DNA of 48,288 nt, from contig JANRLW010000103.1 of assembly GCA_033762295.1 (NCBI GenBank), positions 1 through 48,288 on the forward strand, written 5' to 3'. The stretch comes from Capsulimonadales bacterium. GTDB lineage: Bacteria; Armatimonadota; Armatimonadia; Armatimonadales; Armatimonadaceae. A program made the position numbers and the translations under genes. This document shows positions 1 to 48,288 of the stretch, one piece after another. The notes under the pieces were generated by a model that saw nothing but the letters and a program-made list of their open reading frames with translations, searched no databases and was not told where the DNA came from. Position 1 is the first letter of the stretch, and the number at the start of each line of letters is the position of its first letter.

Positions 1-335
1 ACGGTCTCCAGCGGCTCAATCGCTCGCACGAGAACGGCTTCCGGCACCCCTTCCGGTCCCGTCACCGCATTCAGGCAGTGATACAGGCCGTAATTGATAT
101 GTATATAGGCATGTCCCGCCGGACCGAACATCGAAGCATTCGAGCGGGTCTTACCGCGAAAAGCGTGACACGCCGGATCGTCCCGGGTGTAGGCTTCACT
201 CTCCACGATACGCCCCACCGCCATCGCCCCGTCTTCGAAGCGGCGTATCAACCTTTTGCCAAGAATCCTTCGCGCAACCAGGACCGTTTCCTGCAGATAA
301 AACGTACGCGCGAGAGGAATAAATCGTCCATCCAC
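1..335 (-). CDS. mpg: DNA-3-methyladenine glycosylase (MPG/AAG family); 3' part runs off the window edge
   Basis: Not in the ORF track. Manual translation from GTG at 335 gives VDGRFIPLARTFYLQETVLVARRILGKRLIRR...GRIVESEAYTRDDPACHAFRGKTRSNASMFGPAGHAYIHINYGLYHCLNAVTGPEGVPEAVLVRAIEP, which carries the MPG motifs GRIVExEAY, MFGPxGxAY and VLxRAxEP. Confidence 0.9.
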   Translation of the reverse strand, partial: MDGRFIPLARTFYLQETVLVARRILGKRLIRRFEDGAMAVGRIVESEAYTRDDPACHAFRGKTRSNASMFGPAGHAYIHINYGLYHCLNAVTGPEGVPEAVLVRAIEPLET

Positions 336-447
336 TCCGACGTCAGTATACCCGGTTTGTTCCGATGAATCATTACTCCGACGAGCCGTGAAGGCATTTC
401 GTCACAACGGATTCCAATACGATGGAACGCTTTCCGGGAGAAACACC

Positions 448-1140
448 TTGTCCGAAAATCCGCCCGCTTCGTCATCGCCGACCTCGCTGCTTCGCGAGGT
501 GCGTGTTGCTTCGCCCTGTTCCGAATCTTGGGACAAAATGCCGGGAACGGAACGCGTCCGCTCCTGCGACCGCTGCCAGCATCGGGTCTATAATCTTTCG
601 GAGATGACCTCCGCCGACGCTGCCGACCTCCTTCGCAAGGCGGAAGGTCGTATCTGTGTCCGCTTTTACCAGCGGTCGGACGGAACGATCATGACCCGGG
701 ACTGCCCGGCCGGACTGCAGGCCGTTCGTCAGCGGACCGTTCGCGCCGCCTCCCTGGCGATTGCGTCCGTCGGAGTCCTTCTCGGGGCCGGGTACATCGG
801 GAAACCTCGCGGAGAACAGCCTCGCTGGTTCCGATGGGCCGCCGGGATCGTGTCGCCGGAAAACCCGTCGTCCGAATTGCCTTACGAAACGCCCGTTGCC
901 ACAGAGGAAGGGGAGGCCGTTCCGGTGGTCGGGCGGGTCGCGTTGCCCATGGCGACGATGGGTGTCATCGCCCCGACAACGGACGAAGCCCTCCCGACGC
1001 CCGACCAGGTCGAGGAACTCGCCGCCAAAAAACGCCGGTTGATGCGCGGCGCGGAAGAGGATGTGCAGCCTTCGGAACGCCCCGATCCCTTTGTCCGGCA
1101 GTCCCGCTCCGCAGGAACGACCGGCGACCGACAAAAATAA
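448..1140 (+). CDS. Hypothetical membrane-anchored protein with a Cys-rich N-terminal domain
   Basis: ORF 388..1140; probable TTG start at 448 after GGAG. Motif SPCxESWDxMxGxERVRxCxxCxxxVYNLSxMT...ICVRFYxRxDGTxxTxDCP is followed by a hydrophobic helix (AASLAIASVGVLLGAG). Confidence 0.7.
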   Translation: MSENPPASSSPTSLLREVRVASPCSESWDKMPGTERVRSCDRCQHRVYNLSEMTSADAADLLRKAEGRICVRFYQRSDGTIMTRDCPAGLQAVRQRTVRAASLAIASVGVLLGAGYIGKPRGEQPRWFRWAAGIVSPENPSSELPYETPVATEEGEAVPVVGRVALPMATMGVIAPTTDEALPTPDQVEELAAKKRRLMRGAEEDVQPSERPDPFVRQSRSAGTTGDRQK

Positions 1141-1176
1141 GGAACGAGAGCGGTCCCGATCGCGGTAGAATGGCGT

Positions 1177-2031
1177 ATGCCGCTCAAACGCTTCGGGCGC
1201 GACAACGCCCCCGTCGAATCCGGGCCGGAGCCGCCGGTCCGGACGAATCCCACCATGACGCGGGCGACCGTCCGCGATCACCTGATCGTCACCTACGCGG
1301 TTCCGCCCGAAAGGGTCGTTCCCCATCTGCCCGAAGGACTGGTTCCGGATCGCCTCCCCAACGTTCAGGGGGACCTTACCGCGTTCGTCCAGGTCACCTG
1401 CGGGCTTTTCCAGTCGGCACGCTGGGCGCCGCTTCCCGAGTTGGCGGGCGATGACTTCTTTCAGGTGACCTTCCGTATCCTGGTTCGGCGGGCCGTTGCC
1501 GAACCGGACCGCGACCGGACCGAAAACCGTGGCGGCGTCTGGGTGATCCGTACTCTGGCAAGCACCGCTGAACGCCACCTCTCTCGCCGATTGGTCGATC
1601 GAAGCGCCGATTTCGCCCGGATACGCCTGTTCGTCGACGGTGATCCGGCGCGCGGACGGTATTCCCTGTATCAGGTACGAGCGGAAGCCGACGACGGACC
1701 GACGAACCTGTCGATCACTTTCCCGGAAATGCCGACCGAATCCGTGCCCGCACCGTTCGGCAGCCTGGCCGACATGACCGGTTTCCTCACCGAACGCCCC
1801 GAACAGTTTTTTCGAATGCCCATACCCGGCTCGGCGGTCGGTTATCTCTCGCTGCGACAGGATCCCGTAACCGCACTGCAGGGCGAACTGACCGCCGCAC
1901 GGATTGCGCCGCTGATCGAGGCGAAACTGCTGACCGGGGACGAGGCCGCGGCGCCACAATCTACCCTGTTGATTCCGTCGGTCACCCTGCAGGCTTATCC
2001 GCCACGCCCGATCCGGTTACGAACGGCGTGA
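1177..2031 (+). CDS. DUF2071/YqjF-like protein
   Basis: RDHLIVTYAVPPERVVPHLPEGLVPD...FFQVTFRILV...GGVWVI and FLTERP resemble DUF2071. TAGAAT lies 5 nt before the ATG. Confidence 0.55.
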   Translation: MPLKRFGRDNAPVESGPEPPVRTNPTMTRATVRDHLIVTYAVPPERVVPHLPEGLVPDRLPNVQGDLTAFVQVTCGLFQSARWAPLPELAGDDFFQVTFRILVRRAVAEPDRDRTENRGGVWVIRTLASTAERHLSRRLVDRSADFARIRLFVDGDPARGRYSLYQVRAEADDGPTNLSITFPEMPTESVPAPFGSLADMTGFLTERPEQFFRMPIPGSAVGYLSLRQDPVTALQGELTAARIAPLIEAKLLTGDEAAAPQSTLLIPSVTLQAYPPRPIRLRTA

Positions 2032-2051
2032 CCGGTCGGGTATCCTTTGCC

Positions 2052-2966
2052 ATGGAAAAGAGAACTTTTGGTAAAACGGGTCTGGAAGTGAGCGTCCTCG
2101 GTTTCGGAGGCGCGGAAATCGGCTTTACCCGGTCCGCTGAGGACACCGTCGGACGCCTTTTGAACTCGGCGCTCGACGCCGGGTTAAATATCATCGACAC
2201 CGCGGAGTGCTACTCGAGCGGCGAGGAGCACCCCTCGAGCGAGGAGTTGATCGGACAGGCGATCTCGCACCGGCGCGGCGAATGTCTCCTGTTCACCAAG
2301 TGCGGCCATGCGTCCCGGTTTCCGGGCGAAACCGACTGGTCCCCGTCTCTCCTCGAAAAAAGTATCGATCGAAGCCTTCAGCGGTTGAAAACGGATTACC
2401 TCGACCTGATCCAGTTGCACTCCTGCGACGAGGCGACGTTACGCCAGGGGGACGTCATCGAGGTGCTCCGCAAGGCGCGCGCGGCAGGCAAAACGCGCTT
2501 TATCGGGTATAGCGGCGACCGGGACAACGCGCGCTACGCGGTGGAGTCCGGAGCGTTCGATACATTGCAGACGAGCGTCAACATCGCCGATCAGGAAGCC
2601 GTCGAACTGACCCTCGAAAAGGCGCAGGCGGCCGGCATGGGCGTCATCGCCAAACGACCGGTCGCCAATGTCGCCTGGCAGCATAACGCCGAGACGATCA
2701 AAGGGCAGTATGGCGAGCCGTACTGGCACCGTTTGCAGGAGCTGGCCTACCCGTTTCTCGCCACTCCCGACGCGGTCAGCATCGCGCTGCGCTTTACCCT
2801 CAGTCTGCCGGGAGTCCATACCGCGATTGTCGGCACGCAAAATCCGGAACGGTGGCGTCAAAACGCCGCTCTGCTGGAAGCCGGCCCCCTCGACCCCGAC
2901 GTGATTCGGGCGATTCGGGACCGATGGAATGAGGTAGCCCGGCCGGACTGGGTCGGTCAAACCTGA
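2052..2966 (+). CDS. Aldo/keto reductase
   Basis: MEKRTFGKTGLEVSVLGFGG, IDTAECY, SEELIG, SLQRLKTDYLDLIQLH, GKTRFIGYS. Confidence 0.92.
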   Translation: MEKRTFGKTGLEVSVLGFGGAEIGFTRSAEDTVGRLLNSALDAGLNIIDTAECYSSGEEHPSSEELIGQAISHRRGECLLFTKCGHASRFPGETDWSPSLLEKSIDRSLQRLKTDYLDLIQLHSCDEATLRQGDVIEVLRKARAAGKTRFIGYSGDRDNARYAVESGAFDTLQTSVNIADQEAVELTLEKAQAAGMGVIAKRPVANVAWQHNAETIKGQYGEPYWHRLQELAYPFLATPDAVSIALRFTLSLPGVHTAIVGTQNPERWRQNAALLEAGPLDPDVIRAIRDRWNEVARPDWVGQT

Positions 2967-3147
2967 CGTAGCAGGCAGCCATCCATTTATCAGGCGTCTT
3001 TGCCGAAATTGATGGCAACCGGAACCGGACGGGAACGTCCGCCGATTCGTGACGTATAATAGTTCTGTACGATCCCCGAAGCGGCGTTCCCTCCGGTTCG
3101 GAATCGCACCACAAGATTTCGGAGTTCGCCGGAAGGTAGACGTTTTA

Positions 3148-5457
3148 GTGAACCAGCCAAATAAAAAGGTATTCATCGGGGCAGCGATCGCCTTTGCGAC
3201 GCTGGGCGTAACCGGGGCGGTCGTTCAATCGCAATCGGCGCCTCAGGGGAACGCCAAACAGGACCTGCGAGACATCGCCCGCGCCCTTGCGTCCACGGGT
3301 GGCATCGCCGCCGGTGATCCCGGCGAGGCGTTGACGATCGCCGCTCGTCGGTTTGCCCATTCCGATTCGCTGGCCGAGGCCGATGATGCCGGTAAAGCCG
3401 CCTTTATCATCGCGCAGATGCTGGCCACCGAACACTATTCCCGAACCCCGGTCGATGAAAAGATCTCGTCGCGCCTGTTCGACCAGTACATCGATAATCT
3501 GGACCCCGGACACTTCTATTTCCTGGCGTCCGATATCGCGGAGTTCGAAAAGTATCGGCCTCAACTCGGCGAAATGCTCAAAAAGGGCGATCTAACCCCC
3601 TCGCGGGCGATTGCCGCCCGTTTCCGTCAGCGTGTCGCCGACCATATGGCCTTTGCCAAGAAGACGCTGGCGAACGCCAATTTTAACTTCAATGCCGACG
3701 AGTCCTTTTCCGTCGACCGGAAGAAAGCACCCTTTCCGGCGAACGAAGAGGAGCAGCAAAAGCTCTGGCTTTCCCGGCTGAAAAACGAATACCTTCTGGA
3801 AACGCTGAATCAGGCGAAACCGGGCGTGCCCCAGACAAAGGAAGCGATCGTCAAGAAACTCGATAACCGCTACCATCGGCTCGAAAAAATGTACGCCGAC
3901 CGGGACGAGAACGACACCAGCGAACGCTATCTTTCCAGCCTGATGCACGTTTACGACCCGCATTCCGATTATCGCGGCAAGGCCAACACGGAAAACTTCA
4001 ACATTCAGATGCGGCTCTCGCTCGTCGGTATTGGCGCACAGTTGCAGGCCGACGATGAAGGCTACGTCAAGATCATGGAACTGATTCCGGGCGGTCCGGC
4101 GATCCGAAGCAAACAGCTGAAGCCGGGCGACCGGATTACGGCCGTCGCTCAGGGAGAAGCGGGCGAACCGGTCGACGTTGTCGATATGAAAACCGATAAG
4201 GTGGTCGAACTGATCCGGGGCAAGAAGGGGACGGTCGTCCGAATTACCGTCATTCCGGCCGACGCGCCCGACACATCGACCCGCAAAACGGTGACGCTGG
4301 TGCGCGACCAGATCCGCCTGGAGGAACAGGCCGCCAAGGGCCGCATCTTCGAGATTCCGTCGGGGAGCGGGACCAGCCGGATCGGTTATATCGAACTGCC
4401 GTCGTTCTACGGCGATGAACGGGGTAAAAGCGCCACCGCCGACGTCAACCTCCTGCTGAAGAAGATGGAAGCCGAAAAGGTGCAGGGGATTATCCTGGAC
4501 CTCCGTCGAAACGGCGGCGGACTCCTCGAGGAGGCGATCAGCCTGACGGGACTCTTTATCAAGTCCGGGCCGGTCGTTCAGGTCAAGGACTCCTCGGGGC
4601 AGCGAGCGGTGCACATGGATAACGATCCGGCGGTCGCCTACGATGGGCCTCTGGTCGTCATGACGTCGCGCCTGTCGGCCTCCGCCTCCGAGATCGTCGC
4701 CGGCGCGCTTCAGGACTATGGGCGTGCCGTAATCGTCGGCGACTCCTCGACGTTCGGCAAGGGAACCGTCCAGAGCGTCATGAGCCTCGGTCCGATCTTG
4801 AAAAGCATCCGGATGGCCGCCAAGGACGATCCGGGATCGTTAACGTTGACCATTCGCAAGTTCTATCGCCCGTCCGGCGCGTCTACACAGTTGGAAGGCG
4901 TCAAACCCGATATTCAATTGCCCTCGGTAACCGATGTGCTGGATATCGCCGAGAAGTCGCTCGATAATCCGTTGCCCTGGGATACCATCGCGGCGGCCAA
5001 CTTCGCGAAGGTGAACCGGGTTCAACCGGTGGTCGAGACCTTGCGACAGCGAACGCAATCGCGCATCGCCTCGGACAAGGAGTTCGCCCTGCTGAAGGAA
5101 CAGGTGGAACTCGCCCGGAAAGTCAGCCAGGAGAAGACCGTCAGTCTGAATCTGGCCCGGCGTAAAGCGGAGAAAACCGAAGCCGAAGCCCGTTCGAAGC
5201 GATGGAAAGCCGCTCTGGCCGCCCTGCCCGTACCCAACGAGAAAATCTATACCCTGAGCCTCGAAGCGGCCGTCAAACCGGGACTCCCGCCGGCGCAGTC
5301 GCCCCGTCAACTGGCCGAGACCAATCGGAAAGCGGCGGAGAACCGGGTAAAGGATGAAAACGAGGAAGAGGACGTGACGACCGCGATCGAGCGGGACGTT
5401 CTCCTGGATGAAGCCAAACGGATCGCTCTCGATTACGTCGCGCTGATGAAGAAATAG
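3148..5457 (+). CDS. prc: Carboxy-terminal processing (tail-specific) protease, S41A family, with PDZ domain
   Basis: Signal peptide after probable GTG 3148; DPHSDY, LVGIGAQL (PDZ), IILDLRRNGGGLL, SASASEIVAGALQDYGRA, TFGKGTVQ, and LPWDTI in the C-terminal part. Confidence 0.93.
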   Translation: MNQPNKKVFIGAAIAFATLGVTGAVVQSQSAPQGNAKQDLRDIARALASTGGIAAGDPGEALTIAARRFAHSDSLAEADDAGKAAFIIAQMLATEHYSRTPVDEKISSRLFDQYIDNLDPGHFYFLASDIAEFEKYRPQLGEMLKKGDLTPSRAIAARFRQRVADHMAFAKKTLANANFNFNADESFSVDRKKAPFPANEEEQQKLWLSRLKNEYLLETLNQAKPGVPQTKEAIVKKLDNRYHRLEKMYADRDENDTSERYLSSLMHVYDPHSDYRGKANTENFNIQMRLSLVGIGAQLQADDEGYVKIMELIPGGPAIRSKQLKPGDRITAVAQGEAGEPVDVVDMKTDKVVELIRGKKGTVVRITVIPADAPDTSTRKTVTLVRDQIRLEEQAAKGRIFEIPSGSGTSRIGYIELPSFYGDERGKSATADVNLLLKKMEAEKVQGIILDLRRNGGGLLEEAISLTGLFIKSGPVVQVKDSSGQRAVHMDNDPAVAYDGPLVVMTSRLSASASEIVAGALQDYGRAVIVGDSSTFGKGTVQSVMSLGPILKSIRMAAKDDPGSLTLTIRKFYRPSGASTQLEGVKPDIQLPSVTDVLDIAEKSLDNPLPWDTIAAANFAKVNRVQPVVETLRQRTQSRIASDKEFALLKEQVELARKVSQEKTVSLNLARRKAEKTEAEARSKRWKAALAALPVPNEKIYTLSLEAAVKPGLPPAQSPRQLAETNRKAAENRVKDENEEEDVTTAIERDVLLDEAKRIALDYVALMKK

Positions 5458-5481
5458 CGAAAAATCGAAACGTCGACCGGT

Positions 5482-6381
5482 TCAGAACGGTCGGCGAAGC
5501 TGACGGAAGGTGGCAAGACGACGACCGGCGTCCTGCCACCTTCCTTTTTGCAACGATCGAACCGCCGATGCCAGCCAGTAACGACGCAGTGTTGCGTATC
5601 GTTCTCGCCCTCCATCCAGCACGGCGATATACTCGGGCGTGTTCGGCGGCGTCCGCGCCAGAACCTTCCGATATAACGCCATCTCATTCCGGTGCATCCG
5701 CCCCTCGCTGCCGGACGCGTTTCCTTCATGCACCCGGTAAAGGAGGGATACGGTCGGCTGAAAGCGGAACGGGCCGACACGGACAAGCCGGAGCCACAGG
5801 TCGAAATCGTCCACACCCCAGAGGTCGGTGTCAAACGGCGGTTCGTCCAGTTTCCCGAGGGCCGATCGACGGATCAACGCCTGCCCCGGGGAAAGCAGGT
5901 AATTCCTTCGGGCAAACGCCTCGAAACAGTCCCCCTCCGGGCCGTCCGGCGGCGTGGAAATCCGCCCGTTCGCCGCTTCCCGGGGCGACAAAGGTGCGTC
6001 GTCCGGGCCGATCAGGCTGACGCGTCCGTACACCATCGAGGCCGCCGGGTCGCTCTCCAGAACACCGACCTGCCGTTCAAGTTTGTCAGCCGGCCAGAGA
6101 TCGTCGTCGTCAAGCAATGCGATAAATCGGCCGCGGGCCGCATCGATTCCCCGGTTTCGCGCGGACGCCTGCCCGGAGTTCTCCTGCCGAAAATAGCGGA
6201 TCGAACCGGCGTCGGCGAGCGGCATGCACAGTTCATGCGTCCGATCCGGCGACCCGTCGTTAACGACGATCACCTCGAAATCCCGGAACGTCTGGTTCGC
6301 CACGGAACGCAGGGAACGCAGAACAAAATCCGCATGGTTATAAGCGGGTATAATGACGGAAACGCAGGGGTGGAGCGACAT
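5482..6381 (-). CDS. Glycosyltransferase family 2
   Basis: Start MSLHPCVSVIIPAYN at ATG 6381; VIVVNDGSPD, ARNRGIDAARGRFIALLDDDDLW, DDFDLWLRL. Confidence 0.9.
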   Translation of the reverse strand: MSLHPCVSVIIPAYNHADFVLRSLRSVANQTFRDFEVIVVNDGSPDRTHELCMPLADAGSIRYFRQENSGQASARNRGIDAARGRFIALLDDDDLWPADKLERQVGVLESDPAASMVYGRVSLIGPDDAPLSPREAANGRISTPPDGPEGDCFEAFARRNYLLSPGQALIRRSALGKLDEPPFDTDLWGVDDFDLWLRLVRVGPFRFQPTVSLLYRVHEGNASGSEGRMHRNEMALYRKVLARTPPNTPEYIAVLDGGRERYATLRRYWLASAVRSLQKGRWQDAGRRLATFRQLRRPF

Positions 6382-6522
6382 TTCGTTTCGTTTGCGGCCT
6401 GTGGGAGCACCTGTTATACTATACCTTCGGAGGGACGCGGGAGGCAAATCCGCCGTCCCGCAGGCACATTCTCCCGGTTGCCACCTGACTTCCTTCCGGT
6501 CGTTGCCGGTATCCATACCGTT

Positions 6523-8007
6523 ATGAACGAGACCACCCACCCCACCGTCGACTCTTCGGAAGGCGGTTCTCCGATCGTCCGGGTACGGAACGTTTCGAAG
6601 CGGTTTACCATCGGTCCCGGACGCGCCGGGGATCTTCGTGAACGGTTCCGCAGTCTTCTCCCTTCCACACGCCGGACGGAGACGGTCGCGGACTTCTGGG
6701 CGTTTCGGGACGTCTCCTTCTCGCTCGACCGGGGTCAGACCCTCGGAATCATCGGTCACAACGGTTCGGGCAAATCGACGCTACTGAAAATCCTGACCGG
6801 TATTCTGCCGCCAACGACCGGCTCGGTCGAAATGCACGGACGAGTCGGCGCACTGATCGAAGTCGGCGCCGGCTTCCATCCGGACCTCACGGGAAGGGAG
6901 AATATCTTCCTGAACGGGTCGCTGCTTGGGTTGTCCCGCCGGGAAATCGCCGAACGTTTCGACGCGATCGTACAGTTCGCCGGCCTCGAAACGTTCATCG
7001 ATACGCCGGTCAAGCGGTACTCCTCCGGCATGTATATGCGGCTCGGGTTTTCGATCGCCGCGCATACGGACCCGGATATCCTGATCGTGGATGAGGTACT
7101 GGCCGTCGGAGACGCCCTTTTTCAGGCGAAATGCATCCGTCACCTGACCCGGTTTATCGAGAACGGCGGGACGGTACTTTTTGTCTCGCATGTCATGGCG
7201 CACGTTCGCGCTATCTGCAAAACCTGTGTCTGGCTGGACCGTGGCGAAGTCCGTTTCGTCGGTCCCACCGAATCCGCGATCGAACGCTACGAAGCCGTGG
7301 TCTCCGAGCGTGAGGAGGAGGAGTTCAAGCGCCGGTATCCCCTGGAATGGGAGACGTTACAGGCCGAGAAACGCCTGTCGGAGGAAACCCGAATATCCCC
7401 ATCCGAATCGGATTCGGAACCCGCCGCCGAACTCCCCCCCTCACCGGAGGAACTTGCGGAGCAACGGCGAACGGAGCATGAGGCGCGCCTTCGCGATCCC
7501 TCGGCCTGCTGTGTGCTTGACCTGCTACTTACGGACCAGGACGGTAACCCGCGCCCTTCGTTTCCGGTCGGCCTCCCGCTCTCCGCCGAGATTCGTTATC
7601 GATTGGGACGTCGTGTTCGGCGTCCCGTCCTCGGTCTGGAGATTTTTCACGCCGACACCGGCCAGCATCTTTTTTCCACCAGCAACTTCGATCACGATCG
7701 CTGGCTGGAACCGGAACCGCACACCGGGCGCGCGCTTCTCACAATCCCCTTCCTTTCGCTCAATGAAGGGCGCTATCGACTCCGTATCAGCATCTACCCC
7801 GACAGCACACAGCCGGACTGGCACCTGGAACCGGAGGACGCGGTCGACGACGCCGGTTATCTGGAAGTCAAAGCCGGGCGATTCGGGCACGGAGTCGTCT
7901 ACCTGCCGGTGGAATGGGCGCTGGTCGTCGATTTGCCGACGGACGGCTTCGGCCCGTCGGAGTCGCCGGTAGCGACGGAAACCGCCATGACGGCCGGACG
8001 AGGGTAA
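6523..8007 (+). CDS. wzt: Polysaccharide ABC transporter ATP-binding subunit with C-terminal Wzt_C carbohydrate-binding domain
   Basis: ATG 6523. Walker A GHNGSGKST, GAGFHPDLTGREN, YSSGMYMRLGF, DEVLAVGDALFQAKC; beta-rich C-terminal domain (LNEGRYRLRISI). Confidence 0.9.
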   Translation: MNETTHPTVDSSEGGSPIVRVRNVSKRFTIGPGRAGDLRERFRSLLPSTRRTETVADFWAFRDVSFSLDRGQTLGIIGHNGSGKSTLLKILTGILPPTTGSVEMHGRVGALIEVGAGFHPDLTGRENIFLNGSLLGLSRREIAERFDAIVQFAGLETFIDTPVKRYSSGMYMRLGFSIAAHTDPDILIVDEVLAVGDALFQAKCIRHLTRFIENGGTVLFVSHVMAHVRAICKTCVWLDRGEVRFVGPTESAIERYEAVVSEREEEEFKRRYPLEWETLQAEKRLSEETRISPSESDSEPAAELPPSPEELAEQRRTEHEARLRDPSACCVLDLLLTDQDGNPRPSFPVGLPLSAEIRYRLGRRVRRPVLGLEIFHADTGQHLFSTSNFDHDRWLEPEPHTGRALLTIPFLSLNEGRYRLRISIYPDSTQPDWHLEPEDAVDDAGYLEVKAGRFGHGVVYLPVEWALVVDLPTDGFGPSESPVATETAMTAGRG

Positions 8008-8013
8008 AAAGAC

Positions 8014-9084
8014 GTGAGGAAGATTGCCAGATCGCTGCTCTCCATTTGCCGCCCCTCGGAAACCGAACGCCAGCTACTGGAAAGGGTCGGAGCGCTGGAG
8101 GCGCAGCTGGCGGAGACGCGACGGGAAGCCGCCTGGGATCGGGAATTCGCCACCCGACGGGCAGAACGCCTGGAGGCGGCGATTGGCGAACTGGCAACGC
8201 TGACGGCACGCCTGGAGAATCTACATACCAAAAGCGACCTGTACCAACAGGAAACGCGCGCACTGATGGAAAAACTGCGCGTTGGCCTGGGACGGATCGA
8301 AGCCCGTCAGACACGGGACGCCGATTGGGACGAAAGCGAATTTCAGGTCTTTTCGCAGTTTGGCGAGGACGGGCTTCTTCATTTGCTGGTTCGCCTGACC
8401 GACATCCCCGATCGTCGTTTCGTTGAGTTCGGGGTCGAGGACTACCGGGAGGCGAATACACGGTTTCTCCTGTATCAGGGATGGTCCGGCCTGGTGATGG
8501 ATGGTCGTGAGGAACATATCGCCGCCATTAAGCGCGACGCGATCTACTGGCGATTCCCGTTAAAGGCCGAAAAGGCGTTCATCACCCGTGAAAACATCGA
8601 CGAACTCCTCGCCTCCAACGGTATGACCGGTGAGATCGGACTGCTCTCCATCGACATTGATGGAAATGATTACTGGGTATGGGAGGCGATCTCCGTCGTC
8701 CGGCCCGCTCTTGTCGTCGTCGAATACAACTATCGGTTCGGCCCATCGGCGACCGTCGCCGTTCCCTACCGGGCGGATTTTACCCGGACCTCCGCGCACC
8801 CGTCGACCATATATTTCGGCGCGTCGCTGGCCGCTCTGTGCGCGCTTGGCACGAAAAAAGGGTACGATTTCGTGGGTTGCGGTAGAAACGGCGTCAATGC
8901 GTTTTTTATTCGGACCGATCTGCGTCCTCCGACACTACCGCGCCTCCAACCGGAGGACGGATTTCGCCCGGGAACGTTCTCCGAATATCATGACGAACAG
9001 GGACGGATCGTCAAACGCTCCGACGAGGAGCAACAGAGACTGCTGATGAGCCTGCCTCTGGTTTCCGTCACGCACCACGAATAA
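8014..9084 (+). CDS. Putative glycan-modifying methyltransferase-like protein (FkbM-related) with N-terminal coiled coil
   Basis: EFQVFSQFGEDG, FVEFGV, EIGLLSIDIDGNDYWVW, VVVEYN, GVNAFF; E/R/L-rich coiled-coil N-terminus. Confidence 0.6.
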   Translation: MRKIARSLLSICRPSETERQLLERVGALEAQLAETRREAAWDREFATRRAERLEAAIGELATLTARLENLHTKSDLYQQETRALMEKLRVGLGRIEARQTRDADWDESEFQVFSQFGEDGLLHLLVRLTDIPDRRFVEFGVEDYREANTRFLLYQGWSGLVMDGREEHIAAIKRDAIYWRFPLKAEKAFITRENIDELLASNGMTGEIGLLSIDIDGNDYWVWEAISVVRPALVVVEYNYRFGPSATVAVPYRADFTRTSAHPSTIYFGASLAALCALGTKKGYDFVGCGRNGVNAFFIRTDLRPPTLPRLQPEDGFRPGTFSEYHDEQGRIVKRSDEEQQRLLMSLPLVSVTHHE

Positions 9085-9094
9085 ATCGCCTTCC

Positions 9095-11755
9095 ATGGCA
9101 CGAAACATTATGAGATTTTCGCACGCCGCCTGTACCATCGTCTCGAAGAACTATATTGCCAGTGCGCGAACCCTTGCCGAATCGCTGCGGCGGCAGATTC
9201 CCGAACTTCCCCTGTATGTGCTTCTCGTCGACGAACTTGACGACACGATCGACCCGCAGCACGAACCGTTCACTTTGATGGCGGTCCGTGACCTCCCGTT
9301 ACCGCACCGGGAACCGTTTCTGTTCAAATATGATATCCTCGAATTGAACACCGCCGTCAAACCGTACTACTTCGCCTATCTGGCGGAAACGTACGGATTA
9401 ACCAAACTCCTCTATTTCGATCCGGATATCTACGTTTTCAGCCCCCTCCCCGATATCTGGGAGGCGCTGAACGGCGCATCGATCGTGCTGACCCCCCATG
9501 TGGAAGAGCCGGTCACGGATGAGCGAAAACCGAACGAGATCGATTTTCTCCGGGTCGGCGTCTACAACCTCGGGTTCCTGGGTATGGCCCTCGACCATCC
9601 GCGAACGCCGGAACTGCTCGCCTGGTGGCAGAAGCGACTCTACGACGGGTGTCGGGTCGATCTGGAAAACGGTTACTTTACCGATCAGAAATGGATGGAC
9701 CTGACCCCCGCTCTTTTCGAGGATGTTCGCATTCTACGAAAGCCGCAATATAATGTCGCCTACTGGAACCTGGCCTTCCGGCAGAAACAGGTCGTATGGA
9801 CGGTGGCACCGGACGGTTCGCCCGACTGTCGCATCGATGGCGAACCGCTGGGCTTCTTTCATTACAGCGGTTATGATCCCGGCAAACCGGACGCCGTTTC
9901 CAAACATCAGGACCGCTTCGCCTCGGTCCGGGACGTTGAACCCGTACGCCCCCTTTTTGAATTTTATGCCGAACGTTTGCTGGCCAACGGGTTCACGGAG
10001 ACGCGCAAACTTCCATATGCTTTCGGACGATTCGCCAACGGAACGCGCATACCGGCCTTGACGAGGCGTTTGTACCGCCAGATGCCTCGTTACGAAACCC
10101 GGTTTCCGGAACCGTTCGCCGCAGGCGACGGGTCTTTTTTCGCTTTCCTTAATGAGCGGTTTCGTGATGCCTCTGCCCACACGCGATCCGAAAACGGCCT
10201 GTCCCGGCTCTGGTGGTATATCTGGCAGGCGCATCCGGCCCTTCAGGCCTCGTTTCCCGATCCGGCCGGACGGGATCGCGCCGCCTATTATGCCTGGATT
10301 CATGGGGATGGGCGAACGGTTCTAAGCGATATCACCGATTCCCTCCTGCCCCCGGTGCCTTCAGGGACCGGGGATTCCGGCGGAACCGACAGCGCTCTTT
10401 CCGCCTCGCCCCTTCTGACACCGAACCCCGACGCTCTGGCGAAACCGCGCGTCCCACCGACCATCCGAAAAGCGATCGGCGCACCGCTAAAGGCGCTGCT
10501 GGGCTCCCGAAATCGTGAACTCCTCGAAAAGATGTACTACTGGGCGCTCGGCCCCGAAGTCACTCGTATCCTCTGGTCCCGACCGTCCGGATTGCCCGCC
10601 AACCTTCCTTCCCTGCCCGAATCCCTGGAAACGGTCGGCCAGAACCTTCCCTACGGCATCAATATCACAGGCTATCTGACCGGGGAGTTCGGCATCGGGG
10701 AGGCGGCCCGCTCGCTCGTCAAGGCGATGCAAACCGCAGAAATCCCCGTCGCCCTGTCGAATCTGGTGGCCGAGAACCAGAGCAGCCGGGATACGACTTT
10801 TCAGGAGTTCGGCGAGGAACGACCGTATGGCGTCAATGTGATCGCCACTAACGCCGACATGGTCGGAGCGACGCTCCGGGAGAAAGGCAGCGACTGGCTC
10901 AAAGGTCGGTACAACATCGGCTTCTGGTTCTGGGAACTGTCCGAGTTTCCGGAGACCTACTGGCCGATGTTCGCGCCCTTTCAGGAGATCTGGGTGACCA
11001 GTTCTTTCTGTGCCGATGCGATCGCACGCGTTGCCCCGATCCCCGTCGTAAAGATCACCTACCCGGTCGCCTTCGATACGACGCACATCCGGGAAAACCG
11101 GGCGCGCTGGGAACTGCCCGACGACGCTTTTACCTTTCTCTTCCTGTTTGATTATCACTCCTTTATGGAACGGAAAAACCCCGTGGCGGCGATTGAAGCG
11201 TTCCGGCTGGCATTCGATTCCGTTTCCGAACGATCGAATGCTCTTCTGCTCCTCAAAACCATGAACGGCGACCGTTACCCGGAGCTGGCAAGCCGCCTTC
11301 GGGAACGCGCAAAGGGGCTGAATATACGGTTCCTCGACCAAAAACTGACCCGGCAGGATACCTATGAACTGATCGCCTCCTGCGATGCGCTGGTTTCGCT
11401 TCACCGCGCCGAGGGGTTGGGCCTGACCATCGCGGAAGCCATGTATCTGGGGAAACCGGTCATCGCTACCGCCTACAGCGGCAATATGGACTTCATGGAC
11501 CTGAACAACAGTCTGCCGGTGCGATTCCGTCTGGTGGAGATTGAGGAGGACTGCGGTCCGTATCGGAAAGGCAACCAATGGGCCGAAGCGGACGTCGCGG
11601 ACGCCGCCGGGAAAATGCGCCAGTTGTACGAGGATCGGGACGCCGCCCGCCGCCTCGGGGCGTTCGCCGCGGAGGATATTCGCCAGCGCCACAGCCTCGA
11701 CACCGCCGGGCGGCAGATTCGCCGCCGACTGGATCGTATTCGATCGGAACGATGA
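9095..11755 (+). CDS. Multidomain glycosyltransferase (N-terminal GT-A-like domain plus C-terminal GT4 domain)
   Basis: N-terminal CTIVSKNY...ELNTAVKP...LYFDPDI...GVYNLGF...DQKW; C-terminal GIGEAAR, NIGFWFWEL, ERKNP, SLHRAEGLGLTIAEAMYLGKPVIATAYSGNMDF. Confidence 0.88.
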   Translation: MARNIMRFSHAACTIVSKNYIASARTLAESLRRQIPELPLYVLLVDELDDTIDPQHEPFTLMAVRDLPLPHREPFLFKYDILELNTAVKPYYFAYLAETYGLTKLLYFDPDIYVFSPLPDIWEALNGASIVLTPHVEEPVTDERKPNEIDFLRVGVYNLGFLGMALDHPRTPELLAWWQKRLYDGCRVDLENGYFTDQKWMDLTPALFEDVRILRKPQYNVAYWNLAFRQKQVVWTVAPDGSPDCRIDGEPLGFFHYSGYDPGKPDAVSKHQDRFASVRDVEPVRPLFEFYAERLLANGFTETRKLPYAFGRFANGTRIPALTRRLYRQMPRYETRFPEPFAAGDGSFFAFLNERFRDASAHTRSENGLSRLWWYIWQAHPALQASFPDPAGRDRAAYYAWIHGDGRTVLSDITDSLLPPVPSGTGDSGGTDSALSASPLLTPNPDALAKPRVPPTIRKAIGAPLKALLGSRNRELLEKMYYWALGPEVTRILWSRPSGLPANLPSLPESLETVGQNLPYGINITGYLTGEFGIGEAARSLVKAMQTAEIPVALSNLVAENQSSRDTTFQEFGEERPYGVNVIATNADMVGATLREKGSDWLKGRYNIGFWFWELSEFPETYWPMFAPFQEIWVTSSFCADAIARVAPIPVVKITYPVAFDTTHIRENRARWELPDDAFTFLFLFDYHSFMERKNPVAAIEAFRLAFDSVSERSNALLLLKTMNGDRYPELASRLRERAKGLNIRFLDQKLTRQDTYELIASCDALVSLHRAEGLGLTIAEAMYLGKPVIATAYSGNMDFMDLNNSLPVRFRLVEIEEDCGPYRKGNQWAEADVADAAGKMRQLYEDRDAARRLGAFAAEDIRQRHSLDTAGRQIRRRLDRIRSER

Positions 11756-13071
11756 AAATCGCGATCGTCCACAATACCGCGCCCGGAGGATCGAAACGCG
11801 CCCTTTTCGAGCACGTACGAGGACTTGCGACCCGCGGACATCGGATCGATGCCTATCTTCCGGTCGAAGCCGAGGAGCGCTACCTCCCGATCCGTGAATA
11901 CTGCCATTCGTACCGCGAGTATGGCGACGCGCCTGCCTCGGTCGGTGGGTCCCCCCTCACCAATGGGGAAAGCGGTCTGCGTCGCCGGTTGCGCCGCCTT
12001 CTCGGCCCCGATGTGAACGACCTTTTGCGCGACTACTTCTGGGTTCGCCGACAGCGGAGCCGGGCGCAGGCGCTGGCCGAAAGATACCGTCAAATCGCTG
12101 ACGATATCGACCGCAGTGACGCCGACCTCGCCTATATCCATCAGTGCAACCTTCGCCTGGTCCCGGACGTCGTTCGCTTTCTGAAGCGGGTGCCCTCGGT
12201 GGTCTACATCAACGACACCCTGAGGCGCGCCCACGAATGGGTAGCCGAAACCGCAACGGACTACGACGCCCTTACCGAGACACGTTTTCGGCGGAAACGG
12301 CGCGGCCGGATCGCTACCCCGATCTTTCACGCCTGGCCGGAGGAGGAGGATCGCGCCGCCGCCGACAATCTGCGCCGCGCCGGAACCGTCCTGGTCAACT
12401 CCTATTATTCCCGCGAAGCGTTTCTGCGCACCACCGGGGTTTCGGCTCGCGTCCTCTATCTCGGAACGGACACCGAGTTCTTCCGTCCGATACCGGACGC
12501 GCCTCGTGCGCGGGAAGTACTGTCCGTGGGCGCTTTGCGTCCGGAAAAGCGCCATGAGTTCGTGGTGGACGCCCTTGCGACGATCCCGTCCGAATCCCGT
12601 CCCTCGTTTCGCATTCTCGGATACGGACTGTCGGACGGGAAGGGCGGATGGACCGTCAATTCCCAGCGCCTCCGCCAGCGCGCGGACAGCGCAGGCGTTC
12701 ACCTGATCATCGAGGAGGAGGTCAGCGACGACCGCCTGCGAGATGCCTACCGCAACGCTTCCGTCTTCGCCTTCGCGCCCTATCTCGAACCGTTCGGACT
12801 GGTGGTTCTTGAAGCGATGGCGTCGGGTCTGCCGGTGGTCGCCCTGAGGGAAGCGGGACCCCGGGAAACGATCCGCGACGGCGAAACCGGCTTTTTGACG
12901 GATGCCCGGCCGGAAGTCTTTGGCCGTGCCCTCCTGCATCTGCTCGACGATGGAGAACGGGCCGCAGCGATGCGGCAGGCGGCCCGTCAGGACATGATCG
13001 ACCGTTGGACCTGGAACCGATCGGTCGGCGAACTGGAGGAAGTCCTGACCGGCGCACTCGGTTCCCGCTGA
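11752..13071 (+). CDS. Glycosyltransferase family 4
   Basis: ATG 11752 overlaps the upstream stop (ATGA). VGALRPEKRH, EPFGLVVLEAMASGLPVVA, GETGFL. Confidence 0.9.
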   Translation: MKIAIVHNTAPGGSKRALFEHVRGLATRGHRIDAYLPVEAEERYLPIREYCHSYREYGDAPASVGGSPLTNGESGLRRRLRRLLGPDVNDLLRDYFWVRRQRSRAQALAERYRQIADDIDRSDADLAYIHQCNLRLVPDVVRFLKRVPSVVYINDTLRRAHEWVAETATDYDALTETRFRRKRRGRIATPIFHAWPEEEDRAAADNLRRAGTVLVNSYYSREAFLRTTGVSARVLYLGTDTEFFRPIPDAPRAREVLSVGALRPEKRHEFVVDALATIPSESRPSFRILGYGLSDGKGGWTVNSQRLRQRADSAGVHLIIEEEVSDDRLRDAYRNASVFAFAPYLEPFGLVVLEAMASGLPVVALREAGPRETIRDGETGFLTDARPEVFGRALLHLLDDGERAAAMRQAARQDMIDRWTWNRSVGELEEVLTGALGSR

Positions 13072-13101
13072 CCGCCGAACCCTGCGGGGTATACTGCCCC
13101 T

Positions 13102-14397
13102 ATGTCAGATCCCATCCATTTCGGCTTTTCCGCCGAAGAGGCGGCCCGGATCAACGAGGAAACCGCCCGAAAATACCAGCAATATGTCAGTCCGGCAGTT
13201 CTGGGACTGCTGCGCCTCGGAGGCTACGACGCCGTCGAATGGCAGGGCGTCGGTTCGACCATGTACGATGTTTCGGGCAACGCCTACATCGATTGCGTCG
13301 GCGGTTTCGGTGTCTTCGCTCTGGGCCATACGCATCCCGAGGTGCTCGAAGCCACGATCGAACAGATGCGCCGCCTGCCGTTGTCGTCCAAATCGTTCCT
13401 GAACAAACCGCTTGCCGACCTCGCCGAACGCCTTGCGCAGATCACTCCGGGTGACCTGCAGTATTCCTTTTTCTCCAATAGCGGGGCGGAAGCCGTGGAG
13501 GCCGCCTTGAAGTTCGCGCGGATCGCTACCGGGCGTACCCGCATCGTTTCCACGGTCGGCTCCTACCACGGAAAGACCTTCGGAGCGTTGTCCGCCTCCG
13601 GTCGAGAAACCTACCGGGTCCCCTTCGCGCCGCTGCTCCCCGATATCGTTCACGTTCCCTACGGAGAAATCGGAGCGCTGGAGGAAGCCGTCACCGAAGA
13701 AACGGCGGGCGTCCTCCTGGAACCGATCCAGGGGGAAAACGGCATTCGCATCCCGCCGGACGATTACCTCCCCGCCGCCCGCCGGATCTGCGACCGGCGA
13801 CGGGCGCTTTTGATTCTCGATGAGGTTCAGACCGGCCTGGGACGTACCGGGCGAATGTTCGCCTGCGAACACGCCGACGTCGCGCCGGATATTCTGACCC
13901 TGGCAAAGGCGCTCGGAGGCGGAGTCGTTCCGATCGGCGCGACCGTCGCGACCGCCGCAATCTGGGAGAAAGTCTTCGCCGAAAATCCGTTCCTTCACTC
14001 GTCGACGTTCGGGGGGAACGAAATGGCCTGTACTGCGGCCCTGGCAACCCTGAGGATTCTGGAACGGGACGGACTGGCCGCCGCCGCCGTCCGAAAAGGC
14101 GAGCGTCTTTTGGAGGGGCTCCGCCAAACGGTGAAGGAGTTTCCCGATCTGCTGGTCGAGGCCCGGGGACGCGGCCTGATGATCGGCGTGGAGTTCACGG
14201 ATACCGACATCGGAAAGCTGGCGATCGGAGCCCTGGTCAAACAGGGAGTCATCGCCGTCTACACCCTGAACAACCCGAAGGTCACCCGGTTCGAACCGCC
14301 GCTCATCATTACCGACGAGGAGATCGATCGGGTAGTGGTCGCGTTCCGGGCTGCGATCGCGGAAACGCAAGCCCTGCTTCGCGATCTCCTGGGTTAG
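13102..14397 (+). CDS. patA: Class III PLP aminotransferase, putrescine aminotransferase-like
   Basis: YIDCVGGFG, PGDLQYSFFSNSGAEAVEAALK, YHGKTFGALSA, EPIQGENG, DEVQTGLGRTG, LAKALGGG, HSSTFGGN, YTLNNPKVTRFEPPL. Confidence 0.8.
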   Translation: MSDPIHFGFSAEEAARINEETARKYQQYVSPAVLGLLRLGGYDAVEWQGVGSTMYDVSGNAYIDCVGGFGVFALGHTHPEVLEATIEQMRRLPLSSKSFLNKPLADLAERLAQITPGDLQYSFFSNSGAEAVEAALKFARIATGRTRIVSTVGSYHGKTFGALSASGRETYRVPFAPLLPDIVHVPYGEIGALEEAVTEETAGVLLEPIQGENGIRIPPDDYLPAARRICDRRRALLILDEVQTGLGRTGRMFACEHADVAPDILTLAKALGGGVVPIGATVATAAIWEKVFAENPFLHSSTFGGNEMACTAALATLRILERDGLAAAAVRKGERLLEGLRQTVKEFPDLLVEARGRGLMIGVEFTDTDIGKLAIGALVKQGVIAVYTLNNPKVTRFEPPLIITDEEIDRVVVAFRAAIAETQALLRDLLG

Positions 14398-14438
14398 GAA
14401 CCACAGGGGCCACTCGATGACGGTGGCCCTGAGCTTCC

Positions 14439-14753
14439 CTAACGGAAACGCCTCAGGGGCACGTCGATCTGTTCGCCAACGGCGGGCTTGAACCGCGCCG
14501 TTCGAAAATGAAGGTCCTGTAGGTGTACCCGCCCGATCTCCGGTTCGAATCCCAGAGCCTCCTGCGCGGCATACGCATAATCCGATGCGTCGTCCAGTGC
14601 CTCGAAAAGGAAGACGTAGTCCTCATTGGTGCCCGGTTCTCGGTGGACGACCAGTTCCTCGCCGCGGGTGCCCGGCACCTTCAGGCACAGGGCGCTCGTC
14701 GGAACGGCGGTCGGTTGGTGGTTAAAATCGCGCTCGTCGTAACGTTTTGGCAT
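14439..14753 (-). CDS. Hypothetical protein (104 aa)
   Basis: ORF fills the gap and has protein-like composition. A hairpin at about 14405-14431 separates it from the convergent patA. Confidence 0.65.
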   Translation of the reverse strand: MPKRYDERDFNHQPTAVPTSALCLKVPGTRGEELVVHREPGTNEDYVFLFEALDDASDYAYAAQEALGFEPEIGRVHLQDLHFRTARFKPAVGEQIDVPLRRFR

Positions 14754-14876
14754 ATCCTGTACTCACAAAGAATCCCTTGATTCGACTACCATCAACTGCA
14801 ACTCTTGTGCCGCAATGCCATTCGGCAATGCGATTCGGCACCACTTTCACCGTTCCTTCGGCAGGCGATTCGACGG

Positions 14877-15491
14877 TCAAAACTCACTGGCGATCGGCGC
14901 CAGTCGATACCGCTGGCCCATCGGTCCCGCATCGGCCACCCGCCCTTCGTAGAACCGCGCCCGCCGACGCTCCTCAACCACCGCATCGGTGTACGCCGTC
15001 CACTGGCGCAGTTCCTGGATGGCTCTCCATTCCATCTCCTCTGCCGACGGCCCGACCGTCGCCGCCAGATTCACCGGTGAAACCGTCGGGGCGAATGTCG
15101 GTGTCCGGTACGAGGATAACGGCACGTAGGTATAGGAATACCCCATTCCGCCTCCACCGACGGGCCACGAGGACGCCACCAGAGTCGGTGCCGAACCGAA
15201 GTCCCCGGTACGGGAACGTACGATCCCTCCGCCCGTACCCGACTGGGTCAGAGTGATGACTCCCAGCAGCACCAGGCCGACCAGCAGACCGGCGGCGCCG
15301 GCGTAGCGTGCCGTGGCGGACATCCACCAGGGATCACAATCGGGGCAGCGACCATCCGGGTTGCGCCGGCGGCCGCAGTTGGGACACCAGGAGGCGGTGC
15401 GGTCGACGGAAAAGTTGTACGTGCTGGTCGTCCGAACCGTCGTATCCGATGCCGTGTTTCCGGACCAACCCTCAAAATTACCGGTAGCCAT
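14877..15491 (-). CDS. Hypothetical zinc-ribbon membrane protein
   Basis: CPNCG...CPDCD followed by a transmembrane helix (AAGLLVGLVLLGVITL). Upstream TTGACA-N17-TAAACT on the minus strand. Confidence 0.65.
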   Translation of the reverse strand: MATGNFEGWSGNTASDTTVRTTSTYNFSVDRTASWCPNCGRRRNPDGRCPDCDPWWMSATARYAGAAGLLVGLVLLGVITLTQSGTGGGIVRSRTGDFGSAPTLVASSWPVGGGGMGYSYTYVPLSSYRTPTFAPTVSPVNLAATVGPSAEEMEWRAIQELRQWTAYTDAVVEERRRARFYEGRVADAGPMGQRYRLAPIASEF

Positions 15492-15613
15492 CAATAGTTT
15501 GCCCCTTGCCGAGATTAGTTTAATTCAACGAAATCGTTTTGTCAACGGAACGCCCGGGCGACATGCGTCAATCGATTTGCGGAAACCTTTTTCCGATTCT
15601 ATAATCCCGAGCA

Positions 15614-16834
15614 ATGGCCTCCTCAAAGCCGCATCCCGGCGACCCGACCGAACCGATGCCATCGCCCGCGGCGACCGATCTGACGGCGGATCTCCGGGTC
15701 CTTAATGGTGAGATCGTTCCGCCCGCAAAACGGTTCCTCTTTGTCCGAAATCTTTTAACCTGGTATGAGGCGAACCGCCGTCCCCTGCCGTGGCGGCGTA
15801 CCCGTGACCCGTACGCCATTTGGATCTCCGAGATGATGCTTCAGCAAACCCAGGTCGCTACCGTTATTCCATACTGGGAACGGTGGATGGAACGGTTCCC
15901 GACCGTCACCGCGCTGGCTGACGCCCCCACCGACGATGTTCTGAAACACTGGCAGGGACTCGGGTATTATGCGCGCGCCCGCAACCTCCACCGCGCCGCA
16001 CAGATGATTCGCGACCGGTTCGCCGGACGCTTCCCCGAGAACATGGACGACATTCTTTCCCTTCCCGGAATCGGCCGGTATACCGCCGGCGCAATCTCGT
16101 CGATCGCCTTCGGTCACGAAACTCCGATCGTCGATGCCAACGTGATCCGCGTTCTGTCCCGCGTCTTCGGGATTCGAGGCGATCCGAAATCGGCGGATGT
16201 ACAGACTCAGTTATGGTCCCTGGCTGAAACCTTGATTCCGCAAGGACAGGCGTCGTCCTTCAACCAGGGAATGATGGAACTCGGAGCCCTCGTTTGTCGA
16301 AGCCGACCGGCCTGTTCACAATGCCCGGTGCGCACGGAGTGCTCCGCCTTCGCATCCGGCGATCCGACGTCTTTTCCCGCACCGCCCGCCAAACGCCTGT
16401 TCACAAGCCAAACGGATGTTTCCGCCCTCGTTTCCGATCCCGCGAACGCCGACCGGCTTCTGCTGGTTCGCCGTCCGCCGGAAGGACTCTGGGGCGGACT
16501 CTGGGAGTTCCCCCGCGCGACCCGAACGGACGGCGAAACCGTCGGTGACACCGCCATCCGGGCGGTCCGTGAGACGACCGGTCTGCTCGTCGAATCGGAC
16601 GGTCAAATTCTGGCGACCGTCAAGCACGGGGTTACGACCCGCCGAATTACTCTTCTGGCCGCCGAAGCGCGTCTTGTCGGCGACCGACTGCCGCTGCCGA
16701 CAGCGACATTTCATTCCGCGTGGATACCTCGATCCGAAATTGGCCGGTACGCCCTCTCCTCGCCGCAGGCGGAACTGCTGGAAAAACTGGTTGCGCCCAA
16801 ACCCCAGGGAACCCTTTTCGACCTGTCCGATTGA
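15614..16834 (+). CDS. mutY: A/G-specific adenine DNA glycosylase
   Basis: LPWRRTRDPYAIWISEMMLQQTQV, WQGLGYYARARNL, LPGIGRYTAGAI, VDANVIRVLSR, Fe-S motif CxxxPxCxxCPxxxxC, GLWGGLWEFP. Confidence 0.96.
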   Translation: MASSKPHPGDPTEPMPSPAATDLTADLRVLNGEIVPPAKRFLFVRNLLTWYEANRRPLPWRRTRDPYAIWISEMMLQQTQVATVIPYWERWMERFPTVTALADAPTDDVLKHWQGLGYYARARNLHRAAQMIRDRFAGRFPENMDDILSLPGIGRYTAGAISSIAFGHETPIVDANVIRVLSRVFGIRGDPKSADVQTQLWSLAETLIPQGQASSFNQGMMELGALVCRSRPACSQCPVRTECSAFASGDPTSFPAPPAKRLFTSQTDVSALVSDPANADRLLLVRRPPEGLWGGLWEFPRATRTDGETVGDTAIRAVRETTGLLVESDGQILATVKHGVTTRRITLLAAEARLVGDRLPLPTATFHSAWIPRSEIGRYALSSPQAELLEKLVAPKPQGTLFDLSD

Positions 16835-16871
16835 AGGAAAATCCGCTCCGTTCGTTGTAACGGTCGTTACG

Positions 16872-17624
16872 ATGTTTTCCTTGAACGGCAAAGTGGCGCT
16901 CATCACCGGGGCGGCGTCGGGGATCGGTGAGTCAATCGCCCGCGCATTCTCCGACGCGGGAGCGTTCGTTTACGTCGCCGACCGGGACCCGCGAGGGCGA
17001 ACGGTCGCCGAAAGCCTTCCCGCGTCCTCCTTTCTCTCGGTCGATGTGGCGCAGGAGGACGAGGTGCGCGCAGCGGCGACACAGGTTGAGGCGGAACACG
17101 GACGCTGCGATATTCTGGTCAACAATGCCGGTATCGGCCATGTGGGCACCGTTCTGACCACGACGGGCGCGGATCTCGACCGGTTGATCGCCGTCAACGT
17201 CAAAGGCGTCCTCCACTGGTCGCAGGCATTTCTCCCCGGTATGATCGAACGACGTCAGGGTTCGATCATCAACCTGGCGTCCATCGGCGGAATCGTCGGC
17301 ATCCGTGACCGCTTCGGCTACTGCGCCACCAAGTTCGCCGTGGTCGGAATGACCCGATGCATGGCGCTCGATCACGCGGACAGCGGAGTGCGGATCAACT
17401 GCATCTGTCCCGGACGAGTGGAGACGCCGTTCGTCGCCGCCCGTCTGGCGGAGTACCCGGACCCCGACCGCGCCCGCGCCGAGATGTCCGCGACCCAGGC
17501 GCTGGGACGCATGGGAACCCCGGACGAAATTGCCGCCGCCGCGCTGTATCTCGCCTCGGACGAGGCCGCCTTCGTCACCGGCAGCGCACTCATTATCGAC
17601 GGCGGCTGGAGCGCCGGAAAATGA
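16872..17624 (+). CDS. SDR family oxidoreductase
   Basis: [35 protein letters not shown]. Confidence 0.92.
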
Positions 17625-18391
17625 ACGTCACCGACCTTTTTCGACTCGATGGGAAGGTAGCCCTCGTCACCGGAGGCAGCAAGGGCCTTGGTTATGAGAT
17701 GGCGCGAGCCCTGGCGGAGGCGGGGGCGGATGTCGCCCTGGTCAGCCGGACCGAACATGAAGTGAGGACCGCGGCACAAAGCATCGCAGCCGCCACGGGA
17801 CGCAAGGTCGTTCCGTTCGTCGCCGATGTCGCCCGGACGGACGCCGTTCGTCTGCTCGCCGACGACCTGGACGGGACGTTCGGACAAGTGGATATCCTGA
17901 TCAATAATGCCGGCGTCAATATCCGCGGCTCCGTCGAGGAGTTAAGCGAGGAGGACTGGGACACCGTCATGGCGGTCAACCTGAAGGCCCCGTTCCTCTG
18001 CGCGAAACACTTCGGACCGCGAATGGCCGCTCGTGGGTGGGGCCGCATTATCAATCTGGGATCGATTCTTTCGGTGATTGGCATTCCCGGACGCGCACCC
18101 TACGCCTCCGCCAAGGCCGGTGTCGCCAACCTGACACGCGTCCTCGCTCTGGAATGGGCGGGCAAAGGGGTCACCGTCAACGCCCTCTGTCCGGGACCGT
18201 TCGCCACGGACATGAATAAGCCTTTGCTGAACGATCCGGCAAAGTATCAGGCATTCGTCGCCAAAATCCCGATGGGACGCTGGGGTGAACTGCACGAAAT
18301 CACCGGTCCCGCCCTGTTCCTGGCCTCGGACGCCTCATCCTTTGTCACCGGGACCATGCTTTTCGTGGATGGCGGGTGGACCGCGCAGTAA
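17621..18391 (+). CDS. SDR family oxidoreductase (gluconate 5-dehydrogenase/KduD-like)
   Basis: ATGA overlap with the previous gene. [51 protein letters not shown]. Confidence 0.9.
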
Positions 18392-18397
18392 CCGAAA

Positions 18398-18600
18398 CTA
18401 CCGATAGGACAACGATTGTGACAACTCCCCCGCCTAAAGTCGGGGGCTTCTTGCAGAACGCTTGGGGCAACCCCCTACGTTAGCCTGCAAAGGCAGTGTC
18501 CCTGCCCTTTTTAGAATGTTTATCGCCGCGTTGTGGTCGCGGTCAAGAGAGAATCCGCAATGCTCACAGGTGTACAGACGAACAGACAAATCAATCGGGA
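18398..18600 (-). ncRNA. Predicted TnpB reRNA/omegaRNA (scaffold over the tnpB 3' end and right end; guide from flank 18417-18398)
   Basis: Inferred from the established TnpB reRNA architecture. Several hairpins overlap the tnpB 3' end. The 5' boundary is approximate. Confidence 0.6.
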
Positions 18601-19588
18601 CGGTTGGCAAACAACCGCAGTGACGGCACGTCTGCGTCGTGTGGGACGGGTTCACAGGGGCTATCGAAACGGCGGCACATTCTGCCTTCTGCCTCAATAT
18701 CTCCAGGAACTGCGACCAACCTGCGTCATGCGTAGATTTGGCAAGGTTCAGAGAACGAACCATGCCTTTGACGTTCAAATCTTCGTGGGCGATAAGCCCG
18801 TAGCGGTCAATAAGCGACTTGGCGACCTTGTGATGAAAGTCCTTCCGCTGGTTGGCAACGTGAGCGTGAACACGGGCGAGACGTTTAACCGCCTTGCGTC
18901 GGTTCTTCCCGCCGCGCTTCTTTCGGGCAACCGACCGTTGACAGCGGCGAAGTTTCGCCTGTGCCTTCCGATACAGTTTCGGTGGTTCAACGGATTCGCC
19001 GTCGCTGGTAACGAGGAACGACTTCAATCCGAGGTCAATACCGATAGGCGGATTCGGCGAAGGCTCCGTCACCTTTTGCTCCACCTCGCAGACAAAAATC
19101 ACATACCAGCCGTCCGCACATCGGCGGAAGGTGGCCGTCTTAATTTCGCCCTCCACGGGTCGATGCAGTTTGACCTTGACTTCGCCGACGTTCTGGAAAT
19201 AGGCTTTGCCTTCCTTCGTCAGTTTGGCTCCGTCGCCGATTGTGAAGTCAACGCTGTCGAACTGACCGTAGCCACGGAACCGAGGGTATCGCGCCTTTTC
19301 TCCCGTTTTCAGTCGGCGGAAGAACGCTTGAAATGCGCGGTCAAGCCGCCTGAGGGTTCTCTGACAGGAGGAGAAGTTGCAAAGAGCCAGATACGGGTTG
19401 ACTTTCCGTTCGACTTTAAGTTTGGCAGATTGCTCCCCGTAGGTCACGGTGCGCTGTTCGGACTCGTAGACACACTTCCGTTCGGCAAGGGCATTGTTGT
19501 ACAGGCGTCGATGCGCTTCAAGAAGGCTTGTCATAGCCTCCTCCTGCTCCCTGTTGGGATATGCGCGATACCGAAACGCCCGTTGCAT
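18434..19588 (-). CDS. tnpB: RNA-guided endonuclease TnpB
   Basis: AFRYRAYPN HTH, YPRFR, RuvC-I IGIDLG, RuvC-II IAHEDL, zinc finger CRHCG...CEHCG, RuvC-III DRDHNAAINI. Confidence 0.95.
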   Translation of the reverse strand: MQRAFRYRAYPNREQEEAMTSLLEAHRRLYNNALAERKCVYESEQRTVTYGEQSAKLKVERKVNPYLALCNFSSCQRTLRRLDRAFQAFFRRLKTGEKARYPRFRGYGQFDSVDFTIGDGAKLTKEGKAYFQNVGEVKVKLHRPVEGEIKTATFRRCADGWYVIFVCEVEQKVTEPSPNPPIGIDLGLKSFLVTSDGESVEPPKLYRKAQAKLRRCQRSVARKKRGGKNRRKAVKRLARVHAHVANQRKDFHHKVAKSLIDRYGLIAHEDLNVKGMVRSLNLAKSTHDAGWSQFLEILRQKAECAAVSIAPVNPSHTTQTCRHCGCLPTVPIDLSVRLYTCEHCGFSLDRDHNAAINILKRAGTLPLQANVGGCPKRSARSPRL

Positions 19589-19993
19589 CTATCCGCGTTC
19601 CTTCTGCTTCTCAATGTAGGCTTGGATAACTTCCGCCGATACGTGTCCAGCACTGCCGACGTAATAGCTTCTACTCCAAAGAGACGGGAGACGGGTTTTG
19701 AGGGACGGGAACTCCTCCCGAAGAACTCGCGATGTGAAACCTTTGAACTGGTTGGCGTAGAACTGCGGGGCGTTTGTCGGGGGAACCGCAACGAACAGGT
19801 GAACGTGGTCGGGCATGACTTCAAGCCCTTCGATTTTGACGCCCAGTTCCTCTGCCTTCTGGTAGAGCAGTTCTTTCAGGCGCGTTTCAATATCGCCCGT
19901 AAGTATTTTTCGGCGATACTTCGGGCACCAAACCATGTGCAGATGCAGGTTGAAAACCGCTCCTGCTGTTCTCCGATAACGCGCTTGTGCCAT
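19589..19993 (-). CDS. tnpA: IS200/IS605 HUH (Y1) transposase TnpA
   Basis: LHMVWCPKYRRKIL, HUH motif DHVHLF, LWSRSYYVGSAG, catalytic YIEKQ. Confidence 0.96.
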   Translation of the reverse strand: MAQARYRRTAGAVFNLHLHMVWCPKYRRKILTGDIETRLKELLYQKAEELGVKIEGLEVMPDHVHLFVAVPPTNAPQFYANQFKGFTSRVLREEFPSLKTRLPSLWSRSYYVGSAGHVSAEVIQAYIEKQKERG

Positions 19994-19999
19994 GCGGTT

Positions 20000-20028
20000 A
20001 TTAGACCGCTTTGTTCGTTTGTTGTCAA
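20000..20028 (-). promoter_or_regulatory. Putative sigma70 promoter of tnpA (leaderless-type)
   Basis: Minus strand TTGACA-N17-TCTAAT-N6-ATG. Confidence 0.55.
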
Positions 20029-20155
20029 CTATCTAACGCAGAAAGGAGGGGGGACGGGGTAACGGCGGCTGATACCGCCTTCGGTCGTTCTCGGAAGAAC
20101 GACGAGACAATTCCCCGTGTCGCCTTCAGGCGACAGTCCCCTTGTCTTAATTTTT

Positions 20156-20956
20156 ATGGAACTGACGGGCAAAGTGGCTCTCGTTACCGGGAGCGGACGG
20201 GGTTTGGGATTTGCGATCGCGCAGTCGCTCGCACGGCAGGGAGCGGCCGTCGCGCTCCACGATGTCCGTGAGGACGCACCTGCCGAGTTTGGCGAGTTTC
20301 CGTCGCTTTCCGCTTCCGCCGATGCGATCCGAACCTTCGGAACACCGGTCACTTACGTCGTTGGCGACGTCGCCGACGAAGGGACCGTCGCCCGAATCAC
20401 GGCTGCCGTTGCATCCGAACTCGGGCCGATCTCCATTCTCGTCAACTGCGCGGGCGGTGACATCGCGCTTCGAGGCGGCAAACCAAAACCGAACAACGCT
20501 CTGGGCGTTCCTCTCGAGGACGTTCAGGCCATTCTGAACCGGAACCTCCTGTCCGTGATGCTGGTTTCGCGGGCGGTCTGCCCCGGAATGATCGAACGAA
20601 AGACAGGCAGCGTTGTCAATATCGCTTCGACCGCCGCGCACCTGGGAGTCGCCGACGGAGTCGCCTATGCGGTCGCCAAGGCGGGGGTCGTCGAATTCAC
20701 CCGCTGTCTCGCCGTCGAACTGCGGCCCCACGGGGTCCGTGTCAACGCCGTCAGTCCCGGACCCACCCGAACCGCGCGCTTCCTGAATACCCGCCCGATC
20801 CAATCCGCGCAGATGAGCGAAGGGCCGACTCTGGAGCGATATGGCATCCCCTCCGAAATCGGGGACGTCGTCGCCTTTCTTGCCGGCGACGGGGCGCGAT
20901 TTGTCAGCGGTCAGGTTTTACGGGTCGACGGCGGGGGCGGAACCTTCCCTGCCTGA
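20156..20956 (+). CDS. SDR family oxidoreductase (separated from its ribosome-binding site by the IS)
   Basis: [34 protein letters not shown]. The ATG abuts the IS left end. Confidence 0.9.
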   Translation: MELTGKVALVTGSGRGLGFAIAQSLARQGAAVALHDVREDAPAEFGEFPSLSASADAIRTFGTPVTYVVGDVADEGTVARITAAVASELGPISILVNCAGGDIALRGGKPKPNNALGVPLEDVQAILNRNLLSVMLVSRAVCPGMIERKTGSVVNIASTAAHLGVADGVAYAVAKAGVVEFTRCLAVELRPHGVRVNAVSPGPTRTARFLNTRPIQSAQMSEGPTLERYGIPSEIGDVVAFLAGDGARFVSGQVLRVDGGGGTFPA

Positions 20957-21001
20957 CCCGTCTCCGACCTTTCGGGTATACTGCACCGGAAGGTTGCCTA
21001 C

Positions 21002-22120
21002 ATGAAAGTCCTGCACATTCACGCCGAAACGCTTTATGGCGGCGTGGAAACGTTTCTCCTGACCCTCGCGCGCGAACGTCACCTCTGCCCCGAAATGGAA
21101 CCGATGTTTGCGCTCTGTTACGATCAGCGATTGACGGGCGAACTCCGCGAAGCCGGGTCCCCGGTGACCCTCCTCGGGGAACCCCGCCTGAGCCGACCGC
21201 TGTCGGTGCTTCTCGCGAACAGACTCCTCGGCAAATGGATCGACGAACATTCGCCGGACGTGATCGTCAGCCACATGCCGAAACCGTACTCCCTCTTTGC
21301 CGGTCTGATCCGGCGACGCCGGATACCGCATGTCCTTTACCTGCACATGCCCCTTTCCAAAACCGTATTCGAGACGCTCGCCGCAAAGACGCCGGTGGCC
21401 GACCTGATGGTCGGTGTCAGCGCGCACACCGCGCAAACCGGGCGGGAATTCGTCTTTCCCCAGGCCAAAACCACGGTCATCCATTGCCTGATGCCCTGGC
21501 CGGTCTCGCGCTACGCCGGAAACGCGGAGCAACGCCAGGAGGTCCGCCGCGAATTCGAGACCGCCGAGGAGGACGTCGTTCTGATTCAGGCGTCCCGGCT
21601 GGCGGCATGGAAGGGCCACGTCCGGTTGTTGGACGCACTGGGTCATCTGAAGGACGTTCCCGGATGGGTTTTCTGGGCGGTGGGCGGGCCCCAGACCGAC
21701 GAGGAGGTCTCCTACTTCGAAGGACTGAAAGCCCAGGCGGACCGACTGGGCATCCGGGATCGCATCCGGTTTGCCGGTCAGCGCAAGGATGTTCCGCGCC
21801 TGCTTCCGGCCGCCGATATCTATTGCCAGGCCAACACCGCCTCGGAAGGTTTCAGCATGAGTTTTATCGAGGCGTTCTCGGCCGGTCTCCCGGTCGTCAC
21901 CACCGACATCGGGTCGGCACGGGAAGCGGTCAGCGAGGATGTCGGATTTACCACCCCGGTCGGGGATGCTCCGGCGTTCGCCGCCGCCCTGAAAACCCTG
22001 ATTACCGATCCGGAACGCCGGGAAAAGATGGGCGATGCGGCAAGAAAGCGGGTCGTCGCCCTGTGCGACACTGCGCAACAGATCCGCCGCCTGCACGACG
22101 AATGCCGGCAACTGCTCTGA
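21002..22120 (+). CDS. Glycosyltransferase family 4
   Basis: YGGVE, RLAAWKGH, EGFSMSFIEAFSAGLPVVTTDIG. Confidence 0.9.
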   Translation: MKVLHIHAETLYGGVETFLLTLARERHLCPEMEPMFALCYDQRLTGELREAGSPVTLLGEPRLSRPLSVLLANRLLGKWIDEHSPDVIVSHMPKPYSLFAGLIRRRRIPHVLYLHMPLSKTVFETLAAKTPVADLMVGVSAHTAQTGREFVFPQAKTTVIHCLMPWPVSRYAGNAEQRQEVRREFETAEEDVVLIQASRLAAWKGHVRLLDALGHLKDVPGWVFWAVGGPQTDEEVSYFEGLKAQADRLGIRDRIRFAGQRKDVPRLLPAADIYCQANTASEGFSMSFIEAFSAGLPVVTTDIGSAREAVSEDVGFTTPVGDAPAFAAALKTLITDPERREKMGDAARKRVVALCDTAQQIRRLHDECRQLL

Positions 22121-22141
22121 GGACCGTCCGTTGATCGTCCG

Positions 22142-23239
22142 TCAGGGGATCAGGAGTACCTTCAAACTGTCCTTGCCGGTCCGAACCAGGTCGATCCCCT
22201 CCTCGAACCGTTCCAGCGGCAGCCGGTGGGTGATAAAGACGTTCCCATCCACCGCGCCGGTTTCGAGCGAGCGAATCACGCTCGGATAGCAGTAGGGGCC
22301 GAGATGCGACCCCATCAGGTTCAATTCCTTGGTGTCGCCGATAATCGTCCAATCGGTCGTCACCGGCTCGCGCATCACGGAGAACTCGACAAACGTTCCG
22401 GCCTTACGAATGGCAAGAAGCCCCTGCTCGACGCTCGCCGGATGGCCCGTCGCCTCGATATAAACATCGCATCCGTACCCGTCCGTCCAATCGAGTATCG
22501 CCTGAACGACGTTCTCGCGGGTCGGATTGAGCGTTTGGGTGGCGCCCAGGCTCCGCGCCCGTTCCAGCCGGGATTCGGCCAGGTCGATGGCGATCAATTC
22601 CCCCGGCGACTTCATCCGCGCATAGGCGACCATTCCCAGACCGAGCGTCCCGCAGCCGGCGATCACCACCGTGTCTCCGAACTCGATATTTCCCCGTTGA
22701 ACCGCGTGCATCGAACAGGCCAGCGGCTCGATCAACGCGGCATGGTCCGCCGGAATACTCGCCGGTACCCGATGGTTCAGCGAGCCTGCCGGAAATTTCA
22801 TATAGTCGGCGAACCCGCCCGGCGTCCGCTGCCGGAACCCGTAGATATCGTGAGGACGGCACAGGTGGTACTGTCCGCGCTGACAGTAGCGGCACTCCCA
22901 GCAGGGAACGATCTGCTCCGATATCGCGCGGTCACCAAGGGCGAGACCGAACTTTTCGCCCGCCCCTTCGCCCAGGGCCACCACCGTCCCGATAAACTCA
23001 TGACCGGCGATGATAGGCGGTTGGCAGTAGCCGACCCGATTCGCATCGCCCCAGAACAAAGGCGCGCCGGTGTAGCACTTGACATCCGAAGCGCAGATCC
23101 CCGCCGCGTCCACACGGACCACGACCTCCCCCGGTCCGGCCACCGGCGTCGGCACCTCCTCGAGGCGGTAGTCCTCCGGCCCATGACAGACTACCGCCCG
23201 CATCGTCTTCGGCAGGCTTTCCTGACTTGCTGTTGCCAT
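22142..23239 (-). CDS. Zn-dependent polyol dehydrogenase (erythritol/L-threitol dehydrogenase-like MDR)
   Basis: GICASDVKC, GHEFIG, CWECRYC, IEPLACSMHAV, GCGTLGLG, DWTIIGDTKEL, GSHLGPYCY. Confidence 0.85.
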   Translation of the reverse strand: MATASQESLPKTMRAVVCHGPEDYRLEEVPTPVAGPGEVVVRVDAAGICASDVKCYTGAPLFWGDANRVGYCQPPIIAGHEFIGTVVALGEGAGEKFGLALGDRAISEQIVPCWECRYCQRGQYHLCRPHDIYGFRQRTPGGFADYMKFPAGSLNHRVPASIPADHAALIEPLACSMHAVQRGNIEFGDTVVIAGCGTLGLGMVAYARMKSPGELIAIDLAESRLERARSLGATQTLNPTRENVVQAILDWTDGYGCDVYIEATGHPASVEQGLLAIRKAGTFVEFSVMREPVTTDWTIIGDTKELNLMGSHLGPYCYPSVIRSLETGAVDGNVFITHRLPLERFEEGIDLVRTGKDSLKVLLIP

Positions 23240-23286
23240 CCTCGCTCCTTCGCTCGACGACCCGATTGTCCTCCACCGGGCAGGCT

Positions 23287-24090
23287 CTACCGTCCCGGTT
23301 CGTCCGCCTTCTGCCCTACCGCGTCCAGAGTCTGCGGGGCGACGCCGAGGGCCAGTAACAACTGCCGCGCCATCAGCCGATTCCCGACCGCATTCATATG
23401 GACGCCGTCGGTGGTCAGCAGGTTATCGATCCCGCCGGTCTCCTCCCGATAAACGCGGATCAACCGACGGAAGGAATTGTAGAGGTCTACAAAAGGACAC
23501 TTATGCCGGACCGCCAGATCCTTCAGTATCGCGTTATACTCGGCCAGTCGGGTGTTTTCCGGCGACGACAGGTCTTCATAGATCGGGGTTGCCGCCAGCA
23601 AAACCACCCGCACCCCGTCCTCCGCCGCCAGTTTCATCATGCTTTCGACATTTCGGCGGAAGGCGTCGGGTGGGACGCCGTTCGGCAGGTTCCCCTCCGG
23701 GTAGTTGCGGTTGCGGGCAAAATCGCGAAACGCATGCCAGACATCGTTCACCCCGACGCTGATGGTCACCAGGTCCGGTTTGCGATCCAGCACATCGCGG
23801 CGGAAACGCGCCAGCATATCATTCGACTTATGGCCGGAGATACCCGCATTGAGTACCTCGATCGGCTGCTCGGGAAACGCGGCTGCCAGGGTTCGCCGCA
23901 CCCGGCGAACGTACCCCCCCGGATTCTCGCCCTGCTGGGTGATCGAGTCGCCCAGGCAGACGATCCGGCGGACGTTGCGCAGGGTCAGCGGGACCGGCGT
24001 CGGCGGTTGGGCTTCGGCGGACAGAGTACCCGCCCACGCGACGACGATTCCGAGCAGCCATTTTGCGGCCTGTAGAAAAGAACGACGCAC
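23287..24090 (-). CDS. Secreted SGNH/GDSL hydrolase
   Basis: Signal peptide; LGDSIT, NAGISG, GVND, DGVH. Confidence 0.9.
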   Translation of the reverse strand: MRRSFLQAAKWLLGIVVAWAGTLSAEAQPPTPVPLTLRNVRRIVCLGDSITQQGENPGGYVRRVRRTLAAAFPEQPIEVLNAGISGHKSNDMLARFRRDVLDRKPDLVTISVGVNDVWHAFRDFARNRNYPEGNLPNGVPPDAFRRNVESMMKLAAEDGVRVVLLAATPIYEDLSSPENTRLAEYNAILKDLAVRHKCPFVDLYNSFRRLIRVYREETGGIDNLLTTDGVHMNAVGNRLMARQLLLALGVAPQTLDAVGQKADEPGR

Positions 24091-24126
24091 TTCTCTCGTG
24101 CCCTTTCGGTCCCTGCCGGTCGTCGT

Positions 24127-24537
24127 TCAGAGTTCGTAACGGAACTCGATCGGCGCATCGATCTCCGGGTGGAGGGATGCGTGCACGGGACAGGTATGCG
24201 CTACCTTTTCCAGACGTTCACGAAATTCCTCCCGCACGGAGGCGGACAGGGTGACGACCACCGGCAGACGCGCGATGCGCCGGGGCGCGGTCACGGACAT
24301 CTCCTTAACGACCTTCGCCTGTGCGCCGGTCAGATCGATCTCATGTCGTTCGGCATACATCGCCATCGTCGTCAGGATGCACGATGCCAGCCCGGAAGCG
24401 ACCAGATCGGTCGGCGAGAACGCCGAAGCGTCACCGCCGATATCTCGTGGCGCATCGGTCATCAGAGTTGCGCCCTCCGGATGCGTCAGATGACACTTCT
24501 TGTTGCCGGAATATACGACGTCGATTTCGACTCCCAT
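24127..24537 (-). CDS. OsmC family protein
   Basis: TDAPRDIGG..SAFSPTDL...LASC and CPVHASLHP; GGGAGG ribosome-binding site. Confidence 0.9.
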   Translation of the reverse strand: MGVEIDVVYSGNKKCHLTHPEGATLMTDAPRDIGGDASAFSPTDLVASGLASCILTTMAMYAERHEIDLTGAQAKVVKEMSVTAPRRIARLPVVVTLSASVREEFRERLEKVAHTCPVHASLHPEIDAPIEFRYEL

Positions 24538-24646
24538 ACGATCCTCCCGCGACCGGAAACGTCCGGCCGCACCGCCATATCCTGATTGCCGTCGCTATTT
24601 TACCTCGGACCGGACGGTCCGAGGTGTACCGGATCGCGGACGGGGT

Positions 24647-25378
24647 TTACCAGGGCAACACTTCCTCACGGAAGAAAAACCCGCCGCTCGGCCCGTCGTC
24701 CGGCAGCGTCGCCAGTAAAACCGAGGTTTTCGCGCCGTCCGTCAGTTCCATCGTTGCCCCTTCGCCTCCCATATCGGTCTTGACCCACCCGGGATGCGCC
24801 GCATTGACCTTGATTTGCGTCCCGGCCAGTTCCTTCGCAAGATGGATCGTATACATATTCACCGCCGCCTTGGACGCCGAGTAGGCGGTCCCGAATCCCG
24901 ACGCCGCGCCGGTCGGCGAATCAGGGTCCGCCGCGTAGGCCAGCGATCCGAGAATCGAGGTCAGGTGAACGATCCGACCGGCCGGGGATTTCCGCAGAAG
25001 CGGGAGAAACGCCTGGGTGACATGCACCAGACCGAGGACGTTCACCTCGAACGTGTGTCGCCAGATGCCCGGGTCCTCCTCCGAAGTCGCGGTCCCGAAA
25101 ATACCGACGCCGGCATTGTTGATCAGTATATCGAGCCGTCCGTACTCGGATTCGATAACGCGCACCGCCGGGCCGATCATTTGCGGGTCGGCGACGTCCA
25201 TGCGCACGAACCGAACCGGCAATCCCTGCGCGATCAGGCGCTCCGCCGCTTCCGCGCCGCGTTCGGCGTCTCGGGCCGTCATCACCACGGTAATTCCGAT
25301 GGTTGCCAGTTGCCGGGCCGTCTCCAGACCGATCCCCTTGTTAGCTCCGGTCACGAGAGCGATTCTATTTTCCGCCAT
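24647..25378 (-). CDS. SDR family oxidoreductase (carbonyl reductase-like)
   Basis: IALVTGANKGIG, LINNAG, YSASK, HPGWVKTDMGG. Confidence 0.92.
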   Translation of the reverse strand: MAENRIALVTGANKGIGLETARQLATIGITVVMTARDAERGAEAAERLIAQGLPVRFVRMDVADPQMIGPAVRVIESEYGRLDILINNAGVGIFGTATSEEDPGIWRHTFEVNVLGLVHVTQAFLPLLRKSPAGRIVHLTSILGSLAYAADPDSPTGAASGFGTAYSASKAAVNMYTIHLAKELAGTQIKVNAAHPGWVKTDMGGEGATMELTDGAKTSVLLATLPDDGPSGGFFFREEVLPW

Positions 25379-25515
25379 AGGTTTTCCCACTTTCCCTGTC
25401 GCAGTTTGCTGCTGATGCAAACGATACACCGGACGCTGCGCAAACGCTCCCGAAAAACGCCGGACGCCGGAGCCATTCCGGTTACCGGAGTGCCATCGGA
25501 GTCTTCCGTTGGAAC

Positions 25516-25537
25516 TTTACAGGTCATATCCTGTAAA
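25516..25537. promoter_or_regulatory. Perfect inverted repeat, candidate operator
   Basis: TTTACAGG-TCATAT-CCTGTAAA in the divergent intergenic region. Confidence 0.5.
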
Positions 25538-25570
25538 TATTAGGGGGTATCCCATGAGGAGTGCACAAAA

Positions 25571-25933
25571 GTGAGAATTCAAAACGGCATTCTGGTGCAT
25601 CTGGGTTTCGGCAAGTACGTTCGTTCGGATCAGGTAACCGCCGTTATCCCGATCGAGGAGGACCGGGGACCGGGACGACGGACCTTCGTTTACCTGGAAG
25701 GAAAAACCGATCCGCTCGTCGCCTCGCGGGCGGAGGACACGATCATTCGTGACCTGGTTCAGGAACCGCGGGAGGTCACACAGTCGCGGCAACAGCAGGA
25801 AATCCTACGCGACTTGTTGACCGACCTCAGCGCGGTCAACCAGACGGTACGACGGATCACACGGGACGAGGGCGGATTGGATCTTGACCTTCTGGAACGC
25901 CGCATACGCGAGGTGACGGGTCAGGAGGACTGA
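25571..25933 (+). CDS. Hypothetical protein, weakly RemA/DUF370-like N-terminus
   Basis: GAGGAG then GTG start. LVHLGFGKYVRSDQVTAV resembles the RemA N-terminal motif; helical C-terminus; followed by a terminator. Confidence 0.65.
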   Translation: MRIQNGILVHLGFGKYVRSDQVTAVIPIEEDRGPGRRTFVYLEGKTDPLVASRAEDTIIRDLVQEPREVTQSRQQQEILRDLLTDLSAVNQTVRRITRDEGGLDLDLLERRIREVTGQED

Positions 25934-25938
25934 TCTTT

Positions 25939-25972
25939 CCCCGATGGGTCGGCCCATCGGGGTTTCTTTTTT
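25939..25972 (+). terminator. Rho-independent terminator
   Basis: CCCCGATGGG-TCGG-CCCATCGGGG followed by TTTCTTTTTT. Confidence 0.8.
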
Positions 25973-25999
25973 GCGGACCGCCGCCCGATCCCGCTACGC

Positions 26000-27865
26000 C
26001 TATTCCTGTTCGCGGAGCCAGACGATCATCTGACCGGGGTCGCGGTTGGCCCAGGCGTAATAAGGCACCAGAGTCAACGGGCGCATGGCATGGCTCGGTT
26101 CGAAAAAGCGGGAACCGTACAGTCGCATCGTCACCGGCGACTGAATCAGAGTGCTTCCGCGCAGAGCGACCACACCGGGCAGGTCCCACACGGTCGTTTT
26201 CTCGAAGTCCGCGGGGTCCGCCACATAGGCATCCTGCAGATTCGGGATCTCCCCGTTGTCCGTCTTTTCGGCGCAGTACAGCAGCGGACCGACGAATACG
26301 GCGACACGCGCCGTGTTCTCGGAAACGTACGGATGCGAGCGAAGGAACCTCGGTTCGAACGGCAGTTCCAGACGGATGACATCCCCGGTTTTCCAATCGC
26401 GGCGAAGCCGCGCGTACGTTCCCGGCGTCGCGTCCGCATCCTCCCCGTTCACGGAGAGACGCGCCCCGCCAGCCCACTCCGGCACCCGCAGACAAACCCC
26501 GAAATCGCCGTCCGCTCCGACCGTGATCTCGACCTCGCCGTCGAACGGGTACTCCGTCGTCACGGTCATCGGGATGGTCCGTCCGTCCGGAAGCGCGATC
26601 TGCGCCGAGCCACGGGCGTAGAGATGCACGAAAATATCCCCCGCATCATCGACCGAATAAAAGTACCCGGTCAACTGCGCCAGAAGCCGGGCGACGTTCG
26701 GCGGACAACAGGCGCAGCCGAACCAGGGTTGACGGCGATGCGCTCCGTCGTTCTCCAGCGGATTCTGGTAGAAGTAGTGCTGACCGTCGAGCGACAGGCC
26801 CGGCAGTACGGCATTGAAGAGCGTATGCTCGATCAGGTCGGAATACCGGGCGTCGCCGGTCGCGAGCAGCAAACGCCAGTTCCACATCACCGATCCGATC
26901 GCGGCGCAGGTTTCGGAATAGGCCCGATCGTTCGGCAGTTCGTAGTCCTTCCCGAACGCCTCTCCCTCATACCGTGCGCCCAGTCCGCCCGAAACGTAAC
27001 TGCGCCGCTCGGTCATATTGTCCCACTGCCGCATCATCGCGTCCCACAGCGCCTGTTCCCCGGTTTCGAGATAGACGTCTGCCGCCCCCGCCGCCAGGTA
27101 CATCATGCGAACCGCATGCCCGGTCACTTCCGAAAGCTGCCGATACGGAACATGGTCCTGATGATAGCGCCGGTCGCCGCCGCGCCCCTGCAGGACGGCG
27201 CTCGGTTCCTGACCACGGGCGTCGATCATGCGCTTCGCCAGAGCGAGGTAACGCGTCTCCCCGGTTGCGCGATAGAGTTCGACCAGTGCGAGTTCCGCTT
27301 CCTCATGCCCGCAAGCGCCCGGTTCTCCCTCCGGTCCGTACTTCGCGTCCATATGGTCGGCAAGACGACGGGCAACGTTCAACAGGCGATCATCCCCGCC
27401 GGACCGGTAATGAGCGACCGCCGATTGAATAAAATGCCCGGCGCAGTACATCTCATGCATATCGCGCAGATTGGTCCAGCGATCTTTCTCACGTTCAAAC
27501 ATGAAGTAGGTATTCAGATAGCCATCCGCCTGCTGCGCATCCTGAATCTCGACGATTGCGGTCTCGATCATCGGCTGCAACGCCGGGTCCTCCCTGCCCT
27601 CGACGACCGCTCCTTCCAGCCACTTGTAGACGTCGGAGTCGTTGAAGTAGATGCCGACAAAGTCGATGCCGGTCTTCTTCCCGGAGGCGCGTCGGAAGTT
27701 ATCCAGTCGGGAGGTGTCTTCGATATGCCGGAACTGTGTCGGCAGCGTCACGCGGCGGTTGATTTCGCGGCGCGGTTCCCAGAAAGCGTCGGTCAGGGTC
27801 ACGGCCTCGGTCGGCACCGGGCGCAGACGGGCAAACGGACTGCCGGTCGAATCGACAACGTTCAT
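26000..27865 (-). CDS. Glycoside hydrolase family 127 (beta-L-arabinofuranosidase-like)
   Basis: DSDVYKWLE, HEMYCAGH, GHAVR, SETCAAIG, WFGCACCPPN, VPYYAWANR. Confidence 0.93.
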   Translation of the reverse strand: MNVVDSTGSPFARLRPVPTEAVTLTDAFWEPRREINRRVTLPTQFRHIEDTSRLDNFRRASGKKTGIDFVGIYFNDSDVYKWLEGAVVEGREDPALQPMIETAIVEIQDAQQADGYLNTYFMFEREKDRWTNLRDMHEMYCAGHFIQSAVAHYRSGGDDRLLNVARRLADHMDAKYGPEGEPGACGHEEAELALVELYRATGETRYLALAKRMIDARGQEPSAVLQGRGGDRRYHQDHVPYRQLSEVTGHAVRMMYLAAGAADVYLETGEQALWDAMMRQWDNMTERRSYVSGGLGARYEGEAFGKDYELPNDRAYSETCAAIGSVMWNWRLLLATGDARYSDLIEHTLFNAVLPGLSLDGQHYFYQNPLENDGAHRRQPWFGCACCPPNVARLLAQLTGYFYSVDDAGDIFVHLYARGSAQIALPDGRTIPMTVTTEYPFDGEVEITVGADGDFGVCLRVPEWAGGARLSVNGEDADATPGTYARLRRDWKTGDVIRLELPFEPRFLRSHPYVSENTARVAVFVGPLLYCAEKTDNGEIPNLQDAYVADPADFEKTTVWDLPGVVALRGSTLIQSPVTMRLYGSRFFEPSHAMRPLTLVPYYAWANRDPGQMIVWLREQE

Positions 27866-28046
27866 ATAATCCCTCGAAGAAACGGCGTGCTTCCGCGATC
27901 ACGAAACGACGCCATTGTGCGGTGACCGGAAACACGCCTCGGCGAAAGAAGGCCCGTCGTCGTGCACGGCCCCCGGTGTCAGGGTATTCTACCCTCAAGA
28001 TCGCCCACCCTCGCCCCGACTTCCGACCGCGTAACAGGAGAACGAG

Positions 28047-28841
28047 ATGAACCGAGTTTCACCGCAAACACCGCTTTCCGCCGTGCTCGAACCGTTCGAA
28101 CGGGATGGTTACGTTCTGATGGAGAACGCTCTGACGCCGGCGCAGTTAACGGAGTTGAACGACGCCTATGATCGTCAACTGACGTTGCATCCACGACCTC
28201 CGAAAGCGACGCGGGTTGAAGTGCCACGGATACTGGAACAGGACCCGGCTTTCGAACCCCTGATGGACCTCCGACCGGTTTTTCGGGTGGCGAGGGCGAT
28301 TATCGGCGCGGACATCGAACTCGCGACGGGCGGAGAACTTGACCACAAGTTCGCGAAGACACCGGCCTACATCGGTTGGCACGGGGATTTTCAATGGATG
28401 GTGAATGTGCCGTTCCCCCGCCAGAATTACTTCGTTCGGTGCGTCTATTTCATGACGGATGTCGAACCGGACATGGGGCCGTTTACGCTCCTTCCGGGAA
28501 CGCATCGGGCGGACGGTCCCTGTCCCGGCTGGAAAGACGAGACGGGGCAACCTGCTTACCGGGAAGGACAGATCGGTATCACCGGACCGGCGGGTTCCTG
28601 CCTGATCTGCAATACCGAGATATGGCATACGAACTGTCCCAACACCGCCGACCGCGACCGGCGGTTGATCATGATCCTGTACAAGCACGCCTGGATGAAG
28701 CAGTGGCAGGAAGGGTATGAAACGACCCCGGAGTTTGCAGCCCGCCAGACCGATCCGCTTCGCCGGCAGTTGACGGGCGGGTACGTCTGGCACTACGACG
28801 AGCGCCATTTCCCGGCGGCGTCATACCCGCTGGAGGACTGA
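28047..28841 (+). CDS. Phytanoyl-CoA dioxygenase (PhyH) family 2OG-Fe(II) oxygenase
   Basis: FERDGYVL, WHGD (HxD), LLPGTH, GPAGS...IWH...R; AGGAG ribosome-binding site. Confidence 0.85.
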   Translation: MNRVSPQTPLSAVLEPFERDGYVLMENALTPAQLTELNDAYDRQLTLHPRPPKATRVEVPRILEQDPAFEPLMDLRPVFRVARAIIGADIELATGGELDHKFAKTPAYIGWHGDFQWMVNVPFPRQNYFVRCVYFMTDVEPDMGPFTLLPGTHRADGPCPGWKDETGQPAYREGQIGITGPAGSCLICNTEIWHTNCPNTADRDRRLIMILYKHAWMKQWQEGYETTPEFAARQTDPLRRQLTGGYVWHYDERHFPAASYPLED

Positions 28842-28847
28842 CAACGA

Positions 28848-28937
28848 AGAGGTCGGCGCGGTACGCCGACCCCTTCGGTCAATCGAAACTAAGTGGCTCA
28901 GTTGCAGGTGCCGGGGTTCACCGCGTAGTCCGGCACC
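28848..28937. repeat. 90-bp direct repeat, copy 1
   Basis: Identical to 33126..33215 when compared base by base. Confidence 0.97.
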
Positions 28938-29084
28938 ACTCATTTCAGGTCGGTTGGTGCGGTCTCGAATCCCACGGCGGCTGGAAATTCCGGGGCGTTC
29001 CCGAACGGTCTGTCCATCAGGTAATATTTTCCATACAGGCTGACTGCAGGAATTGGCCAACAACGAGGGGAGAAAAATAGTGGT

Positions 29085-32000
29085 GTGACGCCGTGGTTTA
29101 TTCACCTTCTGGGCGACCTGCGCGCCGAACGGGAGGGACAGGTTCTTACACAGTTCCGAACGCGTCGAGCCGCCGCGCTCCTCGGACACCTTTCGCTTTT
29201 CCTGCACCGCTTCCATCCGCGTGAGACCGTAATCGAGCTTCTCTGGCCGGAGACCGACCCGGATGCCGGACGTCTTCGACTCCGTCAGGAGCTCCACGCA
29301 CTGCGCCGACAACTGGAACCTGCGGGCATTCCCCCCAATACGGTCCTGATCGCCACCCGATTCGGGCTCAAATTGAATCCGGACATGGTGCAGACCGATG
29401 TCGGTCAGTTAGAGCGGGCGGTGCAACGCAGTCGGCAAAGCGACCCTGCCGAGCGTGTCCGCCTCCTTTTCCCTCTGGTAGGTGGGCAGCGTCCCGGTGA
29501 CCTGTTGCCCGGACTCTATGACGATTGGGTCCTGCGCGAGCGGGAGCGACTGGCTGCGCTGGTTGATACGGCATTTGAACTCCTGACGGAAGCGCGGATT
29601 GCGCTTTCCCGTGCCCGCGCCCCTTTCGACTCGCGGGAGCCCGAAACATCGAACGAGACGGAGGTATGGCTTCCGGTCACTCTCACCCGCTTCTTTGGTC
29701 GAAACGACGAGATCGCGCGGATAGAGCGGATGCTTTCCGGACCCGACGCGGACCGACTGGTGACCCTCACCGGACCAGGCGGCAGCGGCAAAACACGGCT
29801 GGCGCTTGAAGCGGCGCGAAAGATCGTGGGCTCGTTCCCGGCGGGCGTCTATTTCGTCCCGCTGGCGGAATTTACCGATCCGGCGCGCGTGCCACTGGCT
29901 GTGCAGCAGGCTCTTCGCCTGCCGCCCGCCGATGTCCAGGTATCCGTCGAGGATCAAGTGATTAGCGTGCTGGCGTCACGCGGACCGACCTTGCTGGTGG
30001 TCGATAACGCTGAGCATTTGCTGACAACGGTCAAGGCGCGTACCTGTCTGACGGATTTCTTTCGGACGCTACTGGAACGTGCGCCCCGCGTTTCGATCCT
30101 GGCAACCTCGCGCCGCCGCTTCGATCTGCCGGGCGAGCGCATCCTGGTCGCGGATTCGCTGCCCCTGCCTTCGGGCGAGGCGCTTCTGAATGACCTTGCG
30201 GCTACCCCCAGTATCGCGCTTTTCGCCGACCGTGCGCGTAGTGTCCGCGCCGACTTCGCGGTCACGGAACGGAACGCACCCGCGTTGATCGAAATCTGCC
30301 ACCATCTGGACGGTCTCCCGCTGGCGCTGGAACTGGCGGCGGCGCGTGCGGCGATTCTGAGCCCAGGAGAGATCCTGACACAGCTGACGGAGCGGTTCGG
30401 TAGCTCCCTGGATCTCTTTACCCAGGGCCATTCCGGACGTGAGCAGACGCACCGCCATCGCTCGCTTCGCGCGGCGCTGCAGTGGAGCCAGGATCTTCTT
30501 CCCCCTTCGCTCCAACGGATTCTGGCCCGTCTTTCAATCTTTCCCGGGGGATGGTCGGCGGAAATCGCCGGGCAGGTGCTGGAAGAGGTGGAGATCACGG
30601 CAGCGCTGAAGGAACTGTGCGCCAGTTCTCTCGTGCGTACCGTTGAGACCGAGGACGGTTCGCTCCGCTTCTACCTCCTTGAGACACAGCGGGAGTTCGC
30701 ACAGCGGCAACTCGCTCCCCAGGAACGCTCCCGGCTGTTGTCCCGTCTTGCTCGCATTTATACGAACCATCTGAAGCTTCAGCGGGAACGCTATGGTATT
30801 CCCACGGAGCCTGCCCTCCTACACTTTATCCGGACGGAGTACGGGAATATATGCGCGGCCCTCACTTGGTGCCTCACCGACGATCTGATACAGGGGATTG
30901 CGCTGGCAGTGCAGATATTTGTCTTCTGGCTGATGCGCGGACAGTACGCAGAGGGCATCCACTGGCTCGACGCCCTGTTCAGCCGCATTGACTCGAGCGG
31001 TCTTCTTCGGGAGGTGGACGACGGCGTCAAGACTCTGTATGCCCGCCTCCAGGTTTCCGGTAGCGCGTTTCTGCTGATGCTCGGACGGCCCGAGGAGGCG
31101 TTAGCACGCAACGAACGGGCAGCGGAGATGCTGATAGGAATATCGGTGCGGGATACGGAGGCGGAGGAGTGGCTGGGCTGGGCTTATTGCCATACCGCCC
31201 TTGCCTTCAACGCGCGCCGGGATTACACCACGGGCGTTCTCTGGCTGGAGAAGGCGCTTTCCTGTATGCGCCGCACCCCGGAAACGCGAAATGCCGGTGC
31301 GATTCTCTACCGCCTCGGGCAAGCGGCGTTTCACGCGGGCGATCTTGCGCGCGCGGAGACATGGCTTCAGGAAGCGTTTACGCTGTTACGGAGCGATGAC
31401 GATTACTGGCAGGGTTACGCACTGGCACTGCGCGCGGCCTTCGCGATAGAGAAAGAGGACTATGAGGCCGCAAGACGTTTTTTCGAGGATAGTCTGTTTC
31501 ACCTTAAGCGCATCCCCTCTGCCCCGCAGCACGCCGATACCGAGATGGAACTGGCGATTCTGGAGCGGGATCTAGGAAACCTGTCGGGCGCAAAAGAGCG
31601 GGCAGAGAAGGCTCTTCATGTCTTTTCCGTAACCGGGGCGTGTCATCGCGCTGCCGTACTGCATAGCCATCTGGCGCTGACCGCCCTTTATGCCGGTGAC
31701 TATGACGCCGCTACGCGGCATGTAGGGGAGGCGGAACGCCGTTTCGAGGCGCAGAACGAGGCGGCGGACGCGGCAAGTTGCCTGCTCCTCCGAGGTCAAA
31801 TTGCACTGGAACGGGATGCCGATCCCGACCGGGCGGCACGAATGATTACCCGGGCGCTGCATGCTCTGCGCGACACACCGATGCGATTCGACAAGATTCC
31901 CGCAGGCTTTCATCTTCTGGCGGAATGCGCGTGGCTGAGTGGTGATCGTTACCGGGCAGCCGTCCTTCTGGGGGTAGCGTGCGGCGTTCGGGAACGGCAG

Positions 32001-32177
32001 TCGCACCGTGCTCGTTTACTGCCACTCCCACAGGCCCGCTTCGATCGCACGGTCGCTCAGGTAAAGCGGGCGATTATGGACCCTGCCGCTTATGACCTGG
32101 CCTTTGCCGAGGGTTATTCCCTCTCCCCGGAGGCGGCCTTCGCTCTCCTCTCCGTCTCCGCGCCGACGGCCGGTTAG
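29085..32177 (+). CDS. AfsR/SARP-type regulator: winged helix, shortened BTAD, NB-ARC (STAND) ATPase and TPR domains
   Basis: FRTRRAAALL...HPRETVIELLWP, YDDWVLRERERL, LTRFFGR, GPGGSGKT, VVDNAEHL, LDGLPLALELAAAR, RHRSLRAALQWS, C-terminal TPR helices. Confidence 0.9.
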   Translation: MTPWFIHLLGDLRAEREGQVLTQFRTRRAAALLGHLSLFLHRFHPRETVIELLWPETDPDAGRLRLRQELHALRRQLEPAGIPPNTVLIATRFGLKLNPDMVQTDVGQLERAVQRSRQSDPAERVRLLFPLVGGQRPGDLLPGLYDDWVLRERERLAALVDTAFELLTEARIALSRARAPFDSREPETSNETEVWLPVTLTRFFGRNDEIARIERMLSGPDADRLVTLTGPGGSGKTRLALEAARKIVGSFPAGVYFVPLAEFTDPARVPLAVQQALRLPPADVQVSVEDQVISVLASRGPTLLVVDNAEHLLTTVKARTCLTDFFRTLLERAPRVSILATSRRRFDLPGERILVADSLPLPSGEALLNDLAATPSIALFADRARSVRADFAVTERNAPALIEICHHLDGLPLALELAAARAAILSPGEILTQLTERFGSSLDLFTQGHSGREQTHRHRSLRAALQWSQDLLPPSLQRILARLSIFPGGWSAEIAGQVLEEVEITAALKELCASSLVRTVETEDGSLRFYLLETQREFAQRQLAPQERSRLLSRLARIYTNHLKLQRERYGIPTEPALLHFIRTEYGNICAALTWCLTDDLIQGIALAVQIFVFWLMRGQYAEGIHWLDALFSRIDSSGLLREVDDGVKTLYARLQVSGSAFLLMLGRPEEALARNERAAEMLIGISVRDTEAEEWLGWAYCHTALAFNARRDYTTGVLWLEKALSCMRRTPETRNAGAILYRLGQAAFHAGDLARAETWLQEAFTLLRSDDDYWQGYALALRAAFAIEKEDYEAARRFFEDSLFHLKRIPSAPQHADTEMELAILERDLGNLSGAKERAEKALHVFSVTGACHRAAVLHSHLALTALYAGDYDAATRHVGEAERRFEAQNEAADAASCLLLRGQIALERDADPDRAARMITRALHALRDTPMRFDKIPAGFHLLAECAWLSGDRYRAAVLLGVACGVRERQSHRARLLPLPQARFDRTVAQVKRAIMDPAAYDLAFAEGYSLSPEAAFALLSVSAPTAG

Positions 32178-32198
32178 ATTTTTCACTCGCGTGCCCCC

Positions 32199-32231
32199 TG
32201 TAACGGATTTGTAACGCCTTCCCGGTAGACT
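32199..32231 (+). promoter_or_regulatory. Candidate SARP binding site plus -10 element
   Basis: TGTAACG-GATT-TGTAACG (11-bp period) followed 9 nt later by TAGACT. Confidence 0.55.
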
Positions 32232-32309
32232 TGCGCGTACCGGGAGGCGGCACGTCCGCCTTTCCGGCAGGCTTGTATAAGCCGCATTTCAGGTCAGGAG
32301 GATAGAGTC

Positions 32310-33170
32310 ATGGTCTCTCGCTTTACAATGACGTTCCGCGCCCTCGGAGCGTGTCTGCTGCTGGCGCTGCTCGCCTCGCCCCGGATCGGCCATGCCGCCG
32401 ATGTCTATCTCACCAGCAGCAGCAATGCTGCCCTCAATGCCGCCCTGGAAACCATGTTCGAGGGATTCGGACACGATGTCACCCTGGGCGTCGAACACTG
32501 GCAGTTTGACGGTACACAGAGTCTGGCGGGCCGGACGGTGGTTTACCTTCAGCCCAATCACAACTTCAATCTCGATATGCCGCTGGCAGGACAGACCGCG
32601 CTGATTGATTTCGTTAACGGTGGCGGTGGATTGGTCACCAGCGAATGGACGGTCTGGGACACCGCATTCGGCTTCTTCAACCTGCTGGAGCCGATCCTAC
32701 CGGTTAACCCGACAGGTTCCTTCAGTGGGAGTCCGTCTACCACACTCAGTCAGGCAACCGCTGACCCGGTTTTGAATGCCGGTCTCGCCGCCGCATTCGA
32801 CATCCCGCTGGAAAGTATCGGGGGAACGGAAACCATTTTCTCCGATCTGAAACCGGGTGCGGTGGTCTACTACAACTCCAGCAATACCGGTGCGCCCGGC
32901 CTGGTCGGCGGCACGGCCGGTGACGGTCAGATACTTCAGTTCTCGACGGTCAACGGCCTCGGTCAGATCTCCGATCCCAACTTCGCCCGGCTGCTGAGCA
33001 ACTCCCTGACCTTTGTCGCCGGAGTTTCGATCATCAGCGCGGCCCCGGAGCCGGGTTCGATCGCTCTGCTTGGGTTCGGACTGGGAGGCTTAGCACTCTA
33101 TCGACTCAAACTCAGGACGCGTCACAGAGGTCGGCGCGGTACGCCGACCCCTTCGGTCAATCGAAACTAA
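32310..33170 (+). CDS. PEP-CTERM sorting-domain secreted protein
   Basis: AGGAGG ribosome-binding site, signal peptide (…GHAA), C-terminal APEPGSIALLGFGLGGLAL followed by basic residues. Confidence 0.88.
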   Translation: MVSRFTMTFRALGACLLLALLASPRIGHAADVYLTSSSNAALNAALETMFEGFGHDVTLGVEHWQFDGTQSLAGRTVVYLQPNHNFNLDMPLAGQTALIDFVNGGGGLVTSEWTVWDTAFGFFNLLEPILPVNPTGSFSGSPSTTLSQATADPVLNAGLAAAFDIPLESIGGTETIFSDLKPGAVVYYNSSNTGAPGLVGGTAGDGQILQFSTVNGLGQISDPNFARLLSNSLTFVAGVSIISAAPEPGSIALLGFGLGGLALYRLKLRTRHRGRRGTPTPSVNRN

Positions 33171-33215
33171 GTGGCTCAGTTGCAGGTGCCGGGGTTCACC
33201 GCGTAGTCCGGCACC
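33126..33215. repeat. 90-bp direct repeat, copy 2 (last 40 nt of the prepilin-like gene plus downstream hairpin)
   Basis: Identical to 28848..28937. Contains the hairpin GGTCGGCG-CGGTA-CGCCGACC. Confidence 0.97.
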
Positions 33216-33994
33216 GCTCCCGGATAGATCTGCTCCGGTCGCAGACTGCCGCGCCGATGCCACTTCGCGTGCCCGTCGGAGAAGGCGAAGTTCGCACCGT
33301 CGTTATGCCGCCAGTCCACCGCCCAGGCCGCCTGGCCGCGTGATCGAATATATTCGTCGGTCGGCCTGTACTGCTGCTGGCAGCGCAGACTCGCCCAGTT
33401 CGGCGTGTTGCCGTCGTTCTCATGCCACGGGTTCATCGTGGTCGCCGCTCGAATCAGGCTCCCGTCACCGAACCAGTCGTTCACTCCCGTTTCCCCGAGC
33501 ATGATCAGGTCCGCCGGTCGATCGATCGCGCCCAGCGATTTGCCGTCCGTCATGTGCCAGTTCAACGCATACGCCGGACCCGCCGCGAAATGCGTGGTCA
33601 CCGTCATGTCGCTCGGGTTCACACGGGGACCGCTCGGACAAAGGTAGACATTACTATTCTTAACGTAGGGGTACAACCGTTGTGGCCAGTGTGTCGCGTT
33701 CTTTTCGCAATCCTCCGCGTCGCCGGCGTTCAGCGGCGGACAGGCGAAGAAGCCGGCGATGGTCTTCTCGTCGTAATCCTGCGTGTACATGGCGATACCG
33801 AGCGCCATCTGCTTGGTGTTCGACAGACATGACGTCTGGCGAGCCTTCTCGCGCGCCTGGGCGAAGACCGGGAAAAGGATGGCTGCCAGAATCGCGATAA
33901 TGGCGATAACCACGAGCAACTCGATCAATGTGAAAGCGGAATTTCGGACGGACGGAACCGGGGAACTCCTCCGTGCGGAAAACGATGCGGACAT
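33176..33994 (-). CDS. Prepilin-type N-terminal cleavage/methylation protein (DUF1559, H-X9-DG)
   Basis: [65 protein letters not shown]. Confidence 0.92.
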
Positions 33995-34060
33995 ATCGGG
34001 ACCCTTCCTCGGGCAGTCTCGTGAGGTCAATGTGATGTTGACAAAGATCACCCTATATCT

Positions 34061-34089
34061 ATCATAATATGAGGGCAAATCACTTTCAA
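34061..34089 (-). promoter_or_regulatory. Putative promoter of the DUF1559 gene
   Basis: Minus strand TTGAAA-N17-TATGAT. A GTCAA-N7-TTGAC palindrome lies downstream at 34026-34042. Confidence 0.5.
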
Positions 34090-34182
34090 GCGATCAGTCT
34101 TTAATGCCAATTAAAAGTTCGTTCCCGCCTGTTTTTTTTCGTCGCTCCCCGATCCGTCGCTTCTGAAAAGTTACGAAAATTC

Positions 34183-34210
34183 TTGACATTTCTTACGACC
34201 GCAGTATAAT
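34183..34210 (+). promoter_or_regulatory. sigma70-type promoter of groESL
   Basis: TTGACA-N16-TATAAT. Confidence 0.85.
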
Positions 34211-34215
34211 CCGTT

Positions 34216-34242
34216 CTGGCAGTCGCCGATGGTGACTGCCAA
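34216..34242. promoter_or_regulatory. CIRCE-like HrcA operator
   Basis: CTGGCAGTC-N9-GACTGCCAA compared with consensus TTAGCACTC-N9-GAGTGCTAA, directly after the -10. Confidence 0.8.
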
Positions 34243-34287
34243 TTCCAATCGAATATTCGTTCCCAAATCCCATTGCGGAGGCTACTA

Positions 34288-34572
34288 ATGACCATTCGTC
34301 CGCTCGGAGACAAAGTTGTTGTCAAGCCGTCGGAAGCCGAGGACAAATCGGCGGGCGGAATTATTCTGCCCGACGCCGCCAAGCAAAAGCCCCAGGAAGG
34401 CACCGTCATCGCGGTCGGCTCCGGTCGGCTTCTCGATAATGGCGAACGACACAAAATGACCGTCCAGGTCGGCGATGTCGTCGTCTACAGCAAGTACGGC
34501 GGCACCGAATTCAAACTCGACGGCGAGACCGTCGTGATCCTCGATGAGGACCAGATCTACGCGATCAAGTGA
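34288..34572 (+). CDS. groES: Co-chaperonin GroES
   Basis: [36 protein letters not shown] ribosome-binding site. Confidence 0.98.
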
Positions 34573-34612
34573 CCCCTGACCCCTGACACCTTGCGACGAA
34601 GGAGCATGATAG

Positions 34613-36244
34613 ATGGCAGCAAAGGAACTCCTGTTTGATGAAGCCGCCCGGCGCGCCCTCGAACGTGGCGCGAATGCCGTGGCAAACGCCGTGAAAGTGA
34701 CCCTCGGTCCGCGCGGCCGCAATGTCGTGATCGAGAAGAAGTGGGGCAGCCCGACGATCACCAAGGACGGCGTCACCGTCGCCAAAGAGATCGAACTCGA
34801 AGACAAGTTCGAGAACATGGGCGCACAGCTCGTTCGTGAAGTCGCCTCCAAGACCAACGACGTCGCCGGAGACGGCACCACCACCGCCACCGTCCTCGCC
34901 CAGGCGATGGTCACCGAGGGTCTGCGCTACGTCGCCGCCGGCGGCGCTCCCCTCGCCCTGAAGCGCGGAATCGACAAGGCCGTGGAAGCCGCCGTCGCCG
35001 CCCTCCGGGAGAATGCCACCGAGGTTTCCGATTCCAACGCGGTCGCCCAGGTCGCCGCGATCTCCGGGAACAACGATGAGGAGATCGGCCGGATCATCGC
35101 CGAGGCGCTCGATAAGGTTGGTAAGGACGGCGTCATCACCGTCGAGGAGAGCAAGGGCCGCGACACCGTCCTCGAATTCACCGAAGGGATGCAGTTCGAC
35201 AAGGGCTATATCTCCCCCTACTTCGTTACCGATCCGGAACGGATGGAAGCGGTCCTCGACAACCCGCTGATCCTTCTGTTCGAAAAGAAAATCTCCGCCG
35301 CCGCCGATCTGGTCCCGGTGCTGGAGAAGCTGGCGCAGTCCCGCCGCCCGCTGCTGATCATCGCCGAGGACGTGGATGGCGATGCGCTGGCGACCCTGGT
35401 CGTCAACAAGATTCGTGGCATCCTGAACGTCACCGCGGTCAAGGCTCCCGGCTTCGGCGACCGACGCAAGGCCATGATGGAAGATATCGCCGTACTGACC
35501 GGCGGCCGCTTCCTTTCCGATGACCTGGGAATCAAGCTGCAGAACGTCGAGTTCGATATGCTCGGTTCGGCCAAGAAGGTCACCGTCACCAAGGAAAATA
35601 CGACCCTTGTCGAAGGCGCGGGCACCTCCGAAGCCGTTCAGGGCCGTATCAAGCAGATCCGCGCCCAGATCGACACCACCGACAGCAGCTACGACAAGGA
35701 AAAGCTGCAGGAACGACTGGCGAAACTCGCCGGTGGCGTCGCAGTGATCCAGGTCGGCGCGTCCACGGAAACCGAACTGAAGGAGAAAAAGCATCGCTTC
35801 GAGGACGCTCTGTCGGCGACCCGCGCGGCGGTCGAGGAAGGCATCGTCCCCGGTGGCGGCGTCGCGTTCCTGAACATCCTTCCGGCGCTCGATACCGTGA
35901 CGACCGAAGAGAAGGATGAGGAAGTCGGCGTCAATATCGTCCGACGCGCCCTCGAAGCGCCCCTCCGCACCATCGCGGAAAATGCCGGACTCGAAGGCTC
36001 CGTCGTCGTCAACAAGGTGAAGGAACTGCCGAAGGGCCAGGGCTTCAACGCGCTGAGCGAGGAGTACGGCGATATGATCGGCTTCGGCGTTATCGACCCG
36101 GTCAAGGTCTCCCGCTCCGCTCTGTCCAATGCGGCGTCGATCGCCGGTATGCTCCTGACCACCGAATCGCTGGTGGCGGAAAAGCCGGAGAAGAAGAAGG
36201 CGGCGGCGGGCGGCGGACACTCCCACGACGACTACGACTATTAA
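34613..36244 (+). CDS. groEL: Chaperonin GroEL
   Basis: [52 protein letters not shown]. Confidence 0.99.
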
Positions 36245-36264
36245 TCCTTCAACGGATTAACCGT

Positions 36265-36301
36265 AAAAACGCCCCGGCGCATAGTTCGCCGGGGCGTTTT
36301 T
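36265..36301 (+). terminator. Rho-independent terminator after groEL
   Basis: AAAAACGCCCCGGCG-CATAGTT-CGCCGGGGCGTTTTT. Confidence 0.9.
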
Positions 36302-36481
36302 ATTTCGCTCGCACCCGAAACTTTCGGGTGTTTAGCACCGCAAAGTTATTCTTCTTATAATTTAACACTGCCTTAACTTCCCTCTGCCCTGTTTGTGTTA
36401 AAAAGAATGGTGACAACGGGGCAAAGGCTTGTTCGTTTGCCTGAATAACTCGTTGTTATTTCCTACCTATCGGAGAATGAT

Positions 36482-37369
36482 ATGAAGAAAGCGTTTACGC
36501 TGATCGAACTTCTCGTCGTTATCGCCATTATCGCCATTCTGGCCGCGATCCTCTTCCCCGTTTTCGCCCAGGCGCGCGAAAAAGCCCGCACCATCTCCTG
36601 CCTTTCCAACGCCAAGCAGATGGGCACCGCGATGATGATGTATGCGCAGGACTACGATGAAACCCTGTTCCTGTACCGCAACCGTATCCCCAACCCGTTT
36701 ACCGGTCAGGCGGGCGTCGGCACCAGTTCCGCTCCCCTGACCTTCTGGAACCAGACCCTCCAGCCGTACATCAAGAGCTTCGATCTGTTCCGCTGCCCGA
36801 GCAACACCTATGGCGCCTGGGTCAACACCGAGCCGACCAGCACCAGCGCGCAGTTCGCAGGTTACGGCGGACAGAACTCCTATTCCGTCAACCGCTACTG
36901 CTTCCAGCCGGACTCCGGAGCGGTTGGAAACTCGACCGGTCTCGGCCTGAAGATGGCCGCCGTGTCCGCGGCCGCGGACACGCTCGTTATCCTCGACGGT
37001 CGGTACTATAACACCTCGCCGCGATTCACCGACGATGCCGGCACCCGTGTGCTTTCTTCCGTTCTTATCGGTGACCCGACCCAGCAGAACCTCTGGGACG
37101 TCGGCTACAAGAACTACTGGACCAATATCGGCGGCGGTGACTTCCTCGGCGGTCTCCAGGCCGGCGCGTTCGGCACCACCGACCTGACCGCGGATCAGAT
37201 CGCCCGCCAGAAGAACCTGGGCCGTAGCCGCCACAGCGGTGTCGTCAACTGCACCTTCCTGGACGGCCACGCCAAGGCCTGGCAGTACGACCGCCTGATC
37301 GACGACCTCGTGCGCAACCCGAACAACTCCGTCTGGGACCCGTACAAGGCCGGCGTTCGCCCGCTCTAA
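36482..37369 (+). CDS. Prepilin-type N-terminal cleavage/methylation protein (DUF1559, H-X9-DG)
   Basis: [61 protein letters not shown]. Confidence 0.93.
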
Positions 37370-37382
37370 TCTCCGCCCAAAC

Positions 37383-37425
37383 AAAAACTCCCCGGCACGA
37401 ATCACCATTCGGGCCGGGGAGTTTT
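37383..37425. terminator. Bidirectional terminator
   Basis: AAAACTCCCCGGC...GCCGGGGAGTTTT between convergent genes. Confidence 0.8.
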
Positions 37426-37442
37426 CCGTTCTCTCCGTTTCT

Positions 37443-38192
37443 CTAATTCACCGTCGCTCGCTGAGCCTTCAAACGGCTGATGATCTGGCTGGCCTCGGCA
37501 CGGGTCCGGGGAGGATCGCCGTCATAGCCCAGCTGGCGAAGCATATCGCGTTGTCGGTCCGTCGGCTCCGCTTCAAATCCCGAGGAGACCGGTGCCGGTG
37601 AGGCCGGTAAGTTTCGGGGGGGCTCTTCCACGAAACGTTCCTCGTCAGGGTAGGCGTCCCGTACCCGGCCGTGATCCCGAGGGACGGTTCCGTTGCGTCC
37701 GTACCCGTCGTTCCCCCGACCGTTCGACGCCTGATAGTTCTGGGAGTAAGCCCCGGCCCGTTCGTTCGGCATCCCGTTCCGCACCCCGTTCTCGGCCCGA
37801 GTCGTCGCGGTCGCCGAATGCCCGTCATCGTCCTCCGCCTTCATTCCGAAAAGCGACATCAGAGCGTAACGGCGGGCGTAGGTCAGAGCGCTTCCGTAGG
37901 CTTGCGCCCCGGTCTGAGGCACCGGCATCGGCGTTACCATCGACAGGTTCTCGCCGCTCTCGGCATGAATGACGATGGTCTCCAGTTTCAGGACCCCGGT
38001 CGTCTCCGTATCGAGCGTTCGCTGCAGAACGACCAGCCCGGCTTCGTGGCACTTGGGCAGCAGCTCATCCAGAACGTCCGGCAGGGTGGCGTATTTGCTT
38101 TTAAGATGAGGATTCTGACCCGATTTCGCAACCCCATCGAGCGTTTGTTGAACGCTGAGAAGGGCTTTGGTGAGGTTTTTTCCGAGTTCCAT
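37443..38192 (-). CDS. ERF-family single-strand annealing protein
   Basis: KALLSVQ...K...NPHLKSKYATLPDV...H.ESGE...QAYGSALTYARRYALMSLFG..AEDDDG matches the ERF signature; AAGGAG ribosome-binding site. Confidence 0.9.
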   Translation of the reverse strand: MELGKNLTKALLSVQQTLDGVAKSGQNPHLKSKYATLPDVLDELLPKCHEAGLVVLQRTLDTETTGVLKLETIVIHAESGENLSMVTPMPVPQTGAQAYGSALTYARRYALMSLFGMKAEDDDGHSATATTRAENGVRNGMPNERAGAYSQNYQASNGRGNDGYGRNGTVPRDHGRVRDAYPDEERFVEEPPRNLPASPAPVSSGFEAEPTDRQRDMLRQLGYDGDPPRTRAEASQIISRLKAQRATVN

Positions 38193-38262
38193 TTTCTCTC
38201 CTTGTTATGGTTTCGTTGATGAGACTACGATGGTCGACGGAAAAACGGAAAACGAATGTTTG

Positions 38263-39009
38263 CTAAACCTCGCCGGACGGACACCGATCATGCGACCGGT
38301 TCAAAACGTCCAGGACGGCCGAAGGGCTGCAACCGTAGATCCCGGCTCCCCAGACCGGATTGGCTTCCACCACCGCCCAGCCACGGTCGGGAATGATGCC
38401 GACATCGATGGCGACCGCCGGCGGCAGTTCGACGCTTCGGTCCTCCAGCAGTTCATGGACGAACCGAAAGAGTTCCCCCTCCTCGGCGGCGGTGGCCGTC
38501 CAGTCGTTGTTGGCCTGGTGTTCGCCCTTTCGGGCATAAAGCGAGAAAGTACGCAACTCCCGGTCGGATACGAAGCAACGGAACTCCTGATCGAACGTCA
38601 CGATCTCCGATACCAGGACCGGCATATCCTCGGGGAAATCCGTCGGAATCGTCTCCGATGAATAAACCGCCGCCGGGAAACTTTTGTCGTTCGGCGGCTT
38701 GACGAACGCCGGCAACGGACCGCGACGCGCCTTTCCCAGGGTGGTCAGTTCGATGCTGCGTTTTCGATACCGTTCCGGCAGACGCGGCAGCCAGTCGAGC
38801 GCGGGTTCAATCAGGGTCACCCCCAGTTGGTCCGCCACGAACGGGGCCGTCAGGGCTTCCACATAGAGGATCGGGTCGGTGATCGGTCGATCCGACTCCG
38901 GAAGGTTCCACTGACGCAGACGCATCACCTGCCACCCGCGCTTGATCGCCGCCTGCCAGAGCAGGCGCGAATCATCCGAATAACGAGAGGAGAGGATCAG
39001 AGTTTTCAC
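38263..39009 (-). CDS. ATP-grasp domain protein (DUF4343/R2K-like)
   Basis: GTG start overlaps the upstream TGA. FVKPPNDKSFPAAVY, LVSEIV.F..EFRCFV, IDVG......WAVVEANPVWGAGIYGC. Confidence 0.8.
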   Translation of the reverse strand: MKTLILSSRYSDDSRLLWQAAIKRGWQVMRLRQWNLPESDRPITDPILYVEALTAPFVADQLGVTLIEPALDWLPRLPERYRKRSIELTTLGKARRGPLPAFVKPPNDKSFPAAVYSSETIPTDFPEDMPVLVSEIVTFDQEFRCFVSDRELRTFSLYARKGEHQANNDWTATAAEEGELFRFVHELLEDRSVELPPAVAIDVGIIPDRGWAVVEANPVWGAGIYGCSPSAVLDVLNRSHDRCPSGEV

Positions 39010-41333
39010 GTTGCGGCCCTCACCGAAATAACGATCGATTTGGACGCCGGCTGGTTGCTGCCGTCGGCGACACTGTCCATCGGCACCAGCACGTTGGTCT
39101 CGGGAAAATAGGCGGCGGCGCACTGACGCGGAATCTCGTAGGCGACGACCGTGAAACCGAGCGCCTGCCGCTCCTCCCCCCGGAAATGGCTTGTGATATC
39201 GACCCGGTCGCCGGACGTCAGTCCCCGATCCGCCAGATCGTCCGCGTTCATGAAAAGCACCCGCCTTCCCCCGTAGATTCCCCGATACCGGTCGTCCGGT
39301 CCGTAAATGGTTGTGTTGAACTGGTCATGGCTCCGAATCGTCATCAGGAGCAGTTGGTCCGGAGCGAGCGAGTGGTGCGGAATCGAATGAACCGTAAACC
39401 GCGCCTTCCCGATATCGGTCGGAAACTCGCCGTCGCGCGGGCCGTTCGGCAGATAGAACCCGCCCGGCTCTCGAACCCGACGGTTGTAATCGTCGAACCC
39501 CGGAACAACCCGGCTGACGTGATCGCGGATGCGGTCGTAGTCCGCGACCAGTTCCTCCCAACGAATCCGGCTACGCTCTCCCAGCGTCGCCCTGGCCAAT
39601 CCCGCAACGATCGCCGGTTCACTCAACAGATGCGGGGAGGCCGGTTCCAGATTGCCACGCGATGAGTGAACGACCCCCATCGAATCCTCGACGGTGACAA
39701 ACTGTTCGCCGGTCGCCTGAAGGTCACGCTCGGTTCGTCCGAGACAGGGAAGGATCAATGCCTGCTCCCCGGTAATCAAATGCCCTCGATGCAGTTTCGT
39801 CGAAACGTGCACGGTCAGGCGCGCGCGACGCATCGCTTCCGCCGTGAACTCGGTGTCCGGCATCGCCGAGAGGAAGTTTCCGCCCAGCGCGAAAAAGACC
39901 CGTACCTTCCCCGCATGCATCGCCCGAATGCTGTCGACGGCATCCAGCCCGTGCTCCCGCGGCGGATCGAATCCGAACTCTCGGCCGAGCGCCTGCCGGA
40001 ACCACTCCGGGACTCGCTCCCAGATACCCATCGTGCGATCGCCCTGGACATTGCTATGTCCGCGCACCGGACACAGGCCCGCTCCGCGTTTCCCGATCTG
40101 TCCCCGCAACAGGTGCAGGTTGACGACCGACTGAACATTCGCCACGCCGTTCTTGTGCTGGGTCAGTCCCATCGCCCAACACGAGATCAGGCGGTCCGCT
40201 CCGGCAACGATATCCGCCGCCTCCTCGATCAACTCCCGCCGGAGTCCGCTCGCCGATACGATCTCCTCCCATTCGGTCCGTGCGAGGTCTTCGGCAAACG
40301 CGTCAAAACCTTCGGTATGTTCCGCGATGAAGGTCCGGTCCGGGCCGCCGAGGCGCGGTTCCCGCTCCAGAAGAGATTTCATCATGCCCTTCAGAAGGGC
40401 GACATCTCCGTTGATCCGCACCGGGAGAAAGAGAGAGGCGATCGGCGTTCCCTTCCCGATCAGGCCGGACAACTCCTGGGGATGCCGGAAACGGATCAGA
40501 CCGGTCTCGGCCAGAGGATTCACCGAAACGATGCGACACCCGCGCCGCGCCGCCGCCTGCAAAGCGGTCAGCATTCGTGGATGATTGGTGCCGGGGTTCT
40601 GACCGAAAACGAAGATGGCGTCGGCATGGTGGAAATCCTCCAGCTTGACCGTTCCCTTCCCGATCCCGATGCTCCGGTTCAGGCCAAGACCGCTGGATTC
40701 GTGGCACATATTGGAGCAATCCGGCAGGTTGTTCGTCCCGAACTGGCGCACGAACAACTGGTAGAGGAACGCCGCTTCATTGGACGTCCGGCCCGACGTA
40801 TAAAAGGTGGCTTCGTTCGGCGAAGCGAGCGCATTCAACTCGGACGCGATTAGGATGAAAGCGTCCTCCCAGGAGATCGGCTCATAGCGATCCTTTCCGC
40901 GCCGAAGGACCATCGGACAGGTAAGCCGTCCCTGCTTTCCGAGCCACATATCCGAATGACCGGCCAGTTCGTCGATCGTGTACCGCGCAAAAAACTCCGG
41001 CGTCACCCGGGCCCGCGTCGCCTCCTCGGCGACCGCCTTCGCGCCGTTCTCACAGAACTCCGCCGGCGACCGGTGGTCGTCCGGATCGGGCCAGGCGCAG
41101 GACGGACAATCGGTGCCGCCTTTCTGGTTCAGCGTGAGAAGTGTTCGAACGGTCCGGGCCGGTCCCATCTCCGTCAGACCGAACCGCATCGTCTGCACCA
41201 CCGCCGGCAATCCGCTGGCGGATGTCTCCCGATGACCGATCTCCAGGGGTTCCGGCAGCGCGGGCGGCTGCGCCTGACGGGTGCGGGGTTCGTTCGTCGC
41301 CGGCCCGTCGTCCGACGCTTTATTCTGCTCCAT
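39006..41333 (-). CDS. FdhF/YdeP family molybdopterin oxidoreductase
   Basis: DCPSCAWPD, EFCENGAKAVA, FYTSGRTSNEAAFLYQLF, GTNNLPDCSNMCHE, RGHSNVQGDRTMGI, RSHDQFNTTIYG. Confidence 0.93.
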   Translation of the reverse strand: MEQNKASDDGPATNEPRTRQAQPPALPEPLEIGHRETSASGLPAVVQTMRFGLTEMGPARTVRTLLTLNQKGGTDCPSCAWPDPDDHRSPAEFCENGAKAVAEEATRARVTPEFFARYTIDELAGHSDMWLGKQGRLTCPMVLRRGKDRYEPISWEDAFILIASELNALASPNEATFYTSGRTSNEAAFLYQLFVRQFGTNNLPDCSNMCHESSGLGLNRSIGIGKGTVKLEDFHHADAIFVFGQNPGTNHPRMLTALQAAARRGCRIVSVNPLAETGLIRFRHPQELSGLIGKGTPIASLFLPVRINGDVALLKGMMKSLLEREPRLGGPDRTFIAEHTEGFDAFAEDLARTEWEEIVSASGLRRELIEEAADIVAGADRLISCWAMGLTQHKNGVANVQSVVNLHLLRGQIGKRGAGLCPVRGHSNVQGDRTMGIWERVPEWFRQALGREFGFDPPREHGLDAVDSIRAMHAGKVRVFFALGGNFLSAMPDTEFTAEAMRRARLTVHVSTKLHRGHLITGEQALILPCLGRTERDLQATGEQFVTVEDSMGVVHSSRGNLEPASPHLLSEPAIVAGLARATLGERSRIRWEELVADYDRIRDHVSRVVPGFDDYNRRVREPGGFYLPNGPRDGEFPTDIGKARFTVHSIPHHSLAPDQLLLMTIRSHDQFNTTIYGPDDRYRGIYGGRRVLFMNADDLADRGLTSGDRVDITSHFRGEERQALGFTVVAYEIPRQCAAAYFPETNVLVPMDSVADGSNQPASKSIVISVRAAT

Positions 41334-41343
41334 CGCTTCCCTC

Positions 41344-42180
41344 CTACCCTGCAATACGCTGCCCGCCGCTGTAAATGTTAAAACGATTTCCGCGAACGAA
41401 CCCGAGAAGCGTGAGATCGGACTCCTGCGCCAGATCGACCGCCAGACTCGACGGTGCGCCAACGGCGGCGAGAATCGGAATGCCCGCCATTACCGCTTTA
41501 CGTACCAGTTCGAAAGAGGTCCGTCCGCTGACCATCAACATCGTTCCGGTTAACGGCAAGTTTCGTACCGAAAGCGCACAGCCGGTTAACTTATCCACCG
41601 CATTATGCCGTCCCACATCCTCTCGGAGCGTCAGCAGTTCGCCTTCGGGAGAAAACAGCCCCGCGGCATGGAGACCGCCCGTTCGGTCGAATGTCTCCTG
41701 CGCCTTTCTCAGCCGGTCCGGTGCCGACAGGACGACGTCAGGAGTTACCGTGACGCCATCCGTGGACAGGTCGAACGGGCTGTGCGTTTGAACGGCGGCC
41801 ACGGAGGAGGAACCACAGACGCCGCAGGCCGAGTTGACCACGAAGGACCGTTCGGACGGTGCTCCCTTCGGAAGCGCGTCGGGCGTCAAATCCACCTGGA
41901 CCACCCCGGCGAACCCGGTCTCCGTTACCGCACGCTCCTGAACGGACAAAACCGCATCAGCCGAGGGAAGAATGCCTTCCGACCAGAGGAATCCCAGAGC
42001 CAGGTCCGTATCGTCCCCCGGCGTTCTCATCGTATAGGCGATGGTTTTCACCTGACGATGGCGGATCGGTCCGAAACCAAGTCGGATCTCCAGAGGTTCC
42101 TCGACCGCCACGACGTCGTCCCGATCGCCCCTCTCCGTCCCGTTGACGAATTGCACCCGCCGTTCCGCCACGGTTTTCAT
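41344..42180 (-). CDS. fdhD: Formate dehydrogenase accessory sulfurtransferase
   Basis: VEEPLEI, TMRTPG, SACGVCG, FDRTGGLHAA, REDVGRHNAVDK, APSSLAV. Confidence 0.95.
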   Translation of the reverse strand: MKTVAERRVQFVNGTERGDRDDVVAVEEPLEIRLGFGPIRHRQVKTIAYTMRTPGDDTDLALGFLWSEGILPSADAVLSVQERAVTETGFAGVVQVDLTPDALPKGAPSERSFVVNSACGVCGSSSVAAVQTHSPFDLSTDGVTVTPDVVLSAPDRLRKAQETFDRTGGLHAAGLFSPEGELLTLREDVGRHNAVDKLTGCALSVRNLPLTGTMLMVSGRTSFELVRKAVMAGIPILAAVGAPSSLAVDLAQESDLTLLGFVRGNRFNIYSGGQRIAG

Positions 42181-42223
42181 CGTCGGCCACCCTCCGTTCA
42201 CGTTCTGTCAGGTAAAATGGCGT

Positions 42224-43378
42224 GTGGACTTCCTTCATCCTGCCGCTGTCATTATCGGCTGCCTCCTGATTCTCACGATACTCGTGGAGGGATTTGAGGC
42301 GCTTGTGTTACCGCGTCGGATCGAACGGCGCTTTCGCTGGACCAACCACTTCTATCGGGCGTGCTGGAATATCTGGGGGAAAGCGTCGCTCCTGATTCCC
42401 AAAGGACAACAGGATAACTTTCTTGCCGTCTTCGGACCCCTATCCCTGCTTCTGCTATTATCCCTCTGGGCGTTCGGACTGATCCTCGCCTTCGCCCTGA
42501 TCCAGTGGGGCCTCTATGCCCGTATCCTTTCGCCCGAACCCACGCCGACCTTCGAGACTTACCTTTACCTGTCCGCAACTACGTTCATTACGCTCGGATT
42601 CGGGGATGTCGCGCCACGCTCCTCCACCGCGCGTCTGTTAGCCGATCTGGAAGCGGGCCTCGGGTTCGGGTTCCTGGCGATCGTCATCAGTTACCTGCCG
42701 GTTCTTTACGGGGCGTTTTCAAGGCGCGAGGTGGAGATCGCCATGCTGGATGCCCGCGCTTCCTCGCCACCCTCGGCGGGCGCACTGCTACAGCGGACCG
42801 CCGGTTGCCCCGGTCTCGGCGATCTGCCGGAGCGCCTGCAGGCTTTCGAACGCTGGTCCGCCGAACTCCTCGAAAGCCATCTCAGCTACCCGATCCTGAT
42901 GTACTATCGCTCGCAGCACGATCGGCAATCCTGGCTTTCGACCCTGACGACCATTCTGGATACCTGCGCGTTCCTGATCGCTTTCGTTCCCGATCGAAAA
43001 ATGGCGTGGCAGGCGCGCATGACGTTCGCCATGTCCCGGCACGCGGCCATCGACCTTTCCCTGGTCTTCGATACGCCGCCGACCGCTCCGGCGACGGACC
43101 GACTCTCCCCCGAAGGTTTTGACCACCTGATCGACCTGTTGAGGGACTCGGAACTCCCACTCCATGTTACGCCGGAAACTCGGACCCGGTTCGAGGAACT
43201 TCGATCGCTCTATGAACCCTTCGTTGTGACGCTTTCCGATGTGCTCTGTCTCGCCTTACCGTCCTGGCTGCCCAACCCGGCGCTGCCCGACAACTGGCAG
43301 ACATCGGCATGGGACCGGAGCGACCATTTCTTCCGCACGGCAGACCAGCCGACCCCGGTCCGCCGCCGGATCAAATAG
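42224..43378 (+). CDS. Potassium channel family membrane protein
   Basis: Transmembrane helices and pore motif YLSATTFITLGFGD; C-terminal ESHLSYPILMYYRS. Probable GTG start at 42224. Confidence 0.8.
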   Translation: MDFLHPAAVIIGCLLILTILVEGFEALVLPRRIERRFRWTNHFYRACWNIWGKASLLIPKGQQDNFLAVFGPLSLLLLLSLWAFGLILAFALIQWGLYARILSPEPTPTFETYLYLSATTFITLGFGDVAPRSSTARLLADLEAGLGFGFLAIVISYLPVLYGAFSRREVEIAMLDARASSPPSAGALLQRTAGCPGLGDLPERLQAFERWSAELLESHLSYPILMYYRSQHDRQSWLSTLTTILDTCAFLIAFVPDRKMAWQARMTFAMSRHAAIDLSLVFDTPPTAPATDRLSPEGFDHLIDLLRDSELPLHVTPETRTRFEELRSLYEPFVVTLSDVLCLALPSWLPNPALPDNWQTSAWDRSDHFFRTADQPTPVRRRIK

Positions 43379-43385
43379 ACCGTCC

Positions 43386-46295
43386 TTACTTCCGCGCCGC
43401 CAGGTACCCCCACACATAGATATTGGGAGCCCAGATATCGACCGTGAACTCGTTGGTCGACGGAGCCAGGAAAATATCGAAGTACGCTTCCGTCACCGGC
43501 CAGTCGTTTGCGGGCGGGGTCAGTTGCGGATTGAGGAAGTACTGGTTTACCCATTCCGAGAAATCGGGGATGCTTTTGCGATCCCAGTTCCCGTACACGG
43601 TCAGGCCGGTCGGCGCGGGAACCCCCATCCGTCGTGTGTCGAGAAACAGCGGGTTCTTCGGGGGATTGTTTCCCAGTCCCGTCGTATACGTTCGGTTGCC
43701 CGGATTGCAACCGGCCTGAAACTGCGTCGCCTGAACGGCCCCGGCCAGATACTCGGAACGCTTTGTCAGATAGTGCGCCCGGCAGAGTTCGATCGCATCC
43801 GGCGTCGAAAAGAAACCGAGAATCAGCGGCTTCCCTTTGTCGGGGGTGGTCAGATTGAACGCGTTGCCGCGAGCATACTCAAGTGCCGCATCCGCCTGTC
43901 GGCGAAGCCCGTCCACCGCCGTATCGCGCAGGATCGGATCGGTCAGGCGGGACGGCAGCAGCGTATAGGCGAACGCGGCATCCCGCTGGACCGCCGTTCC
44001 CCAGATAAATAGACTGGTGTTCGGGTCTTTCAGCACCGTTTCCTCCTGAAAGACCTCATGCCACCGGGGGTCCTCGGTCAGTTCGTACAGAATGACCGCC
44101 GCCAAATTGCGGTCGTCCTTCACCGTCCAGGGAAGTTGCTTCAGCGTCCCCGCTTCCTTTCGCTTCGCACGATCCGCTTCCGCCCACAACATCGCTTTCA
44201 ACGCGCTTTCCCGATAGGTCTTCGCCAGTTCGGGCGAGTATTTCTTCAGCAGTTGGGCGGCGCGTCCGGCGACAGCGGCGTAGTAGTAACTGGACGCCGG
44301 GTCCGGGGCATAAACGTACGCGGGCATCGATTGCAGGAAGGAAACCTCGCCCTCGACCGGATCGCCGTCCGTCTCGATGCCGAATGGCACCCCGCCGTCC
44401 GGTTTTTGCAGGCGTCGGAAGCAGTCGATCTCAAACAAGGCCTCGGTCAGGACGTCCGGAACACCGGTCTGATGGGGGATTGGCAGCGTCATTTTGCCGA
44501 AGAACTCCGGAAACAGCTTCAGCATCTCCAGCTGCGCCATCGTCACCCGCATATGCGTCACGCGCCGGGGATTCCAGTCGCCGGCATCGTGGTAACCGCC
44601 CCACGCGTCCGGAACCCGCTGACCGGTACTGCGTTTCGCCAGTTCCGGACTCTCCGACGAACCATCCAGGATCGAATAGGTCGATTGGAACACGGGAACG
44701 CCCAGGGCCGGTTGAAAATCCGGCGGGCGGCGGTAATCGGCGAACGGGGGGGCCAGTTCGACTCCGCTTCGCTCATTGGCCAGACCGCGCATCTGCACCC
44801 GAAACGCCTTCTCCCAGACATCGGCGGCAATCGAAAACGGGTAGGAGCAGCCCATACCATCGACGACGATCCGATACCGTCCGGGGGTTCGTACCCCCGA
44901 AAAGTCCATCCGATAGACATTCGTTTTGGAGAAGTTGTCGGCTCTTTGCAGCTGTTCGTTCTCCTGCATACCGAGAACCTTTTCCACTTTTCCCGTGAAA
45001 ATCGCCTTACCGGACATATCTTCCACGACCCGGAAGTTAAGCGTATCGGGGTAGGTGTACGGGCCGCCCGTCCCCATCCACAGGGAGAGAAAAGCCCGCT
45101 TCACGGGGTCATCCGGACGATACCCGATCTGATGGACATGGATGGCTTCCGAACGAACGCGGTCGACATCGGCGCTCAGCACCGCCAGGGGCTTTTTCAC
45201 GTTAATCCCCTTCAGGCCGATCAGGTGGGCGCGTCCGGTCCCGAGCGGTCGCCCCATTTTCAGATAGATCGTATGCTCCATCGCAAAGACCTTCGATGGC
45301 TGAGCCCAGTCGGTCGCGCGTGTCTTCCGAAATACGGCGATCGGTTGGGCGCCGTCCACGCTGTAGTTCGCCGGCTGGTCCGCCGCGAACGTCAGAAGCG
45401 GGTCGCCGATAAACTTCTCAAAGGTGACCAGATGGTCCCGCTTACCGTCAGGGACAAACGCGCCGCCGATCAGCCATCCGACCTCCTGCCCGCCCCGTTT
45501 CAAAATGACCTGACGGTCCCGCTCGACACGTTCGTCACCGGCCTGCGGCGCATAGGGCGCCAGAGTCGACGGAACCACCCGTCCGGACTGAATCGTCAGA
45601 CTGATGACATCCGGAGCGACGCGGGAAACCTGCCGGATGACCGGAGCATCCGGCGCCCCCACACGATACCGGGCCGACAGCGCCTCCTGCTCCTTTCGCA
45701 CTCGCTCCCGCTCGTCCGCGTCCTTCCGCTCCTTCTCCGCCCGGGCCGCCAGGATCTCGGCGTTTGCCGGAATGATCCCGATCGATTCCACCTCGATGTC
45801 ACAGGGCTTGTCAGACCAATCCCCCAGAATCTGCCACTGCCGTACCCGAGAAAGGTCGAAGGGGACCCCCTGCTTCTCCAGCGACATCGGCGTTCGTAGC
45901 GCCGTTCCGCCGCGCGCATACACGGTCACGAACTCCTCGCCCGCAGGGGGCACAACGAATTCGTACGTCGCGGCCTGTTCACCCGCATCCCGTAGCAGAA
46001 CCCGCAAAAGGCCGACTTTGTTTTGCGGTCCCACCCGCAGCTTCAGGTACGGACTGTCCTCCGCCGACGCGGAAAGGTCGAGCGACACATTCGCGCCGCC
46101 GCCTCCCTGCCCCGTTACCCCGTCGCCCCGCAATCGTGCCTTTCCCGCGACGACCGAGGCGCGGTTCTCCCACGAACCGTAGGTGAACTGAAACGGCGTA
46201 TCGAACTCGGACAGTACCAGCGGAGGCGCTCCGCAGACCCCCCCAGCAAACCAGACAACGCAAACGCCAGCCGAGAACGCACGAGCGAGAGACAT
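43386..46295 (-). CDS. Secreted glycoside hydrolase family 9 with N-terminal accessory domains
   Basis: Signal peptide; Ig-like HVHQIGYRP...DFS...PGRYRI; catalytic GGYHDAGDW; C-terminal YTTGLG and NEFT. Confidence 0.85.
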   Translation of the reverse strand: MSLARAFSAGVCVVWFAGGVCGAPPLVLSEFDTPFQFTYGSWENRASVVAGKARLRGDGVTGQGGGGANVSLDLSASAEDSPYLKLRVGPQNKVGLLRVLLRDAGEQAATYEFVVPPAGEEFVTVYARGGTALRTPMSLEKQGVPFDLSRVRQWQILGDWSDKPCDIEVESIGIIPANAEILAARAEKERKDADERERVRKEQEALSARYRVGAPDAPVIRQVSRVAPDVISLTIQSGRVVPSTLAPYAPQAGDERVERDRQVILKRGGQEVGWLIGGAFVPDGKRDHLVTFEKFIGDPLLTFAADQPANYSVDGAQPIAVFRKTRATDWAQPSKVFAMEHTIYLKMGRPLGTGRAHLIGLKGINVKKPLAVLSADVDRVRSEAIHVHQIGYRPDDPVKRAFLSLWMGTGGPYTYPDTLNFRVVEDMSGKAIFTGKVEKVLGMQENEQLQRADNFSKTNVYRMDFSGVRTPGRYRIVVDGMGCSYPFSIAADVWEKAFRVQMRGLANERSGVELAPPFADYRRPPDFQPALGVPVFQSTYSILDGSSESPELAKRSTGQRVPDAWGGYHDAGDWNPRRVTHMRVTMAQLEMLKLFPEFFGKMTLPIPHQTGVPDVLTEALFEIDCFRRLQKPDGGVPFGIETDGDPVEGEVSFLQSMPAYVYAPDPASSYYYAAVAGRAAQLLKKYSPELAKTYRESALKAMLWAEADRAKRKEAGTLKQLPWTVKDDRNLAAVILYELTEDPRWHEVFQEETVLKDPNTSLFIWGTAVQRDAAFAYTLLPSRLTDPILRDTAVDGLRRQADAALEYARGNAFNLTTPDKGKPLILGFFSTPDAIELCRAHYLTKRSEYLAGAVQATQFQAGCNPGNRTYTTGLGNNPPKNPLFLDTRRMGVPAPTGLTVYGNWDRKSIPDFSEWVNQYFLNPQLTPPANDWPVTEAYFDIFLAPSTNEFTVDIWAPNIYVWGYLAARK

Positions 46296-46551
46296 ATCTC
46301 TAATTCTCCTTCAAAACACCGCACACTCCGGAAAATACCGGGGACCGAAAGCCCGCCCGGTTTCCCGACTCTCCCATTATCGGCGGTCTTCCGAACGGCA
46401 ATCAGTCCCGTAGACCGATCCACGTAAAACTTAACTTACCGTAACCGACGGTGAGGGTTTCGTCAAGAACGAAGCCGGGCGGAAGGAGATCCCGTCGCCC
46501 CGTCGAATCCTGAGGAAGCAATCCTCAACGGCGACTTCAACGGAGTAAACC

Positions 46552-48057
46552 ATGCCCCTTTTCCTTGGTTTGGATACCGGCACCAGCGGCACCAAAGCGG
46601 TGCTGACCGACGAAAGCGGCGCGCTTCTAGCGACCCATACCCGACCGTACGAACTGTCCACACCGCAACCGCAATGGGCCGAACAACATCCCGAATCCGA
46701 CTGGTGGGACGCCGCATGTGAAGCCATTGCCGCCGTTCTGAGTCACGCCGGCATCTCCGGCGACCAGGTGGGCGCGGTGGGCCTGACCGGGCAGATGCAT
46801 GGATCGGTCTTCCTCGATGCCAACCATCGTGTACTCCGTCCGGCCCTTCTCTGGTGTGATGCGCGAACCGGGGAAGAATGCGTCGAAATCACCGAAGCGA
46901 TCGGGGGACCGGACGCCCTCTACGCAACCATCGGACAGCCGGTCTTCACCTCGTTTACCGCCCCGAAAATCCTCTGGCTGCGAAAGCATGAGCCGGAAAA
47001 CTTCGAAAAGGTCGCCCATGTCCTCCTGCCCAAGGATTTCATCCGCCTGAAGCTGACCGGCGAGTTCGCGACCGATGTTTCGGACGCCTCCGGCACGTCG
47101 CTGCTCGATGTCCGCGCCCGGCGTTGGTCGGACGCCATGCTTGCCGCTCTCCGACTTCCGGCCGAATGGTTTCCGGCCGTTTTCGAATCGGTGGAGGTGA
47201 CCGGTACCGTCACACGCGAAGCCGCAATGATCACCGGCCTGAAGGAGGGGACGCCCGTCGTCGCCGGCGGAGGCGATCAGGCGGCGGGCGCGGTCGGCTG
47301 CGGCATCGTTGAAAACGGAGCGGTCTCGCTCTCCCTCGGGACGTCCGGCGTGCTTTTCGCCCACCTGGACCAACCCTTTTTTGCCCCGGAGGCCATTCAA
47401 ACCTTCTGCCACGCCGTACCCGGCAAGTGGCACATGATGGGCTGTGTCATCTCCGCCGCCGGTTCCTTCGAATGGTACCGCGATACCTTCGCTCCGGCCG
47501 AACCCTACGAATCCATCACGGCGCGGGCCGCTTCCGCTCCCGCCGGATGCGAGGGCCTGATTTTTCTCCCCTACCTCGCCGGTGAACGCAATCCCTACTT
47601 CGACCCGGAGGCGCGGGCCGTTCTGTTCGGTGCGACCCGACGGACCGATAACGATTTCGTCGCCCGTGCGGTCCTGGAGGGGGTCGCCTACGGGTTCCGG
47701 GACCTGTTCGGACGCCTGAAAGAGACCGGCACCGAAGTCGGCGAGGTGCGCGCGATCGGCGGAGGGATCAAATCCCCCCTGTGGCGACAAATCCTCGCCG
47801 ATGTCACGGGAAAAACGCTCTGCCGGATGAACATCGAGGAAGGTCCGGCCTTCGGTGCGGCGCTTCTGGCCGCCGTCGGTACGGGCACGTTCGCCTCCGT
47901 CCCGGAAGCCTGCGCCGCGACCCTGCGTACCGTCGATTCCACAATACCCGATCGTTCCGTCGGTCCGGTCTACGACGGCTATTATGCCATCTACCGTCAG
48001 CTGTACCCGCTGCTGAAGGACGCGTTCCACGCCGTCGCCGAACGCAGCCGTTCGTAA
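46552..48057 (+). CDS. xylB: Xylulokinase (FGGY family)
   Basis: LGLDTGTSGTKA, GLTGQMHG, RPALLWCD, FTAPKILW, LLPKD, DVSDASGT, GGGDQAA, FLPYLAGER. Confidence 0.93.
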   Translation: MPLFLGLDTGTSGTKAVLTDESGALLATHTRPYELSTPQPQWAEQHPESDWWDAACEAIAAVLSHAGISGDQVGAVGLTGQMHGSVFLDANHRVLRPALLWCDARTGEECVEITEAIGGPDALYATIGQPVFTSFTAPKILWLRKHEPENFEKVAHVLLPKDFIRLKLTGEFATDVSDASGTSLLDVRARRWSDAMLAALRLPAEWFPAVFESVEVTGTVTREAAMITGLKEGTPVVAGGGDQAAGAVGCGIVENGAVSLSLGTSGVLFAHLDQPFFAPEAIQTFCHAVPGKWHMMGCVISAAGSFEWYRDTFAPAEPYESITARAASAPAGCEGLIFLPYLAGERNPYFDPEARAVLFGATRRTDNDFVARAVLEGVAYGFRDLFGRLKETGTEVGEVRAIGGGIKSPLWRQILADVTGKTLCRMNIEEGPAFGAALLAAVGTGTFASVPEACAATLRTVDSTIPDRSVGPVYDGYYAIYRQLYPLLKDAFHAVAERSRS

Positions 48058-48098
48058 CGCGTAGAACCCTCATTCCTCCCGATATAAGCCCAAATGCA

Positions 48099-48130
48099 AG
48101 GGCCGTACGGAACGGTCTCCGTACGGCCCT
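48099..48130. terminator. Hairpin between convergent genes
   Basis: AGGGCCGTACGGA-ACGGTC-TCCGTACGGCCCT. Confidence 0.65.
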
Positions 48131-48175
48131 CCGGTTCCTTATCGGTCCGTTGCGGCGTTGAGCGTACGCGTCCGG

Positions 48176-48288
48176 TTAGAAGCCGCTACGGCGACCGCCG
48201 CCGCCCAGGCTACCCCCGCCGAACCCGCCGCCATAACCACCGCGACCGCCGCCATAACCGACCGCTCCCCGGCCCTGGCCGCCTTTAC
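48176..48288 (-). CDS. 3' end of a gene with a Gly-rich tail (partial)
   Basis: Minus-strand translation ...KGGQGRGAVGYGGGRGGYGGGFGGGSLGGGGRRSGF* with the stop at 48176-48178. Confidence 0.6.
   Translation of the reverse strand, partial: KGGQGRGAVGYGGGRGGYGGGFGGGSLGGGGRRSGF

Follow-up and report, generated by a model that had tools for sequence, protein, structure and literature searches.

Organization of the locus

The window, i.e. the whole analysed stretch of 48,288 nucleotides from a Capsulimonadales bacterium, contains an IS605-type element of 1,738 bp on the minus strand (18418–20155) that carries tnpA and tnpB. It is located exactly between an AGGA motif with its 8-nt spacer and the start codon (ATG) of a gene for a short-chain dehydrogenase. 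The G+C content is 0.55 in the element versus 0.64 in each flank. The interrupted locus encodes three short-chain dehydrogenases and, after them, a glycosyltransferase. The features are:

16872..17624, plus strand: first short-chain dehydrogenase
17621..18391, plus strand: second short-chain dehydrogenase, the upstream neighbour
18406..18409, plus strand: host ribosome-binding site (RBS) AGGA, 8 nt before the junction
18418..20155, minus strand: IS200/IS605-family element, tnpA then tnpB on one strand, without target duplication; ends agree with relatives
18434..19588, minus strand: tnpB, RNA-guided nuclease of 384 amino acids; RuvC residues D185/E269/D351 present
19589..19993, minus strand: tnpA, Y1 HUH transposase of 134 amino acids; HVH at 63–65, Y126
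19994..20028, minus strand: promoter-like TTGACA-17-TCTAAT, read by eye, with the ATG of tnpA 6 nt downstream, hence a leaderless start
20156..20956, plus strand: third short-chain dehydrogenase, 266 amino acids, intact

In a profile search the tnpA product matched PF01797 (E = 1e-39) as well as NF033573 above its cut-off. TnpB is built up from the domains PF12323, PF01385 and PF07282, which provide the helix-turn-helix, RuvC and zinc-finger parts, and the zinc-finger cysteines are kept alongside the acidic RuvC residues. It scored 301 bits against NF040570 (cut-off 100) and 284 bits against the narrower NF038281, below the cut-off of 425. Judged by these residues and domains, both TnpA and TnpB look intact. 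Hairpins are subterminal at both ends and terminal inverted repeats are absent, as in the IS605 group; the element is a textbook member of the IS200/IS605 family. Among named relatives, a record from Armatimonadota comes closest, its TnpB being 76% identical. A search of the host genome found no further copy; it turned up a tnpB fragment and two relatives with a TTCAT target. Rfam gave no match over 18300–20300 at E up to 1, and the promoter scanner did not call the TTGACA-17-TCTAAT motif in front of tnpA.

An orthologue of the third dehydrogenase was found in 14 of 40 relatives, and 13 of these 14 align from query residue 1–3. In five of them (L010–L014) the same alignment column holds an ATG, which AAGGA precedes by 6 nt, so the ATG at 20156 is likely the true start. 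The AGGA that an earlier note on this DNA had placed 8 nt before this gene is indeed there, in front of a start backed by orthologues. In another relative (L015) an orthologue of the second dehydrogenase directly precedes that of the third. Of 24 genomes of the family, no more than 14 gave a match to the third dehydrogenase at E = 1e-60, and the gene seems dispensable.

Ends, guides and target site

The following elements make up the two ends:

18418..18450, minus strand: right end with guide GAAG (18450–18447), hairpin (18446–18427) and terminal TCAC (18421–18418)
20105..20147, minus strand: left-end extended stem-loop; in a 71-nt fold, an outer stem pairs 20147–20142 with 20110–20105 around a purine internal loop
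20118..20135, minus strand: left-end inner hairpin with a 7-bp stem and a 4-nt loop (predicted fold)
20137..20140, minus strand: left guide GGGA, +16 to +19 from the left end
20156..20159, minus strand: target tetranucleotide CCAT (ATGG on the plus strand, i.e. the host start codon plus one base)

In IS605 elements a DNA guide tetranucleotide pairs with the target. The motifs from which the earlier note had assembled this picture (CCAT, GGGA, TCAC, GAAG and AGGA plus 8 nt) all occur where it had placed them, and GAAG lies directly 5' of the right-end hairpin. The ends of the closest relative are identical, with CCAT, 15 nt and GGGA on the left and a terminal TCAC on the right.

A left-end pattern that did not include CCAT was run against 401 genomes from the phylum plus six selected ones and gave 48 unique hits with loci. 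A good hairpin was present in 29 of them, a set that includes the element under study and 14 copies from one genome; CCAT stands at the predicted place in 25 of these, is shifted by 1–2 nt in three and is absent in one. Left ends with a weak hairpin have CCAT in only 2 of 19 cases. Right ends obey the same guide rule: both combinations found, GAAG-TCAC and CAAG-TGAC, are predicted by the general pairing scheme. The CCAT target is not due to chance. Thus, the boundaries and the target put forward in the earlier note hold, and so does its logic of a fixed tetranucleotide matching a DNA guide, which is upheld in relatives.

The outer stem of the left end is paired in 72–86% of 121 clusters at its six positions, with every Watson-Crick pair type present. 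This bridging stem is also required as DNA.

Empty alleles and the role of TnpB

At six sister sites we compared the rebuilt target with relatives. Four of them match across the junction, one base for base, and fit an empty allele made of the joined flanks without target duplication. The right flank of the other two differs from the relatives, which means that rearrangement or misassembly affects some of the rebuilt targets. An empty allele of the dehydrogenase locus itself was not found among relatives, whose orthologues are only 53–66% identical as proteins. The reads of one DNA sequencing run (share 0.07) fell on parts of tnpB alone and did not reach either junction. The predicted empty junction is therefore borne out at four of the six sister sites, while for the element's own locus the relatives are too distant for a comparison at base level.

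TnpB is described as cutting the scarless donor joint and so keeping the element in place (10.1101/2023.03.14.532601). From the part of that work concerned with guide and target-adjacent motif (TAM), one further feature can be positioned:

18398..18417, minus strand: predicted omega-RNA guide, consisting of host flank and antisense to the host RBS

By the same source, in which TAM and target coincide, CCAT at 20156–20159 is the predicted TAM of TnpB. With the anti-RBS flank as guide and the restored CCAT as TAM, the target of TnpB would be the restored empty junction. No other site with CCAT plus the 8-nt seed of the predicted guide was found in the genome.

These points bear on the proposal of the earlier note that the insertion is an adaptive, reversible switch, turning the dehydrogenase off by insertion and on by scarless excision. 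Excision is precise and can restore a gene, and TnpA looks intact. For ISDra2 derivatives without tnpB, an excision frequency of about 2e-3 is given, tenfold higher after irradiation (PMC2806898). The intact-looking TnpB, however, should cut the excised allele, in keeping with its published role in raising retention (10.1101/2023.03.14.532601). Scarless excision is also common to all members of the family and not specific to this site, re-insertion at this one of about 33,700 ATGG sites is unlikely except via TnpB-driven copying, and the genes targeted by relatives are unrelated to one another. We therefore regard the switch as very improbable.

Insertion sites and start codons

CCAT pattern scans of metagenome and viral contigs together with genome searches yielded at least 157 unique insertion sites, and the remaining ATGG of these host flanks served as controls. 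An open frame of at least 60 codons follows 74 of 131 listed sites compared to 440 of 1,118 controls; as many as 55% of all ATGG in this high-GC genome pass this test, so that the value for the sites is no higher and the test is weak.

Three other measures are more informative. A position was called start-like if it had an open frame, a nearby upstream stop and a Shine-Dalgarno (SD) motif or a -10 box. Among the listed rebuilt targets, 15 of 55 (those with a right end, the element's own site excluded) are start-like, compared to 39 of 1,615 control ATGG and 2.2% genome-wide. A codon-based gene model assigned 14 of 50 listed sites to starts versus 71 of 1,509 controls (4.7%), and 1 of 50 sites versus 575 of 1,509 controls (38%) to the interior of genes; the model is crude, as its residual class combines intergenic with missed genic sites and mismatched flanks would conceal some intragenic cases. 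Finally, the first 100 codons were scanned with Pfam (74 frames at the 131 sites and 132 at 330 sampled controls) and tallied by hand according to whether or not profile position 1 lies inside the frame, with 1 and 2 repeat-domain rows omitted. A domain intact at its N-terminus was found at 16 of the 131 listed sites versus 9 of the 330 controls, and a truncated one at 5 versus 20.

The enrichment at start codons for which the earlier note had suggested looking is thus seen by all three measures. Copies at starts are enriched five- to elevenfold and account for roughly 27–45% of sites, and copies inside genes are purged or avoided. This runs against the depletion upstream of genes that is described for IS elements in general (PMC2942039). 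The sole hslU gene found in genome G252 has a copy of the element at its start. A FabF-like gene in genome G397 was considered as an essential-gene case and rejected because of its three paralogues.

The enrichment could reflect survivorship and accessibility alone. In that case TnpA needs an unstructured, single-stranded CCAT, which A/T-rich, weakly folded starts offer, intragenic copies are purged, and the copies at starts are knock-outs of dispensable genes. An SD-like tract in the left end would then be an inherited pyrimidine run that serves some other purpose, for instance as a terminator tail or a promoter spacer. The listed target sites do fold more weakly than control ATGG (-2.1 versus -3.7 kcal/mol), a preference for single-stranded DNA is published (PMC7290912), and IS200 is described as having a left-end terminator (PMC4513863). 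The patchy occurrence of the dehydrogenase in its family and the paralogues of the FabF-like gene fit as well. At listed sites without an open reading frame, however, the fold difference is not significant (-2.8 versus -3.4 kcal/mol, p = 0.29), and may follow from the starts instead of causing them. Moreover, knock-outs at starts should be purged like intragenic copies, whereas one class is enriched and the other depleted. We consider this explanation rather unlikely.

Outward-facing Shine-Dalgarno motifs

Read outwards, left ends carry SD motifs in two places. In the tip, an SD of at least 5 nt at normal spacing occurs in 9 of 86 clusters versus 1.8–2.5 in shuffles. Behind the stem, an outward SD of at least 6 nt is present in 21 of 72 clusters of CCAT ends (shuffles 5.9). 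Control left ends were gathered for the targets TCAT, TTAT, TTAC and TTAG. Among the matches listed, the motif behind the stem was found in 16 of 45 TCAT clusters (shuffles 3.8), in 0 of 45 TTAT clusters and in 1 of 40 TTAC clusters; for TTAG the count is 0 of 11. Pooled over the matches listed, this amounts to 37 of 117 clusters with a CAT target versus 1 of 96 with other targets, and the same motif on the other strand occurs in 9 of the 117 CAT clusters.

The linear distance from the outward SD to the ATG is mostly 48–60 nt and becomes mostly 4–14 nt after folding, according to the predicted structures. Among the matches listed, an SD of at least 5 nt at a folded spacing of 4–14 nt was found in 59 of 116 CAT clusters (12 of which are tip motifs that need no fold) versus 11 of 96 non-CAT clusters. 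In many of the predicted folds part of the motif is paired. The two forms never occur together: among the 120 CAT clusters in the matches listed, none has both, 26 have the tip form only, 52 the bridged form only and 42, including the studied element, neither form in the scored windows. The exclusion has p = 3.5e-8 (0, 16, 32 and 26 with looser clustering), although CCAT and TCAT ends share their architecture, so that clusters are not independent and p-values overstate. Such exclusion would be expected if both forms served the same need. Bootstrap support in a TnpA tree of 52 rows, without TCAT rows, did not settle independent origins.

The confinement to CAT targets, the folded spacing of 4–14 nt, the exclusion of the tip form and the lack of an SD before the element's own genes suggest that the outward motif is one part of a split replacement RBS. 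Survivorship leaves the match to the 16S tail, the confinement to CAT ends and the exclusion of the tip SD unexplained. Three other functions were considered and rejected: an anti-SD for the element's own gene (an SD precedes the first gene in 0 of 36 elements), a pairing partner of the GAGG/GGGG loop (the SD motif occurs in 14 of 46 GGGG ends, a CCCC run in 3 of 46) and an internal outward mini-ORF (a start codon follows the bridged SD in only 7 of 52). An outward -10 signal before the bridged SD was seen in 14 of 50 cases versus 11.4 in shuffles, which is no signal for the family; the transcript would thus have to arise by read-through or from an unrecognised promoter.

The same motif statistics also fit an active search of the element for starts. 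Here the CCTCCTT tract on the transferred strand would pair with the SD of the coding strand or nascent mRNA, tether the single-stranded circle near starts and free the CCAT strand. The geometry does set the tract opposite the tip, and an SD lies upstream of 18 of 55 listed rebuilt targets versus 163 of 1,615 controls. This enrichment, however, is confined to listed targets with an open reading frame (14 of 32, compared to 4 of 23 without), and leaderless starts with a -10 box and without an SD are targeted too (L016, L129). Elements with the tract are also not clearly more start-prone: CCAT ends sit at coding starts in 30 of 73 cases with and 23 of 63 without the SD (p = 0.6), and TCAT ends, among the matches listed, in 38 of 73 and 3 of 12 cases (p = 0.12). 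We regard such targeting as improbable. The same missing link between SD state and start occupancy is a point in favour of survivorship.

The left end of the studied copy

One outward-facing motif of the studied element comes into question as part of a split RBS:

20042..20049, plus strand: SD motif AAAGGAGG, located at the base of the folded left end; candidate for a split RBS that would serve the dehydrogenase gene starting at 20156 in place of its own

The linear distance between AAAGGAGG and the ATG is 106 nt, and three predicted hairpins lie in between. A predicted stem of 20050–20059 closing on 20136–20141 would leave an effective spacing of 14–15 nt. In the lowest-energy fold the motif itself is paired, and its opening costs about 3 kcal/mol. 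A terminator-like hairpin is located at 19994–20009 on the plus strand (4 such hairpins were found versus 2.7 in shuffles). The scanner called no outward promoter in the element, and inspection of the tip by eye showed no -10 box that could serve a leaderless rescue. An in-frame GTG at 20117 was rejected as a new start, since no SD precedes it.

In this copy the split RBS is borderline. Because of the hairpins, the gap of 14 nt, the paired motif and the upstream terminator-like hairpin, the dehydrogenase may be weakly expressed or silent: rescue is plausible, but may be weak or absent. The earlier note had described the reading frame as intact but uncoupled from its RBS. The frame is intact; the uncoupling is probably incomplete, given the outward SD in many relatives and perhaps in the studied copy.

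Proposed mechanism

Based on the family comparison and the modeled folds we propose the following scheme. In a peel-and-paste reaction, its chemistry taken from the literature and the guide rule from relatives, the DNA guide GGGA would pick CCAT on single-stranded DNA. Since CCAT is ATGG on the opposite strand, a small share of targets would be start codons. Intragenic copies, which are strongly depleted, would be purged, and copies at start codons persist at about ten times their background share. Read outwards, the left end would replace the host RBS in either of two mutually exclusive ways: the SD lies within the 15-nt tip, or it lies beyond the left-end stem-loop at a distance of about 50 nt and is brought next to the host ATG by folding (split RBS). 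TnpB would protect the occupied allele by cleaving the version from which the element has been excised.

That left ends of CAT-target elements give a replacement RBS, in the tip or split, which favours copies at start codons, with TnpB guarding the filled allele, is the explanation towards which we lean slightly. The broader reading is evenly balanced in our judgement. It holds that CAT-target IS200/IS605 lineages use host start codons as a safe harbour, that the TnpA-bound stem-loop also acts as the bridge of a split RBS in outward RNA, with the tip SD as the alternative, and that the element rewires translation initiation of any gene it lands on.

If true, this would explain how a very common selfish element spares its host, and the left end would gain a second function at the level of RNA. 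Many genes in diverse bacteria and phages would be translated from transposon-supplied signals missed by annotation tools, a translation-level counterpart to self-splicing IStrons. A TnpB with the predicted CCAT TAM would broaden the mostly A/T-rich set of TAMs. A literature search for CCAT with TnpB or IS605 gave no match in article text (figures, supplements and subscription papers were outside its scope), and one for IS605 elements that target start codons or carry an outward SD gave none by title or beginning of the abstract. What is new here is that the family was compared with control targets, that the spacing was taken after predicted folding, and that the two SD forms were found to exclude each other.

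Comparison with known systems

The studied element is unlike IS608 and ISDra2 in its CCAT target, in place of TTAC or TTGAT, in its G+C-richer guide and in a left end that has an outer stem and carries an SD motif facing outwards. IS608 from Helicobacter pylori and ISDra2 from Deinococcus radiodurans are described as likewise having a Y1 HUH TnpA, a TnpB and subterminal hairpins with a tetranucleotide guide 5' of each, and as inserting 3' of a fixed target without duplication (PMC7290912, PMC2806898). The IS605B and ISC elements also insert immediately before an ATG tetranucleotide (N|ATGA, compared to N|ATGG here), as confirmed by empty loci (PMC4810608). ISGst5 with its TTCAT TAM likewise lies directly before ATG (10.1101/2023.03.14.532601). 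The term start codon is absent from the main text of PMC4810608, and no replacement RBS is described in the passages on these elements.

A bridged RBS has a precedent in genes 25 and 38 of phage T4, where a stem-loop between SD and AUG is reported to shorten the distance from 27 to 11 nt and from 22 to 5 nt, respectively (PMC3014915). Unlike in T4, the predicted bridge of the candidate split RBS is the transposase-binding end of about 45 nt, and SD and AUG belong to different partners, the former to the mobile element and the latter to the host. Some IS elements are described as driving neighbouring genes (e.g. PMC3196728); there, too, the end of the element borders on a start codon and may provide signals for expression. 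Those cases concern transcription, whereas the candidate signal of the studied family is translational and its base-exact placement is set by the target motif.

Host genes at the element boundaries

The right end of the IS200/IS605-type element terminates in TCAC, which reads as GTG on the opposite strand. This GTG occupies exactly the former position of the ATG of the third short-chain dehydrogenase, and the host ribosome-binding site therefore now faces a mini-ORF:
18418–18483, plus strand: 21-codon mini-ORF, antisense to the region of the predicted TnpB guide RNA (omega-RNA)

In a related genome (G017, locus L015), the orthologue of the third dehydrogenase lies directly 3' of the second dehydrogenase and carries a frameshift near residues 61–71.

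Two further IS605 elements were observed in the source genome of the window:
C130, about 50300–52050: IS605 element, TTCAT target
C69, about 151970–153250: IS605 element, TTCAT target

The target of both corresponds to ATGAA on the opposite strand, and ORFs of 121 and 356 aa begin at the junction ATGs. Behind the stem, the ends of both elements contain AAGGAG(G) in outward orientation. Among the matches listed for TCAT-target elements in phage contigs (L346–L467), an ORF of at least 60 codons started from the junction at 59 of 86 sites, compared with 305 of 959 control ATGA words.

Start of the first gene

Judged from the sequence, the first gene of the element (upstream region at 19994–20028, minus strand) looks leaderless, as do those of 35 related elements. 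A Shine-Dalgarno sequence precedes the first gene in none of these 36 elements, and a TANNNT box is located ~6 nt upstream of its start in 19.

Variation among copies and relatives

Derivatives of about 400–500 bp have the same ends as the full element and lack its genes (G016: L160, L328–L340; G023; G042); a single genome contained 14 such left ends. Mispaired left and right flanks were found at L309 and L313, at L174 and at L160: either one right flank adjoins differing left flanks, or the flanks disagree with those of relatives. The discordance reflects either misassembly or rearrangement between copies.

TnpA of the G012 copies (L126, L016) differs from that of the window element by an insertion of 11 residues in its C-terminal portion; the match covers 432 nt for 134 residues. 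The source genome also harbors a distant Y1 gene:
C75, about 46160–46810: REP-associated-like Y1 gene with long inverted repeats on both sides
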